Source: Escherichia coli | GTDB taxonomy: Bacteria > Pseudomonadota > Gammaproteobacteria > Enterobacterales > Enterobacteriaceae | Assembly: GCF_002854065.1 (NCBI RefSeq) | Contig: NZ_CP024147.1 | Length of the DNA: 64,000 nt | Direction: 5' to 3' (one strand) | Shown here: positions 1 to 64,000 of the stretch, piece after piece | Layout of the letters: each line of letters begins with the position of its first letter | How positions within the stretch are numbered: the first letter of the stretch is position 1 | Notes under the pieces: generated by a model | What the model was told of the DNA's origin: nothing | Seen by the model: the letters and a program-made list of their open reading frames with translations, nothing else | Databases searched by the model: none | Program-made: the position numbers and the translations under genes

Positions 1-412
1 TCTCCAGATCTTCCGAGGCGTTTTCTAACAGCGAAATCGCCTTTGGATAATCCGGTTTGCCCGCTTGAGTATTTACCAGAATATGCGCCAGCGTTACTTC
101 ACCTTCTTTACTTCCCGCTTGCGCCGCTTTCTCTGCAAGAACTTTTGCTTGTGGATAGTCCAGACTGACCGGATTGGTGATTTTGATCTGCGCCAACAGC
201 GCGCAGGCATCAGCATCACCGCTGTCGGCGGCTTTCTGTGCCCAATATTCGGCTTTGCTCAAATCGCCGGAGCTAAACCAGCTGTCGGCAAGAAAATATT
301 GTGCGCGTCGGTCCCCGGCCTCTGCTGCCTTTAAATACTGGCTGCCAGGCTCGGAGTCGTTGGCGTGGGCAAAGAATGTCAAAAACAACATCAATGCGAT
401 AATTTTTTTCAT
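1..412 (-). CDS. yjcO: Sel1-repeat periplasmic protein, N-terminal part; gene runs off the window start
   Basis: Minus-strand reading from ATG (reverse complement of 410-412) gives MKKIIALMLFLTFFAHA signal peptide followed by Sel1/TPR-like repeats (AEAGDRRAQYFLADSW, AEYWAQKAADSGDADA); open to the window edge. Confidence 0.75.
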   Translation of the reverse strand, partial: MKKIIALMLFLTFFAHANDSEPGSQYLKAAEAGDRRAQYFLADSWFSSGDLSKAEYWAQKAADSGDADACALLAQIKITNPVSLDYPQAKVLAEKAAQAGSKEGEVTLAHILVNTQAGKPDYPKAISLLENASEDLE

Positions 413-462
413 TTTGATAATACGATTGGGTAGGGAGTAACCAGTATAAAGAGTTCGAATGG

Positions 463-491
463 ATAAAAAAACAGCCTCCGAAAGGAGGCTG
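463..491 (-). terminator. Rho-independent terminator downstream of fdhF
   Basis: Inverted repeat cagcctcc-gaaa-ggaggctg (472-491) followed on the minus strand by a run of 7-8 T (plus-strand A run 464-471), immediately after the fdhF stop. Confidence 0.7.
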
Positions 492-505
492 TAGAAAGGA
501 CTGTA

Positions 506-2653
506 TTACGCCAGTGCCGCTTCGCGCAGGCGAGTTTTCAACTTGTTGTACTCGTCAATCACGTACTGCTCGGCGGCGCGCTGATCGGCGATCGGCTCGA
601 CGCGCACGGCGCAGTATTTGTATTCCGGCGTTTTCGTAATCGGGCTTAAGTTTTCGGTAACCAGCTCGTTACAGGCACCAATCCACCACTGGTAGGTCAT
701 ATAAATCGCCCCTTTGTTCGGACGATCGCTGACCTGCGCACGGGTGATAATTTTGCCTTTACGCGAGTGCACCCAAACCAATGCCTCATCTTCAATACCC
801 AGACGTTTGGCGTCTTCGGTATTGATTTGTGCGTAGCCAGGTTCATCCGCCAGCGCCGCCAGTGCCGCACAGTTACCGGTCATCGAACGGCAAGAGTAGT
901 GACCAACTTCACGCACCGTTGACAGTACCATCGGGTACTCGTCGGTGAGTTTGTCGATTGGCGCTACCCAGTCGCAGGTGAAGAACTGCGCCAGACCGTT
1001 CGGGGTATCAAACTTCTCTTTAAACAGATAAGAAGTCCCCTGATCGGCATCTGAAGTATCGCGGCAAGGCCACTGAATGAAGCCCAGTTCGCCCATTTTC
1101 TCGTAAGTCGCACCGTAGAAATCCGGGCACAGATGACGCAACTCATCCCAGATCTCCTGGGTGTTGTTGTAGTGCATCGGATAACCCATACGGGTGGCGA
1201 TTTCACTGATGATTTGCCAGTCCGTTTTCAGATCCCATTTCGGTTCAACTGCTTTGAAGAAACGCTGGAAGCCACGGTCAGCCGCAGTAAACACGCCTTC
1301 ATGCTCGCCCCACGACGTTGACGGTAAAATAACATCCGCCGCCGACGCGGTTTTGGTCATAAAGATGTCCTGAACGATGACCAGTTCCAGATCTTCAAAG
1401 GCTTTACGTACTGCCGACAGCTCCGCGTCAGTTTGTAGCGGATCTTCGCCCATAATGTACGCGGCACGCACTTCGCCATGCGCTGCGCGGTGCGGCAGCT
1501 CGCTGATGCGATAACCGGTATGAGCAGGCAGGCTTTCCACGCCCCAGGCTTTGGCGAATTTCTCGCGGTTAGCCGGATCTTTCACATACTGGTATCCCGG
1601 ATACGTATCCGGCAGCGCGCCCATATCGCAGGCACCCTGAACGTTGTTCTGACCACGAACCGGGTTAACACCCGCATGTGGCTTACCGAGGTTACCGGTC
1701 AGCATCGCGAGGCTGGTCAGAGAACGCACGGTTTCCACGCCCTGGTAGAACTGGGTTACACCCATGCCCCACAGGATGGCGGCGCTTTTCGCCTGGGCAT
1801 ACATCCGTGCCGCCTGACGAATCTCACTGGCGCTGACGCCGGTGATATCTTCAACCGACTCCGGCGTGTAGCCTTCAACGATTTTACGATACTCTTCAAA
1901 GCCTTCTGTACGTGAAGCGACGAACGCTTTGTCGTACAGATTTTCTTCAATAATGACATGGCCCATCGCATTCAACAGCGCGATGTTCGAGCCGTTTTTC
2001 AGTGCAATGTGCATGTCAGCAATGCGCGCGGTTTCAATTTTGCGCGGATCGCAGACGATAATTTTCGCCCCGTTACGTTTAGCGTTAATTACGTGATTCG
2101 CTACGATTGGGTGGGAATCCGCCGGGTTGTACCCGAAAACGAACACTAAATCGGTATTATCAATTTCGTTAATAGCATTGCTCATTGCGCCATTACCGAC
2201 CGATTGGTGCAGACCTGCAACCGATGGGCCGTGTCAGACACGAGCGCAGCAGTCAACGTTATTGGTACCAATAACGGCGCGCGCAAATTTTTGCATTACA
2301 TAGTTGGTTTCGTTACCCGTACCACGCGAGGAGCCGGTCGTCTGGATGGCATCCGGACCGTACTTCTCTTTGATGGCGCTCAGGCGCTCGGCAACGTAAT
2401 TCAGTGCCTCATCCCAGGAAACAGGTTCGAGTTTGCCGCCACGCTGGCGACGGATCATGGGGGTTTTCAGGCGCGGGGTCAGGATCTGGGTATCGTTAAT
2501 GAAATCCCAGCCATAATAACCCTTCAGACACAGGGTACCCTGGTTGGTTTTCCCCTGCGCTGCCTCCGCCCGGACGATTTTGCCGTTATCGACGACCAGG
2601 TTGATTTTGCAACCTGATGCGCAATAGGGGCAAACCGTGACGACTTTTTTCAT
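506..2653 (-). CDS. fdhF: Formate dehydrogenase H, selenocysteine-containing (715 aa with in-frame UGA at 2234-2236)
   Basis: Two track ORFs (2234..2653 and 506..2185) are in the same frame, separated only by a TGA; N-terminal CPYCASGC motif and molybdopterin oxidoreductase-like sequence; combined length 139+1+16+559 = 715 aa. Confidence 0.93.
2189..2236 (-). other. UGA selenocysteine codon plus downstream SECIS stem-loop
   Basis: mRNA sense reads UGA CAC GGC CCA UCG GUU GCA GGU CUG CAC CAA UCG GUC GGU, matching the fdhF SECIS hairpin as I recall it (GGUUGCAGGUCUGCACC apical stem-loop). Confidence 0.85.
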
Positions 2654-2704
2654 CGGTCTCGCTCCAGTTAATCAAATCACGCATACGCGCTCTCGACTAC
2701 AGTA

Positions 2705-2720
2705 TGCATCTTTTATGCCA
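2705..2720 (-). promoter_or_regulatory. Sigma-54 (-24/-12) promoter of fdhF
   Basis: Minus strand reads TGGCAT-AAAAG-ATGCA with GG-N10-GC spacing, about 50 nt upstream of the fdhF ATG; a GGAG ribosome-binding site lies 8 nt before the ATG. Confidence 0.7.
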
Positions 2721-2784
2721 CATTTTATTTGGGGTCATTCCCTGATATTACGGGCACTATTTATTCAAAACTCTGACGAAAAAC

Positions 2785-2850
2785 AGGCTGTCGTCAGTTT
2801 TGACGTGACGAAACGAAATACCGCGTGACAGCCATCACGCGGCAGACATT
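2785..2850 (-). promoter_or_regulatory. Candidate FhlA upstream activating sequence for fdhF
   Basis: Imperfect inverted repeats (tgtcgtcag...tgacgtgacga, cgcgtgacagccatcacgcg) about 90-140 nt upstream of the sigma-54 element; exact site not resolved. Confidence 0.3.
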
Positions 2851-4314
2851 TTATTTTTTCTCGACGACGGGACCTGCCTGATACCCGCCGCCCAGCGATT
2901 TCATCAACTGAATGCTTTGGATCACCCGGCGGCTGTCCAGCATCAGTAATGACATCTCTTCGGCAAGTACTGGCAACCGGGCTTCAGTGGCCTGTAAGCG
3001 GCTGGTTAAGCCGCGCTGATAGGCGGCCTCGGCAGCGCGCTGGGTGAAGCGCGTTGCTTCCACGCGTTCAGCCTGCATTTCTCGCTCGTCGTTGAGCGTT
3101 TGCAGACGCGTGCCGTTGACGGCAACGTCACGCACCGCGTTCAGTACTGACTGGTTGTAACGTTCAATCATGTTGCTGGCGGCGCGCGTACCTTCGAGAT
3201 TGGCATTCAACCGTCCACCGTCAAACAGCGGCAATTTCAGACCCGGGATGAAGTTGAACTGGCGACTGGTTTTTTTGAATAAGGTATCCAGATGGATGGA
3301 GTCCAGACCGAAAAACGCTTTGATATCAAAGCTTGGGTAGAACAGCGCCCGCGCGGAATCCACCTGATCTAATGACGCCTGAACATACCAGCGCATGGCT
3401 TGCAGATCCGGGCGTCTGGCGAGCAACTCATAAGAGAGTGTCGCCGGAATGCCGGTCTGGACTCGTGGTAATGCCACCGGTTTGATCTCCGGCATATCGC
3501 TGGCTCCCGCGCCAATCAATGCGCGCAGAGATTCTCGCGTTTCGGTGATTTGCCCTTTAACGGCAGCAATTTGTTTATCGACCGCCAGAATCTGTGCCCG
3601 CGCGCCGTGGAAAGGCACTTGCGCTTCCAGACCGTGCGCCACTTTACGTTGGTGCGCTTTCACCGCGTAATCAATCACATCGCGAGTTTGTTCTAACAGA
3701 TCGAGCATCTGATAGCTGGCCTGCATACTGTAATAAAGCTGCGCTACGCCCGTGGTCAGCGATAGCTCTACTGCTGCGGTTTCTGCCAGCGCGGCATTAT
3801 GCGCGCCAATGGCGGCGGCAACCGCTGAGCGATGCACACCCCACAAATCAAGATCCAGTCCGGCAAACAAACCTACTGTGGCTTCCGTATAGTACGGCCC
3901 GTCCATACCCAGTGCTGGCGCATCCATCGCATAAGGGCTTAAAAAGCCGTTCGCCGAGACGCGTTGGCGGTTGAGCATCCCTAACGCTGCGACCTGTAAT
4001 TGTGAACCGGCATCTAACAAATCGGCCTGGGACTGCGCTTTTTCTTCCCGCAGTTTCGCTTCGGCGAGGGTGTGTGAACCACTTAGCGTCCGTTGGATCA
4101 GCGCATCCAGCTGTGGGTCATTGAGTTGTTTCCACCACTGCGCCTGCGGCCAGCCGGAGCTGGCAAGATGAATATCATCGGCCAGTTTGATTTGTTCCGG
4201 TTTGAGCTGTTGATGAGGCGCAGAATCCTTGCGTACCAGGGCACAGCCGGAAATCAGCGTCGTGCTGCCGAGAATGCTGCACAACAGCAGACGTGAAAGT
4301 TGACGATTGATCAT
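2851..4314 (-). CDS. mdtP: Outer-membrane factor lipoprotein of multidrug efflux system
   Basis: 487-aa ORF with lipoprotein signal (LISGCAL) and OMF/TolC-family length; stop overlaps mdtO start. Confidence 0.88.
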   Translation of the reverse strand: MINRQLSRLLLCSILGSTTLISGCALVRKDSAPHQQLKPEQIKLADDIHLASSGWPQAQWWKQLNDPQLDALIQRTLSGSHTLAEAKLREEKAQSQADLLDAGSQLQVAALGMLNRQRVSANGFLSPYAMDAPALGMDGPYYTEATVGLFAGLDLDLWGVHRSAVAAAIGAHNAALAETAAVELSLTTGVAQLYYSMQASYQMLDLLEQTRDVIDYAVKAHQRKVAHGLEAQVPFHGARAQILAVDKQIAAVKGQITETRESLRALIGAGASDMPEIKPVALPRVQTGIPATLSYELLARRPDLQAMRWYVQASLDQVDSARALFYPSFDIKAFFGLDSIHLDTLFKKTSRQFNFIPGLKLPLFDGGRLNANLEGTRAASNMIERYNQSVLNAVRDVAVNGTRLQTLNDEREMQAERVEATRFTQRAAEAAYQRGLTSRLQATEARLPVLAEEMSLLMLDSRRVIQSIQLMKSLGGGYQAGPVVEKK

Positions 4315-6362
4315 TGCGTGGCTCCTTGTGCCTGTTCCGTGGCGGGCGTTAATGCCGGGGCTGTCCAGTCTGGCAAGCGGGCGAAAAGCTGGCAGACGTG
4401 TTGCTCCTGTTTTAATAAGGTGGGCAGGATGGCCTGCGAGGCGGGTGTCTCTTCAAGCGTTATTTGAGGAGAACGGCTGAGTGCGGTTGCCAGACCGGCA
4501 GCGTATTTTTCCAGGGCGTCGGCAAACTGACCTGCTCTGTCCGGCTGTAGTGCGTTATCCAGCGCCTGCGCCGAGTTCCAGGTGGCATCCCAGGCGTGAA
4601 GAAGATCGCGGCCCTGACGAATAACCGTTTGCGAACGTTCAATCAGTAAGGCGCGTTCTTCGCTGTCCAGTTGACGCTCCAGCGCCACGCGTTGGCACAT
4701 CTCTTCACAGGCATTAAACGCCGCATGCAGACCTATACGAATTTGCAGATAAGTGCGCAGAGCCGTGACTTCCTGCTGGCGTGGGATCCGCATTACTTTA
4801 CTTAGCATACCCAGCGCACCGGCCAGTTTTTGCGGCAGCGTGCGCGCTTCACTTTCAGGCCAGACAAAGGTGCAAATCACCGCAGACACCACGGTACCAA
4901 TGATAATACCCAGGGCGCGATCGCGAATTTCCACCAGGTCGTACACCGGACCAAAAACGTTTTCGAGCGTGGCGAGCGCGAAGGTGACCACCATCTGTGT
5001 GCCGATATAAGAAGAGCGTTCAGAGCTGGTGGTAATCCATGCGCCCAACAGGAAAATCGGTGCCAGCACAAACAGCAATTCGACAATATTGTCCAGCCAG
5101 GGCATGACCAGTAGCGTGAATAACAGCGCCAGAATCACGCCGCAAAAGGCCCCGCCAAAACGCAGCACCATCTTCTGGTACGACGAACCGACATTTGGGT
5201 TAGCGACGATCACGCAGGTCAGCATACAGGTATGAATGCCTTCCCAGTCCACGCCGCTGTAGAAGGTGTAACAGATCAAACAGGCGAGCAGCGTTTTTAC
5301 CGCGTAGCGCATATAGTCTGGATTGGTAAAAGCATCGGCGACCATTGATGGCGGTTTGGCGGCGGGCGTTGGCGGCGTATTCGGGTCCATCTGACCAAGC
5401 TGTAACAGCGTCTGGCAGATATTCTCCAGGTTACATTCCCGTGCCGCCATCGCTTCACTTTCACTGATCTGCCAGTCGCTTTGCCAGCACTGACCTTCGG
5501 TAATGGCATGCTGCAGCTTGTTGATTTCTGAAGCTAATTTTTGTCGGAATTCAATAATTGCCTGAGAATCAGCAAAAGAGGTGGGATCGTAGCGATTCAG
5601 TGTCGAGTAAATGTAGGTTACCGTTGCCACGCAGCTTTGCCACCATGCACTCTGGGTTCGCCAGTTGGCATCGTCCGCGAGGCAAAAGACATTGAGTTTT
5701 TGCAGCGCCAGCGCCTCTCTTTCAATCCGCGTTTCGGGTAGCGGTGCGAGGCTGTCCGTCAGGTGGCTAATGGCATCATCAAGCCGATCATTAAGCACCT
5801 GATGCATTTGCGAAATGGCACGACTGGGAAACCACAGCACGCCGATTAACGTCATCAATAACGTCGGGTAGAGGCCGACAACGATACACCACAGGGTTAA
5901 GCGCACGACCACTTCCGGATAGTCGAGCATGGCGGGGAAGGTTTGCCCGTAAATAGCGACAATGGCGACGGCGAAAAAGACCAGCCCCAACCGATGGGTG
6001 CGCATCAAAAACATGCAGCCCATCAGGATCGGTCCGGCGATGATCAGCCGGATCAGAGGCTCGCCGTATGACCATTTGTAGATCAAAAACAGGCTGCCGA
6101 TCTCCAGCACCGTGGCAACCACAAACAAGATCGCCACAAATTTGGTGTAAAACGCGTTCGACTGAATACCGTAAAACAGCACTGCCAGCGATAACGCCAC
6201 GAAAGGGATCTCAAAGGTCATCGAGATCAGAATCACCAGCAGGCAGCCTACCCAGAGTTGCACGGTCTGCGGCACGCGACCTGGTCGCCGCTCGCTTAAC
6301 TCTTCATGAAAGAACGCCAGCAGCCTGACCACCGGTAATGGCAGGGAGTTGAGCGCGCTCAT
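4311..6362 (-). CDS. mdtO: Efflux system inner-membrane component (aromatic acid exporter-like)
   Basis: 683-aa ORF with multiple hydrophobic segments; overlaps both neighbours (4311-4314 and 6362), indicating translational coupling. Confidence 0.88.
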   Translation of the reverse strand: MSALNSLPLPVVRLLAFFHEELSERRPGRVPQTVQLWVGCLLVILISMTFEIPFVALSLAVLFYGIQSNAFYTKFVAILFVVATVLEIGSLFLIYKWSYGEPLIRLIIAGPILMGCMFLMRTHRLGLVFFAVAIVAIYGQTFPAMLDYPEVVVRLTLWCIVVGLYPTLLMTLIGVLWFPSRAISQMHQVLNDRLDDAISHLTDSLAPLPETRIEREALALQKLNVFCLADDANWRTQSAWWQSCVATVTYIYSTLNRYDPTSFADSQAIIEFRQKLASEINKLQHAITEGQCWQSDWQISESEAMAARECNLENICQTLLQLGQMDPNTPPTPAAKPPSMVADAFTNPDYMRYAVKTLLACLICYTFYSGVDWEGIHTCMLTCVIVANPNVGSSYQKMVLRFGGAFCGVILALLFTLLVMPWLDNIVELLFVLAPIFLLGAWITTSSERSSYIGTQMVVTFALATLENVFGPVYDLVEIRDRALGIIIGTVVSAVICTFVWPESEARTLPQKLAGALGMLSKVMRIPRQQEVTALRTYLQIRIGLHAAFNACEEMCQRVALERQLDSEERALLIERSQTVIRQGRDLLHAWDATWNSAQALDNALQPDRAGQFADALEKYAAGLATALSRSPQITLEETPASQAILPTLLKQEQHVCQLFARLPDWTAPALTPATEQAQGATQ

Positions 6363-7393
6363 TATTGCGGCTCAAGATTAGCGACTGCCGAAGCGCCGAT
6401 GCGGAACATTTCCGGGTCAGGTTTATCAACCATGATTTTGACCGGAAAACGCTGGGCAACGCGGACCCAGTTAATAGAACGAGAAACTTTCGGCAGGCCG
6501 CCCAGCACCAGGCCGCCGTCATCCGGTAGCACGCCGTAGCCAATTGAATCCACTTTACCCTCGAAAGTTTTGCCGCTGTCACTCATCAGGCGAATCGTTG
6601 CGGGTGTACCTGAGCGAATATTTTTCAGATCGGTTTCGCGGAAGTTGGCGATCACGTACCAGTGACGAGTGTCGATTAGGGTAAAAATAGGGCGCATGGC
6701 AGAAGCAAATTGCCCGACGGAGGTTTTGAGGGAAATGACCCGGCCATCAAACGGTGCGCGAACGGTCGCCATTTCCAGATGCAGTTTGGTCAGGGCAATA
6801 TCCGCTTCGACCGCCGCACGCTGGGCAACTAATGCATCCACGCCGCTGACGGCGCTGGCGGCTGACTGCGCCTGTAACAATACGGCATTAAGATCCGCTT
6901 CTGCGGCGCGCTGCGCGGTCCTCGCACGGTCAACGTCTTCCGCTGAGACAAAACCTTCTTTCAGTAATGGCTCGGTGCGGCGTAATGTATCTGTGGCCTG
7001 TTTCGCGGCGGCACGGGCTTTTTCTACCGTGGCATTAACCGAGTCGGCACCAAACTGTTGCGCGTCAACGCTACGCTGGGTGAGCATAATTTGTTTATCC
7101 AGCGCCGCGAGGGAGGCTTCGGCTTTCGCCAGATTGGCTTCGTACGGGCGCGGGTCGATGCGGAACAGCAAATCGCCCTGTTTGACTGCCTGGTTGTCGG
7201 TGACCGCCAGTTCTACAATGCGACCGCTGACTTCCGGCACCACATCAATGGTATCTGCTGACGCGTAAGCGTCATTAGTTGATGGCGCACTGTCTACGCG
7301 CCAGATAACGAAAACAAGGGCAACCAGCGCCAACGCAACCACTAACAGAGCAGGGAATTTACTGCGAGGAGCTTTTTTCGGCGTACTTTCCAT
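6362..7393 (-). CDS. mdtN: Membrane fusion protein (HlyD family) of efflux system
   Basis: 343-aa ORF with N-terminal membrane anchor and coiled-coil region (repeated A/Q/R-rich stretch). Confidence 0.88.
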   Translation of the reverse strand: MESTPKKAPRSKFPALLVVALALVALVFVIWRVDSAPSTNDAYASADTIDVVPEVSGRIVELAVTDNQAVKQGDLLFRIDPRPYEANLAKAEASLAALDKQIMLTQRSVDAQQFGADSVNATVEKARAAAKQATDTLRRTEPLLKEGFVSAEDVDRARTAQRAAEADLNAVLLQAQSAASAVSGVDALVAQRAAVEADIALTKLHLEMATVRAPFDGRVISLKTSVGQFASAMRPIFTLIDTRHWYVIANFRETDLKNIRSGTPATIRLMSDSGKTFEGKVDSIGYGVLPDDGGLVLGGLPKVSRSINWVRVAQRFPVKIMVDKPDPEMFRIGASAVANLEPQ

Positions 7394-7411
7394 GAGCGCG
7401 TCTCAAATAGA

Positions 7412-7687
7412 TTAGAAAAATGCCAGCCAGAACAGCATGGCGTAGAGAGCAAAAAGGGCGGTATAAATAATTCCGACAAATGCCAGCTTGATATTTGCCC
7501 GCTGAATAACTCGCCTCGTGATGAGCGTCAAAATAAGGCTGGCAATGGCGCAGAAAAACCAGCTGGGATAATAAGCGCCGATCACCGGGATTGCCGGAGA
7601 TAATGAGCATCCCGAAACCATGAAGACGGGAATTATCCAGGCTGTTTTTTTGAGTTGCATCGCCATGCGAGAGAGAACTGTTGGCAT
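7412..7687 (-). CDS. ytcA: Small lipoprotein/inner-membrane protein
   Basis: 91 aa from MPTVLSRMAMQLKK; lipobox VSGCSL and one additional hydrophobic helix; first gene of the mdtNOP operon. Confidence 0.7.
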   Translation of the reverse strand: MPTVLSRMAMQLKKTAWIIPVFMVSGCSLSPAIPVIGAYYPSWFFCAIASLILTLITRRVIQRANIKLAFVGIIYTALFALYAMLFWLAFF

Positions 7688-7859
7688 ATTAAATACATCC
7701 TGTCTGCTGCGAACAATATCTGTAGTGAATATCAATATCCATTGAAGGCGTCAGTATGGCTATTTTCTCGATGAATAAAAATAGCTTTATTCAGCCACCG
7801 CATTCATAACTTATATATTTTATTTATTAATTGGCTGTATATATTTTTAAAATAAATGC

Positions 7860-7885
7860 TTTTGGGGGCTTCAGGGCCCCCAAAA
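7860..7885 (-). terminator. Terminator between yjcS and ytcA
   Basis: GC stem ttttgggggc / gcccccaaaa with 6-nt loop, T-rich on the minus strand after the stem. Confidence 0.6.
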
Positions 7886-7895
7886 GCGAGTGACA

Positions 7896-9881
7896 TTAAT
7901 TTGGGGTTACGATATTCACCCACAAATCGAAATTATCCAGACAGGCGATAATTTCTTCCAGTTTCGCGCCATTGCCAATAATTTTGGCTTTCTTCGCTTT
8001 TACCAGATCTGCCATTTTGGCTTGTCCGGTCAGCACGGCGTGCAGATCTTCACGACTGATGTAGAAAGAGGCGTCAGCTTGGGATTGCAGCGTTTTACGG
8101 TAGTTAAGCACGCTATCGTTCAGCGTCAGGTTGAGGTTATCGCCGTTGCTCATATTGAAGTTCAGGCTGATATTTTTACCCGCGGCTTTTTCGCTATCGA
8201 GGCGAACGGACATAAAGTCGAACAGCATTTCGACCGACATTCCGCGAATGGTGTCCGGGGAACCGGTGGTGCCGTGGCTGAACTTATGCACCCCTTCGCG
8301 CAGCTCTTTCGCGCCGGTCAGGTAGAAACCGCGCCATGTGGCGGACTCGGCCTGATAGCCCAGCTGTTCAAAGTTATTCGCTTGCAGATTCTTCGCGACC
8401 TGGTCACCCGGGTTGGCGGCAATCACCTGTTTCAGCAGTTCTGCCGACCAGCGGTAATCACCTTGCTTGTTCGCTTCTTGCGCCAGGTTGATGACACGGG
8501 CAGAACCGCCCAGCGCTTTCACGTAACGTTTGCCCATCTCTACCTGACCATACGGATGCAGGTTAGCCGGGTTACCGTCGTAATAGCCAAGATAGAAGTT
8601 ATACACCGCGCGGGCGTTGTGGCTGACAGAACCGTAATAGCCACGGCTGGCCCAGTTATTGGCAAGTGCAGGCGGCAGCTTAATCATGTCGCCGATTTCA
8701 TTCATGGTGTAGCCCTGGTTCGCCAGATGCAGGGTTTGATCGTGAATATACTTGATGGTATCGCGATATTTACCAATATAATCATTGATATGCTTATTGC
8801 CCCAGACCGGCCAGGTGTGCGGCATAAACAGCACTTCCGCGTCGTTACCCCACATATCCAGCGTTTCGTTCAGGTACTCGGTCCACTTGCTGGTATCGCG
8901 GGTTTTCGCGCCGCGCAGAGTGTAGAAGTTGTGCAGGGTATGCGTGGCGTTCTCGGCGGTACACAGGGCTTTCAGGGCCGGAATATAGAAGTGCATTTCG
9001 GCTGGTGCTTCGCTACCTGGGGTCATCAGGAAGTCAAACTCCAGGCCGTCGATAATCATCTTCTCGCCAGTTCTGACGATAGTTTTAGTCGGTGCAATAA
9101 TGCTCGGGTCGCCCGTTGCCAGCGTCACGCCAAGGCCATTACCCACGTTGCCTTGCGCGTTGTGTGGCAGTAACAGACCGTAAGAGTAGAGCGCACGGCG
9201 GCTCATGATGTTACCCGCCAGCACGTTTTCGCTGATGGCTTCGTCCATAAAGCCAGCAGGGGCAATCACCTGAACTTTGCCGGATTTAACATCGGCTTCA
9301 GAGATAATGCCTTTCACGCCACCATAGTGGTCGGTGTGGCTGTGAGTGTAGATAACGGCAACAATCGGTTTTTGCGGACGATGCTGGAAGTAAAGGTCAA
9401 GTGCGGCTTTTGCGGCAGGTGGCGTCACCAGCGGGTCGATAACAATAATGCCTTTCTCGCCCTCAACGAACGTAATGTTAGAGATATCCTGGCCGCGCAC
9501 CTGATACATTTTATCGGTGACTTTGAACAGGCCAGAAATGCCGTTGATCTGCGACTGACGCCACAGGCTGGGGTTTACGGTTTCCGGCGCTGCGGCATTA
9601 ATATCAAATTTGTAATCGTCCGCGCGGTAGTAAACTTTACCGTTCGCATCACGCAGAATACCTTCATCCAGCAGCGGGGCGATAAATCCACGCTGGGCAT
9701 CGTCAAAATCCTGACGATCGCTAAACGGTAATGATTTGGCGTAATTCTGATTAACCTGTTGGGTATATTGAGTGGCGGCTTTCGCTTCCTCTTTCGCGTT
9801 AGCGGTATTTACCATCATGCCGCTGACGGCGGTTAACGCAATAACAATCCTGCTCAAACGGAATAACTGAGAGTTATTCAT
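7896..9881 (-). CDS. yjcS: Alkyl/aryl sulfatase, metallo-beta-lactamase fold (661 aa from MNNSQ)
   Basis: Signal peptide, HSHTDHYGG metal-binding motif typical of MBL-fold alkylsulfatases. Confidence 0.88.
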
Positions 9882-10171
9882 ATAAATCTCCATTTATCAT
9901 TTATGTCGTAAATATGTAATCCATGCAAAATACGTCATTTAAAGCTGGTGTTATCATAATTGGGAAATTGCGACTTTAATAAGTGGAAGTGTGAGCAGAA
10001 CGATCCATTTTATTAGGCATTTGTGCTGAAGAGGGAAAATTACGGCATATTTATTACTATCATCAATAATGTGACCTGACTTATATTTTTATTATTTATA
10101 TTACTTTCAGCTTTCACTTCGACAAGAAGTACGCACAATGATTAATTAGATGAATGATGCGGAGTGTAACC

Positions 10172-10879
10172 ATGAAACCCGTCGTGCTGGTGGTGGATGA
10201 TGACACGGCTATCTGCGCACTGTTGCAGGACGTGTTAAGTGAACATGTCTTTACGGTTTCAGTCTGCCATACCGGACAGGAGGCCATATTGCGTATTGAG
10301 GGCGATCCTGACATTGCGCTGGTGGTGCTGGATATGATGCTACCCGATACCAACGGCCTGAGGGTATTGCAGCAAATCCAGAAACTGCGTCCGACATTGC
10401 CGGTGGTGATGTTGACCGGCATGGGCAGTGAGTCTGATGTGGTGGTCGGGCTGGAAATGGGCGCGGATGATTACATCTGCAAACCGTTCACCCCGCGGGT
10501 GGTGGTCGCACGACTGAAAGCGGTGTTGCGACGGGTTGGTGCGCTGGCGGTTAATGACGAGAAAAGCGCCGGGCTGTCATTCAATGGCTGGTATCTCGAT
10601 ACCATGCGCTGCCAGTTGCACAATCCGCTTCAGCAACATGTCGAGTTAACTCAGGGCGAATATGGCTTGTTACTGGCTCTGGCGCAAAACGCGCGTCGGG
10701 TATTGAGCCGCGAGCAGTTGCTGGCGTTCACCCACAGCGACAGCGTGGAGGTGTTTGATCGCACCATCGACGTATTAATCATGCGCTTACGACGCAAAAT
10801 CGAACTCAACCCGCATCAGCCGATGTTGATTAAAACTCTGCGCGGTCTGGGGTATGTCTTCGCTGCCGACGTGCATTAA
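10172..10879 (+). CDS. OmpR/PhoB-family response regulator (receiver plus winged-helix)
   Basis: MKPVVLVVDDD...ALVVLDMMLPDTNG receiver motifs, C-terminal LRGLGYVF wing; GGAG 7 nt upstream of ATG at 10172 (track ORF begins at 10154). Confidence 0.85.
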   Translation: MKPVVLVVDDDTAICALLQDVLSEHVFTVSVCHTGQEAILRIEGDPDIALVVLDMMLPDTNGLRVLQQIQKLRPTLPVVMLTGMGSESDVVVGLEMGADDYICKPFTPRVVVARLKAVLRRVGALAVNDEKSAGLSFNGWYLDTMRCQLHNPLQQHVELTQGEYGLLLALAQNARRVLSREQLLAFTHSDSVEVFDRTIDVLIMRLRRKIELNPHQPMLIKTLRGLGYVFAADVH

Positions 10880-20060: not shown

Positions 20061-20128
20061 GATTACTCCGCTACTCCGGTCATTCACACTCAACTAACGT
20101 TAAGCCAGTCCATCGCAGAGACTGGCTT

Positions 20129-20458
20129 ATGAAACCTTACTCCACGCTTTTTCTTTTCACCCTGCTCACGCTGACCACCGTACCGGCCCAGGCCGATATT
20201 ATCGACGACACCATTGGCAATATTCAGCAGGCGATTAACGATGCTTATAACCCTGACCGTGGGCGAGACTATGAAGATTCGCGCGACGACGGCTGGCAGC
20301 GTGAAGTGAGCGACGATCGGCGCAGACAATATGACGACCGCCGCCGCCAGTTTGAAGATCGTCGCAGGCAACTGGACGATCGCCAGCGCCAGCTTGATCA
20401 GGAGCGTCGGCAGCTGGAGGATGAAGAGCGGAGAATGGAAGATGAGTATGGGCGATGA
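20129..20458 (+). CDS. yjdP: Small secreted protein with R/D/E/Q-rich repeats (109 aa)
   Basis: Signal peptide MKPYSTLFLFTLLTLTTVPAQA then DDRRRQ-type repeats. Confidence 0.75.
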   Translation: MKPYSTLFLFTLLTLTTVPAQADIIDDTIGNIQQAINDAYNPDRGRDYEDSRDDGWQREVSDDRRRQYDDRRRQFEDRRRQLDDRQRQLDQERRQLEDEERRMEDEYGR

Positions 20459-20481
20459 TGTTGGGTATGGAGCAGGCATTG

Positions 20482-20530
20482 CCCCTCACCCCGGCCCTCG
20501 CCCCTCTGGGGAGAGGGTTAGGGTGAGGGG
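20482..20530. repeat. GC-rich nested palindromic intergenic repeat (boxC-like) between convergent yjdP and phnP
   Basis: cccctcaccc...gggtgagggg outer inverted repeat with inner ccctct-gggg-agaggg; a related copy at 47710-47737. Confidence 0.6.
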
Positions 20531-20553
20531 GCCAGCGCGCACATTCCCTCTCA

Positions 20554-21312
20554 TCACGCCACCCCAATCTCCATCCCATCAAACCCGGCTTCAAACCCCG
20601 GCGGCAGCGCGTTTTCTATCAGCCACGCATCAAACTGGTGGCTGATATGGGTCAGAACCACGCGCGGCGAGCGGATAACCTGATTCAGCGCAAGCACGGT
20701 ATTTAAATCACAGTGATTACGCGGTGCATCCTCGCGCGGCGGGTGGCTGCAATCAATCACTATTACCTGCGGCTGATTATTGAGTAAAAATTTCAGCGTT
20801 TTTTCCGGCAAGCCTGCGGTGTCAGACAGCCACGCCACCCGGCTGTGTGCTGTTTCCAGCAGATAACCGAAGGTCAGTTTTGAGTGGTTGAGCGGCAGCG
20901 GCGTGACCTGCAATCCCTGCAAATCAAACACTACAAACGGTTCCACCGTGTGGCTAAAATCAAGCAGGCCCGGATGTTTAAACAGATCGTCGCAGCCCTG
21001 TTCATCCGGTGGGCCGTAAACCGGGATCGGATCGCCCACGCCCCAGCGCAGCGGGAATAGCCCCTGCACGTGATCCATATGGTAGTGCGTCAGCAAAAAC
21101 TGCTGGAACGAACCGGGCGACCAGCGATCGGCGAGATCGTGCAGCCCGGCGTCGATCAGGGTGATTGCGTCGTTAAACTTTACTACGCCGCTGCACGGCT
21201 GGCGGCGATACTGCGGCGAGCGCCGCGCTCTGGCGCAGGCCGCACACTCGCAGCCCCATGCCGGAACGCCCTGTGCGCCGCCGGTGCCGGTGAGCGTGAG
21301 GGTCAGGTTCAT
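20554..21312 (-). CDS. phnP: Phosphoribosyl 1,2-cyclic phosphate phosphodiesterase (MBL fold)
   Basis: 252 aa, HYHMDH motif; last gene of the phn operon. Confidence 0.9.
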
Positions 21313-21313
21313 G

Positions 21314-21748
21314 TTACAGCGCCTTCGTGAAGCGGAAGTGGCTCTGCTCGTAGCCTTCGCGAAGATAGAAACGGTGTGCGTCGTGGCGCTTCACGTTGGT
21401 CGAAAGCTCGGTCATTTCGGCCCCGGCCTGGCGGGCTTCTTCTTCTGCCCACGCCAGTAACTTGCTACCGACGTTCAGGCCGCGCGCCTGCGGCATCACC
21501 ACCAGTTCCTGAATTTCACCGATCCAGTTGACATGATGCAGATGAAACTGCAAATGCAGGCCGATCATGCCGACAACTTCGCCATCCAGCAGCGCCAAAT
21601 GGTAGCGCATGTTCGGGTCACGTAGGTTAGCGTTAAAGCCCACGCGAAACGCGTGATGGTCAAACTCCGCCTGTTTTAGCTCACAAATCAGCGCGTAAAC
21701 CGCGTCGGTGTCGTACTGCGTGGCCGGGCGAAGCTCACAAGCAGGCAT
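21314..21748 (-). CDS. phnO: Aminoalkylphosphonate N-acetyltransferase (GNAT)
   Basis: 144 aa, GNAT motifs; operon position. Confidence 0.88.
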
Positions 21749-22292
21749 GGTGTTTCTCCTTCTGATGGATCAGCGTCAGCAGCGTGTCGACCGACTGGCG
21801 CAGGCTGCCGTCATTATTGAGCGTATGGCAATCCTGTGGAGTATAGCGGGCGGCGCGCACCAGCCGGGCGTTAATTTCACTGGCGTTTTCGCGGCCACGG
21901 TTTTCCAGGCGCTGGCGCAGGATCTCCGGCGAAACCTGCAAGCAAATGGGCAGCAGCGCCGATTGATAGCGCGCCCGCGCCTGCGGCAAATGGGCGCGTG
22001 AGCCGTTGACCAGCACGTCGAATCCGGCGTGCAGCCAGAGGTCGATCTCGACGCCGACGCCATAATACAGACCGTTGGCGTGCCAGCTTAAGGCCAGCAG
22101 ATTTTGCCCCGCGCGGGTAAAAAACTCCTGCTCACTCAGGGCGATATGGTTTTCGCTTCCAGCGCTGGCATCGCGCGTGATGTAGCGATGCGCCACCAGT
22201 AACTGAGTTTGTTCCCGCAGGCGGAGTTCCGCCAGCAGGCTATCTTTCCCGGAGCCGGACGGCCCCATTAACCAAATCAGTTTTCCCGTCAT
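21735..22292 (-). CDS. phnN: Ribose 1,5-bisphosphate phosphokinase
   Basis: 185 aa, P-loop [10 protein letters not shown]; overlaps phnO by 14 nt. Confidence 0.88.
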
Positions 22293-23428
22293 CAGAACAC
22301 CCTTTTACCCTGACGCCAGACGTGGTCGATATGAATGTGGTTGCCCTTGCGATGCGCCAGCACCAGGTCGGCGCGTTTGCCCTCGCCAATCACCCCGCGA
22401 TCCTGGAGATTGAGCGCCTGCGCCGGATTTTTGGTCACCAGCTTCACCGCCTGCGGCAGCGTAAAGCGGTTGCTCTCGTCATCGGCGACGCGGAACGCCG
22501 CATCCAGCAGGCTGGCGGGGTAGTAGTCGGAAGAGAGGATATCCAGCAGGCCAAGCTGCGCCAGTTCACTGGCCGCCACGTTGCCGGAGTGCGAACCGCC
22601 ACGCACGATATTTGGCGCGCCCATCAGCACGTTCATGCCATGCTTGCGCGAGGCTTCCGCCGCTTCGAACGTAGTGGGAAATTCGGCGATCACGCTGCCA
22701 AGCTGGTGGGATTCGGCAACATGGGCGTGGGTGGCGTCATCGTGGCTGGCGAGCGCAATGTGTCGCGCACGGCACATTGCGGCGATGGATTCGCGATTTG
22801 GCTGCGACCAGCGTGCAGCAAGCGCCAGCTGTTCCTCTTCATACTGCTGCATCTGCGCGTCGGTGAGCGAGTATTTGCCCTGATAATATTCGCGATACTT
22901 CTCGCGGTTGGCGAACTGGCGCTGGCCCGGTGAGTGGTCCATCAGCGACACCAGCGTCACCGGCTCGCGCTGCACCAGTTTTTCAAACAGCGGCAGCGTG
23001 GTGTGATGCGGCAGTTCGCAGCGCAGATGCAGACGGTGCTCGGCGCGGTTGACGCCGCGTTTCTGCGTCTCTTCGATGGCGTTGATCATCTTCTCCAGAT
23101 TCTCCAGCCGATCGCCGCCGTCGCGCACGTCGCCAATTGCCACGGCGTCCAGTACGGTGGTGATGCCGCTCGCCACCATCAGCGCGTCGTGGCTGCTCAT
23201 CGCCGAGTGGGCAGGCCAGTCAACTTTCGGGCGCGGGGTGAAGAATTTATCCAGATTATCGGTATGCAGCTCAATCAGCCCCGGCAGCAGCCAGCCGCCT
23301 TCGCCGTCCATCGCCTCCGGTAGGCGGCTCTGGCTTTCGGCAAAGGCGCGGATTTCGCCGTCCTGCATCTCCAGCGAACCGTTTACCACTTCGTTTTCCA
23401 GCACCAGTTTGACGTTATTGATAATCAT
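22292..23428 (-). CDS. phnM: Amidohydrolase-family C-P lyase pathway diphosphatase
   Basis: 378 aa; operon position. Confidence 0.88.
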
Positions 23429-24105
23429 GCAGAGGCTCCCATTGGGTGCAGGCGGTCGGCGACGTCATTGCGTACGGCTTCGTCATGGAAAATGCCGACG
23501 ATGGCCGCGCCACGGGCTTTTGCTTCGCGGATCAGTTCCACTACGGCGGCGCTGTTTTTAGCGTCCAGCGAGGCGGTAGGTTCGTCGAGCAGCAGAATGG
23601 GGTAGTCGACGATAAAGCCGCGGGCGATGTTGACGCGCTGCTGTTCGCCGCCGGAGAAGGTCGATGGCGCCAGGTGCCACAGGCGTTCCGGCACGTTCAG
23701 GCGGGTGAGCAGACGCGCGGCTTTAGCGGCGCAGGCTTCACGCGGTACGCCGGTATCGAGCAGCGGCTGCATCACCACTTCCAGTGCTGAAATACGCGGG
23801 ATGACGCGCAGAAACTGGCTCACCCAGCCGACGGTGGTTTTGCGGATCTCCACCACTTTGCGCGCTGGCGCGGTGACCAGGTCAACCCATTCGTCGCCGT
23901 GTTTGATCTGGATTTGCCCTTCGTCGGGCAGATAGTTGGCGTACAGCGAGCGCAGCAGGGTTGATTTGCCGCTGCCGGAGTGGCCGTGGAGCACCACGCA
24001 TTCGCCCGCGTTGACGGTGAGTGAGGCGCGTTGTAAGACGGGCAGGCGCACGCCGTTTTGCTGATGCAGGATGAAGGTTTTACTGACGTTTTGTACGTTA
24101 ATCAT
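23425..24105 (-). CDS. phnL: ABC-type ATPase component of C-P lyase system (226 aa from [11 protein letters not shown])
   Basis: Walker [26 protein letters not shown]; track ORF extends further upstream through the REP element and is trimmed to the conserved start. Confidence 0.85.
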
Positions 24106-24124
24106 TTTTCGCCTCGTGGTTCGG

Positions 24125-24212
<88 letters not shown>

Positions 24213-24215
24213 GGC

Positions 24216-24974
24216 TCAATTCTGCAAAACCGATGACACCAGCAGCTGTGTATACGGATGGTGCGGGTCGTCGAGCACGCGGTCGGTTAACCCACTCTCC
24301 ACCACCTGCCCCTGCTTCATCACCAGCAAACGGTCCGCCAGCAGGCGGGCGACGCCTAAATCGTGGGTGACAATCACTACCGCGAGGTTCAGCTCCACCA
24401 CCAGGCCGCGCAGCAGGTCGAGCAGGCGGGCCTGCACCGACACATCCAGCCCGCCGGTTGGTTCGTCCATAAACACCAGCTTCGGATGCGTCACCAGGTT
24501 GCGGGCAATCTGCAAACGCTGCTGCATGCCGCCGGAAAAGGTGGTCGGCAGGTCGTCGATCCGGTTGGCGGGAATTTCCACCTCTTCCAGCCACTTCTGC
24601 GCGGTGGCGCGAATGTCGCCGTAATGACGCGCCCCGGTCGCCATCAGCCGCTCGCCGATATTGCCGCCTGCCGACACCTGGCGGCGCAGGCCGTCGAGCG
24701 GATGCTGATGCACTACGCCCCATTCGGTGCGCAGCAGGCGACGGCGGTCGGCCTCGCTCATGCCATAGAGGGAACGGTTTTCATAGTGAATCTCCCCCTG
24801 CTGCGGCGTCAGACGCGCGGAAATTGATTTCAGCAGCGTGGTCTTCCCGGAGCCGGATTCCCCGACAATGCCCAGCACTTCCCCCGGCCATAAATCAAAA
24901 GAGACATCGCTAAAGCCTTTGCCCGGCGCGTAAAGGTGGGTCAGGTTATTGACCGAAAGTAACGGTTGATTCAT
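24216..24974 (-). CDS. phnK: ABC-type ATPase component of C-P lyase system (252 aa from MNQPLLSV)
   Basis: Walker [29 protein letters not shown]. Confidence 0.88.
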
Positions 24975-25816
24975 TGGCTTTTTGCCTCGCTCTGTTGGCG
25001 GCAATAATCGGTATCGGAGCAGACAAACATGCGGTTTCCGGCGTCATCCAGCACCACTTCGTCGAGATAGCTGTGGGTCGATCCGCAGATGGCGCATGGC
25101 TCATCCCACTGCTGAACGGTGAACGGGTAATCGTCGAAATCGAGGCTTTCCACGCGGGTAAACGGCGGCACCGCATAAATACGCTTCTCGCGCCCCGCGC
25201 CGAACAGTTGCAGGGCGGGCATCATGTCCATTTTCGGGTTATCGAATTTCGGGATCGGCGACGGGTCCATCACGTAGCGCCCATTTACCTTCACCGGATA
25301 GGCGTAGGTGGTGGCGATATGACCGAAGCGGGCGATATCTTCATACAGCTTCACCTGCATCACGCCGTACTCCTCCAGCGCGTGCATGGTGCGGGTTTCC
25401 GTTTCGCGCGGCTCGATAAAGCGCAGTGGTTCGGGGATCGGCACCTGGAAGATAATTATCTGATCTTCGGTCAGCGGCGTTTCCGGGATGCGGTGACGCG
25501 TCTGGATGACCGTGGCATCGTCCGTACGCTCGGTGGTGTTTACCCCGGTCACGCGCTTAAAGAAGTTGCGAATCGATACGGCGTTGGTGGTGTCATCCGC
25601 GCCCTGGTCAATCACCTTCAGCACGTCGCTTTCGCCAATCACGCTGGCGGTGAGCTGGATACCACCGGTTCCCCAGCCGTACGGCATTGGCATCTCGCGC
25701 CCGCCAAACGGCACCTGATAACCGGGGATCGCCACCGCTTTTAAGATGGCGCGGCGGATCATGCGTTTGGTCTGCTCGTCGAGGTAGGCAAAGTTGTAGC
25801 CGCTCAGATTAGCCAT
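24971..25816 (-). CDS. phnJ: C-P lyase catalytic subunit (281 aa from MANLSGYNFAYLDE)
   Basis: Conserved Cys cluster near C-terminus (CAICGS...CSDTDYC); start trimmed from the longer track ORF. Confidence 0.88.
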   Translation of the reverse strand: MANLSGYNFAYLDEQTKRMIRRAILKAVAIPGYQVPFGGREMPMPYGWGTGGIQLTASVIGESDVLKVIDQGADDTTNAVSIRNFFKRVTGVNTTERTDDATVIQTRHRIPETPLTEDQIIIFQVPIPEPLRFIEPRETETRTMHALEEYGVMQVKLYEDIARFGHIATTYAYPVKVNGRYVMDPSPIPKFDNPKMDMMPALQLFGAGREKRIYAVPPFTRVESLDFDDYPFTVQQWDEPCAICGSTHSYLDEVVLDDAGNRMFVCSDTDYCRQQSEAKSQ

Positions 25817-26873
25817 GGTTCTGCTCCTGTTGCAGACGTTTGAGTAGCTCCAGTTCGGCCTGGAAATCGACGTAGTGCGGGAGTTTGAGGTGTGAGACAA
25901 AGCCTGCGGCTTCGACGTTGTCGGCATGTGCCAGCACGAACTCTTCATCCTGCGCCGGGCCTGTCGCGTGCTCGCCGTACTCCGGGGCTTGCAGAGCACG
26001 GTCAACCAGCGCCATCGCCATCGCTTTGCGCTCGCTCATGCCGAATACCAGCCCGTAGCCGCGCGTGAAGTGCGGCGGTTCATCTGGTGGGTCGATAAAA
26101 CCGTTGACCATTTCACACTCGGTCATCAGCAGTTCGCCGACGTTTACCGCAAATCCCAGCTCTTCTGGCACAATCGATACGTCGATATAGCCGCTGCGGA
26201 TCTCGCCTGCGAACGGGTGGTTGCGCCCGTAGCCGCGTTGGGTGGAGTAGGCCAGCGCCAGCAGATAGCCTTCGTCGCCGCGCATCAACTGCTGCAAACG
26301 GGAAGAACGTGAGCAGGGGTAAACCGGCGGCGTGCGGGTGATGTCATCCGGCTGTGCGCCGCTATCCTCTTCAAACTTCGCCAGCCCCTGACGCGCCAGC
26401 AGGCTGAAAACGTGCGGCGACGGCTGTTGTTCGCTGTCGGCGGTGGTCAGCGTCGGCGCTTCGCCGTTTGCCAGCAGGGTGAAATCGAGCAGGCGATGGG
26501 TGTAGTCGTAGGTTGGGCCAAGCAACTGGCCGCCGGGAATATCTTTATAAACCGCTGAAATACGCCGTTCGAGACGCATCTCCGTGGTGTCGAGCGGCTC
26601 GCTTACCGCGAGTTTCGCCAGCGTGGTGCGGTAGGCGCGCAGCAGGAAAATTGCTTCGACGTTATCGCCGCTGGCCTGTTTCAGCGCCAGCGCCGCCAGT
26701 TCGCGGTCGGCAATGCCGCCTTCGGTCATCACGCGATCCACCGCAAGATTAAGTTGCTGTTCAATCTGGGCGACGCTCAGTTCAGGCAAATCGGTATCGC
26801 CCCGGCGTCGGCTCTCTTGCAGGGCGTGGGCGGCATCGATCGCCTTCTCGCCCCCTTTCACGGCAACGTACAT
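25809..26873 (-). CDS. phnI: C-P lyase core complex subunit (354 aa from [13 protein letters not shown])
   Basis: Operon position and length; start trimmed from track ORF. Confidence 0.88.
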   Translation of the reverse strand: MYVAVKGGEKAIDAAHALQESRRRGDTDLPELSVAQIEQQLNLAVDRVMTEGGIADRELAALALKQASGDNVEAIFLLRAYRTTLAKLAVSEPLDTTEMRLERRISAVYKDIPGGQLLGPTYDYTHRLLDFTLLANGEAPTLTTADSEQQPSPHVFSLLARQGLAKFEEDSGAQPDDITRTPPVYPCSRSSRLQQLMRGDEGYLLALAYSTQRGYGRNHPFAGEIRSGYIDVSIVPEELGFAVNVGELLMTECEMVNGFIDPPDEPPHFTRGYGLVFGMSERKAMAMALVDRALQAPEYGEHATGPAQDEEFVLAHADNVEAAGFVSHLKLPHYVDFQAELELLKRLQQEQNHG

Positions 26874-27457
26874 CAGCACACCTCCACATGAGTGGTTCGG
26901 GGGATAGCCAGCAGGCGCTCGCCGCAGGTCAGGATCAGGTCGATGCCGAGCGGGAACGGGTGCGGGCGCTCGGTGAGTTCGTGCAAAATGCACTCCGGCA
27001 GCTGCGGGGCGATCATTCGTTCTTCGGCAATGCCCGCGCCGGTGAGACGCAACATGCGCCCGCCGCTAAGGCTGGCGACCTGTAAAATCAGCGTTGCGCC
27101 CGCTTCCGGCGCAACGGCGGTGCCGGTGGAAAGGGCGTTAAGCTGTTCGCTGGAAATCGCCTCATCCGTTACCGCGAAGGTCGCCTGTTCCGGCTGGCTG
27201 ACCAGCGGCGCGTTGGTATGAAAACGCAGGCTCTGGCTGACGATATCGTTGCTTAATGGCGCGGCAAGCCACACCGGCGTGTCGTTATCGGCCAGCGTCA
27301 GCAGCACGCTGGTGGTGGCGATATTCAGCGGCTGCCAGCCGCGTTTGAGCTGATGCAGGGCGACAATCACGCCCGGCTCGCTCATGGCCTTTAACAGGCG
27401 ACGAAAACTGTGCTGGGCATCCTGCACGGGAAGAATAAAAGCGGTTTCCAGGGTCAT
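26873..27457 (-). CDS. phnH: C-P lyase core complex subunit
   Basis: 194 aa; operon position. Confidence 0.88.
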
Positions 27458-27906
27458 GCGTTGTCTCCGCGAACCATCGTAAAGAAGTCGACCCGGCTGG
27501 CGTTCACTTCGGCCTGGCGTGCGGCAATGCGTGCCATACGGTCAGCGTCCAGCGGGGCAATAAGGATTTCTGATAAGTTTTGAAAGTGGCGAGATTGCTG
27601 CATCAGCGCGTCAATCAGCGCGCAGCGTTCGGCGTGCTGTTTGTCGCGCCCTAGCACCCAGCTGTAGCCGAGCGTGCCGTCAGTCAGGCGTACGGCGGCG
27701 CGGGTGAGCGTGGCGTCGCCGGCAAAAAAGCGTTCGCCGGTGCCGCCCATCCGCGCCTGAATCTGTACCAGGCCAGTTTCAGCGGCGCGGATCACCTCAT
27801 AGTTGGCGGTGATGTTCAGCGCGTTCAGGCGGGCTGCCAGTTCTGCCGGTTGGCTGTGTGCCAGTACGGACATCCAGTGCTGGCGGGTCGCGGTATCTGC
27901 GTGCAT
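27454..27906 (-). CDS. phnG: C-P lyase core complex subunit
   Basis: 150 aa; operon position. Confidence 0.88.
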
Positions 27907-28632
27907 TCAGTGCTCCATAGTAAATTCAATCATGTCGGCGCGCGTCAGGCTGACGGAGTACTCCGCCGGGCTGCTTTCACCGTCACGGTGGTTAAGGGTG
28001 CGCACGCACAGCAGCGGCGACATATTCGGAATTTCAAGACGCTGGCACTCTTTGGCCTGGGCGCGGCGGGCGCTGATCCGCGTCTGGCTGCGGCGCAGCG
28101 CAATTCCGGTTTGCTCGCGCAGAAAATCGTGCAGCGAGCCGCTGTCGAAGCGTTGCAGCGTCGGCCAGAGGGTGAGATCCGCGAAGTAGTGGTCAATCAA
28201 ACAGAGCGCGACGCCGTTGACCCGGCGCAGGGTGCGCAGGTGGATAACGTTCTCACCCCCGGCGATCCCCAGCGCATCCGCCACGTGACCGGAAGCCGGG
28301 CGCAGCACCGACAGCAGTTTTTCGCTGGTGGGATGGCTGCCCTGGTCCAGCAGGTTCTGGCTAAAACGCGCCTGGGCGTTGAGCGGGTAATCGAACGGGC
28401 GCATCAGCACCAGCACGCCGACGCCCTGACGGCGCTGTACCCAGCCTTTTTCCACCAGTTGGTCGATGGCGCGGCGCAGGGTGTGGCGATTTACCTCAAA
28501 GCGCGCCGCCAGCTGCTGCTCGGCGGGAAGATAGTCGCCGCAGCGGTAGTGTTGACGCAGCTCCTGCTCAAGTTTTGCGGCTATCTCCTGATAGCGTGTT
28601 GGGTAGCTGGTCGGATGTGTAGACAAGTGCAT
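27907..28632 (-). CDS. phnF: GntR-family transcriptional regulator of phn operon (241 aa from MHLSTHPTSY)
   Basis: N-terminal winged HTH, UTRA-like C-terminal domain. Confidence 0.85.
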   Translation of the reverse strand: MHLSTHPTSYPTRYQEIAAKLEQELRQHYRCGDYLPAEQQLAARFEVNRHTLRRAIDQLVEKGWVQRRQGVGVLVLMRPFDYPLNAQARFSQNLLDQGSHPTSEKLLSVLRPASGHVADALGIAGGENVIHLRTLRRVNGVALCLIDHYFADLTLWPTLQRFDSGSLHDFLREQTGIALRRSQTRISARRAQAKECQRLEIPNMSPLLCVRTLNHRDGESSPAEYSVSLTRADMIEFTMEH

Positions 28633-28652
28633 AGATATCAATGCCTCGCTTA

Positions 28653-29432
28653 TCAGATAAAGTGCTTACGCAACCGTTGAGAGAGGAAATCCAGCAGGCT
28701 GACCGTGACGATAATCAGCACCATCAGGGCGCAGGTTTGCTGGAACTGGAAACCGCGAATCGCTTCCCACAGGGTGACGCCGATCCCGCCTGCGCCGACC
28801 ATGCCGACGACGGTCGCCGAGCGGACGTTGGATTCGAAACGATAGAGGGAGTAGGAGATCAGCAGCGGCATCACCTGTGGCAGCACGCCGTAGAGGATCT
28901 CTTCGAGCTTGTTGGCACCGGTGGCGCGAATGCGTTCCACCGGGCCGGGTTCAATCGCTTCCACCGCTTCGGAAAGCAGCTTGGAGAGCACGCCGGTGGT
29001 GTGGATAAACAGCGCCAGCACGCCAGCGAATGGGCCGAGGCCGACGGCGACCACGAACAGCATGGCGAAGACCATTTCGTTAATGGCGCGGCAGGCATCC
29101 ATCAGGCGGCGAACGGGCTGGTAAACCCACCACGGCACCAGGTTTTCGGCGCTCATCAGGCCGAAGGGGATGGAGAGAACCACCGCCAGCGCCGTGCCCC
29201 AGACGGCGATTTGCAGCGTGACGGCCATTTCGGTGAGGTAATCCTGCCACTGGCTGAAATCGGGCGGGAAGAAGTCGGCGGCGAACGTCGCCATGTTGCC
29301 GCCGTCTTTAATCAGCGTGAGCGGGGCCATTTCCGCGCCCTGCCACGAGACAACCAGCACGGCGAGAACAATGGCCCAGCTCAGAAGCGAGAACCAGCTG
29401 CGCTTGGGTGGGGCGATGGTGATGGTTTGCAT
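28653..29432 (-). CDS. phnE: Phosphonate ABC transporter permease, intact 259-aa reading frame
   Basis: Uninterrupted ORF from [12 protein letters not shown] to stop; multiple TM helices. Confidence 0.88.
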
Positions 29433-29455
29433 GTTTGGCTCCGGTCTGTAGGCCG

Positions 29456-29545
29456 GATAAGGTGCTTGCACCGCATCCGGCATCAACGCCTGCACATTGT
29501 CGGATGCGACGCCGGGGCGTCTTATCCGACCTACGATTTACTGCA
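29456..29545. repeat. REP/BIME elements between phnE and phnD
   Basis: gtaggccggataaggtgcttgcaccgcatccggca and gtcggatgcgacgccggggcgtcttatccgacctacg. Confidence 0.85.
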
Positions 29546-30554
29546 CCGCTTTACTCACCGAACTCATCGCGCTTAGCGCGTTGTTCAGGCGGTCCAGGTC
29601 ATCCAGCTGCGCCTGAATGGCGGTGGTTTTCGCGAGCTTGTCCTGCTCATTCAGCCCTTTATTGCCTTTCACGCCCTGCATCTCTTTAAACAGCGCGAGC
29701 TGGCGAATCGGCACCAGTTGCAGGTCGCTGGAGGCGCGGAACGGCGCCCAGCCCAGGCGTTCCAGCACCGCTTTTTCTTCCGGCGTTTTGCCGTAGTTCA
29801 TAAAGAAGTCGTAGATCTTGTCTTTGGTGGTTTCGGAAAGATTCTTGCGCCAGACGATCGGATCGCCTGGGATCAGCGGCGACTTCCAGATCACTTTCAG
29901 TTCTTTCAACTTCTCCGGCGCGGAGGTTTTCAGCTTGTCGAGGTTCTCGGTGTTGTTAGTGGCAACATCCACCTGCTTGTTGGCGACGGCCAGCGCGTTG
30001 GTTTCATGCCCGGCGTTGACGGTGCGCTTGAAGTCGCTGGCGGAGATATTGTTTTTGGCGAAGACGTAGTAGCCGGGGACGAGGAAGCCAGAGGTGGAGT
30101 TAGGATCGCCATTGCCGAAGGTGAGATCTTTCCGCTTCGCCAGCAGATCGCTCAGGTTGTTGATCGGGCTGTCTTTGTTGACGATTAACACGCTCCAGTA
30201 ACCCGGCGATCCATCCGCCGCGACGGTCTGAGCGAAGACCTGACCGTTGGCGCGATCCACTGCTTCCATCGCCGACAGGTTGCCGTACCAGGCGATATCC
30301 ACTTTGTTGAAACGCATTCCCTGGATAATGCCCGCATAGTCCGGGGCAAAGAAGGCGTTGACCTTCACGCCCAGCTTCTTCTCCATATCCTGTAAAAACG
30401 GCGTCCATTGCGGTTTCAGGTTTTGCTGTGATTCCGTTGAAATAATGCCGAAATTCAGCGCCTTTTCCTGCTCTTCGGCGTGTGCCGGGCTTAACAGGGT
30501 GCTGAGGCTGAACATGCTGGTGAAGGCCAGCGAGGCAATTATCTTAGCGTTCAT
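29538..30554 (-). CDS. phnD: Phosphonate ABC transporter periplasmic binding protein
   Basis: 338 aa with signal peptide; operon position. Confidence 0.9.
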   Translation of the reverse strand: MNAKIIASLAFTSMFSLSTLLSPAHAEEQEKALNFGIISTESQQNLKPQWTPFLQDMEKKLGVKVNAFFAPDYAGIIQGMRFNKVDIAWYGNLSAMEAVDRANGQVFAQTVAADGSPGYWSVLIVNKDSPINNLSDLLAKRKDLTFGNGDPNSTSGFLVPGYYVFAKNNISASDFKRTVNAGHETNALAVANKQVDVATNNTENLDKLKTSAPEKLKELKVIWKSPLIPGDPIVWRKNLSETTKDKIYDFFMNYGKTPEEKAVLERLGWAPFRASSDLQLVPIRQLALFKEMQGVKGNKGLNEQDKLAKTTAIQAQLDDLDRLNNALSAMSSVSKAVQ

Positions 30555-30578
30555 TCGTTTTCCTCAATGATGGGGATG

Positions 30579-31367
30579 TCAGGCAGCTTTCGCGTTCTCT
30601 TCGACGCGGTTAATGCTGCGGTAGAGATGGTCAAAACGTTCGTTATCAAACTGTTGGCTGCTACCGTCGTAGAAGACGTGTCCCTGACGCAGGGCGACGA
30701 TGCGTTCGCAGTAGCGCAGGGCGTAATCCACCTGATGCAGCGTGACGACCACGGTGATGCCGTCGTTCTGATTGATGTCGCGCAGGGTGTCCATCACGAT
30801 GCGCGCCGATTCCGGGTCCAGCGAGGCGATCGGTTCGTCGGCGAGAATCACCTTCGCCTGCTGCATCAGCGCGCGGGCAATCGCTACACGCTGTTGCTGG
30901 CCGCCGGAGAGGGTGGAAACGCGCTGATGGGCAAAATGCACCATGCCAACGCGGGTCAGCGCCTGTAACGCGCGCTGTTTCTGCTCGCGGGTGAACCAAC
31001 TAAAACAGGTGCGCCAGAACGGCGTGCTGCCGAGCGCCCCAATCAGCACGTTCTCCAGTACGCTCAGGCGATTCACCAGGTTGAATTGTTGGAAGATGTA
31101 GCCGGTGTTGGCGCGGCTTTTGCGGATATCGCGGGCCAGGCGGCCTTCGCGCTGGACAGTGCGGCCCAGCAGCTCGATATGGCTACCGGCGGATTTATCG
31201 CCGGTAATCAAACCGCTTAAATGACGTAAAAGGGTGGATTTGCCGGAACCGGACGGCCCAAGCAGAGCCACCATTTCACCATGATGGATATTCAGATCAA
31301 CCGCGTGCAGCGCCTGATGCTGATTGAAGGTTTTGCTCAGTTGTTCGACGCGGATAATCGTTTGCAT
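30579..31367 (-). CDS. phnC: Phosphonate ABC transporter ATPase
   Basis: Walker [29 protein letters not shown]. Confidence 0.9.
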
Positions 31368-31411
31368 GATGCAGCCTCCCTAAAAAAGTGGCTCCATCGT
31401 GGCGGATTATT

Positions 31412-31444
31412 GTGACGATTTGGTTAATTAAAAGTGACTAACAG
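31412..31444 (-). promoter_or_regulatory. Candidate Pho box (PhoB site) of the phnC promoter
   Basis: Minus strand reads CTGTTAGTCAC TTTTAATTAAC CAAATCGTCAC, 11-bp-phased CTGTnAn/TCAC repeats about 40-75 nt upstream of the phnC ATG. Confidence 0.45.
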
Positions 31445-31499
31445 ATGAAGAGTTAACGGGAATTCGATGACAGTGCGGGAGGGCGGGCCTCCCGGCGGA

Positions 31500-31943
31500 T
31501 TATTGCGTTGGTTGTTGTTTGACGACATTAATCATCCACGGTACGCCAAATTTATCGGTGACTTTGCCGAAGCCATGCGCCCAGAAAGTTTCCTGCCAGG
31601 CCATTTCGATTTTTCCGTTGGCGGCAAGATTGTCAAACCAGCGTTTTCCTTCTTCGACCTGTTGCGAATCGAGCACCAGCGTAAAGCCGGAGTAGCTGGC
31701 TTTTCCTGACGGCATGGCATCGCTCATCATGATGTCGCTTCCGGCAATGCGCACATTGGCGTGGGCGATGGCGGTATCGGGAAATTGCATTCCGGAAGGG
31801 CAGTTCTCGGCGCTGTCCTGCGCTGATTTTGGCATTTCGCCGAAGCTGATTTTATAGAGCAGTTCCGCGCCCAACGTACGTTGATAATAAGCAATTGCGT
31901 CGGCACAGTTACCGGCAAAAGAGAGGTAGGGACTTAACGGCAT
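31500..31943 (-). CDS. yjdN: Glyoxalase/bleomycin-resistance fold protein (PhnB-like)
   Basis: 147-aa ORF; K-12 neighbourhood. Confidence 0.8.
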   Translation of the reverse strand: MPLSPYLSFAGNCADAIAYYQRTLGAELLYKISFGEMPKSAQDSAENCPSGMQFPDTAIAHANVRIAGSDIMMSDAMPSGKASYSGFTLVLDSQQVEEGKRWFDNLAANGKIEMAWQETFWAHGFGKVTDKFGVPWMINVVKQQPTQ

Positions 31944-32006
31944 GATGGTGACCTCAGTTAAGAGAAGCCAGTTAAGTGTAGTTCGAAATTTATACAGATG
32001 AGAGGC

Positions 32007-32390
<384 letters not shown>

Positions 32391-32400
32391 CACAATACAA

Positions 32401-32736
32401 TCAGTTCTTTTTCACAAACTCAGATTTCAGTTTCATCGGACCAAAACCGTCGATTTTGCAATCGATGTTATGGTCGCCTTCAACCAGGCGAATGTTTTTC
32501 ACTTTGGTGCCAATTTTCAGCATCGAAGAGCTACCTTTCACCTTCAGATCTTTAATGATGGTAACGCTGTCGCCGTCAGCCAGCAGATTGCCGTTAGCAT
32601 CTTTAACGATCAGCTCGTCGCTTTCCTGTGCAGGTTCTGCGTCGTTCCATTCGTAGGCACATTCCGGGCAGATGTACATGCCGTTATCTTCGTAAGTGTA
32701 TTCGGAGTTGCATTTTGGGCAGTGTGGTAATGACAT
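32401..32736 (-). CDS. yjdM: Zinc-ribbon protein PhnA-like (111 aa from [13 protein letters not shown])
   Basis: CPKC...CPEC zinc-ribbon motif; the longer track ORF is an upstream extension. Confidence 0.82.
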
Positions 32737-33137
32737 GTGGATTTCCTCAAAAGTCAGCAGGGCAAAAGCGCCAAAAAACGGCAGATTGCCGAAAAAGGCC
32801 GCAATTATACACAAAATCCCTGAGTTTGTCGGGGGTACTGCTGATTTTAGACGACGATCGTTTTCATTTGAAAGGAAACGCAAAAAGAAAATAATCTTTT
32901 TGCCTCCATTTATTATTTAAGATAAGGTTAATGCTCTACTTGTTCTTTTTTTTATTCACATGATATTTTTATCTTTCTGACGTTTTAAACGTATCGGAAG
33001 ATGTTATTTATTCTAATAAAAAACAACACTCTAAATATAAAATTATTTCTTGCAGTAATTATAAAAGCCGAAAACAGAACTCAAAAACAATCTGGCTAAA
33101 TAAAAGTAATAAAATTTGCTTTAAGGAAGAATTTTCT

Positions 33138-35366
33138 ATGTACACACAGACCCTGTATGAGTTAAGTCAGGAGGCTGAACGGCTGTTACAGCTTTCTCGC
33201 CAACAGTTGCAGTTACTGGAAAAAATGCCTCTCTCTGTACCCGGAGACGATGCGCCACAACTGGCTTTACCCTGGAGTCAGCCTAATATCGCCGAGCGTC
33301 ACGCGATGCTGAATAATGAGTTGCGTAAAATTTCCCAACTGGAAATGGTGCTGGCGATTGTCGGTACTATGAAAGCAGGGAAATCAACCACCATTAATGC
33401 CATTGTTGGTACGGAGGTTCTGCCTAATCGCAATCGCCCAATGACTGCCCTGCCGACGCTTATTCGCCATACGCCCGGGCAAAAGGAACCGGTACTGCAT
33501 TTTTCACATGTCGCGCCAATCGATTGTTTAATTCAACAATTACAACAGCGCCTGCGTGATTGCGATATTAAGCATCTGACCGATGTGCTGGAAATAGATA
33601 AAGATATGCGTGCGCTTATGCAGCGGATCGAAAATGGCGTCGCTTTCGAAAAATATTATCTGGGTGCCCAGCCTATTTTTCATTGTCTGAAAAGTTTGAA
33701 TGATTTAGTGCGACTGGCGAAGGCGCTGGACGTCGATTTTCCTTTTTCTGCTTACGCCGCCATTGAGCATATTCCCGTGATTGAAGTGGAGTTTGTCCAT
33801 CTGGCGGGGCTGGAGAGTTATCCCGGTCAGTTGACGTTACTGGATACCCCCGGGCCAAATGAAGCCGGGCAACCGCATCTGCAAAAAATGCTTAACCAGC
33901 AGCTGGCTCGCGCCTCGGCGGTACTGGCGGTGCTGGATTATACGCAACTGAAATCGATCTCCGATGAAGAGGTCCGTGAGGCGATTTTGGCGGTGGGGCA
34001 ATCGGTGCCGCTGTATGTGCTGGTCAATAAGTTCGATCAACAGGATCGTAACAGTGACGACGCCGACCAGGTGCGGGCACTGATTTCCGGGACGCTGATG
34101 AAAGGCTGTATTACGCCACAGCAGATATTTCCGGTGTCGTCGATGTGGGGCTACCTGGCAAATCGGGCGCGCCATGAGTTAGCCAACAACGATAAGTTAC
34201 CAGCGCCAGAGCAACAACGCTGGGTGGAAGATTTTGCCCATGCCGCGCTCGGCAGGCGCTGGCGTCATGCCGATCTGGCGGACCTCGAACATATTCGTCA
34301 TGCTGCCGATCAGTTGTGGGAAGATTCGCTGTTCGCCCAGCCAATTCAGGCGCTGCTTCATGCCGCTTACGCTAACGCCTCGTTGTATGCTCTGCGATCT
34401 GCCGCGCATAAACTGTTGAATTACGCGCAGCAGGCGCGGGAATACCTGGATTTTCGTGCGCACGGGTTAAATGTCGCTTGTGAACAATTGCGGCAAAATA
34501 TCCATCAGGTCGAAGAAAGTTTGCAGCTATTGCAACTCAATCAGGCGCAGGTGAGCGGCGAGATTAAACATGAAATCGAGCTGGCCCTGACCTCCGCCAA
34601 CCACTTTCTGCGTCAACAGCAAGATGCGCTGAATGCGCAGTTAGCCGCGTTGTTTCAGGATGATTCGGAGCCGTTAAGCGAGATTCGTACCCGCTGTGAG
34701 ACACTGTTACAGACGGCGCAGAACACCATCAGTCGCGACTTTACGCTGCGTTTTGCCGAGCTTGAATCCACTCTTTGCCGGGTGTTAACCGATGTTATTC
34801 GCCCCATTGAACAACAAGTCAAAATGGAATTGAGCGAGTCAGGGTTTCGTCCTGGGTTTCATTTTCCTGTTTTTCACGGCGCAGTTCCCCACTTCAATAC
34901 TCGCCAGCTGTTCAGTGAAGTCATTTCGCGCCAGGAAGCAACGGACGAGCAGAGCACGCGTTTAGGCGTTGTGCGTGAGACTTTTTCGCGCTGGTTGAAT
35001 CAGCCCGACTGGGGACGGGGAAATGAGAAATCCCCGACAGAAACGGTTGATTACAGTGTGTTGCAACGAGCATTAAGCGCAGAAGTCGATCTTTATTGCC
35101 AACAAATGGCTAAAGTTCTGGCAGAGCAGGTCGATGAATCTGTTACGGCAGGCATGAATACTTTTTTCGCTGAGTTCGCTTCATGTTTGACGGAATTACA
35201 GACGCGTTTACGCGAAAGTCTGGCTCTGCGTCAACAAAATGAATCGGTGGTCAGGCTGATGCAACAGCAATTGCAGCAGACTGTGATGACTCACGGCTGG
35301 ATTTACACCGACGCTCAGCTGTTACGCGATGATATTCAAACACTTTTCACGGCAGAACGATATTGA
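33138..35366 (+). CDS. crfC: Dynamin-like large GTPase
   Basis: 742 aa; G1 motif GTMKAGKST, G3 LLDTPGPNE, NKFD G4 motif, long coiled-coil C-terminal part. Confidence 0.85.
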   Translation: MYTQTLYELSQEAERLLQLSRQQLQLLEKMPLSVPGDDAPQLALPWSQPNIAERHAMLNNELRKISQLEMVLAIVGTMKAGKSTTINAIVGTEVLPNRNRPMTALPTLIRHTPGQKEPVLHFSHVAPIDCLIQQLQQRLRDCDIKHLTDVLEIDKDMRALMQRIENGVAFEKYYLGAQPIFHCLKSLNDLVRLAKALDVDFPFSAYAAIEHIPVIEVEFVHLAGLESYPGQLTLLDTPGPNEAGQPHLQKMLNQQLARASAVLAVLDYTQLKSISDEEVREAILAVGQSVPLYVLVNKFDQQDRNSDDADQVRALISGTLMKGCITPQQIFPVSSMWGYLANRARHELANNDKLPAPEQQRWVEDFAHAALGRRWRHADLADLEHIRHAADQLWEDSLFAQPIQALLHAAYANASLYALRSAAHKLLNYAQQAREYLDFRAHGLNVACEQLRQNIHQVEESLQLLQLNQAQVSGEIKHEIELALTSANHFLRQQQDALNAQLAALFQDDSEPLSEIRTRCETLLQTAQNTISRDFTLRFAELESTLCRVLTDVIRPIEQQVKMELSESGFRPGFHFPVFHGAVPHFNTRQLFSEVISRQEATDEQSTRLGVVRETFSRWLNQPDWGRGNEKSPTETVDYSVLQRALSAEVDLYCQQMAKVLAEQVDESVTAGMNTFFAEFASCLTELQTRLRESLALRQQNESVVRLMQQQLQQTVMTHGWIYTDAQLLRDDIQTLFTAERY

Positions 35367-36241
35367 CCAAGACGTTACTGGACGGCCCCGGTCGCGTGCT
35401 GGAGTCGGTTCATCCGCGCTTTTTAGTGGATCTGGCGCAGGGCGATGATGCCCGCCTTCCACAAGCCCATCAGCAGCAGTTTCGTGAACGACTGATGCAG
35501 GAACTTCTTGCGCGCGTGCAGCTTCAGGCATGGACGAACGGCGGCATGTTAAATGCGCCGCTTAGCCTGCGTCTGACATTGGTGGAAAAACTGGCGTCGA
35601 TGCTGGATCCCGGTCATCTGGCGCTGACGCAGATCGCGCAGCATCTGGCGCTGCTGCAAAAAATGGATCTCCGCCAGCACTCTGCTTTCCCGGAGCTCCC
35701 TCAGCAAATTGCCGCCTTGTATGAGTGGTTTTCAGCCCGTTGTCGCTGGAAGGAAAAGGCGTTAACGCAACGAGGCCTACTGGTGCAGGCGGGTGAACAG
35801 AGCGAGCAAATTTTTACCCGCTGGCGTGCTGGGGCGTATAACGCCTGGTCGTTGCCTGGGCGCTGTTTTATCGTTCTCGAAGAGTTGCGTTGGGGGGCAT
35901 TTGGCGATGCCTGTCGTCTGGGAAGCCCGCAAGCGGTGGCGTTGTTGCTGGGTGATTTGCGCGTGAAAGCGACACAACATCTGGCAGAGAGTATCAATGC
36001 GGCCCCGACCACGCGTCACTATTACCATCAGTGGTTTGCCTCTTCGACCGTTCCGACGGGCGGGGATCATGCTGATTTTTTAAGTTGGCTGGGAAAGTGG
36101 ACCACGGCAGATAAACAACCCGTTTGCTGGTCAGTGACCCAACGCTGGCAAACTGTCGCGCTGGGGATGCCACGACTCTGTTCAGCGCAGCGTCTGGCGG
36201 GGGCAATGCTCGAGGAAATCTTCTCTGTAAATTTGGTGTAA
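35363..36241 (+). CDS. yjcZ: Partner protein of the dynamin-like GTPase (uncharacterised)
   Basis: 292-aa ORF overlapping crfC stop (ATGA); conserved neighbourhood. Confidence 0.75.
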   Translation: MTKTLLDGPGRVLESVHPRFLVDLAQGDDARLPQAHQQQFRERLMQELLARVQLQAWTNGGMLNAPLSLRLTLVEKLASMLDPGHLALTQIAQHLALLQKMDLRQHSAFPELPQQIAALYEWFSARCRWKEKALTQRGLLVQAGEQSEQIFTRWRAGAYNAWSLPGRCFIVLEELRWGAFGDACRLGSPQAVALLLGDLRVKATQHLAESINAAPTTRHYYHQWFASSTVPTGGDHADFLSWLGKWTTADKQPVCWSVTQRWQTVALGMPRLCSAQRLAGAMLEEIFSVNLV

Positions 36242-36504
36242 ATAATCAGTTACATCAATGAGTCCTAAACGAAATTCATGTGTGAAGTTGATCACAAATT
36301 TAAACGCTGGTAGGGTAAAAAGGTCATTAACTGCCCAATTCAGGCGTCAACTGGTTTGATTGTACATTCCTTAACCGGAGGGTGTAAGCAAACCCGCTAC
36401 GCTTGTTACAGAGATTGCATCCTGCAATTCCCGCTCCCCTTTTGCGGCCGTCGCGCTGATTTTTCTGGCGTTTGCGGAAATGGGCCAACTCTGCGAGGAA
36501 AGCT

Positions 36505-38007
36505 ATGCTGAAAAGGAAAAAAGTAAAACCGATTACCCTTCGTGATGTCACCATTATTGATGACGGTAAACTGCGTAAAGCCATTACCGCAGCATCACTG
36601 GGTAATGCAATGGAATGGTTTGATTTTGGTGTTTATGGTTTTGTTGCTTACGCATTAGGTAAAGTTTTTTTCCCGGGGGCTGACCCCAGCGTGCAGATGG
36701 TTGCTGCACTTGCCACTTTCTCCGTTCCCTTTCTGATTCGACCGCTTGGCGGACTCTTCTTTGGTATGTTGGGCGATAAATATGGTCGCCAGAAGATCCT
36801 CGCTATCACTATTGTGATTATGTCGATCAGTACGTTCTGTATTGGCTTAATACCGTCCTACGACACGATTGGTATTTGGGCACCGATTCTGCTGTTGATC
36901 TGTAAGATGGCACAAGGTTTCTCGGTCGGCGGTGAATATACCGGGGCGTCAATATTTGTTGCGGAATACTCCCCTGACCGTAAACGTGGCTTTATGGGCA
37001 GCTGGCTGGACTTCGGTTCTATTGCCGGGTTTGTGCTGGGAGCTGGCGTAGTGGTGTTAATTTCGACCATTGTCGGCGAAGAGAACTTCCTCGACTGGGG
37101 CTGGCGTATTCCGTTCTTTATTGCTCTGCCGTTAGGGATTATCGGGCTTTACCTGCGCCATGCGCTGGAAGAAACTCCGGCGTTCCAGCAGCATGTTGAT
37201 AAACTGGAACAGGGCGACCGCGAAGGTTTGCAGGATGGCCCGAAAGTCTCGTTTAAAGAGATTGCCACTAAATACTGGCGCAGCCTGTTGACATGTATTG
37301 GTCTGGTAATTGCCACCAACGTGACTTACTACATGTTACTGACCTATATGCCGAGTTATTTGTCGCATAACCTGCATTACTCCGAAGACCACGGGGTGCT
37401 GATTATTATCGCCATTATGATCGGTATGCTGTTTGTCCAGCCGGTGATGGGCTTGCTGAGTGACCGTTTTGGCCGTCGTCCGTTTGTGCTACTTGGTAGT
37501 GTTGCACTGTTTGTGTTGGCGATCCCGGCGTTTATTCTGATTAACAGTAACGTCATCGGCCTGATTTTTGCCGGGTTACTGATGCTGGCGGTGATCCTTA
37601 ACTGCTTTACGGGCGTTATGGCTTCTACCTTGCCAGCGATGTTCCCGACGCATATCCGTTACAGCGCGCTGGCGGCGGCATTTAATATTTCGGTGCTGGT
37701 TGCCGGTCTGACGCCAACACTGGCGGCCTGGCTGGTCGAAAGCTCGCAGAATCTGATGATGCCAGCCTATTACCTGATGGTAGTGGCGGTGGTTGGTTTA
37801 ATCACCGGCGTAACCATGAAAGAGACGGCAAATCGTCCGTTAAAAGGTGCAACACCGGCGGCGTCAGATATACAGGAAGCGAAGGAAATTCTCGTCGAGC
37901 ATTACGATAATATCGAGCAGAAAATCGATGATATTGACCACGAGATTGCCGATTTGCAGGCGAAACGTACCCGCCTGGTGCAGCAACATCCGCGAATTGA
38001 TGAATAA
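36505..38007 (+). CDS. proP: Proline/glycine betaine:H+ symporter, osmosensing MFS transporter (500 aa from MLKRKK)
   Basis: MFS motifs and C-terminal coiled-coil (IDDIDHEIADLQAKRTRLVQQ). Confidence 0.9.
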   Translation: MLKRKKVKPITLRDVTIIDDGKLRKAITAASLGNAMEWFDFGVYGFVAYALGKVFFPGADPSVQMVAALATFSVPFLIRPLGGLFFGMLGDKYGRQKILAITIVIMSISTFCIGLIPSYDTIGIWAPILLLICKMAQGFSVGGEYTGASIFVAEYSPDRKRGFMGSWLDFGSIAGFVLGAGVVVLISTIVGEENFLDWGWRIPFFIALPLGIIGLYLRHALEETPAFQQHVDKLEQGDREGLQDGPKVSFKEIATKYWRSLLTCIGLVIATNVTYYMLLTYMPSYLSHNLHYSEDHGVLIIIAIMIGMLFVQPVMGLLSDRFGRRPFVLLGSVALFVLAIPAFILINSNVIGLIFAGLLMLAVILNCFTGVMASTLPAMFPTHIRYSALAAAFNISVLVAGLTPTLAAWLVESSQNLMMPAYYLMVVAVVGLITGVTMKETANRPLKGATPAASDIQEAKEILVEHYDNIEQKIDDIDHEIADLQAKRTRLVQQHPRIDE

Positions 38008-38060
38008 GCTGAAACAGATGGCCTGATGTGACGCTGTCTTATCAGACCAACAATTGAACT

Positions 38061-38077
38061 CTTAAGGTTCACTTAAT
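38061..38077 (+). promoter_or_regulatory. PmrA (BasR) box upstream of pmrR
   Basis: CTTAAG-gttca-CTTAAT, two hexamers separated by 5 bp, about 45 nt upstream of the pmrR ATG. Confidence 0.6.
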
Positions 38078-38121
38078 CTCTGACGCGCATACTCTCCTCC
38101 AGGTTAACGGAGGAGAGTGCA

Positions 38122-38211
38122 ATGAAAAACCGTGTTTATGAAAGTTTAACTACCGTGTTCAGCGTGCTGGTGGTCAGCAGCTTTCTTTATATCTGGTTTG
38201 CCACGTACTGA
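38122..38211 (+). CDS. pmrR: 29-aa membrane peptide (PmrR-like)
   Basis: ATG with GGAGGAG RBS; encodes MKNRVYESLTTVFSVLVVSSFLYIWFATY; below the ORF-track length cut-off; 3' end overlaps the convergent basS stop. Confidence 0.6.
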   Translation: MKNRVYESLTTVFSVLVVSSFLYIWFATY

Positions 38212-39278
38212 TCTTTCTTCAGCCGTATCCAGGCGCGCGTGCCAGAAGTCTCTTGCTGGTTTTGCAGGAAAAACTGCCCGTGATGCAACTGTGTAATGCG
38301 GCTGACAATACTTAACCCCAGACCAATCCCGCCATAACGGCTGTCCATTCGTACAAACGCTTTACTCAACTCCCCGCATTTACTCTCATCAATACCCGGT
38401 CCTTCATCTTCAACGGCCATGACCGCTCCGTCATCTTCTTGCAGCTTAATCATAATGTTGCTGCCTTGCGGGCTGTAACGATGGGCGTTTTCTACCAGAT
38501 TTCGCAATAACATCCGCAGCAGGGTTGCATCACCCTGAACGGTGATGTCGGCGGTGCTCTCTGGCAATAGCAGGGTTTGCTGTCGCTGGTCGAGCATGGT
38601 ACTGAGTTCGTCATACGAGGGGAGAATGACATCTTCCAGCAGTTTTACATGTTGATAATTACCGGAAGAAAATGACTGTCCGGCACGCGCCAGTTGCAGC
38701 AGCTGGGAGACGCTCTCCATCATCTGATCAAGCCGTGCCACTAACGGTGCTACATCAATGTGATGCGTTTTCGCCAGCAGTTCCAGATGCAAACGTACCC
38801 CCGCCAGTGGCGTTCGCAGTTCGTGCGCGACGTCAGCGGTAAACAACCTTTCGTTATCCAGCGTGCTGGTCAGGCGACTGACCAGATCGTTTAACGCCGA
38901 AACCACCGCTTCGATTTCGAGGGTGGCGCTGTGAATGGCAATGGGCGTTAAGTTGTCGGCGGTGCGCGCTTCCAGCTCTTTTTGCAGCTCCGCCAGCGGG
39001 CGGGTGATGCGGCGTACCGCCTGATAGCAGATAAATAGCGTCAGGCTGACCATAAAGACGCCGGGGACAATCAGGCTGGCGACCGCCTCGCGGATCTCAC
39101 GCATGATGTGGCGATCGTTGTTGCGATTGTCGCGTAGCGCCTGCTCAAACAGCTGAATCTGCTCGGTACTTTCATGCCATAGCCAGAAGACGCTGATCAG
39201 CTCAAACACCAACAAAATGGCCCCGATGGTCAATATCAGCCGTTGGCGCAGCGATATTGGTCGGCGCAGAAAACGCAT
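38187..39278 (-). CDS. basS: Sensor histidine kinase of the BasS/BasR (PmrB/PmrA) system
   Basis: 363 aa from the internal Met; H-box VAHELRTPL, ATP-lid EDEGPGI...GGIGLGLSIV; start at 39287 is also possible. Confidence 0.88.
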   Translation of the reverse strand: MRFLRRPISLRQRLILTIGAILLVFELISVFWLWHESTEQIQLFEQALRDNRNNDRHIMREIREAVASLIVPGVFMVSLTLFICYQAVRRITRPLAELQKELEARTADNLTPIAIHSATLEIEAVVSALNDLVSRLTSTLDNERLFTADVAHELRTPLAGVRLHLELLAKTHHIDVAPLVARLDQMMESVSQLLQLARAGQSFSSGNYQHVKLLEDVILPSYDELSTMLDQRQQTLLLPESTADITVQGDATLLRMLLRNLVENAHRYSPQGSNIMIKLQEDDGAVMAVEDEGPGIDESKCGELSKAFVRMDSRYGGIGLGLSIVSRITQLHHGQFFLQNQQETSGTRAWIRLKKDQYVANQI

Positions 39279-39287
39279 CAGATTCAA

Positions 39288-39956
39288 TTAGTTTTCCTCA
39301 TTAGCGACAAGCATATAGCCAAAGCCGCGCACGGTGCGGATACGGGCTTTGCCCACTTTGTCGCGCAGATTGTGGATATGCACTTCCAGGGTGTTGGTCG
39401 AGGGTTCATTGTCCCAGTTATAGATGTCGTTGTAGAGAATTTCCCGATGCACCGGACTGCCTGCTTTGAGCATTAACCGTGACAGCAGAGCATATTCTTT
39501 GGGCGTCAGAATCAACTCTTCACCGCCCATCCATACCTGACGGCGACCCATGTTCAGCGTCAGATTGCCAACAATCAGCTCACTTTCGCCCTGATTATTA
39601 TGGCGTCGTAGCAGGGCGCGGATACGGGCATGTAACTCTTCCAGCGCAAAAGGCTTCACCAGATAGTCGTCGGCACCGACATCCAGCCCGGCGATTTTGT
39701 CGGTCAGCGTATCGCGAGCGGTGAGGATCAGTACCGGCAGGGTATATTTTTTCTGCCGGATACGGGCGAGAAAATGCAGTCCATCTTCGTCGGGTAACCC
39801 TAAATCCAGTACCACCAGGCTGTAATGACCGGCCTCAAGGCTTTGTTCCGCCATCCGCGCGGTTGTCACGCCATCGCACGCGTAGCCTTCGGTTTGCGCC
39901 GCCAGAATCAGTCCCTGCAATAACAGCGTATCGTCTTCAACAATCAGAATTTTCAT
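39288..39956 (-). CDS. basR: OmpR-family response regulator BasR (PmrA)
   Basis: MKILIVEDD...[13 protein letters not shown] receiver, winged-helix C-terminus. Confidence 0.9.
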
Positions 39957-41596
39957 TCACTCACTCTCCTGCAAGTTTGCAGAATATCATCCGCAGCCTG
40001 GTAATACTTCGTCTCAACGCCAGTTAATCCCAATAGCGTGGAGAATAAATTGTCTTGTGAATAGTGTTGCGTTTGCGCCTGTTTTTGCAGGCAGTTCTGG
40101 TCAACCTGATACCGTTTTTGATAATCCTCCGACAGCCACAGCAGCATCGGCACTTGTTTTTGGCTATCCGGGGCGATGGCATAAGGCAGACCGTGCAGAT
40201 AGATGCCATTTTCACCTAACGATTCACCGTGGTCAGAAAGATAAACCAGGCTGGTGGTAAATTTATCCTGATGTTCTTTCAGCAGATTAATCGCTTTATC
40301 AACAATATAGTCGACGTAAACCAGCGTGTTGTCGTAAGTGTTCACCAGTTGCTCTTTGGTACAGGTCTGGATCTCATTGGTGTCGCAGGTTGGGGTAAAT
40401 TTCCTGAACTGCGGCGGATAGCGGTTGTAATAGGTCGGACCGTGGCTGCCGATGGTGTGTAAGACAATCACGCCATCACCCTGCAGGTTATTGATGTACT
40501 CTTCCAGCCCGTGGAACAGCACTTCGTCATAGCATTCGCCGTTGATGCACTGACCAGGCAGATTCAGCGCGGTGACGTTCTGGTGAGGCACGCGGTCGCA
40601 GGCACCTTTACAGCCACCATCGTTGTCATTCCACAGCACGTTGATGCCCGCTCGCTGAATGATATCCAGCACGCCTTCCTGGTGCTGTGCCAGCTCTTCT
40701 TTGTAATGCTCACGCGGCATATCCGAGAACATGCACGGTACTGAAACTGCCGTTGCCGTGCCGCAAGATGCGGTATTAGGGAAATAGACCACGTTATCTT
40801 TCGCCAACCGCGGGTTAGTTTCACGCGGGTAGCCGTTGAGGGAGAAGTTCTCCGCCCGCGAGGTTTCGCCGACAATCAGGATGGTCAAATTTTTACGTTT
40901 TTCGTTCTGCATTAATGGGTTGCGGTGCGCGTCTTCACCAATTCGCACCAGCGGCAGATTTGCCAGTCGCTGATGGGAGTACCATGACCAGCTGGCAACA
41001 ATGCTGTTAGAGGGGCTTAAGGACTTCACCAGCTCTTTGTTGTTGCGGAACAACGAGGCGTAGTCTTTATAAAATAGTGCGGCGACCAGCAAAATCAGCA
41101 GTACAGAAACCAGAATATTGGCTCCACGGAAAAGAACACTGCGCAGACGCGAGGTGGCAGGTTTGATTTTAATCCAGCAGGCAATCAGCGCAGCAAGCAC
41201 GCCGCTGAATCCCAGCGTTAATAACATTTGCGGTGTCATCAGCGCATAGCTTTCTGCCGGAGTGGTATCAATAATATTGGCAATCATCGAGCGGTCGATG
41301 ACGATGCCGTAAGTCATTATGAAATATTGTGCAGCCGCGCCAACCAGAATAAACAGGCAGGCCAGCGGTCGATTAAGCCATAAGAAAGAGCTTAGTGTCA
41401 GGACAATATTAATCACGCCGAAGGCGACGACCGGCATCGACAAGAAAACCAGTACGTTATGCAGCGAGTCCAGCGGCAGCGCCTGCAACACCTGTTTAAA
41501 AAAGGCAATATTCAGGCAGATAGAGATATAAAAAGCGGCCAACAATAGCCAGGCGAGTAAATTCAAAGAGGGTCTTTTTAGTAGGCGCTTCAACAT
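39953..41596 (-). CDS. eptA: Lipid A phosphoethanolamine transferase (547 aa from [10 protein letters not shown])
   Basis: N-terminal TM helices plus sulfatase-like periplasmic domain; first gene of eptA-basRS operon. Confidence 0.88.
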
Positions 41597-41642
41597 CACG
41601 GTGTTTCCATCGAACAAAGTGCGCATATGCTCGCAAAGCAAA

Positions 41643-41673
41643 ATTAAGCCAACCTTAAGTTCTTAAGGTTGGC
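41643..41673 (-). promoter_or_regulatory. PmrA box of eptA embedded in a perfect palindrome that also forms the adiC terminator stem
   Basis: Minus strand CTTAAG-gttgg-CTTAAT; same DNA is ccaaccttaag-tt-cttaaggttgg (41649-41672), followed on the minus strand by TTAATTTTGCTTTG. Confidence 0.6.
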
Positions 41674-41699
41674 TTTTATCTTTGCTGGATTAAGGGGAA

Positions 41700-43037
41700 T
41701 TAATCTTTGCTTATTGGTGCATCTAAGGGATACGGGTTTTTATGCAGCCGGTTGTAATTCAGCGCATACATGGCGGTGATGACCATCAGGGTGACAAATG
41801 ACCACATAACCTCTTTCGCCCCGGACCCCACCACGGCCCAGATGCAGTAGAGGAAGGCAATGGTAGTAACTGCCAGATATGCCGGGCGTGCTTTACCAAA
41901 ATGACCGTGGCCGAGCAGCAGTAACGCCGCACAGGTGTAAAGATATGGCACCAGTGTAAAGATGACCGAGACGGAAGAAACCAGACCGAATTCTTTGGTC
42001 GCGTTTGGTGAAATGCTGCTGAGCTGGAAGATGGTCATCAAAATACCGACGATAATCAGCCCCGCTACTGGCGTACCCGCTTTATTTACACGGGCAAAAA
42101 TCGGTGGGAACAGTCCGTCATCGGCAGCGGCTTTCGCCGTTTGACCCGCCAGCAATGTCCAGCCGCCCAGTGAACCTAAGCAACCCGCAGCTGCGCAGAA
42201 GGAAACAATGGCCCCGGCGGTGTCACCCAACGCCATCCGTGCGGCATCACCGAATGGCGAGGCAGAAACGCGCAGTGCGGCATTAGGGATCATCCCCATA
42301 ATCGCGGTGGTGGAGAGCACATAGCAAACGGCGGCAATCAATACCCCACCGATGGTGGCGATAGGGACATTGCGTTTCGGGTTTTTCACCACACCTGCGG
42401 CAACGGAGGCACTTTCCACACCGATGAACGACCACAGCGTAACGTTAAGGGTGCTTTGAATTGCACCGAAAGTGCCCAGGCCGCTGACGTTCCATGCCGC
42501 CATATAGGTTTCACCACGGAACCAGAACCAGCCAAATACGGCAATCCCGACGATGGGGATCAGCGCCAGCACGGTGGCAACGGCCTGTACGCGGGTGATC
42601 ATTTTCGGACCGACAATGTTCAGCAGGACGAAGATCCACAGCACCACGACGCAGGTGATGGTTAATACCAATGGATCTTTCAGAATCGGGAAGAAGTAAC
42701 TTAAATATCCTACGCCAATGACCACCATGGCGATATTGCCGATCCAGCAGGCCAGCCAGTAGAGGACGTTGGTTTGATAACCGAGAAACGGGCCAAAGCA
42801 GCGGCGGGCGTAAGCGTAAGAACCACCAGGACTTGGGTCGAGGAACGACATTTTGGCGTATACCATCGAGAGCCCCAGCGCACCGATAATCGTCACCAAC
42901 CATCCATAAATGGCAATCCCGCCGGTGGAGGCCAGGTTTGCAGGTAACAGAAAAACACCTGACCCCATAATATTCCCCGACACCATCAGGGTGACGGGGA
43001 TTAAGCCCACTTTGTGAGCATCAGCATCCGAAGACAT
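41700..43037 (-). CDS. adiC: Arginine:agmatine antiporter
   Basis: 445 aa APC-family transporter; neighbourhood with adiY and adiA. Confidence 0.9.
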
Positions 43038-43173
43038 AATTAAACTCCTGCGAAGGCGAGCTTCGTGACAATAAATTACGTCATATCATACGCCTGCATT
43101 CGATAGTTGAATTATTATCGACCGGGTTATCGCTGATGCCGTTATTAATATAGCTCTTCGTTAAGGTTAAAAA

Positions 43174-43935
43174 TCAGGCGACAGTGCGTTCTCTGTGCTG
43201 GCTAACATAATGCAGTGGCGTCATACCGTAGAAGTCTTTAAAGACAGAAATAAAGTACGACGTACTGTTGTAGCCGCAGGACTGTGATACCTGAGAGATA
43301 TTTTTACCGTCCATCATTAATTCATTTACGGCATAACGCATGCGGCAGGTGGTGATTATTTGGCTATAACTGGTGTTTTCGCTTTTCAGCTTTTTCTTTA
43401 ACAGACTTGGGCTAAGACATAAACAACTGGCTACCATACTAAGATTCCAGTCTTTGTGAATATCGCTTTCAATAATTTGATAAACGCTGTCACTTACACA
43501 ATTACGTAACATATACATCATTAATGAAAGGAATTTTTTACTGTCGAGAAAACGGGATAGCACAGTGAATAATAATGCGCGTGTTCGTTCCTTTTCTGAC
43601 TCAGTTTCTGCGGGCATCATGCTGTGTTGCGCGGCAACGTGAAAGACGTCTGGTGTCAGGCATGGCAGGGTGAGAATGGGCGTAGCGCTACGTTGCCATA
43701 CTGGTATTTGCGAGAGATCTTTATTCAGAAACCGGAGGTAATCTTTGATGATGTCGTGACTAATATGAGCAACCAAAGTGTTGTTAAGAGAGGAGACGTC
43801 GATAATATTATTTTCACAATTTAATAACGCCATATGGTTAGCTTTAAGGCTAATAGGTTCTTTCCCATTCACCCTTATCCAGACATCTTTTTCAGTCAAT
43901 AAAACAATACAAGGTTGGTCGCTGCAAATCCTCAT
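43174..43935 (-). CDS. adiY: AraC-family regulator of the arginine decarboxylase system
   Basis: 253 aa, C-terminal AraC HTH. Confidence 0.88.
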   Translation of the reverse strand: MRICSDQPCIVLLTEKDVWIRVNGKEPISLKANHMALLNCENNIIDVSSLNNTLVAHISHDIIKDYLRFLNKDLSQIPVWQRSATPILTLPCLTPDVFHVAAQHSMMPAETESEKERTRALLFTVLSRFLDSKKFLSLMMYMLRNCVSDSVYQIIESDIHKDWNLSMVASCLCLSPSLLKKKLKSENTSYSQIITTCRMRYAVNELMMDGKNISQVSQSCGYNSTSYFISVFKDFYGMTPLHYVSQHRERTVA

Positions 43936-44258
43936 ACATGTACTCCTGAGTGCGAATAAAAGACCAGTTCTCGCTAAAGCAAAGCGATACCGGGAAATGG
44001 TTATATAATTGTATGATGAATATAAACATGCATAAAAATAACGAGTTTTACTAATATTACAAATTTTTATAGTAATTTCTCATGTACATATTTTTTTACA
44101 GGGTAAATAACAGGCAAAAAAAGCGCGGGGTGGGGCCGCGCAAAAAGTATGACATTTTTGTTTGCAGCAATTTTTATGAAAACGTTGCCATACTCAAAAG
44201 GCCTAAGGCCAGGCGGCGTAATGTTATTTAAACAATTACGCCTTCAGCGGAATAGTGG

Positions 44259-46526
44259 TTACGCTTTCACACACATAACGTGGTAAATACCGTCAATAAT
44301 TTCAGTCCCTTCAGTTTCGTGTTCAAATCCAGGGAAATGATGATCCCAGGATTGCAGCGAGCGTAAATAACTTAGTTGCGGACTGTTTTTATCGCCGAAG
44401 TTTTCACCAGACAGCAGCATCGGGATTCCTGGCGGATACGGGATAACTGAGTTTGCCGCGATACGTCCTGGCAGATTTTCAATGGAAACCAGTTCGACAT
44501 TGTTGTCGACAATCGCGTTGTACGCTTCACGCGGGGTGATTTCCGCCACCGGCAGGCCGGAATAGGCTTCGTTCAACCGTGCGCCAGGGTTGTTTTCTTT
44601 CAGCCAGGCAAACATGGTGTCACCCAGATCGTGAATCCCCATGTTCGCATAAGTGTCAGGATATTGTTCAACAAGTTCCGGCATCACCTGCGCCAGCGGT
44701 GTGTTGGCGTCATAGTGGCGTTTGAAGGAGCAAAGGGTGTTAACCAGAGTCCCCCATTTCCCACGGGTTACGCCCATAGAGAACAGGAACATAATTTGGA
44801 AGTCAGTGGTGCGGGTAGGCACAATGCCGTGGCGACCAAGCCAGGCAGTGACCAGTGCCGCCGGAACACCGGTTTCTTCCAGTTCACCATCTTCACCCAT
44901 TCCCGGAGCAAGGATGCTGACTTTAATCGGGTCGAGCATACTCCAGTTATCCGGAATATCTTTGAAGCCGTGCCAGCTTTCGCCCGGATGCATTACCCAG
45001 CAGTCCTGAACGGTGGTCAGCAGTTTGGTTGGTGCGTCAGCAAAGTCATAGGTTTTGCCGGTTTGTGGGTCGGTGACGACTTCTTTGTTCCACGGTTTGA
45101 AGAACCAGCTACCGTCAGCGGTGAACTCTTTATACAGCCGCGCCATCGCCTGACGGAAATCAACCGCTTCGTCGATCACTTCCTGCGTCAGTGACAGGCC
45201 GCTGTTGCCGTCCATCATCGACACCGCCACGTCGTTGGATGCGCAGATGGCATACAGCGGGGAGGTGGTGGCATGCATCATGTAGGCCTGGTTGAAGCGG
45301 GAGAAGTTAATCGCCCCACGACCTTCACGTACATGAATATAAGAAGCCTGTGAAAGCGCATTCAGCAGTTTGTGGGTGGAGTGGGTGGCGAAAACAGTAG
45401 GACCGTTGTGATCGCCAGGTTCGCCGCGCATGGCATAGTGATCGGCATAGATCGGGTTGAAACGTGCATAGCCGTACCAGGCTTCGTCAAAGTGCAGACG
45501 ATCGGAGGTTTTTTCCAGCAGATCCTGCGCTTCTTTAGCGTTATAACACACGCCGTCATAGGTGCAGTTGGTCACCACGCAGTAAGACGGTTTTTGCCCG
45601 GCTTTGTCTTTAGTCAGCGGGCTTTCACTGATTTTCTTCTGCAAGGTTTCAGGTTGCATTTCCTGCGGATAGATTGGCCCGATAATGCCGTAGCGGTTGC
45701 GGCTTGGCACCATGTAGACCGGTTTCGCGCCTGTCAGCATCAAACCTTGTTCGATGGATTTATGGCAGTTACGGTCAACGACCACGACATCGTTATCGGT
45801 CATGCAAGCCTGCATGATGGTGCGGTTAGAGCCGGAAGTACCGACGACTACCGACCAGGAGCGATCGGCACCAAATACGCGTGCGGCATATTTTTCGCTT
45901 TCGCCAAATGCGCCAGTATGGTCAAGCAAAGAACCGAGGGAAGTTCGTTCGATGCCCATGTCGGTGCGGAACAGATTTTCACCGTAGTAGTCATGGTAGA
46001 AACGTCCGGCGGGTGTTTTGGTAAAACCAACGCCGCCCTGGTGGCCTGGCGCTGCCCAGGAATATTCATGGATGTCGCTATATTTCATCAGCGCGCTGAA
46101 CAGTGGCGGCAACAGCTGCTGGCGGTAGCGGGTCATCGCGGCAACGGCGCGTCCGGCGATAAAGTCGGCGGTATCTTCCAGAATCCAGGCGAATTCATCG
46201 ACAAGCTCCAGCAGGTCGCGATCCATTGCGGCGAGGGCTTTTTCCCGATCGCCCAACAGGAAGACCGGCACGTTTTGTTGGCGCTCATGAAGCTTACCGA
46301 TCAATTGTCTGACGTTTTGATGTTCGTCCGGATGTTCCATTTGATAGCTGAACATCAGGCAGTCAATGGCTTCGTTTGAAGAGAGAATGGCAAAACCATC
46401 ATCAAAGGAGGTGGATTTAATCACGGTAACATTTTGCTGGCTTAAAGCATCTGCCAGACGCTCAACGGCGTTACCGACCCAGGTGTCTTGATGGAGAAAC
46501 TCGCTTTCAACAATTAATACTTTCAT
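44259..46526 (-). CDS. adiA: Biodegradative arginine decarboxylase (755 aa)
   Basis: PLP-fold decarboxylase (group III), STHKLL lysine motif; paralogous in architecture to cadA in this window. Confidence 0.92.
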   Translation of the reverse strand: MKVLIVESEFLHQDTWVGNAVERLADALSQQNVTVIKSTSFDDGFAILSSNEAIDCLMFSYQMEHPDEHQNVRQLIGKLHERQQNVPVFLLGDREKALAAMDRDLLELVDEFAWILEDTADFIAGRAVAAMTRYRQQLLPPLFSALMKYSDIHEYSWAAPGHQGGVGFTKTPAGRFYHDYYGENLFRTDMGIERTSLGSLLDHTGAFGESEKYAARVFGADRSWSVVVGTSGSNRTIMQACMTDNDVVVVDRNCHKSIEQGLMLTGAKPVYMVPSRNRYGIIGPIYPQEMQPETLQKKISESPLTKDKAGQKPSYCVVTNCTYDGVCYNAKEAQDLLEKTSDRLHFDEAWYGYARFNPIYADHYAMRGEPGDHNGPTVFATHSTHKLLNALSQASYIHVREGRGAINFSRFNQAYMMHATTSPLYAICASNDVAVSMMDGNSGLSLTQEVIDEAVDFRQAMARLYKEFTADGSWFFKPWNKEVVTDPQTGKTYDFADAPTKLLTTVQDCWVMHPGESWHGFKDIPDNWSMLDPIKVSILAPGMGEDGELEETGVPAALVTAWLGRHGIVPTRTTDFQIMFLFSMGVTRGKWGTLVNTLCSFKRHYDANTPLAQVMPELVEQYPDTYANMGIHDLGDTMFAWLKENNPGARLNEAYSGLPVAEITPREAYNAIVDNNVELVSIENLPGRIAANSVIPYPPGIPMLLSGENFGDKNSPQLSYLRSLQSWDHHFPGFEHETEGTEIIDGIYHVMCVKA

Positions 46527-46724
46527 CATTGCTTACCCGGTTATGAAGGAATCTTCGTTGCGGGCAAGTATCTTCCGGCCTTTTCGGGCTGTAAAGCGCG
46601 TGAAAAACAAACATTTTTCAAATATTTGTTTTTATAAACAATGCTTTATGTGATTATTTTAAATTATTTTCACTGCTTATTATCGACGGCTAAACTATTT
46701 TTTTGGCTGATACTGATATCGTCT

Positions 46725-47633
46725 TTAGCCGGGAAACGTCTGGCGGCGCTGTTGGCTAAGTTTGCGGTATTGTTGTGGCGACATGCCGACATATTTGCCG
46801 AACGTGCTGTAAAAACGACTACTTGAACGAAAGCCTGCCGTCAGGGCAATATCGAGAATACTTTTATCGGTATCGCTCAGTAACGCGCGAACGTGGTTGA
46901 TGCGCATCGCGGTAATGTACTGTTTCATCGTCAATTGCATGACTCGCTGGAATATCCCCATTGCATAGTTGGCGTTAAGTTTGACGTGCTCAGCCACATC
47001 GTTGATGGTCAGCGCCTGATCATAGTTTTCGGCAATAAAGCCCAGCATCTGGCTAACATAAAATTGCGCATGGCGCGAGACGCTGTTTTTGTGTGTGCGC
47101 GAGGTTTTATTGACCAGAATCGGTTCCCAGCCAGAGAGGCTAAATCGCTTGAGCATCAGGCCAATTTCATCAATGGCGAGCTGGCGAATTTGCTCATTCG
47201 GACTGTTTAATTCCTGCTGCCAGCGGCGTACTTCAAACGGGCTAAGTTGCTGTGTGGCAAGTGATTTGATCACCATGCCGTGAGTGACGTGGTTAATCAG
47301 GTCCTTATCCAGCGGCCAGGAGAGAAACAGATGCATCGGCAGATTAAAAATCGCCATGCTCTGACAGGTTCCGGTATCTGTTAGTTGGTGCGGTGTACAG
47401 GCCCAGAACAGCGTGATATGTCCCTGATTGATATTCACTTTTTCATTGTTGATCAGGTATTCCACATCGCCATCGAAAGGCACATTCACTTCGACCTGAC
47501 CATGCCAGTGGCTGGTGGGCATGATATGCGGTGCGCGAAACTCAATCTCCATCCGCTGGTATTCCGAATACAGCGACAGCGGGCTGCGGGTCTGTTTTTC
47601 GTCGCTGCTGCACATAAACGTATCTGTATTCAT
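46725..47633 (-). CDS. melR: AraC-family melibiose operon regulator
   Basis: 302 aa, C-terminal AraC HTH; divergent from melAB. Confidence 0.9.
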   Translation of the reverse strand: MNTDTFMCSSDEKQTRSPLSLYSEYQRMEIEFRAPHIMPTSHWHGQVEVNVPFDGDVEYLINNEKVNINQGHITLFWACTPHQLTDTGTCQSMAIFNLPMHLFLSWPLDKDLINHVTHGMVIKSLATQQLSPFEVRRWQQELNSPNEQIRQLAIDEIGLMLKRFSLSGWEPILVNKTSRTHKNSVSRHAQFYVSQMLGFIAENYDQALTINDVAEHVKLNANYAMGIFQRVMQLTMKQYITAMRINHVRALLSDTDKSILDIALTAGFRSSSRFYSTFGKYVGMSPQQYRKLSQQRRQTFPG

Positions 47634-47709
47634 GGATGGCTCTCTTTCCTGGAATATCAGAATTATGGCAGGAGTGAGGGAGGATGACTGCGAGTGGGAG
47701 CACGGTTTT

Positions 47710-47737
47710 CACCCTCTTCCCAGAGGGGCGAGGGGAG
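47710..47737. repeat. boxC-like GC-rich palindromic repeat in the melR-melA intergenic region
   Basis: caccctcttcccagaggggcgaggggag; reverse complement shares the core ccctcgcccctctggg(g/a)agagggt with 20482-20530. Confidence 0.55.
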
Positions 47738-47915
47738 TGTCCGAGCATCATGAGGCCGAAAACTCTGCTTTTCAGGTAAATTATTCCTATAAACTCAGAT
47801 TTACTGCTGCTTCACGCAGGATCTGAGTTTATGGGAATGCTCAACCTGGAAGCCGGAGGTTTTCTGCAGATTCGCCTGCCATGATGAAGTTATTCAAGCA
47901 AGCCAGGAGATCTGC

Positions 47916-49271
47916 ATGATGTCTGCACCCAAAATTACATTTATCGGCGCTGGTTCGACGATTTTCGTTAAAAATATTCTTGGTGATGTGTTCCATCGCG
48001 AGGCGCTGAAAACGGCGCATATTGCCCTGATGGACATTGACCCCACCCGCCTGGAAGAGTCGCATATTGTGGTGCGTAAGCTGATGGATTCAGCAGGGGC
48101 CAGCGGCAAAATCACCTGCCACACCCAACAGAAAGAAGCCTTAGAGGATGCCGATTTTGTCGTGGTGGCATTTCAGATTGGCGGTTATGAACCTTGCACG
48201 GTGACTGATTTCGAGGTCTGTAAGCGGCATGGTCTGGAACAAACCATTGCCGATACGTTGGGGCCGGGCGGTATTATGCGCGCGCTACGTACCATTCCGC
48301 ATCTGTGGCAAATTTGCGAGGACATGACGGAAGTCTGCCCCGATGCCACCATGCTCAACTATGTTAACCCAATGGCGATGAATGCCTGGGCGATGTATGC
48401 CCGCTATCCGCATATCAAACAGGTCGGGCTGTGCCATTCGGTGCAGGGAACGGCGGAAGAGCTGGCGCGTGACCTCAATATCGACCCGGCTACGCTGCGT
48501 TACCGTTGCGCAGGTATCAACCATATGGCGTTTTACCTGGAACTGGAGCGCAAAACCGCCGACGGCAGTTACGTGAATCTCTACCCAGAACTGCTGGCGG
48601 CTTATGAAGCAGGGCAGGCACCGAAGCCGAATATTCATGGCAATACTCGCTGCCAGAATATTGTGCGCTACGAAATGTTCAAAAAGCTGGGCTACTTCGT
48701 CACGGAATCGTCAGAACATTTTGCTGAGTACACACCGTGGTTTATTAAGCCAGGTCGTGAGGATTTGATTGAGCGTTATAAAGTACCGCTGGATGAGTAC
48801 CCGAAACGCTGCGTCGAGCAGCTGGCGAACTGGCATAAAGAGCTGGAGGAGTATAAAAACGCCTCCCGGATTGATATTAAACCGTCACGGGAATATGCCA
48901 GCACAATCATAAACGCTATCTGGACGGGCGAGCCGAGTGTGATTTACGGCAACGTCCGTAACGATGGTTTGATTGATAACCTGCCACAAGGATGTTGCGT
49001 GGAAGTAGCCTGTCTGGTTGATGCTAATGGCATTCAGCCGACCAAAGTCGGTACGCTACCTTCGCATCTGGCCGCCCTGATGCAAACCAACATTAACGTA
49101 CAGACGCTGCTGACCGAAGCTATTCTTACGGAAAATCGCGACCGTGTTTACCACGCCGCGATGATGGACCCGCATACTGCCGCCGTGCTGGGCATTGACG
49201 AAATATATGCTCTTGTTGACGACCTGATTGCCGCCCACGGCGACTGGCTGCCAGGCTGGTTGCACCGTTAA
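47916..49271 (+). CDS. melA: Alpha-galactosidase (GH4, NAD/Mn-dependent)
   Basis: 451 aa, N-terminal Rossmann motif ITFIGAGS. Confidence 0.92.
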   Translation: MMSAPKITFIGAGSTIFVKNILGDVFHREALKTAHIALMDIDPTRLEESHIVVRKLMDSAGASGKITCHTQQKEALEDADFVVVAFQIGGYEPCTVTDFEVCKRHGLEQTIADTLGPGGIMRALRTIPHLWQICEDMTEVCPDATMLNYVNPMAMNAWAMYARYPHIKQVGLCHSVQGTAEELARDLNIDPATLRYRCAGINHMAFYLELERKTADGSYVNLYPELLAAYEAGQAPKPNIHGNTRCQNIVRYEMFKKLGYFVTESSEHFAEYTPWFIKPGREDLIERYKVPLDEYPKRCVEQLANWHKELEEYKNASRIDIKPSREYASTIINAIWTGEPSVIYGNVRNDGLIDNLPQGCCVEVACLVDANGIQPTKVGTLPSHLAALMQTNINVQTLLTEAILTENRDRVYHAAMMDPHTAAVLGIDEIYALVDDLIAAHGDWLPGWLHR

Positions 49272-49373
49272 AACGCGACTAAACGCTACTGCGCCGGGGG
49301 ATTTATTCCGGCGCACACCTCTGACGATACCAATAACAGAAGGCGGGCGTTGGTAACAGCGACCCGATACCCT

Positions 49374-50795
49374 ATGAGCATTTCAATGACTACAAAACTC
49401 AGTTATGGATTTGGAGCGTTCGGGAAGGATTTTGCGATCGGCATTGTGTATATGTACCTCATGTATTACTACACCGATGTCGTCGGGCTGTCTGTGGGTT
49501 TGGTCGGTACTTTGTTTCTGGTGGCGAGGATCTGGGATGCTATTAACGATCCGATTATGGGATGGATTGTAAATGCTACGCGATCGCGATGGGGTAAGTT
49601 CAAACCCTGGATCCTGATCGGTACGTTGGCAAACTCTGTAATCTTATTTCTCCTCTTTAGTGCGCATCTGTTTGAAGGTACTACTCAGATTGTCTTTGTT
49701 TGCGTGACCTACATCCTCTGGGGCATGACTTACACCATTATGGATATTCCCTTCTGGTCGCTGGTTCCAACCATCACGCTCGATAAACGTGAGCGTGAAC
49801 AACTGGTTCCTTATCCGCGTTTTTTTGCCAGTCTGGCGGGCTTTGTTACGGCAGGTGTGACGCTACCATTTGTTAATTATGTCGGCGGTGGCGATCGGGG
49901 ATTTGGCTTTCAGATGTTCACACTGGTACTGATCGCCTTTTTTATTGTTTCAACCATCATCACTCTGCGCAATGTGCATGAAGTCTTTTCGTCAGACAAT
50001 CAACCGTCTGCTGAAGGAAGCCATCTGACACTTAAAGCCATCGTTGCGCTTATTTATAAAAACGATCAGCTTTCATGCCTCTTGGGTATGGCTCTTGCTT
50101 ATAATGTAGCCAGCAACATTATTACCGGCTTTGCTATCTATTATTTCTCATATGTTATCGGTGATGCGGATTTGTTCCCCTATTATCTGTCGTATGCGGG
50201 AGCTGCTAACCTGGTGACGTTAGTATTCTTCCCACGCTTAGTTAAATCATTATCCCGACGCATTTTATGGGCCGGAGCATCTATTCTTCCGGTGTTAAGC
50301 TGTGGTGTTCTCCTGTTAATGGCATTAATGAGCTATCACAACGTCGTCCTCATTGTGATTGCGGGTATTTTGCTGAATGTGGGAACGGCGCTTTTCTGGG
50401 TATTACAGGTCATCATGGTGGCAGATACCGTTGATTACGGTGAATATAAACTGCACGTACGCTGTGAAAGCATCGCTTACTCCGTGCAGACTATGGTGGT
50501 GAAGGGCGGTTCAGCCTTTGCGGCTTTTTTCATTGCGGTTGTGTTAGGGATGATTGGCTATGTACCGAATGTTGAACAGTCTACGCAAGCCCTATTAGGT
50601 ATGCAGTTTATTATGATTGCTCTACCGACTCTGTTTTTCATGGTAACGCTGATTCTCTACTTCCGTTTCTATCGCCTCAATGGCGACACGCTGCGCAGGA
50701 TCCAGATTCATCTGCTGGATAAATATCGCAAAGTACCGCCCGAGCCTGTTCATGCTGATATTCCGGTCGGTGCAGTGAGTGATGTGAAAGCCTGA
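49374..50795 (+). CDS. melB: Melibiose:Na+ symporter (473 aa from MSISMTTKL)
   Basis: GPH-family transporter with 12 predicted TM segments. Confidence 0.9.
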
Positions 50796-50819
50796 CGTGG
50801 ACAATAGCTAACGAAAATG

Positions 50820-50915
50820 GCCTGATGCGATATGTTTATCAGGCCACGTCTTAATGTAATGCTTTGGATTTGCAAATTTTGTAGACCGGATAAGGAATTC
50901 ACGCCGCATCCGGCA
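50820..50915. repeat. REP elements downstream of melB
   Basis: gcctgatgcgatatgtttatcaggcc and gtagaccggataaggaattcacgccgcatccggca. Confidence 0.75.
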
Positions 50916-50933
50916 TCAACAAAGTGCACGTTG

Positions 50934-51563
50934 TTATCCGGTTATCAAGCCAAAGCGCCGTAGCTGGCGGCAATGAAAGCGAGCGAGGAATATCACCGTC
51001 GTTAATGCGCCAAGTAGCGCGCAGAACATATCGGATTGCGTGTCCCACTGGTCGCCCTGGGTGCCGAGAAAATCATCCGCTCCCTGGCCCATTGCCAGCG
51101 CCGCCCACCACTCGATTAATTCATACATCGCGCTTATCGCCAGCGCCACGCAACAGACCAGAAACGCCACCATTTTACGTCCGCGAACGTACATCCCGCG
51201 CACAAGGATCTCACGTGCCACCAGTGCAGGTACCAGCCCCTGGAAAAAATGCCCCAGCTTGTCATACGGATTACGGCTCAACTTCAGCCATTCCTGCACC
51301 TCAAAACCAACGGGGACTTTCGCGTAGGTGTATTGTCCGCCGACCATCAGGATGATGGCGTGAAAGAAAATGAGCGTATAAAGCAGCGGCGTTAACGGAT
51401 AACGTTTCGCGGTGGCAAGGAGTAGCGGCATGACAATAATCACCGGTGTCACTTCCATCAGCCAGGTGAGTTTGTCATGGGCCGAAATGCCGGTATAAAT
51501 CAGGATTAACGTTAGCGCCAGTGCGCCGGTGTTAAGAATTAACGGCTTGAGTGTGCGGGTCAT
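50934..51563 (-). CDS. yjdF: Inner-membrane protein (DUF-type, uncharacterised)
   Basis: 209-aa hydrophobic ORF; K-12 neighbourhood. Confidence 0.8.
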   Translation of the reverse strand: MTRTLKPLILNTGALALTLILIYTGISAHDKLTWLMEVTPVIIVMPLLLATAKRYPLTPLLYTLIFFHAIILMVGGQYTYAKVPVGFEVQEWLKLSRNPYDKLGHFFQGLVPALVAREILVRGMYVRGRKMVAFLVCCVALAISAMYELIEWWAALAMGQGADDFLGTQGDQWDTQSDMFCALLGALTTVIFLARFHCRQLRRFGLITG

Positions 51564-51685
51564 GGTGAGTTCGCAAGTCAGGGAAAATACTGACTATTCA
51601 CCAGCAAGCGTGAAATTACAATCGCAAAAGAGGTGGCCCAGGGGGATCACCTGGCAGCATGCTGCCAGGCGCTGGGCCGAAGAGG

Positions 51686-53332
51686 TTACTTAGTGCAGTT
51701 CGCGCACTGTTTGTTGACGATTTGCTGGAAGAAGTCGTTACCTTTGTCATCGACCAGGATAAACGCCGGGAAATCTTCTACTTCGATTTTCCAGATAGCT
51801 TCCATACCCAGCTCCGGATAAGCGACGCATTCCAGATGCTTGATGCTCTGCTGCGCCAGTACCGCCGCCGGACCGCCGATGCTACCGAGGTAGAAGCCGC
51901 CGTGTTTATGACACGCGTCGGTAACCTGCTGACTGCGGTTACCTTTCGCTAGCATGATCATGCTGCCGCCGTGGGATTGCAGCAGATCCACATAGGAGTC
52001 CATACGACCTGCGGTGGTTGGGCCTAGTGAACCTGATGGATAACCGGCAGGGGTTTTCGCCGGACCCGCGTAGTAGATCGGGTGATCTTTGATGTACTGC
52101 GGAAGTTCTTTACCGGAGTCAATCAGCTCTTTCAGCTTGGCGTGTGCAATATCTCGACCCACAATAATGGTGCCGGTGAGCGACAAACGAGTGGATACCG
52201 GGTATTGCGAAAGCTGGGCGAGGATCTCTTTCATCGGGCGGTTAAGGTCAACTTTCACCGCTTCGCCTTCACCGGCCTGGCGCAGTTCTTCCGGAATGTA
52301 CTGGCCTGGGTTGTGTTCCAGTTTTTCGATCCAGATACCTTCGCGGTTGATTTTCGCTTTAATGTTACGGTCAGCGGAGCAGGAGACGCCCATGCCTACC
52401 GGGCAGGATGCGCCGTGACGTGGCAGACGGATAACGCGAATGTCGTGCGCGAAGTATTTACCGCCAAACTGCGCGCCAAGACCGAGTTTCTGGGCCTCTT
52501 CCAGCAGTTCCTGTTCCAGCTGGACATCGCGGAACGCCTGACCATGTTCGTTCCCTTCCGTCGGCAGTTCATCGTAATAGTGAGCGCTTGCTAACTTGAC
52601 GGTTTTCAGGTTGGTTTCCGCAGACGTACCGCCAATCACAAACGCGATATGGTACGGCGGGCAGGCTGCAGTACCGAGGGTACGCATTTTCTCGACGAGG
52701 AAGTTTTTCAGTTTGCCGGGAGTCAGCAGGGCTTTGGTTTCCTGGTAGAGATACGTTTTGTTGGCAGAGCCGCCGCCTTTCGCAACGCAAAGGAATTTGT
52801 ACTCATCGCCATCTACCGCGTACAGGTCGATTTGCGCAGGCAGGTTAGTACCGGTGTTGACCTCTTTGTACATGTCCAGCGCCGCGTTTTGTGAATAGCG
52901 CAGGTTATCTTCGATATAGGTGTTATAGACGCCTTTCGACAGCGCTTCTTCATCACCGCCGCCGGTCCACACGCGCTGACCTTTTTTACCGACGATGATT
53001 GCGGTGCCGGTATCCTGGCAGGTCGGCAGCACGCCTTTGGCGGCGATTTCGGAGTTTCTTAAGAATTGCAGCGCCACGTACTTGTCGTTTTCGCTGGCTT
53101 CTGGATCGTGAAGAATAGCCGCAACCTGTTTCTGGTGTGCCGGACGGAGCATGAAAGAAGCGTCGTGAAAGGCTTGATGCGCCAGCAGGGTCAGGGCTTC
53201 TGGTTCCACTTTCAGGATGGTTTCGCCGTTGAAGTCGGCAACGCTAATGTAATTGGAAGTGAGTAGATAGTATTCGGTATTGTCTTTCCCCATCGGGAAA
53301 GGTGCCTGGTAGATAAAGGGTTTGTTTGACAT
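51686..53332 (-). CDS. fumB: Class I fumarate hydratase (anaerobic, Fe-S)
   Basis: 548 aa; cotranscribed downstream of dcuB. Confidence 0.92.
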
Positions 53333-53409
53333 AGCTTCCAGCCTGTAACTCTGTATTTGTTATTCGAAAATGGCGTGCCGCGTAGTCACGGGCGGCACGC
53401 AAAGTGCAT

Positions 53410-64000: not shown

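Follow-up and report, generated by a model that had tools for sequence, protein, structure and literature searches.

The window analysed here, a stretch of 64,000 nucleotides of Escherichia coli DNA, carries on its minus strand fdhF, the gene of formate dehydrogenase H, which is the catalytic subunit of formate hydrogenlyase. A listing of open reading frames breaks this gene into two minus-strand ORFs lying in a common frame, one at 2237-2653 (139 codons; given in the list as 2234..2653, with the stop counted) and one at 506-2185 (559 codons). Translated in a single frame, positions 506-2653 (minus strand) yield 716 codons ending in a terminal TAA, and the sole internal stop is codon 140, a TGA at 2234-2236. 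An earlier note on this DNA had claimed that the two ORFs form one frame with a single TGA between them, which the translation confirms. The length of the encoded protein is accounted for as 139 + 1 + 16 + 559 = 715 aa, the ATG with which the 559-aa ORF starts being the internal Met157 of the 715-aa frame. The interval 2189-2236 comprises the TGA and the 45 nt lying 3' of it, and this 48-mer is unique in the window. The gene and its flanking signals are arranged as follows:

506..2653, minus strand: fdhF CDS, formate dehydrogenase H, 715 codons plus TAA, recognised by PDB identity, TIGR01591 and the RefSeq CDS
2234..2236, minus strand: UGA codon 140, read as selenocysteine, with C as the next base (UGAC), from its conservation and its alignment with X140
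2186..2233, minus strand: 16 sense codons HGPSVAGLHQSVGNGA between the UGA and the ATG of the 559-aa ORF
2662..2665, minus strand: Shine-Dalgarno-like GGAG, 8 nt upstream of the ATG, read from the sequence
2705..2720, minus strand: sigma-54-type -24/-12 promoter-like element TGGCATAAAAGATGCA, 52 nt upstream of the start codon
464..492, minus strand: strong intrinsic terminator after fdhF (471-492 in a narrower delimitation), a 9-bp GC-rich stem ACAGCCTCCTTTCGGAGGCTGT followed by TTTTTTT

The fdhF gene of E. coli is known to depend on sigma-54 for its transcription, with FhlA and formate as activators of the promoter. The TGGCATAAAAGATGCA motif has its sole match in the 64-kb window at the promoter-like element listed above; the chance expectation is 0.6, so that the match is weak when taken alone, and it was retained because at least 43 of 78 related loci have a sigma-54-type motif at the corresponding place upstream of the gene. 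A search of the fdhF region for sigma-70-like promoters gave no hit. Upstream of the fdhF start, ACTGGAGC is conserved in related loci. Two further Rfam hits at the locus were discarded: one to ZMP/ZTP at 790-876 (20.2 bits against 39, E = 4.3), which lies inside the CDS and was attributed to chance, and one to Atu_Ti3 at 467-502 (18.8 bits against 50), which reflects the terminator hairpin only.

The upstream neighbour, mdtP, occupies 2851-4314 (minus strand) and encodes 487 aa, the corresponding CDS in O157:H7 TR01 (2851-4317) being 3 nt longer; the difference is a one-codon length polymorphism, and mdtO is shifted along with it. An 11-bp hairpin with a T-rich tract behind it (2819-2844, minus strand) lies between the mdtP stop, which it directly follows, and the fdhF promoter; it is probably the mdtP terminator. 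Close to this hairpin, direct repeats TGACGAAA were observed at 2774-2781 and 2806-2813, together with an 8-nt inverted repeat (2765-2772 and 2796-2803). The mdtP-fdhF region containing these repeats is where, going by the literature, the FhlA upstream activating sequence would be expected to lie.

The 715-aa product, with X at residue 140, is 100% identical over residues 1-715 to the chain named 'formate dehydrogenase H' in PDB entries 1AA6, 1FDI, 1FDO, 2IV2 and 7Z0T, which comprise crystal and cryo-EM structures and in which residue 140 is non-standard (written as X in the files). Alignment to reference FdhF had been proposed as a check on the gene, and it returned this full-length match with codon 140 opposite X140. 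Against TIGR01591, the NCBIfam equivalog for formate dehydrogenase subunit alpha, the protein scored 1089 bits (cutoff 666.25), the match running from residue 6 to 685 in the protein and from position 1 to 672 in the profile. The N-terminal four-Cys motif (C8, C11, C15 and C42) is present in the translation as in the solved protein, and these residues are presumably the ligands of the [4Fe-4S] cluster. In the cryo-EM structure of formate hydrogenlyase, the active site of FdhF is a Mo(MGD)2 centre with a metal-coordinating selenocysteine (PMC9474812). Codon 140, being aligned with X140, stands at this molybdenum-ligand position, which is held by selenocysteine (or cysteine).

In the closest RefSeq record, fdhF is annotated as one CDS of 2148 nt, with coordinates equivalent to 506-2653 of the window and with neither a pseudogene nor a join flag. 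Together with the end-to-end match to solved FdhH, this single CDS bears out the further claim of the earlier note that the locus holds one gene for a 715-aa selenoprotein. An arrangement of two genes, one for an iron-sulfur protein of 139 aa and the other for a molybdopterin subunit of 559 aa translated from the ATG at 2185, could be entertained in view of an ATG lying 16 codons past the TGA; this ATG, however, is the internal Met157 of the solved protein and requires no Shine-Dalgarno sequence, the 16 intervening codons are in frame, conserved as HGPSVAGLHQSVGNGA in all loci and contained within the solved structure, and a homologue with cysteine at codon 140 (locus L066, described below) is one continuous ORF. 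We regard the division into two genes as vanishingly improbable, and the single selenoprotein gene is the reading retained in what follows.

The break made by a plain ORF finder at the in-frame TGA may also be taken as the mark of a pseudogene, in which a nonsense mutation has inactivated fdhF and the 559-aa ORF is a decaying remnant. A pseudogene of this kind is recognised by the loss of constraint downstream of the stop and by a stop which is not shared with related loci, and conservation was examined both within E. coli and across the order. With a 2.5-kb query, fdhF was found in 5419 of 5426 complete E. coli genomes, always named fdhF and flanked by yjcO and mdtP, one record naming the product 'formate dehydrogenase H subunit alpha, selenocysteine-containing'; the 63-nt segment with the UGA and the SECIS recurs without any difference in 5407 of 5420 records of the species. 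The cross-species set consisted of 80 Enterobacterales loci, obtained from a scan of one genome per species and belonging to genera such as Escherichia, Salmonella, Citrobacter, Klebsiella, Enterobacter, Kosakonia, Serratia, Buttiauxella, Cedecea, Arsenophonus and others, with protein identities from 80% to 100%. Codon 140 is TGA in 79 of these 80 loci, as in essentially all E. coli genomes, and TGT (Cys) in the remaining one; the context is TGAC in 77 of 78 loci, and stops are confined to codons 140 and 716 in 76 of the 78 full-length loci, so that in these the frame downstream of the TGA is open to its end.

Substitutions are dominated by third positions on both sides of the UGA: per-site differences from the window at the three codon positions amount to 0.061/0.044/0.391 downstream and 0.051/0.030/0.343 upstream. 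The agreement of the two profiles indicates that the sequence past the UGA is translated and that purifying selection acts on its protein just as it does before the UGA, which rules out a pseudogene or a true stop; moreover, the product matches, residue for residue, an active enzyme that has been crystallised, and RefSeq sets no pseudogene flag. Decay by nonsense mutation is in practice refuted, and we consider it extremely improbable. The earlier note had likewise held that fdhF is not a pseudogene, and had named the absence of a stable hairpin, or Cys homologues with a true stop at this position, as observations that would speak against recoding. Neither was encountered, the TGA being kept in 79 of 80 loci with the frame continuing beyond it; the single Cys homologue is a sense replacement and not a sign of a true stop.

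The sole TGT locus among the 80 (L066:2417-2419) was found in the metagenome-assembled genome CALYPF010000061.1 of an uncultured Enterobacteriaceae, which also holds a second fdhF copy, with TGA (L077). L066 retains an intact 17-nt apical SECIS stem-loop, which suggests that the switch from selenocysteine to cysteine may have been recent. Two fdhF paralogues each were also observed in Klebsiella michiganensis (L015/L069), Raoultella ornithinolytica (L040/L045) and an Enterobacteriaceae isolate (L072/L073); the members of these pairs are ~85-95% identical to the E. coli protein, and both keep the TGA and the SECIS.

The RNA signal attached to the UGA was delimited as two nested features:

2187..2241, minus strand: SECIS element in its full Rfam extent of 55 nt, from the RF01988 match, running from 5 nt upstream of the UGA to 47 nt downstream
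2206..2222, minus strand: apical 17-nt stem-loop GGUUGCAGGUCUGCACC, positions 15-31 counted from the U of the UGA, the putative SelB-binding part

The RF01988 (SECIS_2) covariance model was matched over its full length (1-55) with 87.1 bits (E = 1.4e-18), the gathering score being 70 bits, and the minimum free energy (MFE) folds of both the 48-nt and the 55-nt segment reproduce the Rfam consensus structure, in agreement with the SECIS hairpin that had been proposed 3' of the TGA. In the MFE fold, the apical stem is formed by the pairs G15-C31, G16-C30 and U17-A29, followed, past the bulged U18 (bulged U17/U18), by G19-C28, C20-G27 and A21-U26, and is closed by the loop G22-G23-U24-C25. The SECIS of E. 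coli fdhF has been described as a 40-nt element whose 17-nt upper stem-loop takes up positions 15-31, 11 nt from the UGA, with U17, G23 and U24 as the determinants for SelB (PMC8659212). The position and the key residues of the apical stem-loop in the window agree with this description. The description comes from a review, which cites Liu et al. 1998, the primary paper on the minimal SECIS.

Folding of the 45 nt after the UGA, another check put forward in the earlier note, likewise favoured its reading: a hairpin with the SelB features is formed, though its stability does not exceed chance (z about -1). For the 48-nt segment the free energy is -14.9 kcal/mol (z = -0.67), and 49 of 200 dinucleotide shuffles fold as well; for the 55-nt segment it is -19.7 kcal/mol (z = -1.23), and 25 of 200 shuffles do so. 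The element is G+C-rich, which is the context of this unexceptional free energy, and with such z values the presence of a 'stable hairpin' discriminates poorly, so that free energy was discarded as evidence in either direction. Thermodynamic stability is not a defining property of SECIS_2 in the literature, the criterion having come from the earlier note; what supports the SECIS is, instead of its free energy, the sequence-specific match together with conservation. As to the match, the window sequence is almost identical to the SECIS_2 consensus, differing solely at two lower-case (variable) positions; this very element and its close relatives presumably served to build the family, so that the match draws on what was already known and amounts to recognition rather than independent proof.

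Conservation at synonymous sites was measured in 79 distinct CDSs whose DNA identity to the window ranges from 74 to 100% (median 84.5%). Over the whole of fdhF, conserved residues have an average synonymous codon entropy of 1.00 bit, and the twelve lowest-entropy 16-codon windows, out of 571, all begin at codons 133-145, with values of 0.30-0.43 bits. Codons 144-149 (UCG GUU GCA GGU CUG CAC) are invariant, and the apical stem-loop GGUUGCAGGUCUGCACC is unchanged in 80 of 80 loci, despite CDS identities of only 74-100% at the DNA level. Within the 55-nt element, third codon positions that are paired, or that supply the bulged U or the loop U24, have a mean entropy of 0.11 bits, against 1.16 bits for unpaired third positions in or just outside it (Pro143, Gln150, Gly153, Asn154 and Ala156; Mann-Whitney p = 0.0005 for paired/SelB-contact versus unpaired positions). 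Paired four-fold sites show only C/U alternation, opposite G, whereas all four bases occur at unpaired four-fold sites, and all changes at paired positions are wobble-preserving transitions. The HGPSVAGLHQSVGNGA codons have a double role, specifying residues of the protein and at the same time coding for the SECIS. The comparison is a clean illustration of how an RNA signal inside a coding sequence leaves its trace as suppressed synonymous change.

No compensatory covariation was detected among the 27 distinct SECIS sequences, a shuffle control reaching the observed values in 77 of 500 runs; covariation is uninformative here because the element is almost invariant. Nine of the 15 inner pairs never vary, and both partners of a pair have changed only in the Cys variant, and there at one pair. 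Indirect support for maintenance of the structure is strong, coming from the wobble-preserving transitions and from the entropy contrast between paired and unpaired sites. In the Rfam model, two pairs are not maintained, pair 8-47 being broken in 7 of the 27 distinct sequences and pair 17-39 in 15 of 27; neither column pair is predicted by RNAalifold, and among Enterobacterales these columns behave as unpaired, freely varying synonymous sites.

Synonymous constraint begins 5 nt upstream of the UGA and ends exactly at column 55: Val139 is encoded only by GUC or GUU and Gly155 only by GGC, while the third positions of the flanking Asn154 and Ala156 vary freely. Such limits would be consistent with a functional RNA made up of the full 55-nt structure rather than of the usual 40-nt element, in which the outer helix (columns 1-5 with 51-55) encloses the UGA and might tune when the hairpin unwinds relative to the access of release factor 2 (RF2). 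We offer this as a tentative suggestion, somewhat against the odds, drawn from the pattern of sequence constraint; if true, it would be a refinement and not a discovery, since the outer helix is already drawn in the Rfam model.

SelB binding and selenium-dependent read-through have been established experimentally for the same E. coli sequence (PMC8659212, PMC4513850), and recoding at the UGA-SECIS reaches 30-40% in vivo, in competition with RF2 (PMC4513850). From this literature on the same sequence we infer how the window gene would be expressed, with SelB binding, competition with RF2 and ligation of molybdenum as its main steps. As the ribosome nears the UGA, the mRNA directly downstream would fold into the SECIS hairpin, whose 17-nt apical stem-loop (bulged U, loop GGUC) would be bound by SelB together with GTP and Sec-tRNASec. 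Tethered in this way, the SelB complex would deliver selenocysteine to the UGA in competition with RF2, some ribosomes reading through to give the 715-aa enzyme and others presumably terminating after residue 139. In the enzyme, selenocysteine 140 would act as the protein ligand of molybdenum in the Mo-bis(MGD) formate-oxidising site.

The sel machinery is absent from the window, where no tRNA gene was found. The gene of tRNA-Sec (selC) is annotated in 5424 of 5426 complete E. coli genomes, a figure which concerns selC across the species only. This near-universal presence bears on a further explanation, according to which the UGA is read not by Sec-tRNASec but by a near-cognate Trp or Cys tRNA or similar, the hairpin merely slowing termination. 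The unremarkable energy of the hairpin would fit such a role, as would the UGAC tetranucleotide, which is regarded as a weak termination context. A generic roadblock, however, would not need the SelB-defining loop and bulge to be synonymously invariant in 80 loci, and the non-standard residue 140 of the solved structures is described as selenocysteine (PMC9474812). Read-through by another tRNA is in our view very unlikely. We conclude, with a probability of about 0.98, that fdhF in the window is an intact gene in which UGA codon 140 is recoded as selenocysteine.

Comparison with described systems identifies the window gene as E. coli fdhF itself and not as a mere analogue. The 715-aa protein is identical to that of E. 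coli K-12 fdhF (Sec140), and the two genes share the position of the UGA, the 17-nt apical stem-loop 11 nt after it, the neighbours yjcO and mdtP and the sigma-54-type promoter motif; nothing of substance distinguishes the window from K-12 fdhF or from SECIS_2. Other genera mostly carry CGC and AAC at two synonymous sites where the window has CGU and AAU, the version present in 5407 of 5420 E. coli records. At the CGU site this replaces a C-G pair of the outer helix with U-G, whereas the other site is unpaired.

In the SECIS of the fdnG/fdoG type (RF01989, SECIS_3), which belongs to the other selenoprotein formate dehydrogenases of E. coli, a hairpin whose apical loop is related likewise comes after a UGA; this family gives a weak cross-match in the window (35.8 bits, below the gathering score of 63); its lower stem differs. 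The host protein is also different, being a periplasmic-facing enzyme exported by the Tat system. Cysteine-containing homologues of FdhF, such as L066, have the same fold and active-site position, the window having UGA instead; these Cys forms need no SECIS and are reportedly far less active. Bacterial selenocysteine insertion has its founding example in the recoding of fdhF, which is well known and has correct entries in RefSeq, Rfam and PDB. The case matters solely for annotation hygiene, as a naive ORF caller would split or discard a working gene, that of the formate-oxidising subunit of the hydrogen-producing formate hydrogenlyase.

Several further features were recorded elsewhere in the window. 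Between the gene of a hybrid histidine kinase and yjdP lies a segment of ~750 bp (19340-20087) that is absent from the otherwise collinear O157:H7 TR01. It is matched over its full length in 5 of 5426 complete E. coli genomes and partially in 35, and is 100% identical to the bovine strains XJ34 and XJ6-3 and to the wastewater strain CUWW06. The segment contains an ORF of 261 aa (19275..20060, plus strand), for which the records carrying it give the annotation (GNAT) N-acetyltransferase. The adjoining region from yjcS to yjdP (~10175-19319) corresponds, in the closest annotated record, to a response regulator, a carbohydrate kinase, a ketose-bisphosphate aldolase, a D-lyxose/D-mannose isomerase, a sugar ABC transporter and a hybrid sensor kinase. 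In K-12 this position is taken by the allose (als)/rpiB cluster, so that the region looks like a strain-variable sugar-utilisation island.

Four tandem copies of an naRNA4 (CssrE)/REP-type element, scoring 107-109 bits each, were found at 32007-32383 (minus strand) with an exact period of 100 nt, and a fifth, weaker naRNA4 copy lies inside the phnD region (29451-29531, plus strand); the copy number differs from that of TR01, whose alignment overlaps itself there. Finally, the segment at 38053-38218 (plus strand) strongly matches the enterobacterial sRNA STnc630 in Rfam with 181.8 bits (gathering score 55). Going by the coordinates of the closest record, the match is situated near pmrB/basR, on the strand opposite to these genes, a placement that is approximate because the window is offset from that record by several hundred bases at this point.

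What the first reader, a model, noticed from the sequence alone, without database searches (positions are those of the whole stretch)
10876..10879. Convergent regulator and kinase genes share overlapping stop codons
The response regulator (plus strand) stops at TAA 10877-10879 and the PfkB kinase (minus strand) stops at TAA read from 10876-10878. The two convergent genes therefore overlap by 4 nt with no room for a terminator, implying read-through transcription from each gene into the antisense of the other.
Basis: seen in the sequence. Interest (0 to 1): 0.3.

Follow-up and report, generated by a model that had tools for sequence, protein, structure and literature searches.

The report
Two convergent genes sharing TTAA stop
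The virulence regulator gene rbfR and a sugar kinase gene on the opposite strand really do end in one shared TTAA, but this 4-base tail-to-tail overlap is a common, well-described and probably neutral way for bacterial genes to abut.

Summary
TTAA at window 10876-10879 holds the TAA stop of an OmpR-type response regulator (+ strand, 10172/10154-10879) and the TAA stop of a PfkB sugar kinase (- strand, 10876-11877). RefSeq annotates the same ends. Homologue alignments give no reason to move either stop.

The regulator is RbfR (Z5684), part of the riboflavin-responsive RbfSR system of E. coli O-island 167. The kinase is the last gene of the island's sugar transporter/isomerase/aldolase/kinase operon.

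Four-base convergent overlaps (CTAA, TTAA, CTAG, TTAG) are a recognised class. E. coli K-12 has 58-75 convergent overlaps, and this window holds a second one (pmrB/pmrR).

Across 70 Enterobacteriaceae species the same gene pair converges with spacing from -22 to +3428 nt. The -4 state is the most frequent (14 loci). The Escherichia junction is about 24-30 nt shorter than its relatives. The overlap therefore looks like neutral compaction rather than a device.

I found no canonical intrinsic terminator, stable structure or Rfam RNA at or near the junction, here or in the homologous loci. Transcripts must therefore end inside the partner gene, most plausibly by Rho. That step, and any antisense cross-talk, is inferred and not shown. 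Interest is low.

The parts
10876..10879 (.). TTAA tetranucleotide that holds both stop codons: TAA of rbfR at 10877-10879 on +, and TAA of the kinase as the reverse complement of 10876-10878.
   Evidence: The same 4-nt overlap is in the RefSeq annotations. The 200-nt junction is >=99% identical in 399 of the 410 E. coli genomes that carry the island, and 100% in 19 of the 20 sampled rows.
10172..10879 (+). rbfR (Z5684), an OmpR/TorR-like response regulator of 235 aa. The longest ORF starts at 10154, but homologues and PGAP start at 10172.
   Evidence: Pfam REC + Trans_reg_C. 100% identical by tblastn to the regulator gene of O157:H7 Z903, which RefSeq annotates as WP_000805929.1. Z5684 is named RbfR in PMC9860305. 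Homologue alignment A1.
10876..11877 (-). PfkB-family carbohydrate kinase of 333 aa, the last gene of the island's sugar operon.
   Evidence: Pfam PfkB, E 1e-35. Homologues of 330-340 aa. RefSeq product 'carbohydrate kinase family protein'.
11874..12734 (-). Class II ketose-1,6-bisphosphate aldolase. Its stop overlaps the kinase start by 4 nt, a co-directional overlap.
12749..13432 (-). D-lyxose/D-mannose isomerase (the Z5688 family).
   Evidence: Pfam Lyx_isomer, E 1e-91. RefSeq annotation.
13487..16937 (-). Sugar ABC transporter genes: substrate-binding protein 13487-14428, permease 14447-15421, ATPase 15418-16937. The ATPase gene is frameshifted in this window.
17051..19315 (+). rbfS (Z5692), a hybrid histidine kinase (HAMP-HisKA-HATPase-REC). 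It is divergent from the operon, at the opposite end of the island from rbfR.
   Evidence: Pfam. RefSeq annotation. PMC9860305.
10997..11204 (+). C-rich, G-poor tract (C/G 1.4-1.75 in 78-nt windows) on the rbfR transcript, 118-325 nt past its stop. Candidate Rho loading region; this is an inference.
10369..10602 (-). C-rich, G-poor tract (C/G 1.75-2.83) on the operon transcript, 274-507 nt past the kinase stop, antisense to rbfR. Candidate Rho loading region; this is an inference.
10843..10893 (+). Marginal imperfect hairpin (-12 kcal/mol, 9-nt loop, two G-U pairs) followed by AUUUCUGU directly after the rbfR stop. It is not a canonical terminator.
   Evidence: Found only by my permissive scan, which gives about 400 hit clusters across both strands of the 64 kb window. 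Not found by the standard scan and absent from the MFE and centroid folds.
10792..10838 (-). Marginal A/U- and G-U-rich hairpin (-10 kcal/mol) followed by UUUUGCGU, 38-84 nt past the kinase stop and inside rbfR codons RRKIELNPHQPM. It is not a canonical terminator.
   Evidence: The same weak palindrome recurs in homologues because it encodes a conserved peptide.

Best explanation
The TTAA is a shared stop tetranucleotide where two authentic genes meet tail to tail. One is rbfR (Z5684), the response regulator of the RbfSR two-component system. The other is the PfkB kinase gene that closes the sugar transporter/isomerase/aldolase/kinase operon of O-island 167.

The overlap is the product of neutral loss of the spacer between the genes. 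The Escherichia lineage is about 24-30 nt shorter here than Citrobacter or Enterobacter. That loss trimmed six residues from the regulator's tail and one or two from the kinase's tail, both of which are unconserved.

The junction came to rest at the commonest compact state. The reverse complement of a TAA/TAG stop preceded by T or C is itself a stop for the partner gene.

The tetramer has no function of its own. Because no intergenic DNA is left and no canonical intrinsic terminator lies in either gene, each transcript must end inside the other gene. The most likely mechanism is Rho-dependent termination once ribosomes leave at the stop codon, since C-rich, G-poor tracts lie 120-500 nt downstream on both strands. 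Collisions between converging polymerases may contribute.

Shown: the gene identities, the stop positions, the overlap, the absence of canonical terminators, and the evolutionary lability of the junction. Inferred: the mode and position of termination, and any antisense effect.
For: Sequence and ORFs. Pfam assignments. RefSeq annotations with the same overlap. Z5684 = RbfR and Z5692 = RbfS in OI-167 (PMC9860305).

Homologue alignments show variable tails after conserved cores. Escherichia RbfR ends ...FAADVH, while other genera end ...FAADVxHxxKAA. DNA alignment A3 shows the Escherichia-specific shortening.

A survey of 70 species representatives gave gaps of -22 (3 loci), -19 (2), -4 (14), 0 to +14 (16), +21 to +184 (19) and +499 to +3428 (16). 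The -4 state occurs as TTAA, TTAG and CTAG and with several different kinase tail lengths. Another Escherichia lineage has a 7-nt overlap.

The literature already describes the class: a jump at overlap length 4 for convergent genes caused by those four tetramers, 58 convergent overlaps in E. coli with only 20% of the genes having a predicted intrinsic terminator (PMC2174442), and 75 convergent overlaps in a later count (PMC4161906).

No canonical terminator was found. Fold z-scores were +0.85 and +0.67. There was no Rfam match. C/G-skewed tracts lie downstream on both strands.
Against: No transcript data were available, so the 3' ends are unknown. C-rich tracts are typical of the antisense of any coding region, so they do not specifically indicate Rho sites (16-25% of all 78-nt windows in the window reach C/G >= 1.3).

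Two marginal hairpin-plus-U candidates lie within 85 nt of the junction and could terminate a fraction of transcripts.

The convergent orientation of regulator and operon is conserved in every locus where both genes were found. This leaves room for a selected function of the arrangement, though not of the TTAA itself.
Confidence: 0.75

Rival explanations
1. The tail-to-tail arrangement is a selected regulatory device, similar to an excludon or to overlapping 3' UTRs. Read-through from the induced sugar operon would produce RNA antisense to rbfR, or rbfR read-through would produce RNA antisense to the kinase. Either would give feedback by transcriptional interference, polymerase collision or duplex RNA cleavage.
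For: The convergent orientation of regulator and operon is conserved in all 70 loci where both genes were found. Half of these (35 of 70) have 14 nt or less between the genes. No canonical terminator separates the genes in any of them.

rbfR is itself regulated: 9.1-fold by riboflavin and 15-fold by RpoS. A tor-box-like CCGTTCATAT lies in the operon/rbfS divergent promoter, which suggests RbfR controls the operon that runs into it. Synthetic work shows that antisense transcription can tune genes in E. coli (PMC4731013, abstract only, listed).
Against: The spacing is highly labile (-22 to +3428 nt). In 16 of 70 species other DNA is inserted between the genes, including REP elements, a hok/gef-like toxin gene and fimbrial genes. 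An obligatory antisense coupling should not tolerate this.

The operon decays in several Escherichia lineages while rbfR stays intact. The lyxose isomerase gene Z5688 had only 0-90 reads across eleven conditions (2 in plain LB) in published RNA-seq, so collisions would be rare. No transcript evidence exists.
Confidence: 0.12
2. Cryptic intrinsic terminators embedded in the partner coding sequences end both transcripts close to the junction, so there is little read-through.
For: A permissive scan finds an imperfect hairpin plus AUUUCUGU right after the rbfR stop (10843-10893, +) and a weak hairpin plus UUUUGCGU 38-84 nt past the kinase stop (10838-10792, -). In E. coli, 20% of genes in convergent overlaps do have predicted intrinsic terminators inside the partner gene.
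Against: Neither candidate passes the standard criteria. Both have long loops, G-U pairs and interrupted U tracts. The permissive scan gives about 400 hit clusters across both strands of the 64 kb window. The + strand candidate is absent from the MFE fold, and neither region folds better than shuffled sequence. Real terminators elsewhere in the window are far stronger (for example -24 kcal/mol at 7855).
Confidence: 0.1
3. The overlap is an annotation artefact: one of the two genes truly ends elsewhere or is not a real gene.
For: Both C-terminal tails are unconserved, and the Escherichia regulator is 6 residues shorter than in other genera.
Against: Both ORFs have strong Pfam matches over their full length and thousands of homologues. 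The stop codons are read directly from the sequence in the frame fixed by those homologies. The short Escherichia RbfR is experimentally active in phosphotransfer and DNA binding (PMC9860305).
Confidence: 0.02

Closest known systems
Four-nucleotide convergent (tail-to-tail) stop-codon overlaps in prokaryotes (tetramers CTAA, TTAA, CTAG, TTAG; Lillo & Krakauer 2007, PMC2174442; also Kingsford, Delcher & Salzberg 2007, cited from my own knowledge)
   Same: Two opposite-strand genes whose stop codons share one of the four permitted tetramers (TTAA here). Both genes are real. The overlap arose by movement of stop codons or loss of the spacer.
   Different: Nothing essential. This instance involves a characterised virulence regulator (rbfR), and its junction could be traced across 70 species.
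pmrB/pmrR convergent overlap in the same window (25 nt) and the 58-75 convergent overlaps of E. coli K-12
   Same: Convergent E. coli genes with no intergenic DNA, so termination must occur within coding sequence.
   Different: pmrR is a small regulatory membrane peptide gene embedded at the 3' end of pmrB, with a longer overlap. Here the overlap is limited to the stop codons.
Bidirectional intrinsic terminators and programmed RNA polymerase collisions at convergent gene pairs (Ju et al. 2019, cited from my own knowledge; Wang et al., bioRxiv 10.1101/2022.10.23.513370)
   Same: The problem to be solved is the same: ending two converging transcription units at one place.
   Different: Those systems need an intergenic stem-loop flanked by A and U tracts. 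None is present here.
Excludons (Listeria) and overlapping 3' UTRs processed by RNase III (Staphylococcus aureus), cited from my own knowledge
   Same: Convergent genes whose transcripts would be complementary at their 3' ends.
   Different: Those cases rest on mapped long antisense transcripts and reciprocal expression. Here no transcript data exist, and the spacing is evolutionarily labile.
TorS/TorR (with TorT) two-component system of E. coli
   Same: RbfS and RbfR are reported as 43% and 56% similar to TorS and TorR (PMC9860305). A periplasmic binding protein gene lies in the locus, and a tor-box-like decamer lies in the divergent promoter.
   Different: The RbfS encoded in this window shows no Hpt domain in Pfam. 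The two genes are split to opposite ends of a sugar operon. The reported signal is riboflavin.

Membership tests
4-nt convergent stop-codon overlap class | Two authentic protein-coding genes on opposite strands, tail to tail | tested here: met
   Full-length Pfam matches. 7386 and 3606 homologues with E <= 0.001. RefSeq CDS on both strands.
4-nt convergent stop-codon overlap class | Shared tetramer is CTAA, TTAA, CTAG or TTAG, with both stops in frame | tested here: met
   TTAA at 10876-10879. Frames are fixed by homology.
4-nt convergent stop-codon overlap class | Stop positions are compatible with homologues, with no truncation of conserved core | tested here: met
   Conserved cores end at ...YVFAADV (regulator) and ...AIDGAKTLEEL (kinase). 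Only the variable tails differ.
RbfR (Z5684) / OmpR-TorR-type response regulator | Receiver domain plus winged-helix DNA-binding domain, with the phospho-acceptor Asp | tested here: met
   PF00072 and PF00486. Invariant D15, D16, D60 and K110 in alignment A1.
RbfR (Z5684) / OmpR-TorR-type response regulator | Same protein and locus as the characterised EHEC O157:H7 gene in OI-167, between yjcS and the phn cluster, with hybrid kinase Z5692 at the other end | tested here: met
   100% tblastn identity to the O157:H7 Z903 gene and the same synteny. PMC9860305 names Z5684 and Z5692 in OI-167.
Bidirectional intrinsic terminator of convergent genes | G+C-rich stem-loop flanked by an A tract and a U tract between or at the gene ends | tested here: not met
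   No site on the + strand in 9800-12900, and none on the - strand downstream of the kinase stop. Fold z-scores +0.85 and +0.67. Only marginal candidates in a permissive scan. None in the 70 homologous junctions.
Rho-dependent termination | Untranslated, C-rich and G-poor, unstructured RNA of about 80 nt downstream of the stop codon | tested here: inconclusive
   C/G 1.4-1.75 at 10997-11204 (+) and 1.75-2.83 at 10369-10602 (-). Such tracts are common in the antisense of coding DNA. No Rho data are available.
Excludon / antisense-coupled convergent pair | Mapped long transcript that overlaps the opposite gene, with reciprocal expression of the two units | not testable with these tools
   No usable transcript data were found. 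The supplements of PMC4048457 held no entries for these genes, and PMC9860305 has no supplements held.

The most novel reading that the evidence does not exclude
The conserved convergent placement of rbfR against the 3' end of the sugar operon it probably controls, with no terminator between them in most Enterobacteriaceae, could be an antisense or collision-based feedback loop. Operon induction would then dampen (or rbfR induction would insulate) expression of a regulator that drives LEE virulence genes in EHEC.
Probability: 0.1. Interest if true: 0.45.

Novelty: already known. Interest (0 to 1): 0.1.

Why it matters
It matters little as a structural feature. A shared TTAA stop is a routine outcome of genome compaction and is already recorded in the public annotation of 410 complete E. 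coli genomes.

The only wider relevance is that one partner is rbfR, a regulator of the EHEC type III secretion genes. If operon read-through did modulate rbfR, sugar availability and virulence regulation would be linked at the level of transcription. That remains a low-probability speculation until strand-specific 3'-end data exist.

Tried and rejected
1. Moving the stops. Alignment with 19 homologues of each protein and in-frame extension in 80 loci gave no reason to move either stop.

2. A hidden intrinsic or bidirectional terminator. The standard scan, RNA folds of both strands, my own permissive scan and a strict scan of 70 homologous junctions found nothing canonical. The permissive scan is too noisy to count as evidence.

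3. A known RNA element. An Rfam E-value search of 9000-13500 gave no match.

4. Published transcript evidence. The strand-specific EHEC RNA-seq paper mentions only Z5688 at very low counts, and its supplements held nothing for Z5684-Z5692. The RbfSR paper's datasets are not held.

5. The published 21-bp RbfR site of the ler promoter. It has no match with 3 or fewer mismatches in the window. The TorR decamer gives only one 1-mismatch hit, in the operon/rbfS promoter, and the total count is not above chance (39 found against 44.7 expected). This is a lead only.

6. Conservation of the overlap as a sign of function. I rejected this because the spacing ranges from -22 to +3428 nt across species.

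Full report
**Observation**

The window reads ...GCC GAC GTG CAT TAA tcc gac... at 10862-10885. The + strand ORF 10154..10879 stops at TAA 10877-10879. The - strand ORF 10876..11877 stops at TAA, the reverse complement of TTA at 10876-10878. The two ORFs share the four bases TTAA (10876-10879).

**Gene identities**

- The + ORF carries a receiver domain and an OmpR-type winged-helix domain. The - ORF is a PfkB-family carbohydrate kinase.
- Upstream of the kinase on the - strand lie a class II ketose-bisphosphate aldolase, a D-lyxose/D-mannose isomerase and three sugar ABC transporter genes.
- Beyond these, a hybrid histidine kinase gene lies on the + strand.
- The block sits between yjcS and yjdP/phn, where E. 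coli K-12 has the als operon.
- It is present in 410 of 5426 complete E. coli genomes, including O157:H7 and O145.
- The literature names this block O-island 167. It identifies the regulator as RbfR (Z5684) and the hybrid kinase as RbfS (Z5692). This is a TorSR-like system reported to respond to riboflavin and to activate ler/LEE (PMC9860305).
- Z5684 is also RpoS-dependent (PMC2907692).
- The window itself is closest to E. coli strain 100416 (99.95% identity) rather than O157:H7 (98.5%).

**Are the stops real?**

PGAP annotations of three different strains place the two 3' ends exactly as the ORFs do, with a 4-nt overlap. PGAP starts the regulator at window 10172, which agrees with all homologues (MKP...).

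In the regulator alignment the conserved core runs to ...GYVFAADV. Escherichia proteins then end with H. Citrobacter, Enterobacter, Kosakonia, Cedecea, Lelliottia and Leclercia proteins continue with xHxxKAA.

In the kinase alignment the core runs to ...AIDGAKTLEEL, followed by 4-14 variable residues.

Both stops therefore fall in unconstrained tails.

**How unusual is it?**

It is not very unusual. [quoted passage not shown] They count 1,890 convergent overlaps in 58 genomes, of which 1,218 are 5 nt or longer, and 58 in E. coli (PMC2174442). Huvet and Stumpf count 75 convergent overlaps in E. coli K-12 (PMC4161906).

The reason is built into the code. The reverse complement of YTA is TAR, so a TAA or TAG stop preceded by a pyrimidine also stops the partner gene in one frame.

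In this 64 kb window, five annotated convergent pairs have spacings of +118, +138, +95, -25 (pmrB/pmrR) and -4.

**Evolution of this junction**

A scan of one genome per GTDB species returned 80 loci that encode the kinase. In 70 of them the regulator gene lies downstream, always convergent.

| Distance between the two stop codons | Number of loci |
|---|---|
| -22 | 3 |
| -19 | 2 |
| -4 | 14 |
| 0 to +14 | 16 |
| +21 to +184 | 19 |
| +499 to +3428 | 16 |

- The -4 state occurs as TTAA, TTAG and CTAG. It occurs with several different kinase tail lengths, in Escherichia, Enterobacter, Lelliottia, Leclercia, Silvania and Huaxiibacter.
- Another Escherichia lineage has a 7-nt overlap (CTATTGA).
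- A DNA alignment shows that the Escherichia junction lacks about 24-30 nt present in the other genera. This accounts for the shorter tails of both proteins.
- Several of the Citrobacter spacers in the +21 to +184 class carry REP-like palindromes.
- The longer spacers carry a hok/gef-like toxin ORF, fimbrial genes or other genes.
- The junction is therefore a labile site that repeatedly collapses to the -4 state. This is the pattern expected from neutral spacer loss, not from selection on the tetramer.

**Termination**

- The standard scan finds no terminator-like site on the + strand anywhere in 9800-12900. On the - strand it finds none downstream of the kinase stop, and the total count is at chance level (3 found against 3.5 expected).
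- Folding 161 nt across the junction on either strand gives energies no better than shuffled sequence (z +0.85 and +0.67).
- Rfam finds nothing.
- A deliberately permissive scan finds an imperfect hairpin plus AUUUCUGU directly after the rbfR stop, and a weak hairpin plus UUUUGCGU 38-84 nt past the kinase stop. That scan gives roughly 400 hit clusters across both strands of the 64 kb window. True terminators elsewhere in the window are far stronger.
- A strict scan of the 70 homologous junctions finds no canonical terminator between the genes, even where 21-184 nt of spacer exist.
- In E. coli only 20% of genes in convergent overlaps have a predicted intrinsic terminator.

Both transcripts must therefore run into the partner gene. 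Once ribosomes leave at the stop codon the RNA is untranslated. C-rich, G-poor tracts follow on both strands: C/G 1.4-1.75 at 10997-11204 on +, and 1.75-2.83 at 10369-10602 on -.

From established knowledge of E. coli, Rho terminates untranslated and antisense transcripts. Rho-dependent termination within a few hundred nucleotides is therefore the most likely outcome. Such tracts are common in the antisense of coding DNA, so this is an inference and not a demonstration. Head-on polymerase collisions can also stop convergent transcription, but the described mechanism requires a stem-loop (bioRxiv 10.1101/2022.10.23.513370), which is missing here.

**Could the arrangement be regulatory?**

The constant convergent orientation is compatible with antisense or interference coupling between rbfR and the operon. 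So are the lack of terminators and a tor-box-like decamer in the operon/rbfS promoter.

Three points count against it:
- The spacing is extremely variable, and unrelated DNA is inserted in 16 of 70 species.
- The catabolic genes decay in several Escherichia lineages while rbfR remains intact.
- Published read counts for the operon's lyxose isomerase gene (Z5688) are very low.

I give this reading about 10%.

**Verdict**

The feature belongs to a well-described and probably neutral class, and it is already recorded in public annotation. Interest is low.

Noticed in passing
window 15418-16937 (- strand), indel at about 15693/15694: The island's ABC transporter ATPase gene carries a 1-nt deletion (GGCCCGCG to GGCCGCG) relative to the closest genome NZ_CM128593.1. 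This shifts the frame, and the ORF stops at 15618. It is either a pseudogene or an assembly error.
   Followed up: partly
L083, L085 (other Escherichia lineages); L088 (E. coli R32_14_1F): The catabolic part of the island erodes while rbfR stays intact. Some Escherichia lineages have only ATPase-permease-SBP-kinase, with no isomerase or aldolase. In strain R32_14_1F the kinase and aldolase are partial pseudogenes.
   Followed up: partly
window 17006-17025 (+), between the ATPase start (16937) and the rbfS start (17051): CCGTTCATAT followed by TTGTCATATT resembles tandem TorR 'tor boxes' (CTGTTCATAT). It is the only 1-mismatch hit in the window. It suggests RbfR controls the divergent operon/rbfS promoter. 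The published 21-bp RbfR site from ler has no match in the window.
   Followed up: partly
L042, L047, L048, L066, L069, L077, L078, L079, L022 (between kinase and regulator): In Cedecea, Buttiauxella, Atlantibacter, Franconibacter and Dryocola, a 0.5-1.1 kb insert at the same junction encodes a roughly 50-aa hok/gef-like type I toxin (MKPTRSVVVCLLIVCVTL...CEVKIR...EVAAKLAC). I recognised it by eye only, with no family search.
   Followed up: no
L003, L004, L010, L012, L014, L015, L031, L037, L044 (junction spacers): Citrobacter and some other genera carry one or more REP/BIME-like palindromes (GCCTGATGCGCTACGCTTATCAGGCCTAC, GCCGGATAAGGCG...) between the two stops. These give spacers of 52-154 nt.
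   Followed up: no
window about 37988-38012 (L086 11989-12013): A second convergent overlap lies in the window: pmrB and the small gene pmrR overlap by 25 nt in the RefSeq annotation of the closest genome.
   Followed up: no
window 19428-20060 (+): A GNAT-family acetyltransferase gene lies between rbfS and yjdP in this window and in strain 100416, but is absent from O157:H7 Z903. The Pfam match is just below the gathering score.
   Followed up: partly
window 17051-19315 (+): RbfS shows HAMP, HisKA, HATPase_c and REC domains but no Hpt domain in Pfam, unlike TorS. PMC9860305 reports direct phosphotransfer to RbfR. A ribose-binding-protein-like SBP gene (13487-14428) in the operon could act as a TorT-like co-sensor; that is speculation.
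   Followed up: no
window 32107-32289: BLAST against the closest genome shows a repeat of about 183 nt aligning twice around this position, with 17 bases (32190-32206) left unaligned in the window. This points to a small repeat-associated length difference.
   Followed up: no

Follow-up and report, generated by a model that had tools for sequence, protein, structure and literature searches.

The window analysed here, a stretch of 64,000 nucleotides in all, is identical to the chromosome of Escherichia coli XJ34 and includes a variant of the O-island OI167. Between yjcS and yjdP, this island (lmvR, lmuKAIZYX, lmvK) stands in place of the allose/rpiB locus (PMC10128022). The variant found in the window additionally carries a GNAT gene, downstream of a hybrid kinase gene lmvK, and this is the last gene of the island, upstream of the yjdP leader. 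The protein YjdP (109 amino acids) is periplasmic, strongly charged and so far uncharacterised; it has a Sec signal peptide and DDRRRQL repeats, and its homologues match Pfam family PF28054. Its gene is induced about 10-fold by an inhibitor of LolCDE, together with genes of the Rcs and Cpx regulons (PMC5105897), that is, when lipoprotein trafficking is blocked. Among the papers found to mention yjdP, none treats its leader. Downstream of yjdP, on the other strand, lies the phn operon. The features of the region are as follows:

19428 to 20060, + strand: GNAT-family N-acetyltransferase gene (RefSeq annotation; weak match to Pfam Acetyltransf_1).
20053 to 20074, + strand: block 1, GAGTTTGAGATTACTCCGCTAC, left border of the module that forms the yjdP leader.
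20058 to 20071, + strand: RcsB-box-like sequence TGAGATTACTCCGC, in block 1.
20095 to 20100, + strand: TAACGT, a −10-like TAnnnT element that predicts a transcription start near A20107.
20101 to 20110, + strand: 5′ arm, TAAGCCAGTC, read directly and paired in the minimum-energy fold.
20111 to 20119, + strand: loop of 9 nt, CATCGCAGA, the final two bases of which open the Shine–Dalgarno (SD) core.
20118 to 20120, + strand: SD core GAG, with a spacing of 8 nt to the ATG.
20120 to 20129, + strand: 3′ arm, GACTGGCTTA, which starts with the last SD base and runs through the SD–AUG spacer to the A of the ATG.
20129 to 20458, + strand: yjdP coding sequence (ORF list and RefSeq annotation of XJ34).

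An in-frame open reading frame beginning upstream with TTG (20057–20458) was considered as the true yjdP start and set aside, since the extension is broken by stop codons in other lineages. Other repeats lie further downstream. Between yjdP and phnP, a G/C-rich palindromic repeat (about 20470–20545) accounts for the additional BLAST places in each genome and for every weak, noise-level Rfam hit; it matches a hairpin/G-quadruplex (HPGQ) element that has been listed after yjdP (PMC5100583). Positions 20617–20647, which belong to the 3′ end of the opposite-strand gene phnP, form a perfect 10-bp inverted repeat (TATCAGCCAC ... GTGGCTGATA, with an 11-nt loop).

The original prediction placed a 9-bp inverted repeat with a 9-nt loop immediately ahead of yjdP, and this repeat is present as described: aagccagtc (20102–20110) and gactggctt (20120–20128), separated by catcgcaga. 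It has one extra pair, T20101 with A20129, the latter being the A of the yjdP ATG (20129–20131). The hairpin, of 29 nt in total, is therefore adjacent to the start codon as had been proposed, but rather than stopping one nucleotide short of it, its stem enters it. The same stem is the minimum-energy structure when the RNA from −35 to +6 is folded (−15.7 kcal/mol), with the stretch located 19–28 nt upstream of the start codon as its 5′ partner. What is sequestered runs from −9 to +1 of yjdP. The claim that the ribosome-binding site is covered holds in part: G20120, in the innermost pair, the SD–AUG spacer and A+1 are all paired, but the two other bases of the SD core sit in the loop. Calculation gives a cost of 15.8 kcal/mol for opening positions −14 to +3 of yjdP, the highest among 27 neighbouring genes, where the next value is 10.0, the typical one about 7, and most range between 4 and 9 kcal/mol. 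This cost drops to 5.4 kcal/mol when the RNA starts at −22. A hairpin that sequesters a start codon should hold the SD sequence, the start codon or both within its stem, and be stable enough to compete with the 30S subunit; the first is found here, and the second follows by calculation from the folding energy and opening cost just given. As modelled, the yjdP hairpin would qualify structurally as a leader hairpin of this kind.

The stem alone is not what makes the case. Folding of the 111-nt context is unexceptional (z = −1.83; 11 of 200 shuffles equally stable), and Markov simulations lead one to expect, in 64 kb, about 0.67 inverted repeats with perfect stems of 10 bp or more and loops of 3–12 nt. 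A single such repeat anywhere in the window is unsurprising. A repeat that falls exactly on a start codon and is kept across genera is not a matter of chance, and the significance of the hairpin comes from this position and this conservation.

The conservation is best seen in the leader as a whole. Upstream of yjdP, the spacer is 68 nt long and displays the same conserved blocks whether rpiB, the GNAT gene, an lmvK-type kinase gene, a T6SS vgrG islet or a deletion on the yjcS side is found upstream. The comparison covered 20 loci from genomes (Escherichia spp., E. albertii, E. fergusonii and seven Citrobacter lineages) and 88 further loci from a metagenome scan, partly from the Enterobacter cloacae complex, Klebsiella aerogenes, Cedecea and Kosakonia. 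In every locus the order from 5′ to 3′ is block 1, a variable stretch, TAnnnT, the hairpin region, the SD GAG, CTGGYTT and the ATG. Block 1 (consensus GAAWTTGAGATTMCTCCGCTAC) is kept throughout the 20 genome loci and the 88 metagenome loci, behind any upstream gene, and is located 60–80 nt upstream of the ATG, about 45 nt upstream of the hairpin. It holds the stop codon TGA of the GNAT gene (20058–20060) and, more generally, three unrelated upstream genes (rpiB, GNAT and the lmvK-type kinase) have their stop codon in it or just before it. Closer to yjdP, in an alignment of 65 distinct leaders, both G residues of the GAG core are invariant and its A is at least 90% conserved, K-12-type leaders having GAGG at the same SD position; CTGGC(Y)TT ahead of the ATG is conserved, and (A/G)AGCCAG, the homologue of the 5′ arm, is kept in most yjdP leaders. 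The yjdP leader thus proves to be a compact control module that is conserved from Escherichia to Citrobacter, Enterobacter, Cedecea and Kosakonia.

Block 1 could be a promoter element under selection, or a recombination hotspot. The consensus of the RcsB box is TN(G/A)GAN4TC(T/C)NA (PMC7913699). The sequence TGAGATTACTCCGC agrees with it at nine of the ten specified positions, the last base being C and not A in all lineages. This putative box is centred near −42.5 relative to the predicted start. Such a position is typical of activators that act by contact with RNA polymerase around −35. The start itself is predicted from TAnnnT, the sole conserved −10-like element, with its last T invariant and its T and A at least 90% conserved among the 65 leaders; TAnnnT would thereby act as a promoter element, and transcription would begin inside the 5′ arm. 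In the supplementary data of Kim 2012, Ettwiller 2016 and Adams 2021, neither yjdP nor any coordinate near it is listed. Two other candidates, TTGAGA as a −35 and GAGATT as a −10 element, were dropped, since the second element that each would need is not kept from one lineage to another. The only sigma-70-like match near the hairpin (TGAACA, 16 nt, TATGAT; 19880–19907, + strand) lies inside the GNAT gene, and such matches are no more numerous than in shuffles; if active, this site would yield a transcript with the complete hairpin.

Within E. coli, the exact spacer with the hairpin is found in 35 of 5426 complete genomes, and only alongside the OI167 variant; the full arrangement of OI167 with an intact GNAT gene is rarer still (5 of the 5426). 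Among the 35 carriers, the GNAT gene is 5′-truncated in O145:H28, deleted in the O157 strain TR01 and 3′-deleted in R32_14_1F. The last of these is a divergent E. coli in which most of the phn operon is deleted (L005, 6418–7559) and a gene for a low-molecular-weight tyrosine phosphatase adjoins yjdP; its leader and hairpin are 100% identical to those of the window. Citrobacter sp. MH181794 has an intact GNAT homologue of 210 amino acids at the corresponding position. In C. sedlakii-like contigs, block 1 is a 23-nt direct repeat (L060, 3538–3560 and 9155–9177) which flanks a T6SS islet of 5.6 kb, located between the kinase gene and yjdP and coding for VgrG, DUF4123, DUF3304, a Tle1-like phospholipase and one unknown ORF. 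A repeated element of the REP/BIME type was ruled out: the 81-nt spacer occurs at one place per genome in those 35 of 5426 E. coli genomes.

This restriction to island carriers within E. coli, together with the fact that megablast homology to K-12-type genomes begins at 20123, is what would be expected of a scar or by-product of island insertion, as had been suggested for this junction. The comparison with K-12-type genomes tells another story. Their rpiB–yjdP spacer also measures 68 nt and matches that of the window, ungapped, at 39 of 73 positions. Identity to K-12-type sequence amounts to 40–52% between 20040 and 20120 and to 75% between 20120 and 20160, reaching at least 95% from 20160 onwards, so that the divergence runs to about 20155, inside yjdP. 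The cassette boundary is block 1, at about 20053–20057, rather than the hairpin, and the allele switches to K-12-like sequence at about 20155–20160, within the signal-peptide codons of yjdP. As a consequence, the hairpin is only loosely at an island junction: these two boundaries flank it. Genomes free of the island, moreover, have the hairpin too: E. fergusonii, where rpiB lies upstream, E. albertii and one Citrobacter lineage (L023); so do other genera. As far as sequence goes, this is the occurrence that the original prediction had named as counting against it. A junction scar or att site would be confined to island carriers and lie at the homology breakpoint; the hairpin does neither, and origin as a scar is rejected. 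With the hairpin recognised as part of the module, the boundary of the OI167/als replacement has to be redrawn to about 20055.

The relatives display the stem in many guises. Fifty-eight of the 65 distinct leaders have at least seven predicted pairs into the region −12 to +3. In E. fergusonii, the stem extends to 13 bp (−20 kcal/mol) and the whole AUG is paired; in E. albertii, which has neither als nor OI167, it is kept with one C.A mismatch (−8.5 kcal/mol). Citrobacter lineages show it with a T.G pair or with a T.T or A.C mismatch, C. sedlakii having a perfect stem in a shifted register, and in the C. freundii complex it is made largely of G.U pairs (GGGG/TTTT). In the Enterobacter cloacae complex the arms are TAAGGCCAG and CTGGCCTTA (−20.6 kcal/mol), Cedecea has a hairpin at the same position, and in Kosakonia a shifted register brings the 5′ arm into pairing with the SD sequence itself (AGCCTC/GAGGCT). 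Stems of relatives reach −22 kcal/mol, and some pair the whole AUG through CGU/AUG. The loop differs among lineages in sequence and by indels of 1–3 nt. No such stem is present in K-12-type, EHEC-type OI167, C. koseri and some Klebsiella aerogenes-like leaders. Lineages in which the hairpin is missing or mismatched indicate that it is dispensable.

Leaders of the other types have pairings of their own. In those of the K-12 type, 14 positions of the 5′ untranslated region (−31 to −18, GTGGATAGAGTTTC) are complementary to codons 2–6 (GAAACGCTATCCGC), enclosing the SD sequence and AUG in a loop. Pairing is 13 of 14 in E. whittamii and another Escherichia lineage, and 12 of 14 in the K-12 type, and C. 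europaeus has compensatory changes in it (CGTGGAGCG/CGCTCCACG); the loci are L002 (2976–2989/3009–3022), L007 and L009 (2970–2983/3003–3016) and L022 (about 2469–2477/2506–2514). This may be a second way to mask the same initiation region. At the EHEC-type OI167 junction, lmvK is fused directly to block 1. There, a third type of leader is found, in which a 9-bp pairing (CUCGUAACA/UGUUGCGAG; L013, about 3952–3960/3984–3992) is predicted to sequester the SD sequence from further upstream.

How much of this conservation concerns pairing, as opposed to sequence? In the 65-leader alignment, the 11 pairs of the helix are formed in 81.8% of cells, compared with 27–42% when the partner is slid by 1–3 columns. 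Five pairs are changed on both sides. Compensatory sets include AAG/CTT, AGG/CCT and AAA/TTT, or GCCAG/CTGGC versus GTCAG/TTGAC. The column-shuffle control of this alignment is not significant, however, as 41–78 of 500 shuffles reach the observed values, and it follows that most of the pairing signal is conserved arm sequence. In a permutation test, the 5′ and 3′ arms of a given leader fit each other better than they fit arms of other leaders (9.2 of 11 pairs, against 8.73 ± 0.09; none of 5000 permutations as high), the register being optimised in real and control data alike, with statistics that ignore phylogeny. RNAalifold gave no consensus structure for the mixed alignment of 65 leaders, because leader types and registers are mixed in it. 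Folding energies of the plus and minus strands do not differ significantly; a count of G.U versus A.C pairs was left out of account, being biased by the choice of register. Within E. coli no covariation is possible, all 35 carriers being identical across the hairpin. Conservation of a stem that masks initiation is well supported by these data; formal covariation is suggestive only.

These results have to be set against the simplest account, a neutral palindrome. Here the 3′ arm would be kept as the context of the ribosome-binding site and the 5′ arm as part of a promoter or a discriminator, their complementarity being a coincidence inherited along with both. Column shuffles retain about 81% of the pairing, which means that conservation alone explains most of it; the stem is lost or weakened in several lineages; and, as noted above, some 0.67 such repeats per 64 kb arise by chance, with a context z-score of only −1.83. 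Against coincidence, a stem persists even where sequence and register have changed (the G.U pairs of the C. freundii complex, the SD pairing of Kosakonia, the 13 bp of E. fergusonii), own arms surpass cross arms, compensatory changes are found, and yjdP stands apart from neighbouring genes in its opening cost. On balance we find a neutral palindrome unlikely.

Selection might instead act on DNA. The repeat AAGCCAG...CTGGCTT could be an operator, bound by a dimeric regulator over the predicted start and the 5′ untranslated region, and repressing transcription. The arm sequences themselves are indeed conserved (GCCAG/CTGGC in 45–58 of the 65 leaders), the repeat would reach from about −6 to +23 relative to the predicted start, and the two strands have similar folding energies. 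Yet the spacing of the arms varies by indels of 1–3 nt, the loop being free in sequence, and the C. freundii complex, which pairs only via G.U, has no palindrome in its DNA. In all cases the end of the 3′ arm falls on the AUG or within it, which suggests a translational logic, and no regulator is known. We consider an operator improbable, somewhat more so than mere coincidence.

Termination of island transcripts had also been envisaged; the hairpin might end, or protect at the 3′ end, transcripts from the upstream gene (GNAT or lmvK here, rpiB or a kinase elsewhere). Like Rho-independent terminators, the structure is a G+C-containing stem-loop in an intergenic spacer that follows a gene; no other terminator-like site is found between the upstream gene and yjdP, and the majority type of leader has a short UUUAU after CUGGC. 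Unlike them, it has no U-tract, the stem being followed by ATGAAACC on the plus strand or AACGTTAG on the minus strand, it has a loop of 9 nt, it overlaps the next start codon, and the terminator scan calls nothing there. The class of Rho-independent terminators was rejected for these reasons. Furthermore, the hairpin travels with yjdP and not with any particular upstream gene, and it lies downstream of conserved promoter-like elements of yjdP. A terminator, or a 3′-end-protecting hairpin, must be held very improbable. The scan found no terminator-like site between the GNAT stop codon and yjdP, which makes read-through RNAs with the whole stem plausible.

Among known RNA structures, a search of Rfam over 19800–20700, with E-values up to 10, gave no match except for noise at the downstream repeat. 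RNA thermometers (ROSE, fourU) resemble the yjdP hairpin in that it masks both SD and AUG; the yjdP stem differs from them in being a perfect stretch of 10 bp, devoid of the mismatches, G.U runs and fourU or ROSE motifs that go with melting at 37–42 °C. Too stable, too perfect and with no Rfam match, it was not retained as a thermometer. In the rpoS leader, an inhibitory hairpin at the ribosome-binding site is opened by DsrA, RprA or ArcZ. There as here a stable stem lies over the initiation region of a stress-related gene, but that of yjdP, a 29-nt hairpin, is far shorter. The operator of phages MS2 and R17 is a hairpin that contains the replicase start codon and acts through bound coat protein. 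It shares with the yjdP hairpin a small size and inclusion of a start codon, so that initiation is blocked; it differs in that no binding protein is indicated for the yjdP hairpin, and the sequences are unrelated. A further likeness is with the transposase gene of IS10/Tn10, the fold-back of which is said to have been described by Davis, Simons and Kleckner in 1985: transcripts coming from outside reportedly pair an upstream segment with the start region of tnp. In yjdP, likewise, the 5′ arm would lie upstream of, or across, the predicted start, the 3′ arm being on the ribosome-binding site and start codon. The differences are that yjdP is a chromosomal stress gene and not a transposase gene, and that its start site is predicted from TAnnnT only.

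Taken together, the repeat is probably a stem-loop of the yjdP leader which hides the landing zone of the ribosome and holds translation down, as part of an ancestral module of 68 nt. The stem would mask the initiation region by pairing an upstream stretch with the segment from the last SD base, through the SD–AUG spacer, to the A of the AUG. E. coli XJ34 would have acquired the module together with this variant of OI167, K-12-type and EHEC-type alleles carrying other leaders. Of what had been proposed for the repeat, occlusion of yjdP initiation appears to be the best reading, given the sequestered positions, the opening cost and a position that is kept, provided that the 5′ arm is transcribed. 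What has been established is a stable stem that sits on the start codon, is conserved across genera and is independent of the island; it would probably lower translation of YjdP.

Which transcripts are held down would depend on where they begin. In a first form of the translational brake, yjdP has its own promoter, probably Rcs-activated, with a start near A20107, inside the 5′ arm. Its own mRNA would be free of the hairpin and translatable, and RNAs that read in from genes further upstream would be silenced by folding back. In a second form, with which the conserved pairing is also compatible, transcription starts upstream of the arm and the hairpin brakes all yjdP mRNAs. A point against the brake as a whole is that the two conserved features compete: with TAnnnT as the −10 element, mRNA from the promoter of yjdP itself could not form the stem. 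Block 1, TAnnnT and the induction upon LolCDE inhibition together suggest a stress-activated promoter whose transcript escapes the hairpin. We would lean slightly, but only slightly, toward this first form, in which, as with IS10, only read-through transcripts would be silenced, with no terminator intervening. That yjdP is subject to promoter-selective translation, an insulator in the style of IS10 for an ordinary chromosomal gene at a hotspot of cassette swapping, is a proposal that we make tentatively, being on the whole more inclined to doubt it.

The cassette upstream of yjdP keeps changing: als/rpiB, OI167, the GNAT gene and the T6SS islet have all been found there. Promoter-selective translation, if true, would explain why leader types differ and yet mask the initiation region almost universally. 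If the prediction of the start site holds, yjdP would provide a rare case of chromosomal insulation against read-through from a variable neighbour; otherwise, the hairpin would be an ordinary regulatory one. In either case it is a genuine part of the control region that yjdP owns, old, widely conserved and not described in the papers found or in Rfam, and probably acts as an ordinary translational brake.

Follow-up and report, generated by a model that had tools for sequence, protein, structure and literature searches.

The closest described relatives of the two sequences analyzed here belong to a family of E. coli repeats which was reported on three occasions, under the names BoxC, PIT and TMECO. 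Holder et al. 2015 (NAR 43:10126, PMC4666352) present TMECO as a motif "earlier described as BoxC" and rediscovered as the PIT element, and equate it with the PIT element (Maher et al. 2000) as well as with the BoxC motif known since the 1990s; the equivalence of the three names is taken here from that paper. The TMECO consensus consists of three blocks, CCCTCNCCC N3-6 GGGNGAGGG N3 GGGNGAGGG, and the 9-nt words CCCTCNCCC and GGGNGAGGG are the building blocks of BoxC. TMECO oligonucleotides of types A and B, as well as mismatch variants, folded in vitro into a stable intrastrand triplex as judged by CD and NMR, while in vivo no triplex was detected (PMC4666352). The same paper catalogued 23 copies in MG1655 and found that TMECO loci vary more between strains than control loci do. 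A different figure for BoxC in the literature is 32 copies of 56 bp (Petrillo et al. 2008, PMC2267715).

The window analyzed here is a 64,000-nt stretch of an E. coli genome. An earlier reading of the letters alone, the original prediction, proposed that it holds two copies of a boxC-like, GC-rich nested palindrome which share a core in opposite orientation. Both copies are intergenic, in the gene contexts which that reading gave them: the first, called here the phn element, sits within the 95-nt spacer which separates two convergent genes, yjdP (ending at 20458) and phnP (stop codon 20554-20556), and the second, the mel copy, lies between the divergent genes melR (ATG at 47633) and melA (ATG at 47916). 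The shared core was confirmed, with the mel copy reversed and the two 24-nt cores identical at 23/24 positions, and a repeat scan of the window recovered the same pair (inverted pair I16). All five GGGNGAGGG blocks in the window fall within these two elements, where chance would supply 1.08. Short C- and G-runs make up both sites and lower their complexity, which is the one point in favor of a chance resemblance between GC-rich, low-complexity sequences. However, when the window was shuffled 100 times with its dinucleotides preserved, the core was never matched, even with up to 3 mismatches allowed, and the likeness continues into both flanks, as detailed below for the mel copy. On these two grounds chance similarity was rejected, and its probability is practically nil. 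Coordinates of the elements and of their surroundings are collected in the table.

Features of the two elements, the melR promoter and related repeats (positions are those of the window unless MG1655 is named; promoter coordinates were inferred from the distances in PMC2377442)
Feature	Position	Strand	Remarks
Compact four-block BoxC palindrome (C-C-G-G)	20482..20531	.	CCCCTCACCCC GG CCCTCGCCCC TCT GGGGAGAGGG TTA GGGTGAGGGGG
phn blocks CCCCTCACCCC; CCCTCGCCCC; GGGGAGAGGG; GGGTGAGGGGG	20482-20492; 20495-20504; 20508-20517; 20521-20531		
phn 24-nt core CCCTCGCCCCTCTGGGGAGAGGGT	20495-20518	+	yjdP-phnP spacer
Type A TMECO/BoxC unit	20495..20530	+	loop TTA; consensus match; TMECO no. 22 of MG1655
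Type B TMECO unit	20483..20517	-	loop CCG; consensus match; C-G hairpin in common with the A unit
A-unit tail spacer and degenerate C block	20532..20553	+	CCAGCGCGCACATTC CCCTCTCA; ends at the phnP stop codon
mel 24-nt core CCCTCGCCCCTCTGGGAAGAGGGT	47711..47734	-	melR-melA spacer; C block, TCT loop, G block (CCCTCGCCCC TCT GGGAAGAGGG T); third block missing
Extended mel element	47698..47748	-	solo hairpin and both head flanks
mel B-unit head flank GAGCACGGTTTTCA	47698-47711	+	
mel A-unit head flank ATGCTCGGACACTC	47735-47748	-	reverse complement of these positions
melR -10 hexamer CATAAT	47667..47662	-	
melR start	~47655		
CRP2 site	47686..47707	-	centre 47696.5 = -41.5
MelR site 1	47763..47780	.	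centre ~-116.5; 15 nt past the extended repeat
CRP1 centre	47810.5		inferred
REP/BIME copies in the window	24126-24214; 29445-29535; 32007-32389; 50878-50919		
Unannotated BoxC/TMECO copies in MG1655 (NC_000913.3)	164,547-164,631; 624,579-624,676; 3,045,989-3,046,087; 3,239,599-3,239,698; 3,781,028-3,781,156; 4,314,285-4,314,320		

The phn element is a member of the published family, and the boxC-like label was correct. Its type A unit is letter for letter TMECO no. 22, which Holder et al. list as entry 22 of their Table 1 (CCCTCGCCCCTCTGGGGAGAGGGTTAGGGTGAGGGG, at 4,314,285-4,314,320 on the + strand of MG1655) and site between yjdP and phnP in Table S2 (PMC4666352). The three-block consensus matched the phn element twice, with overlap, at 20495-20529 (+) and 20483-20517 (-), and matched in 0 of 100 shuffles. 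As elsewhere in the family, units with the type A loop (TTA) and the type B loop (CCG) are paired in inverted orientation. What differs is the compact, overlapping C-C-G-G form of the pair in the window strain, which MG1655 lacks; the intact type B unit is missing there through a 12-nt deletion. Both strands of the element fold into a nested hairpin (-22 kcal/mol as single-stranded DNA, z = -4.6 against shuffles; -20.5 kcal/mol, z = -3.6 for the other strand). The claim of a nested palindrome stands at this site. Downstream, the A-unit tail looks by eye like a part of the hrpB-mrcB BoxC pair of MG1655, namely its central spacer with the C block that follows; CAGCGCGCAC.TTC.CCTC is common to both. 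The product of the neighboring gene yjdP (20057-20458) is a small protein containing DDRRRQ-type repeats in tandem, named "DDRRRQL repeat protein YjdP" in RefSeq, so that a repetitive coding sequence stands directly beside a repetitive intergenic element.

Conservation within the family exceeds the 36-nt motif, as was seen in five inverted A/B pairs of MG1655 together with the phn loci of K-12 and PCN033. Next to the C block of A units lies a head flank such as GTGCTCAGACAGTC; B units have theirs, such as GAGCACCGTTTTCT; and pairs arranged tail to tail have the central spacer TAAT.TTCGCACC.GTGCTGGC.TGTTC in common. Full A/B pairs are palindromic composites of roughly 100-130 bp. A genome-wide search with a 76-nt query found the family in 5,425 of 5,426 complete E. 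coli genomes, with 1-37 places in each and a median of 19. The RefSeq annotation of NC_000913.3 places no feature on the copies at six inspected MG1655 loci, and a reader of the sequence alone therefore has no annotation by which to recognize them. Membership in a curated RNA family was rejected, since the covariance models of Rfam 15 gave only sub-threshold hairpin matches (13-24 bits against gathering thresholds of 54-100).

REP/BIME (PU) sequences are likewise short, GC-rich, imperfectly palindromic, intergenic and multi-copy, and often lie between convergent genes. Their sequence is unrelated to BoxC, as seen in the REP sequence GCCGGATGCGGCG...CGCCTTATCCGGCCTAC of this window (24176-24210 and 32052-32086). 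The window's REP/BIME copies differ in sequence from both sites, and the REP families D2, D13 and I1-I13 include neither site. REP/BIME identity was rejected on these grounds, in agreement with the original prediction that the repeat is not a REP element. We know of no RAYT-type transposase for BoxC. Two other repeats of the window were also observed. The stretch 32007-32389 is a BIME-type cluster of about four tandem 100-nt units, each with the REP sequence TGCCGGATGCGGCGTAAACGCCTTATCCGGCCTAC. Three co-linear direct repeats (D4, D7, D9), 70-79% identical and about 18.2 kb apart, connect 44956-45394 with 63188-63548 and look like paralogous coding sequence, in genes which we take, from the usual E. 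coli gene order, to be probably adiA and cadA.

The phn locus was surveyed across E. coli with a 601-nt query spanning yjdP-phnP, for which the length of the aligned stretch varies between genomes. At least seven spacer lengths were found: 158, 146, 95, 91, 76, 34 and 27 nt. The K-12-like allele has the 146-nt spacer, the window and one further genome (L005) the 95-nt spacer, a genome with its own variant (L006, NZ_CP095533.1) 91 nt, O157 76 nt, another sampled genome (L003) 34 nt, and UPEC 27 nt. The window spacer thus differs from the K-12 form, so that the window is E. coli but not K-12. K-12 has a C-G hairpin on the left, then 39 nt of spacer and a C-G-G unit, against C-C-G-G in the window. 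A six-block allele (C-C-G, spacer, C-G-G) was predicted from the two, built and then searched for. It exists: the constructed sequence matched without a break over 143/143 nt in at least 25 genomes, PCN033 among them, and pairs a canonical minus-strand type B unit with the type A unit on the plus strand.

Four alleles each equal the six-block form minus one segment with short direct repeats, drawn from the blocks, at its ends. The allele of the window and L005 lacks 63 nt (junction repeat CCCTC, with 0 mismatches elsewhere in L005), K-12 lacks 12 nt (CCCC), O157 lacks 82 nt (TCGCCCCTC), and L003 lacks 124 nt (CCC). The 27-nt UPEC/B2 allele showed no clean single deletion from the six-block form (12 mismatches). 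It was also rejected as a clean empty site: it keeps a spacer-like remnant, GGGGCCGGCGCGGGTATTTTCCCTCA, and the single deletion misfits. The series reproduces, at a single locus, the "intergenic change" and the "palindrome effect" which Holder et al. describe for the family (PMC4666352), and such strain-to-strain deletion variability is a further point of likeness between the phn element and other TMECOs.

Rough allele frequencies come from a spread sample of 60 rows out of 5,431 records: about 55% were K-12-like, 18% B2-like, 12% of the -124 nt type, 7% O157-like and 2% window-like. The six-block allele made up 1-2% or less, as one row in 60, which was PCN033, its own source genome. By parsimony, we infer that the six-block allele is ancestral and that the change was deletion and not insertion. 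The direction is favored because a 12-nt insertion which happened to make a canonical B unit would be very unlikely; the rarity of the six-block allele in the sampled genomes counts against its ancestry. A side observation concerns L006, in which the region 360-470, homologous to about 20459-20575 of the window, carries a triplicated 25-nt sequence, CCCATCACGCCACCCCAATCTCCAT, beside a truncated BoxC. This sequence spans the stop and last codons of phnP, and the triplication may alter or duplicate the phnP 3' end.

The phn history which fits these alleles would start from a six-block inverted A/B pair. The window form would then have arisen by loss of 63 nt between two direct copies of the C block, which would fuse the A unit to its inverted partner. 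Full copies, with their repeated blocks and a strong hairpin which forms a triplex in vitro, would tend to lose segments between short direct repeats, with replication slippage as the probable mechanism.

Its position and fold invite a different reading of the phn element, as a bidirectional terminator or an RNA-stabilizing hairpin serving the convergent genes yjdP and phnP. It forms a strong hairpin on both strands and fills most of the 95-nt convergent spacer, and a GC-rich hairpin downstream of genes is what it has in common with intrinsic (Rho-independent) terminators. Unlike these, it has no U/T tract: neither strand has a T-run after the stem, and a terminator scan returned nothing at 20482-20531, nor in the mel intergenic region. 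Published assays of PIT/TMECO showed neither terminator nor promoter activity (PMC4666352, citing Maher's group), and no promoter-like signals were found here at the phn or the mel element. In addition, an intact unit is missing from the phn locus in roughly 40% of E. coli genomes, including those with hairpin-less spacers of 27 and 34 nt, which indicates that the element is dispensable. A terminator or promoter role was rejected for lack of a signal at either element, and the terminator or stabilizing-hairpin reading of the phn element is very improbable. The elements are without a demonstrated cellular function, and the behavior which the evidence supports is passive. The best-supported account is that of an inert, structure-prone dispersed repeat whose own blocks template local deletions.

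The mel copy is a shorter case. It has two of the three blocks and does not match the TMECO three-block consensus, so that of the two sites only the phn copy agrees with the published consensus. Only one GGGNGAGGG block is present (47726-47734), and after the hairpin stands GAAAACCGTGC where TTA-GGGTGAGGG would be expected. It cannot adopt the fold of three strands. The copy is outside the published catalogue of 23, and melR goes unmentioned in the supplement of that paper (PMC4666352). Here the claim of a nested palindrome did not hold: the mel copy has the inner hairpin only, and its fold is no better than that of shuffled sequence (-6.6 kcal/mol, z = -0.8; 40 of 200 shuffles folded as well). 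Covariation of the hairpin was absent among seven Escherichia sequences (82.5% of cells paired against 81.1% when shuffled).

What connects the mel copy to the family beyond its core are its flanks. Read on the plus strand, the extended element is GAGCACGGTTTTCA-CCCTCTTCCC-AGA-GGGGCGAGGGG-AGTGTCC-GAGCAT, with both head flanks at their expected positions. The B flank matches that of the alx-sstT B unit at 12/14 positions, and 5 of the 127,972 14-mers in the window come equally close (4e-5); the GCAC within it is ancestral CRP-site sequence, which weakens this match by 4 of the 14 positions. The A flank matches that of the ygfF-gcvP A unit at 11/14 positions, with 31 of 127,972 14-mers equally close (2.4e-4). 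Judged by its letters, the mel copy fits an uncatalogued two-block BoxC remnant with both family flanks. A deletion between direct C blocks in a pair arranged tail to tail would leave precisely this, one hairpin and the two outer flanks, and judging by the flanks the remnant may derive from a full A/B pair. Such a deletion would have removed the inside of the pair, leaving one C-G hairpin and the outer flanks, and in the genus Escherichia the remnant would then have gone to fixation within the spacer that separates the CRP site from MelR site 1. A fuller mel element was not found: the region has a single length, with zero indels, in 5,398 E. coli genomes, and the loci of three other Escherichia species are equally long. 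Length-invariance is another respect in which the mel copy differs from catalogued TMECOs.

Within E. coli there are two mel haplotypes, of which the B2-type one is more degenerate. They differ at about 30 positions within some 70 nt (47694-47766) centred on the BoxC remnant, with nearly identical flanks, and 1,025 of 5,400 genomes (~19%) fall in the band of 90-95% identity for this region. In a scan of species with MelR, taking one genome per species, the mel motif was present in 3 of 80 loci, all of them Escherichia. Aligned outgroups, including Salmonella, Citrobacter and Kluyvera, have at this position an unrelated, AT-richer stretch which is 12 nt shorter, while MelR site 1 is kept in them, as are CRP2 and the -10 region.

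The position of the mel copy can be compared with the mapped melR promoter. Published work gives the melR -10 hexamer as CATAAT, with a CRP site some 41 bp upstream of where melR transcription starts, a distance of 237 bp between the melR and melAB starts, and MelR site 2 at -174.5 (PMC2377442). The positions which follow from these distances agree with the sequence: the CRP1 centre placed in this way is the centre of an inverted repeat, the CRP2 half-sites CGTGC/TCGCA are kept in other genera, and the MelR site 1 sequence CTCTGCTTTT is kept across genera. On this map the mel core occupies -56 to -79 of the melR promoter, between CRP2 and MelR site 1 and 4 nt beyond CRP2. To the question of overlap with MelR or CRP sites, which had been raised for this copy, the answer is divided: the core is clear of CRP2 and of every MelR site, whereas the extended B flank covers the distal 10 nt of CRP2.

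Could the mel copy be a working part of this promoter, whether by binding a protein or the alpha-CTD, or by acting as a structural spacer which the MelR repression complex needs? The core lies directly upstream of a class II CRP site, and its length is constant in all the E. coli genomes compared. The published promoter data argue against such a role: MelR had no effect on DNase I bands at -35 and -65, MelR was still expressed from pJW15, in which the melR promoter is truncated at -59, and TB10, without the upstream sequence, matched the full fragment in activity, at 330 Miller units against 300 (PMC2377442). Moreover, the motif is missing from outgroups that keep the promoter's other elements, and it diverges fast between Escherichia lineages without covariation. 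Its constant length has a sufficient explanation in a constraint on length, as helical phasing between the MelR sites matters for melR repression and can account for the absence of indels. A regulatory role is accordingly quite unlikely. The absence of indels could mean that the remnant sits in a constrained segment, and is not merely inert.

A separate question is where the family came from. One proposal is that BoxC is a present or recent non-autonomous mobile element, MITE-like or REP-like, and that the two copies in the window are independent insertions. It concerns origin and is compatible with the decay described above. Near-identical copies are scattered across unrelated intergenic regions, and as in MITEs the full A/B pair is an imperfect palindrome of about 100-130 bp, dispersed between genes, with conserved ends and a conserved central spacer. 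Outside the three blocks, the head flanks and tail spacers of the units are conserved. The mel copy is confined to Escherichia, while the site around it is conserved in other genera too, and the occupied loci differ between strains (62 conserved loci in 56 strains, PMC4666352). In contrast to MITEs, BoxC showed no target-site duplication, partner transposase or insertion polymorphism: every resolvable phn allele is a deletion and none is an insertion. The mel region is just 12 nt longer than in the outgroups, which does not correspond to a clean 51-nt insertion. Phage records hardly contain the repeat (3 of 50,697), and it is rare among plasmids too (206 of 72,556), where it occurs mostly on rhizobial and Azospirillum megaplasmids. 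Current or recent mobility of this kind seems unlikely, although well short of negligible; the family may have a mobile-element origin.

A more elaborate version, which we regard as rather unlikely, is that BoxC is the decayed trace of a palindromic mobile element of about 100-130 bp which spread in the A/B1 lineages and was then eroded by deletions which its own blocks templated. The A and B units, the G(A/C)GCAC-like word in the head flanks and the conserved central spacer may be what is left of such an element, and the mel remnant may have landed by the melR CRP site which it now overlaps. If this were true, the remnant would have replaced an AT-richer stretch in the zone of class II CRP promoters which the alpha subunit of RNA polymerase usually touches, and it may have altered melR expression in Escherichia.

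The family is unevenly distributed. Table S7 of Holder et al. gives 1-2 intact TMECOs in B2 strains (CFT073, UTI89, 536 and others) against 20-30 in A/B1 (PMC4666352). In the B2-type genomes sampled here (L004, L008, L009) blocks are missing from the phn locus, and the mel remnant shows more degeneration. The B2 pattern suggests lineage-wide erosion or an absence of expansion. BoxC-like GC-rich block palindromes were also seen outside Escherichia, in multiple copies (up to 25 places per record), on megaplasmids and chromids of Azospirillum, Sinorhizobium and Rhizobium and on one Enterobacter hormaechei plasmid. Related repeats therefore reach well beyond Escherichia, in agreement with the wide occurrence reported in PMC4666352.

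Taken as a whole, it is highly likely that both window sequences belong to BoxC/PIT/TMECO and that the phn deletion series and the mel remnant are to be explained in the way proposed here. The family and the phn copy were already known, and the finding is real but ordinary. Its discovery value is small, as the family has been described three times and the phn copy stands on the published list. What is added is the deletion series between yjdP and phnP, with a six-block ancestor that was predicted and then found and four alleles derived from it by single deletions, and the mel copy as an uncatalogued two-block remnant with family flanks, confined to Escherichia and located on the mapped melR promoter. 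These details of the loci are useful for annotation because the elements are unannotated in NC_000913.3. Confounded as the comparison is by the spacing constraint at mel, the two sites offer a natural contrast for BoxC-driven deletion, with a full unit at the indel-rich phn locus and a two-block remnant at the indel-free mel locus.

Follow-up and report, generated by a model that had tools for sequence, protein, structure and literature searches.

The window analysed here is a stretch of 64,000 nucleotides from Escherichia coli (contig NZ_CP024147.1 of assembly GCF_002854065.1), and the gene under study lies on its minus strand at 28653-29432. The gene is phnE, which codes for the membrane subunit (permease) of PhnCDE, an ABC importer for phosphonate/phosphate. 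Its open reading frame has 780 nt, that is 259 codons and a stop, with no internal stop codon. The ATG is at 29432-29430, and the TGA at 28655-28653 is directly followed by a second stop, TAA. A continuous frame of 259 codons had been read here from the letters alone; the coordinates of that reading are exact, and the strand, which it left unstated, is the minus strand. The NCBIfam equivalog TIGR01097 (phosphonate ABC transporter, permease protein PhnE) matches the product with 307.9 bits against its curated cutoff of 216.7, with residues 16-258 aligned to profile positions 8-251 of 252. The Pfam domain PF00528 (BPD_transp_1) matches with 89.9 bits (cutoff 26.4). An identical sequence is annotated as phnE by PGAP in two genomes in the 780-nt form (WP_032282051.1), and the length of 259 codons is that of the frame-repaired K-12 gene and of the PGAP calls in other strains. 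The AF2 model (pLDDT 83.9), together with the BPD_transp_1 domain, gives the type I permease fold, and its top Foldseek matches are all permeases of type I importers, with MetI as the best, followed by ArtQ, DppC, PstC/A and MalG. Nothing was found against the identification of 28653-29432 as phnE, and the reading frame is a genuine gene, not a chance one.

The spacer between phnD and phnE is filled by a REP/BIME element (29451-29531, plus strand; Rfam RF02564 naRNA4, 69.1 bits, gathering score 59.5). This element creates an in-frame GTG at 29495, and therefore some annotations start phnE upstream, as in the 839-nt pseudogene feature of K-12. We considered this GTG as the start of a 280-aa protein and rejected it: the extension is underlain by the REP/BIME, the TIGR01097 match becomes no better, and PGAP uses the 780-nt form. 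The protein of 259 aa is preferred because the GTG extension crosses the REP/BIME and because a Shine-Dalgarno-like GGAG, read from the sequence on the minus strand at 29439-29442, stands 6 nt upstream of the ATG. A plus-strand reading frame of 311 aa (28641-29576) lies over phnE; it matches no Pfam family and is taken as a shadow of the GC-rich gene. Further REP/BIME sequence occupies the gap between yjdN and yjdM at 32007-32386, with four tandem units of 100 bp (3.8 units by TRF), each matching Rfam naRNA4 (CssrE) at 107-109 bits. The copy number of these units varies within the clone, isolate 100416 being shorter by 200 bp, or two units. In the wider family, most of the distant PhnE cluster representatives (P0121-P0270) are fused double permeases, 510-600 aa long and carrying a pair of PhnE-like domains, and the single-domain type found in E. 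coli is a minority among them.

The genes phnC, phnD, phnE, phnF and phnG to phnP are contiguous at 20554-31367 on the minus strand and collinear with K-12, which is the genomic context that goes with TIGR01097. All 14 have the K-12 length and no stops. The ATPase subunit PhnC (262 aa, 30579-31367, minus strand) is intact and carries G127R relative to K-12. The periplasmic phosphonate-binding protein PhnD (338 aa, 29538-30554, minus strand) is intact with three residue differences. The 11 genes phnF to phnP, for the regulator and the C-P lyase pathway, occupy 20554-28632 on the same strand. The region upstream of phnC (31368-31450, minus strand) contains a Pho-box-like sequence, CTGTTAGTCAC...TCGTCAC (31412-31444), matching K-12, which would be the PhoB site reported by Makino and colleagues in 1991. 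Over the promoter region of phnC, 150 of 151 positions agree with K-12, and the single difference is further upstream than the Pho-box-like sequence. Comparison of the 14 phn genes and the phnC upstream region with K-12 gave no other lesion of the transporter or the operon in the window.

Aligned with phnE of K-12 MG1655, the window gene is 97.7% identical in DNA and differs by 18 SNPs and one indel, a unit of 8 bp. This indel lies in a slippage tract at nucleotide 406 of the reading frame. K-12 has three units at this point, GCTGGCGT-GCTGGCGT-GCTGGCGC, while the window has two in tandem, GCTGGCGT-GCTGGCGC (ORF nt 406-421, 29012-29027, minus strand); the general form of the unit is GCTGGCGY. 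With the extra GCTGGCGT the K-12 gene as it stands loses the PhnE frame after residue ~141, runs into a premature stop and ends before the EAA loop, and MG1655 phnE1 (b4583) is flagged as a pseudogene in RefSeq. Removal of 8 bp from the K-12 gene restores the protein of 259 aa, which is the same as window PhnE except for V21I and G167R. The defect of K-12 phnE has been known since 1991. Reversible ON/OFF switching of phnE is reported for K-12 by Iqbal and co-workers (2004), who reportedly regarded the OFF form as unique to K-12. The defect is confirmed by Stasi et al., who name the repeat unit GCTGGCGT (PMC6469041), and the same 8-bp deletion in K-12 phnE is described as high-frequency slippage between direct repeats by Moreau and Loiseau (PMC4759930). 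The sequence-only reading had stated that K-12 phnE is cryptic through an 8-bp duplication; both papers and the MG1655 alignment bear this out, and the alignment that it proposed places the duplication at ORF nt 406, with the 8-bp unit as the sole indel. A literature search on phase variation of phnE gave nothing relevant. The gene has the make-up of a contingency locus: a short tandem repeat lies inside the reading frame, its copy number sets the frame, and both alleles segregate in E. coli. Three GCTGGCGY copies near ORF nt 406 mark the cryptic K-12 type, and the window has two.

How the two alleles are distributed was counted by searching 5,426 complete genomes of E. coli with a 128-nt probe from K-12 that has the three-unit tract at its centre. 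The three-unit allele accounts for 1,009 of the 5,394 matching records (~19%; at least 95% identity). The other 4,385 records (~81%) match the probe at 80-95% identity and are assigned to the two-unit allele from sampled rows, where the matches spanned 120 nt, equal to an 8-nt gap. Among the three-unit records that were sampled are chicken, pig, donkey, human and river-water isolates. One of the field strains, T177A from a pig farm (L005, NZ_CM125447, 848-1635), has a 788-nt phnE that equals K-12 at every base, with three units, and PGAP calls it 'frameshifted'. The OFF allele with three units thus also occurs outside laboratory K-12, and the census argues against the view that it is unique to K-12. 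An intact phnE is known biology and is what most E. coli have. The window gene is like the functional phnE (phn(EcoB)-type) of E. coli B and of most natural isolates in its operon position, its length of 259 aa and its two-unit tract, and its DNA is 95-98% identical to that of ~5,390 E. coli genomes; it differs from these in that it carries G167R, which is present in 2 of 5,426 genomes, together with the benign V21I. Disruption at other points of the gene occurs as well. Strain 2014C-3011 (L006, NZ_CP027591, 879-1575) has a frameshifting deletion of 83 bp in phnE between direct repeats resembling CCCGTTCGC, which ends at the 8-bp tract. Among the E. coli homologues P0034-P0053 there are PhnE variants of 234 aa that lack the first half of the EAA loop through an in-frame gap of ~25 aa; P0046, which belongs to them, is found on 126 contigs.

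The window comes from a non-K-12 E. coli. This is shown because its phn genes, all 14 of them, are 95.0-97.0% identical to K-12 in DNA and because a different sugar cluster stands at the als-rpiB site; the repeat number is the weakest reason. Between yjcS and yjdP, K-12 has alsK-alsE-alsC-alsA-alsB-alsR-rpiB. At the same position the window has an island (~10154-20060) with genes for a response regulator, a carbohydrate (sugar) kinase, a ketose-bisphosphate aldolase, a D-lyxose/D-mannose isomerase, a sugar ABC transporter, a hybrid sensor (histidine) kinase and an N-acetyltransferase, presumably the island to which the sequence-only reading had referred. That reading had placed the window outside the K-12 lineage on the strength of this island and the intact phnE. 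The placement agrees with the phn divergence and with the gene content at the alsRBACEK-rpiB position, and the island holds as a sign of it; the intactness of phnE is a poor sign, with ~81% of the records having two units and K-12 itself reverting readily. A K-12 derivative that returned to Phn+ by loss of one 8-bp unit would carry exactly two units, and such revertants arise readily (PMC6469041, PMC4759930). However, it would not explain the 18 further SNPs in phnE, the 95-97% identity over all phn genes or the different gene content at the als-rpiB position, and the genomes closest to it belong to field isolates of Gambian and Thai origin. The divergence already refutes this origin, and we give it practically no chance. 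The nearest genome is CUWW06 from wastewater in Thailand, 99.97% identical over 49 kb, and the next is 100416 from human stool in The Gambia, at 99.94%. No other genome exceeds 98.4% identity across the 19 kb around the operon.

Residue 167 of window PhnE shows an unusual substitution. Codon 167 (28932-28934, minus strand) is CGC for Arg, in place of the GGC for Gly seen in K-12 and in almost every E. coli. Residues 166-173, E-R-I-R-A-T-G-A, align with E-A-S-R-A-M-G-A of the EAA motif in MetI, and on the alignment to the solved MetI and ArtQ residue 167 is placed at EAA position 2. The EAA loop, residues 166-185 (28878-28937, minus strand), is the predicted docking site of the PhnC ATPase by the same alignment and the AF2 model. 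In this model, a short helix 162-170, a loop 171-174 with Gly172 and a second helix from residue 175 form the EAA helix-loop-helix. Compared with the pattern E-A-A-x3-G-x9-I-x-L-P, Glu166, Gly172 and Leu184-Pro185 are present and Arg at position 2 deviates, which leaves a motif that can be recognised but differs at a single conserved position. MetI of the methionine importer MetNI (PDB entries 3DHW and 3TUI) has the same type I fold (Foldseek E 9e-7, TM 0.66/0.78) and an EAA loop that can be aligned with that of PhnE, and it works as a homodimer with two ATPase subunits. However, it is ~20% identical, serves another substrate and binding protein, and has Ala at EAA position 2 rather than Arg.

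Position 167 is Gly in all of 100 PhnE homologues (72-99% identity). In 245 PhnE-family domains, taken from 150 proteins that each represent a 50%-identity cluster, the residue is Ala in 166, Gly in 55, Ser in 13, Leu in 3, Val in 3, Asn in 2, and Thr, Phe and Arg in one each. Ala, Gly and Ser thus make up 95%, with larger residues (L, V, N, T or F) in 11 domains. The lone Arg is a fragment whose alignment ends at this residue, so that none of the full-length domains has a charged residue here. Allele-specific 31-mers, designed so that every 28-nt seed spans the codon-167 SNP, found the Gly allele in at least 3,506 of the 5,426 E. coli genomes and the Arg allele in two, both of them clone-mates of the window. 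The other substitution, V21I, is taken as benign because Ile is found in 21 PhnE homologues. PhnC G127R was considered as a compensatory partner of PhnE R167 and rejected: its 30-mer occurs in at least 486 genomes including O157:H7, so that it is a common polymorphism, and it is unlinked to R167. By these counts G167R is private to this clone and is the sole feature of the window phnE that is not routine.

The R167 allele occurs in at least three isolates, namely the Gambian stool isolate, the Thai wastewater isolate and the window, two of which retain the remainder of the operon intact. Over 49 kb, CUWW06 differs from the window by 10 bases and one 31-bp deletion, and five of these 11 differences fall inside the 11-kb phn operon. 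The deletion frameshifts phnD (window 30321-30351; L002, NZ_CP182139, 25908-28524), and phnF Q192* and PhnJ P217S accompany it (sites including window 28059 and 25168; L002, NZ_CP182139). All three are damaging, specific to CUWW06 and absent from the window. Isolate 100416 has PhnK D94N, and PGAP calls phnF to phnP intact there. The window has two private changes in the operon, both synonymous. The CUWW06 lesions fit relaxed selection on phn in this clone, with counts too small to carry weight, and the operon may be decaying here.

From the family and the literature, the working cycle can be outlined as follows. Transcription from the phnC promoter would depend on PhoB. PhnE would be the membrane permease of a PhnC2-PhnE2-PhnD ABC importer, in which PhnD would catch phosphonate (or phosphate) in the periplasm and dock on the PhnE homodimer. 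In each PhnE, the EAA coupling helix (~162-170) would sit in a cleft of a PhnC ATPase and relay its ATP-driven movement, so that alternating access would be driven by ATP and coupled through this helix. Slippage in replication at the GCTGGCGY tract is expected to set the state of the gene, with gain of a third unit turning it OFF and loss of this unit turning it ON. The arginine would be present on both coupling helices, because phnE is the sole permease gene of the operon and its product resembles the homodimeric MetI. We put at about 0.9 the probability that the window phnE is an ordinary two-unit ON allele of a non-K-12 E. coli, standing third in a complete, Pho-regulated operon of 14 genes, phnCDEFGHIJKLMNOP.

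Whether such an ON allele makes a working permease depends on Arg167. It had been predicted from the sequence alone that the transporter is functional. Part of this stands, as phnC, phnD and phnE are of full length and the promoter region agrees with K-12; the prediction had overlooked G167R in the EAA helix. Closer alignment, in search of the disrupting lesion that the same reading had named as evidence against itself, gave no frameshift and no stop, and G167R is the only missense change of concern. It falls outside what that reading had in mind, because it is neither a disrupting frameshift nor a stop. PhnE function should still not be assumed, because this rare substitution is at a predicted contact site with the ATPase. 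Single EAA substitutions in other importers are reported to be often mild (Mourez and colleagues, 1997). The ATPase receives the EAA loops in a hydrophobic cleft, and when these loops are mutated in both MalF and MalG, maltose transport is lost and MalK is released (review, PMC6906923). For substitutions at EAA position 2 in particular, the literature search gave only general statements on EAA-loop mutants. That G167R substantially weakens the coupling of PhnE to PhnC would have roughly even odds, with a slight lean to the negative.

Two readings of the residue have to be weighed. The transporter may be a fully functional wild type, in which G167R is neutral and growth on phosphonates is like that of E. 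coli B and most isolates. The three intact transporter genes and the K-12-like promoter region are consistent with this, and PGAP calls an ordinary PhnE with a TIGR01097 score far above the cutoff. In a few proteins of the family, position 167 tolerates L, V, N, T or F, and the R167 allele is found in isolates from two continents. However, an invariant Gly in the close homologues, a small residue in nearly all distant domains, a charged one in no full-length domain and the rarity of the Arg allele in complete genomes all argue against a neutral change, as does the position of residue 167 in the middle of the NBD-docking helix, by alignment and AF2. In a homodimer both coupling helices would be changed, a situation resembling the transport-dead paired EAA mutants of MalF and MalG (PMC6906923). 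Taken together, we give a fully functional transporter a little less than an even chance.

Conversely, the permease may be crippled, with G167R disrupting the docking or coupling of PhnC, the clone being Phn-negative or leaky by missense, and the operon at the start of decay. The conservation and rarity at position 167 are in line with this, together with the structural position of the residue and the role of the EAA loop (PMC6906923), and CUWW06 has since gained the phnD deletion, phnF Q192* and PhnJ P217S, with five of 11 differences in the operon. Yet all 14 phn genes are intact in 100416 and in the window, and the differences that fall in the operon do not make a statistically convincing cluster. 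At EAA position 2, Arg replaces neither the salt-bridging Glu nor the motif's invariant Gly, and its side chain could reach solvent. The larger residues in 11 of 245 domains and the persistence of R167 in at least three isolates also speak for tolerance, as does the mildness reported for single substitutions elsewhere. A crippled permease likewise comes out just under even odds on the sequence evidence. The fuller proposal is that G167R is a natural missense route by which PhnCDE is silenced or weakened, the 'intact' phnE thus being cryptic and the phnD, phnF and phnJ lesions of CUWW06 being follow-on decay; we consider this tentative and somewhat doubtful.

For annotation, the two-unit ON allele has little significance, an in-frame phnE being the norm in E. 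coli. The intactness of phnE is unsuitable as a lineage marker, because the OFF allele is present in ~19% of complete genomes, some of them from field isolates, and because the switch is reversible. Predictions of phosphonate growth and of Pi uptake by PhnCDE are uncertain for this clone, because a rare radical substitution lies in the predicted ATPase-docking helix; an open reading frame is not equal to a working protein. If the proposal for G167R is true, missense would be a third natural route of phnE silencing in E. coli, beside the 8-bp slippage and deletions.

Follow-up and report, generated by a model that had tools for sequence, protein, structure and literature searches.

The region between proP and the convergent sensor kinase gene basS (pmrB) of Escherichia coli raises two questions: what is made from a 29-codon open reading frame (ORF) that lies behind a PmrA (BasR) box, and does its transcription, which would run antisense into basS, bear on basS expression? 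We analyzed the locus within a 64-kb window, this being the whole stretch of DNA studied; coordinates below are window positions, obtained from K-12 coordinates by subtracting 4,293,994. Taken as a whole, the locus is almost certainly E. coli pmrR, with a BasR-activated promoter and an LpxT-inhibiting peptide as its product. The identification of the ORF as pmrR, coding for a PmrA-activated membrane peptide that inhibits LpxT, is fully supported and is already established knowledge, as is the role of PmrR, and in itself it adds no new biology. The one under-described feature of the locus is a hairpin in which promoter, Shine-Dalgarno sequence, and a published 3′ end are nested.

Identity and conservation of the 29-codon ORF

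The initial annotation had noted a PmrA box, a strong ribosome-binding site, a 29-aa hydrophobic ORF, and an overlap of about 25 nt with basS, and all four are present at the locus (Table 1). Its further claim, that the peptide is PmrR as in Salmonella, is borne out by the RefSeq annotation, by a match to a curated protein family, and by E. coli genetics (PMC8129183). The suggested comparison with annotated pmrR gave the same answer: RefSeq names the ORF pmrR, its K-12 MG1655 counterpart is b4703 ('small regulatory membrane protein PmrR', 4332116–4332205), and an indel-free alignment shows the window and K-12 to be identical from the box through the ORF. The 29-aa product, MKNRVYESLTTVFSVLVVSSFLYIWFATY, matches the NCBIfam equivalog NF033224 'PmrR' over residues 1–29 of 29 with 74.2 bits (cutoff 30, E = 5e-21), and the mean Kyte-Doolittle hydropathy of its residues 9–27 is +1.94. 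More broadly, the segment 37950–38350 has 100% DNA identity to two E. coli strains and was found in 5408 of 5426 complete genomes, the annotated features under these matches being proP, pmrR ('LpxT activity modulator PmrR'), and pmrB. The gene order around the locus is crfC, rdcB, proP, and pmrR on one strand, and pmrB/basS, basR, eptA, and adiC on the opposite strand.

The start of basS differs between records. In a strain whose sequence at this point equals that of the window, PGAP begins the gene with the TTG at 39287, directly against the basR stop, for a product of 366 aa; K-12 basS, with 363 aa, starts 9 nt further in (39279–39287, − strand).

Table 1. Features of the pmrR locus and endpoints of the pmrB plasmids of Xu et al. 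2021, in window coordinates.
Feature	Position	Strand	Basis or remark
PmrA/BasR box, direct repeat CTTAAG-GTTCA-CTTAAT, in place of a -35 element	38061–38077	+	Exact consensus match
Inferred -10 hexamer CATACT (CAnACT in the alignment), 10 nt after the box	38088–38093	+	Conservation
Hairpin: ACTCTCCTCC (38091–38100), 8-nt loop, GGAGGAGAGT (38109–38118)	38091–38118	+	Folding and conservation
Shine-Dalgarno of pmrR, GGAGGAGAG	38110–38118	+	Read from the sequence; GGAGG core 7 nt before the ATG at 38122
pmrR coding sequence	38122–38211	+	29 aa and stop; small membrane peptide inhibiting LpxT
pmrR/basS coding overlap, convergent	38187–38211	both	Exactly 25 nt; described in PMC8129183 and PMC8004244
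pmrR 3′ UTR, antisense to the basS coding sequence	38212–38311	+	Published 3′ end
basS (pmrB), sensor kinase gene convergent with pmrR	38187–39287	−	ORF and annotation
Second PmrA/BasR box CTTAAGGTTGGCTTAAT, promoter of the eptA-basR-basS operon	41643–41659	−	Exact match, 47 nt upstream of the annotated eptA start
DS86 endpoint	first base 38100		Without -10, without box, hairpin broken; colistin MIC 0.5 µg/mL
DS103 endpoint	first base 38083		-10 and hairpin kept, box gone; colistin MIC 4 µg/mL
DS126 endpoint	first base 38061, the first base of the PmrA box		Everything kept; colistin MIC 16 µg/mL

For a view of conservation that is blind to pmrR, we fetched basS loci of other species using only the C-terminal half of BasS as the query. 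The search returned 23 Escherichia and Citrobacter loci together with four unrelated distant kinases (L025–L028), which were left out; Salmonella was absent from the result, and the consensus of the Rfam family STnc630 served as its proxy. All 23 loci carry both the 29-codon ORF and a PmrA box that begins 60–61 nt ahead of the ATG, and in every one of them the ORF is flanked by proP and by the 3′ end of pmrB/basS, with which it converges and overlaps. The initial annotation had singled out conservation of the small ORF in related genomes as a point on which its reading would stand or fall, and the ORF is retained throughout these loci. Variable columns of the ORF are dominated by third codon positions (10, 4, and 17 of 21 at positions 1, 2, and 3), and in its part outside the basS overlap dN/dS between the two genera is 0.18; judged from these substitutions, purifying selection acts on the encoded protein.

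A chance coincidence of an ORF and a box in the proP–basS intergenic region has the small size of the ORF in its favor, and nothing else. Set against it are the retention of ORF, box, and spacing in 23 species, the coding pattern of substitutions with its low dN/dS, the match to a curated family, and the published translation and genetics (PMC8129183, PMC11429745), and we reject this explanation as virtually impossible.

The PmrA-activated promoter and its peptide product

Matches to YTTAAK-N5-YTTAAK are rare, with two exact occurrences in the 64-kb window where 0.09 are expected, and none of 100 shuffles reached two; allowing one mismatch gave no additional convincing sites in the window. The box at pmrR lies 10 nt upstream of the conserved CAnACT, and a hexamer 10 nt after the box is the known geometry for activators of the PhoB/OmpR family. 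An alignment of 24 Escherichia and Citrobacter sequences sets these elements apart from their surroundings: all 20 columns upstream of the box (38041–38060) and nine of 10 in the spacer between box and hexamer (38078–38087) vary, compared with four of 17 in the box and two of six in the hexamer, whose second-position A and sixth-position T never change. A generic sigma-70 scan over 37900–38400 called no promoter, a silence that is expected, and uninformative, because the promoter is activator-dependent and has no -35 element. From the position of the hexamer we infer that pmrR transcription starts at about 38099–38102; the literature searched, with Kato et al. 2012 outside its reach, contained no mapped 5′ end of pmrR. 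The second exact match lies at eptA, the classic target of PmrA, and is promoter P1 in PMC8129183; there the box is followed by GAGCAT at the same 10-nt spacing as CATACT at pmrR.

Published work in E. coli assigns a function to both the promoter and the peptide. A PmrA-dependent pmrR promoter and a pmrR 3′ end overlapping pmrB have been described (PMC8129183), and in a PmrA-constitutive E. coli, deletion of this PmrA box alone leads to polymyxin B sensitivity and restores deoxycholate resistance; the polymyxin phenotype is reversed by deletion of lpxT and complemented by ectopic pmrR (PMC8129183). Ribo-RET places initiating-ribosome reads at the pmrR start codon, with a 5-fold increase under low Mg2+, PmrR-6xHis is recovered in the membrane fraction, and the low-Mg2+ growth defect of a pmrR deletion is complemented by a wild-type plasmid copy and not by one in which the ATG is changed to TAA (PMC11429745). 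In the same study, a single-copy reporter bearing the sequence immediately upstream of pmrR was not significantly induced in E. coli at low Mg2+, and the effects on low-Mg2+ growth of deleting or overexpressing pmrR were independent of lpxT (PMC11429745); because of this independence, LpxT may not be the sole target of PmrR. E. coli B adapted to iron(III) shows increased pmrR along with eptA, arn, and basR (PMC13405929), an observation that is supportive only, as the strandedness of the RNA-seq is not stated and the rise could in part reflect reads from the basS 3′ UTR. PmrR is also placed in the same pathway in PMC7790251, where PmrR and LpxT are both dispensable for colistin resistance induced by a peptide, an artificial route. 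Biochemical evidence of LpxT inhibition is credited to work on the Salmonella enterica peptide (Kato et al. 2012 Mol Cell, as cited in PMC8129183 and PMC8004244).

Every feature of the PmrR family that could be assessed at this locus is found in the ORF, and LpxT inhibition itself rests on the literature. The likeness to PmrR of Salmonella enterica extends to a 29-aa hydrophobic peptide, a promoter with a PmrA box, a position between proP and the pmrB 3′ end, and inhibition of LpxT. There is no difference in gene identity; the lpxT-independent growth phenotypes are reported for E. coli, and the 25-nt coding overlap is a feature of Escherichia.

We propose the following course of events. Fe3+ or mild acid would be sensed by BasS (PmrB), or PhoPQ together with PmrD would act indirectly, to yield phosphorylated BasR (PmrA), which would bind the direct repeat in the place of a -35 element and activate a sigma-70 promoter with CATACT as its putative -10. 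Transcription would then proceed from about 38100 through the ORF, to end about 100 nt beyond it, antisense within basS, at the published 3′ end. The product would be a peptide that spans the inner membrane once and inhibits LpxT, which adds a second phosphate at position 1 of lipid A, and the position left free would be available for phosphoethanolamine addition by EptA. EptA modification would lower the negative charge of the surface, raising polymyxin resistance and lowering deoxycholate resistance; in Salmonella, it would also reduce Fe3+ binding, so feeding back on PmrB. PmrR is relevant to polymyxin and colistin resistance and to bile tolerance because it determines which group is added at position 1 of lipid A, phosphate (by LpxT) or phosphoethanolamine (by EptA).

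In its network logic, PmrR resembles other regulators of the PhoPQ/PmrAB network, such as MgrB (which inhibits PhoQ), MgtS (which protects MgtA), and PmrD (which connects PhoP to PmrA). What is shared is a peptide of <50 aa that the system induces, that has a membrane enzyme as its post-translational target, and that completes a feedback loop. PmrR differs from them in that its target, LpxT, is a lipid A modifying enzyme rather than a sensor kinase or transporter, and the resemblance is one of logic only, with no sequence similarity.

STnc630, the antisense overlap, and basS mRNA

The same DNA is also represented in Rfam, where it matches RF02052 ('Enterobacterial sRNA STnc630') at 38053–38218 on the + strand, over the full length of the model (1–166) and with 181.8 bits against a gathering threshold of 55. 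The STnc630 consensus contains the PmrA box, the hairpin with the Shine-Dalgarno sequence, and an intact 29-codon ORF. Although the family is filed as a non-coding sRNA, the ORF in its consensus is under selection and is translated (PMC11429745), and we conclude that STnc630 is in effect the pmrR gene with its promoter, not a separate RNA gene; it could be re-curated accordingly as pmrR plus promoter. The name 'STnc630' appears in none of the literature searched.

The coding overlap between pmrR and basS varies among the loci. It is 25 nt, as in the window, in all six of the fetched Escherichia loci, compared with 7 nt in 15 Citrobacter loci and 4 nt in two. The longer overlap arose because a TAA-to-TAC change extended Escherichia BasS by six residues: Citrobacter BasS has its TAA stop where Escherichia reads TAC. 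The resulting C-terminal extension in Escherichia reads YVANQI (38187–38207, − strand), and Citrobacter BasS ends in ...KDQ.

At the RNA level the overlap is longer. The primary pmrR 3′ terminus in Supplementary Data 4 of the TRS paper (PMC10687069) is at K-12 4332305, corresponding to 38311, and a pmrR RNA reaching this published end would cover about 125 nt of basS in antisense, coding overlap included. The TRS supplements list no 3′ termini for basS, basR, or eptA. In E. coli, ExcludonFinder lists pmrR-basS as a convergent excludon (PMC12288877).

Xu et al. 2021 (PMC8004244) reported that this region affects pmrB: plasmid-borne pmrB of BL21 needs 103 bp or more of downstream DNA to confer colistin resistance, and shortening this DNA from 126 to 86 bp lowers pmrB mRNA about 315-fold, the half-lives being 0.83 and 1.0 min, respectively. 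We located the endpoints of these constructs on the window from the published primer sequences (Table 1), and they fall, to the exact base, on the pmrR -10 and hairpin and on the PmrA box. This offers a concrete reinterpretation of Xu et al. 2021, the connection not being explicit in that paper. The region downstream of pmrB has a real cis effect on the level of pmrB mRNA and leaves its half-life unchanged.

These observations bring up the alternative that the main product of the locus is a regulatory RNA (STnc630), a cis-antisense or excludon partner that controls basS mRNA, with the ORF secondary. The strength of the Rfam match, the long antisense reach that the published 3′ end gives pmrR RNA, and the excludon listing are all in line with it, as is the roughly 315-fold change in pmrB mRNA across truncations that remove the -10 and box (DS86), the box only (DS103), or nothing of the pmrR promoter (DS126). 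Yet selection at the locus acts on the protein, an ATG-to-TAA copy on a plasmid does not complement (PMC11429745), and the half-life of pmrB mRNA does not change between DS86 and DS126 (PMC8004244); moreover, pmrR and basR rise together (PMC13405929), the coding overlap in Citrobacter is just 4–7 nt, and the Rfam model takes in the promoter box and therefore does not delimit a mapped RNA. On balance we think it improbable that a regulatory RNA is the main product, and we retain the reading of the locus as a peptide gene.

The initial annotation had further suggested that the antisense overlap couples pmrR transcription to the stability of basS mRNA. In that form the suggestion lacks support, because in the only direct test found, trimming the downstream DNA from 126 to 86 bp left the pmrB half-life unchanged (PMC8004244). 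Also against coupling are the restriction of the 25-nt coding overlap to Escherichia, the co-induction, as opposed to mutually exclusive expression, of pmrR and basR (PMC13405929), and the finding that presence of the pmrR promoter goes with more pmrB mRNA rather than less (PMC8004244). Some RNA-level coupling of pmrR and basS may nonetheless exist, since the region affects the pmrB mRNA level and the pair is listed as an excludon.

The excludon label itself is only partly apt. As in convergent excludons and at bidirectional terminators, the pmrR and basS transcripts would overlap, given the published pmrR 3′ end, and one palindromic hairpin lies between the convergent proP and basS units. Unlike excludons, pmrR and basS are activated by the same regulator and are reported to rise together, which is the opposite of exclusive expression; unlike bidirectional terminators, the pmrR hairpin has no U-tracts, and the half-life of pmrB mRNA is unaffected.

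A hairpin nesting a putative -10, the Shine-Dalgarno, and a published 3′ end

The hairpin between the box and the ORF folds with -19.9 kcal/mol (z = -3.8), and none of 200 shuffles fold as well; it also belongs to the consensus structure of STnc630. Its 3′ arm is the pmrR Shine-Dalgarno, which is invariant in the 24 sequences, and its 5′ arm overlaps the putative -10 and the expected transcription start. In the 24-sequence alignment, none of the 10 columns of the 3′ arm vary, compared with two of 10 in the 5′ arm and all eight in the loop, and both changes in the 5′ arm are C to T, so that G.U pairs are kept in the + strand RNA.

A published + strand 3′ terminus lies immediately beyond the stem. 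It spans K-12 4332112–4332120 with its peak at 4332117, corresponding to 38123, which is 4–5 nt after the stem, and the TRS paper reports from SEnd-seq that the upstream gene terminates inside the pmrR coding sequence (PMC10687069). That upstream neighbor is proP in all 23 loci, its stop codon sometimes lying about 10 nt from the box; with proP upstream in every locus, there are 0 of 23 in which adjacency to proP can be separated from conservation of the hairpin.

We considered and rejected an intrinsic (Rho-independent) terminator at the hairpin. The bases following the stem are UGCAAUG on the + strand and UAUGCGCG on the − strand, and because a U-tract is absent after the stem on both strands, the hairpin is not a canonical intrinsic terminator; the terminator scan makes no call there.

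The hairpin could still serve solely to terminate the convergent proP and eptA-basRS transcripts or to stabilize their 3′ ends, in which case it would coincide with the pmrR -10 and Shine-Dalgarno only incidentally and have no share in the control of PmrR synthesis. The position of the + strand 3′ terminus within the start of pmrR (PMC10687069), the constant presence of proP upstream, and the lower pmrB mRNA when the stem is broken in DS86 (PMC8004244) are all compatible with such a limited role. It sits less well with the absence of U-tracts and of a terminator call, and with the fact that the 3′ arm is the sole Shine-Dalgarno of an ORF known to be translated (PMC11429745). In addition, the C-to-T changes would give A.C mismatches in the − strand RNA, a weak pointer from two events, and a − strand 3′ terminus for basS is not reported in the TRS data set. 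We regard a role confined to termination or 3′-end stabilization as rather unlikely.

Predicted accessibility of the ribosome-binding site depends on where the RNA begins. For RNA starting at or before 38091, opening the site costs 18–21 kcal/mol, compared with 1.7–5.5 kcal/mol for nascent RNA starting at 38100–38102. The predicted fold of the full-length transcript pairs the Shine-Dalgarno with a pyrimidine stretch, TCTTTCTTC (38212–38222, + strand), at an opening cost of about 13 kcal/mol; this stretch directly follows the pmrR stop and is basS coding sequence on the other strand. Because the full-length fold pairs the Shine-Dalgarno with distal sequence, we limit the claim of a free Shine-Dalgarno to nascent RNA. 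From these folds we infer that proP-derived RNA would either end at the pmrR ATG or have a locked ribosome site, and that RNA started at about 38100, which is without the 5′ arm, would be translatable. The hairpin marks the mapped 3′ end of proP mRNA, and PmrA-started RNA would be free of the arm that masks its Shine-Dalgarno.

We tentatively put forward a wider role, which we hold as a speculative possibility and not as the expected outcome: the hairpin may exert three-way control, forming the 3′ end of proP mRNA, masking the Shine-Dalgarno of RNA started upstream, and hiding the -10 and start within its 5′ arm, and the same palindrome, or convergent transcription of pmrR, may set the level of basS mRNA in cis. 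If three-way control were true, transcripts initiated by BasR/PmrA would be the only ones to evade both termination and masking, and PmrR synthesis would depend strictly on promoter choice. If the cis effect on basS operates in this manner, it would explain the need for 103–126 bp downstream of pmrB in colistin resistance (Xu et al. 2021), since the truncation endpoints coincide with the pmrR -10 and the PmrA box.

Other structured elements occur nearby. The sole terminator-like call of the terminator scan is a weak 6-bp stem, TGCTGGTGGTCAGCA followed by GCTTTCTTTA, at 38165–38179 (+ strand), which lies within the pmrR ORF, 30 nt before its stop, and is included in the Rfam consensus structure. 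Between the proP stop and the PmrA box there is a REP element (38021–38048, + strand) that is present in Escherichia and absent from the Citrobacter loci. The window as a whole has 18 REP-like matches against 0.25 expected, and a REP/BIME array with a 100-nt period is found at 32025–32382.

Follow-up and report, generated by a model that had tools for sequence, protein, structure and literature searches.

The DNA between adiC and eptA in Escherichia coli carries a perfect palindrome that overlaps the PmrA/BasR box of the eptA promoter. This palindrome probably works as an intrinsic terminator or insulator, its hairpin having arisen to complement a PmrA box that was already in place, a reading that draws on sequence comparison and structure prediction. 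Both components are of known kinds, the eptA PmrA box is already established and no new kind of element is at hand. The case is most likely one of a terminator overlapping the activator site of the next promoter, a tidy but fairly ordinary overlap.

The window, by which the whole analysed stretch of 64 kb is meant, is part of the E. coli chromosome and carries pmrB/basS, basR, eptA, adiC, adiY and adiA on the minus strand and proP and pmrR on the plus strand according to RefSeq annotation. A 701-nt stretch around the site was 100% identical to strain 100416 and was present in 5412 of 5426 complete E. coli genomes. The eptA-basRS genes encode a lipid A phosphoethanolamine transferase together with the two-component system that controls chromosomal polymyxin/colistin resistance, and the operon is autoregulated in that it activates its own promoter. 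The features of the adiC-eptA spacer referred to throughout are listed here in window coordinates.

41702-41700, minus strand: adiC stop codon TAA (ORF 41700..43037, named adiC in the RefSeq annotation of the identical strain 100416)
41646..41675, minus strand: perfect 14+14 nt palindrome AAGCCAACCTTAAG-AA-CTTAAGGTTGGCTT, candidate intrinsic terminator or insulator hairpin
41659..41643, minus strand: PmrA/BasR box CTTAAG-GTTGG-CTTAAT (CTTAAGGTTGGCTTAAT), with 46 nt between the end of the box and the eptA ATG
41634..41645, minus strand: U-rich tail AATTTTGCTTTG, shared with the end of half-site 2 and with the promoter spacer
41632..41627, minus strand: putative -10 hexamer GAGCAT of the eptA promoter (nAnnAT 10 nt after the box, 24/24)
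41618..41622, minus strand: predicted eptA transcription start (~41620, an A 7 nt past the -10 hexamer), placed by promoter geometry
41596-41594, minus strand: eptA start codon ATG (as annotated by RefSeq in strain 100416 and in MG1655)

The two arms of the palindrome (41646-41659 and 41662-41675) are both 14 nt long, match perfectly and are separated by a gap of 2 nt, the left arm reading AAGCCAAC. It is the longest perfect short-loop inverted repeat across the 64-kb window. Transcribed in the direction of adiC and eptA, it folds into a stem of 13 bp closed by a 4-nt loop, the dG of this hairpin being -18.8 kcal/mol, and an 86-nt fold around it resulted in a z of -5.9, with none of 200 shuffles being equally stable. 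The original prediction had an 11-bp stem about 30 nt after the adiC stop; the palindrome and its position shortly after the stop codon are real, but the stem was understated and the distance is 24 nt. The stem is co-directional with adiC on the minus strand and, as had been pointed out, a T-rich tract, AATTTTGCTTTG, follows it. An imperfect outer inverted repeat, GCAAAGCAAAA / TTTATCTTTGC (82%, window 41633-41643 and 41675-41685), flanks the palindrome. When the RNA is folded, this outer repeat joins the A-rich 5' flank to the U-rich tail by base pairing; it is apparently not conserved beyond E. coli. The only other perfect short-loop inverted repeat of at least 12 nt in the window, AAGGGAAGTGGC / GCCACTTCCCTT with a 2-nt gap at 62439-62464, separates two ORFs of the minus strand (60960-62417 and 62476-63981), where it probably serves as an intergenic terminator or as a processing hairpin.

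A terminator scan called the palindrome terminator-like on both strands, the 5' flank being A-rich and the 3' flank U-rich. The hairpin was the sole terminator-like structure in the adiC-eptA spacer and, in a scan of 12 kb, ranked beside the canonical adiA terminator. It resembles Rho-independent terminators or insulators located before a next promoter in being a stable stem-loop soon after a stop codon with a U-rich stretch. Unlike typical Rho-independent terminators it has a long AU-rich stem, in which only 5 of the 13 pairs are G-C, and an interrupted U-tract, and the sequence of its 3' arm and tail is dictated by the next promoter. The tail after the stem reads AAUUUUGCUUUG, or UUAAUUUU when the two basal A-U pairs are opened, and although interrupted it falls within the tail rule of the scan (at least 5 T in 8). 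As the stem is AU-rich and the U-tract interrupted, the efficiency of termination at this hairpin may be modest. The usual distance of a terminator 3' end is 7-9 nt, on which basis the adiC 3' end is predicted to lie near 41639-41637, corresponding to about 4335631-4335633 on the minus strand of MG1655. Entries or coordinates for adiC and eptA were absent from the supplements of Adams 2021, and SMRT-Cappable-seq gave no matches.

Other assignments of the palindrome were also considered. A terminator for a plus-strand gene was rejected because no convergent plus-strand gene ends at the palindrome. A REP/BIME-like repeat was likewise rejected because the palindrome occupies a single locus per genome in place of many dispersed copies; the two matches obtained per E. 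coli genome are both strands of one palindrome. An Rfam search of 37.5-44.5 kb returned no family at gathering score over the palindrome, the only match being pmrR/STnc630 elsewhere, and a Qrr hit over the palindrome on the plus strand was at chance level, with 23 bits where the gathering score is 50 and an E of 0.9. The adiA terminator itself, at window 44123-44141 on the minus strand, is canonical and GC-rich (GCGCGG..CCGCGC followed by TTTTTTT). Between the adiY stop and the adiC start (43038-43173) no terminator-like site was seen in the terminator scan, and adiY and adiC might therefore be co-transcribed.

The PmrA recognition repeat CTTAAG-GTTGG-CTTAAT, which had been placed about 45 nt before the eptA ATG, was recovered at 46 nt, and its assignment as a PmrA box agrees with the literature (PMC10570014, PMC2904496). 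A pmra-box consists of two hexamers 5 nt apart that are bound head-to-tail by one PmrA dimer, and in pbgP, ugd and pmrCAB the box and the -35 element overlap (PMC10570014, PMC3973317). The 300 bp upstream of E. coli eptA gave a 7-fold induction by Fe3+ that was lost in a pmrA deletion (PMC2904496). A search of the 64-kb window for YTTAAK-N5-YTTAAK resulted in 2 matches where 0.09 were expected, a number that none of 100 shuffles reached. As in PmrA/BasR-activated promoters at large (pbgP/arnB, ugd, pmrCAB/eptA-basRS and pmrR), the YTTAAK direct repeat at eptA has its copies 5 nt apart and lies 10 nt before the -10 hexamer. Relative to the predicted start the eptA box would occupy about -39 to -23, compared to about -37 to -21 for pbgP (derived from PMC10570014).

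The 3' arm of the palindrome runs through half-site 1 and the spacer of the box and ends 3 nt into half-site 2, and the U-rich tail of the hairpin is at the same time the spacer of the eptA promoter. The proposal that one palindrome serves as both terminator stem and PmrA box therefore holds as an overlap but not as an identity, as only the downstream half of the palindrome is box. In coordinates of the eptA promoter the hairpin would span about -55 to -26 and the adiC 3' end would fall at about -19 to -17. With a start predicted near 41620, the hairpin would be upstream of the eptA mRNA.

The second of the two matches is a perfect PmrA box, CTTAAGGTTCACTTAAT, at window 38061-38077 on the plus strand in front of pmrR (29 aa, ORF about 38123-38212), another gene activated by PmrA. 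This box is identical in sequence to the Salmonella pmrC box and lies inside a full-length Rfam STnc630 match (window 38053-38218, plus strand, 182 bits), and pmrR converges on basS and overlaps the 3' end of basS. The pmrR promoter has no third hexamer and only a 5-bp TGAAC/GTTCA repeat around half-site 1, and the palindrome was for this reason rejected as a general feature of PmrA promoters. What sets eptA apart from other PmrA promoters is a 22-nt mirror upstream of the box that is absent at pmrR and at Salmonella pmrC, while the box itself is the same.

The site was compared across about 24 enterobacterial eptA upstream regions, including other Escherichia species, seven Citrobacter, Salmonella, E. 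fergusonii, C. koseri and C. rodentium. Further compared loci came from a genome labelled C. freundii, Phytobacter, Enterobacter, Scandinavium and three more contigs. The box, its 10-nt spacer and the nAnnAT -10 hexamer were kept at all compared loci whereas the extended palindrome was not. In fact, the box was near-invariant or invariant across the 24 loci, an nAnnAT hexamer was located exactly 10 nt 3' of it in 24 of 24 orthologous sequences, and the distance from box to ATG was 45-48 nt throughout. In Salmonella adiC is also upstream and the box reads CTTAAGGTTCACTTAAT, but the left arm is CCAACATTAAG and no usable stem is formed (dG -2.8); the U-rich tail is retained without the stem, and a separate GC-rich hairpin of -20.4 kcal/mol is found just upstream. 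At the Enterobacter, Phytobacter and Scandinavium loci only CCTTAAT-TT-CTTAAGG is left, a 6-bp stem. Since Salmonella, Enterobacter, Phytobacter and Scandinavium keep the box, its spacing and the -10 hexamer in the absence of a usable stem, these comparisons imply that the PmrA box functions independently of the palindrome. In its extended form the palindrome is, across the loci compared, an addition of particular lineages, present in Escherichia and many Citrobacter.

The hairpin had been described specifically as the terminator of adiC, and this did not survive the comparison. In E. fergusonii, where adiC is absent, a perfect palindrome is found behind an AraC-family gene. In C. rodentium it is perfect behind fumB, the fumB stop being 11 nt before the arm, and at one further locus (L025) a 12-bp stem follows a DUF2238 gene. 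The palindrome is thus perfect or near-perfect behind four different upstream genes (adiC, AraC-family, fumB and DUF2238), and as judged by gene order it travels with eptA and not with adiC. The genes of the eptA-fumB interval (adiC, adiY, adiA, melR/A/B and yjdF) were seen in varying combinations of presence and absence in Escherichia and Citrobacter when L016-L019 and L025 were compared to the window. In these five loci the rearrangement junction was always just upstream of the palindrome, and in C. rodentium it was 11 nt away.

Conservation of the arm was quantified as the majority-base fraction over 17 lineages. This was 0.84 for the left arm compared to 0.43 for the 28 nt upstream of it, and 0.96, 0.89 and 0.87 for the box, the spacer and the -10 hexamer, respectively, with the conserved block beginning exactly at the left arm. 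Within E. coli the 33-nt palindrome and box were identical in 5386 of 5411 genomes, about 25 genomes having some variant of the element. A flank position a few nt from the palindrome was polymorphic in most of these genomes, as opposed to a site that is invariant in 99.5% of the 5411. The difference between 0.84 and 0.43, together with this invariance beside a polymorphic flank, indicates purifying selection on the left arm. It also bears on whether the palindrome could be a functionless relic of one template switch or inverted duplication in the ancestor of Escherichia and Citrobacter, with adiC transcripts ending otherwise, for instance by Rho. One template switch would yield just such a perfect inverted copy, several lineages show decay of the palindrome with no obvious replacement in each case, and the features of the palindrome as a terminator are non-canonical. 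A relic is nevertheless very unlikely, given an arm that is conserved across genera whose intergenic DNA is otherwise unalignable and is near-random just upstream, and given that it hardly varies within E. coli next to a position that does.

If the left arm is selected, this could be either for pairing or for the binding of a protein. The left arm mirrors the GTTGG spacer of the box and the first 3 nt of half-site 2, and as PmrA is not expected to make base-specific contacts with the GTTGG spacer, pairing explains the left arm better than a protein site does. The alternative is a site acting at the DNA level, an extended or symmetric operator for which the RNA hairpin would be incidental. Three hexamers (CTTAAG-2 nt-CTTAAG-5 nt-CTTAAT) could then be read by more than one PmrA dimer, PmrA could bind in either orientation, or another symmetric regulator could be involved. 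Hexamer A, which is CTTAAG/T/A located 2 nt upstream of the box, is indeed present in all 24 loci, including those of Enterobacter, Phytobacter and Scandinavium where the stem is down to 6 bp, and this deep conservation, which hints at a constraint on the DNA itself, is the main point in favor of such an operator. Yet PmrA binds two head-to-tail direct repeats with 5-nt spacing as one dimer, and hexamers A and B are 8 nt apart from start to start and hence out of phase. The pmrR promoter of the same window has a perfect box and lacks hexamer A, and in Salmonella, the genus in which PmrA was shown to regulate pmrCAB, hexamer A is ATTAAG and the mirror is broken. A mirror of GTTGG and only 3 nt of half-site 2 is moreover unlike what a second PmrA site would need.

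The opposite strand was read with the same alternative in mind. In C. amalonaticus, C. gillenii and E. fergusonii, where the mirror spans half-site 2, the opposite strand also holds a full box, the last of these with a relaxed last position, which would be in line with an operator of either orientation; in E. coli it reads CTTAAG-GTTGG-CTTTTA, a poor box. An antisense PmrA promoter was rejected for E. coli because the second hexamer is CTTTTA and no properly spaced -10 was seen on the plus strand. The opposite-strand boxes are 60-85 nt before the eptA ATG; those of C. amalonaticus (CTTAATGTTGGCTTAAT) and C. gillenii (CTTAAGATTGGCTTAAT) match YTTAAK-N5-YTTAAK and that of E. fergusonii is CTTAAGGTTGGCTTAAA, a full box under a relaxed last position only. 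In Phytobacter, Enterobacter and Scandinavium a third hexamer, CTTAAT, precedes the box by 2 nt, some 70 nt ahead of eptA (CCTTAAT-TT-CTTAAGGTTGTCTTAAA). It is kept without the long palindrome and also where eptA sits elsewhere, between a CofD-family gene and uvrB.

Covariation was calculated for 20 orthologous hairpins. Of all cells 85% were paired and only 1 pair had changed on both sides, and pairing was not clearly above shuffled controls, as 43 of 500 reached the paired fraction and 32 of 500 the covariation score, with the right arm frozen by the box. The lack of covariation in the stem is compatible with a DNA-level site; however, the test is blind at this palindrome since the 3' arm, being the box, is not free to vary. 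By eye, substitutions in the left arm of the alignment were about evenly divided between mismatches and changes compatible with G.U. The strain E. coli OkiPb01713 (NZ_AP042682.1, 151-183) reads TTTAAG-GTTGG-TTTAAT, the first C of both half-sites being changed to T. In this single case both half-sites are still YTTAAK and the paired position becomes G.U. Given the 8-nt phasing, the head-to-tail mode of binding and a pmrR promoter that lacks hexamer A, we regard the DNA-level operator as unlikely and keep the hairpin as the preferred reading.

A terminator or insulator hairpin can further be compared to what else lies between the upstream stop and the arm. At the nine loci with no other structure in this interval the palindrome had a dG of -14.7 or lower in all cases. 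Loci with an upstream hairpin of their own mostly had weak or broken stems, namely C. koseri, C. freundii, Salmonella, the Enterobacter group and several Citrobacter; the fumB gene of C. koseri and C. freundii is followed by a GC hairpin and T-run of its own. The strength of the palindrome was accordingly inversely related to other hairpins, with a Spearman rho of -0.68 that is phylogenetically uncorrected. Exceptions having both structures were C. sedlakii, C. gillenii and L025. Along with the selective conservation of the left arm, this trend lends indirect support to pairing having been maintained. That the palindrome persists in C. koseri, C. freundii and L025 despite a separate upstream hairpin would also be expected of a DNA-level operator.

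The reading that we favor, a hairpin added onto the box, can be laid out as follows. The older part would be the PmrA(BasR)-dependent eptA-basRS promoter, in which the box takes the place of a -35 element and is followed after 10 nt by GAGCAT as -10 hexamer, with transcription beginning near 41620. Later, in the lineage of Escherichia and Citrobacter, the 22 nt directly before the box would have turned into a mirror of its first half-site, its spacer and the first 3 nt of its second half-site. A transcript entering from upstream would fold into the 13-bp hairpin, using the box as its 3' arm and the promoter spacer as its U-rich tail. Acting as a Rho-independent terminator, the hairpin would end adiC transcripts of E. 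coli about 17-19 nt before the eptA start, and termination would insulate the autoregulated eptA-basRS operon from PmrA-independent read-through. Since terminator and promoter share the same ~55 bp, steric interference is possible: RNA polymerase coming from adiC would have to cross the PmrA site in order to terminate, and a promoter-bound PmrA-RNA polymerase complex would block it. The -10 hexamer, the transcription start, terminator activity, the role in insulation and any interference are all deduced from the DNA.

Such interference leads to the question of whether the overlap is a working switch. The physical coupling of adiC termination and eptA activation that the original prediction asserted is correct for the overlap; as a statement on function it extrapolates from that overlap alone and is unsupported. 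In a regulatory coupler, upstream transcription and PmrA-RNA polymerase occupancy would control each other, in that occupancy modulates adiC termination or adiC transcription gates the induction of eptA by acid. Both adiC and PmrB/BasS respond to acid pH, and terminator and promoter overlap fully (hairpin -55 to -26, box -39 to -23, predicted 3' end near -18). Alternatively the site could be a DNA-structure switch in which a supercoiling-sensitive cruciform masks the box, the palindrome being perfect over 30 bp and AT-rich in its centre so that it could be extruded under supercoiling. Support for either version is geometric. The same palindrome behind fumB, AraC-family and DUF2238 genes means that no adiC- or acid-specific link is conserved, and Salmonella has adiC upstream of pmrC without the hairpin. 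A switch of this kind is accordingly quite improbable. Were it true, one element of 55 bp would tie acid resistance to the modification of lipid A and to resistance against polymyxin.

The geometry resembles transcriptional interference between tandem genes by occlusion or collision, where an upstream unit ends inside the footprint of the downstream RNA polymerase and activator and the polymerases compete, a likeness that concerns geometry only. It differs from such architectures in that the upstream partner varies between species. No discussion of an overlap between the adiC terminator and the eptA PmrA box was found in full-text literature searches, whose scope did not extend to the primary PmrA footprinting papers.

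For the preferred reading, that of a terminator or insulator built onto the box, the consequences concern mainly eptA-basRS. Because the operon activates its own promoter, leakage from upstream could prime a positive feedback loop. If the hairpin is an insulator it sets the 5' boundary of the eptA-basRS operon and accounts for the strong selection seen in Escherichia on the 22 nt that precede the box. Reporter constructs, or promoter variants of clinical isolates, that cut or alter the arm could in that case behave differently. The locus would also be a clean example of a regulatory site constraining an RNA structure, as the terminator had to complement the activator site.

One match was obtained outside the enterobacteria by label. 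In NZ_BPQJ01000389.1, a 230-nt contig labelled Methylobacterium frigidaeris, the palindrome, the eptA promoter and the eptA start match the window in all but one position and the translated EptA N-terminus is 100% identical. The contig is almost certainly E. coli contamination of that assembly.
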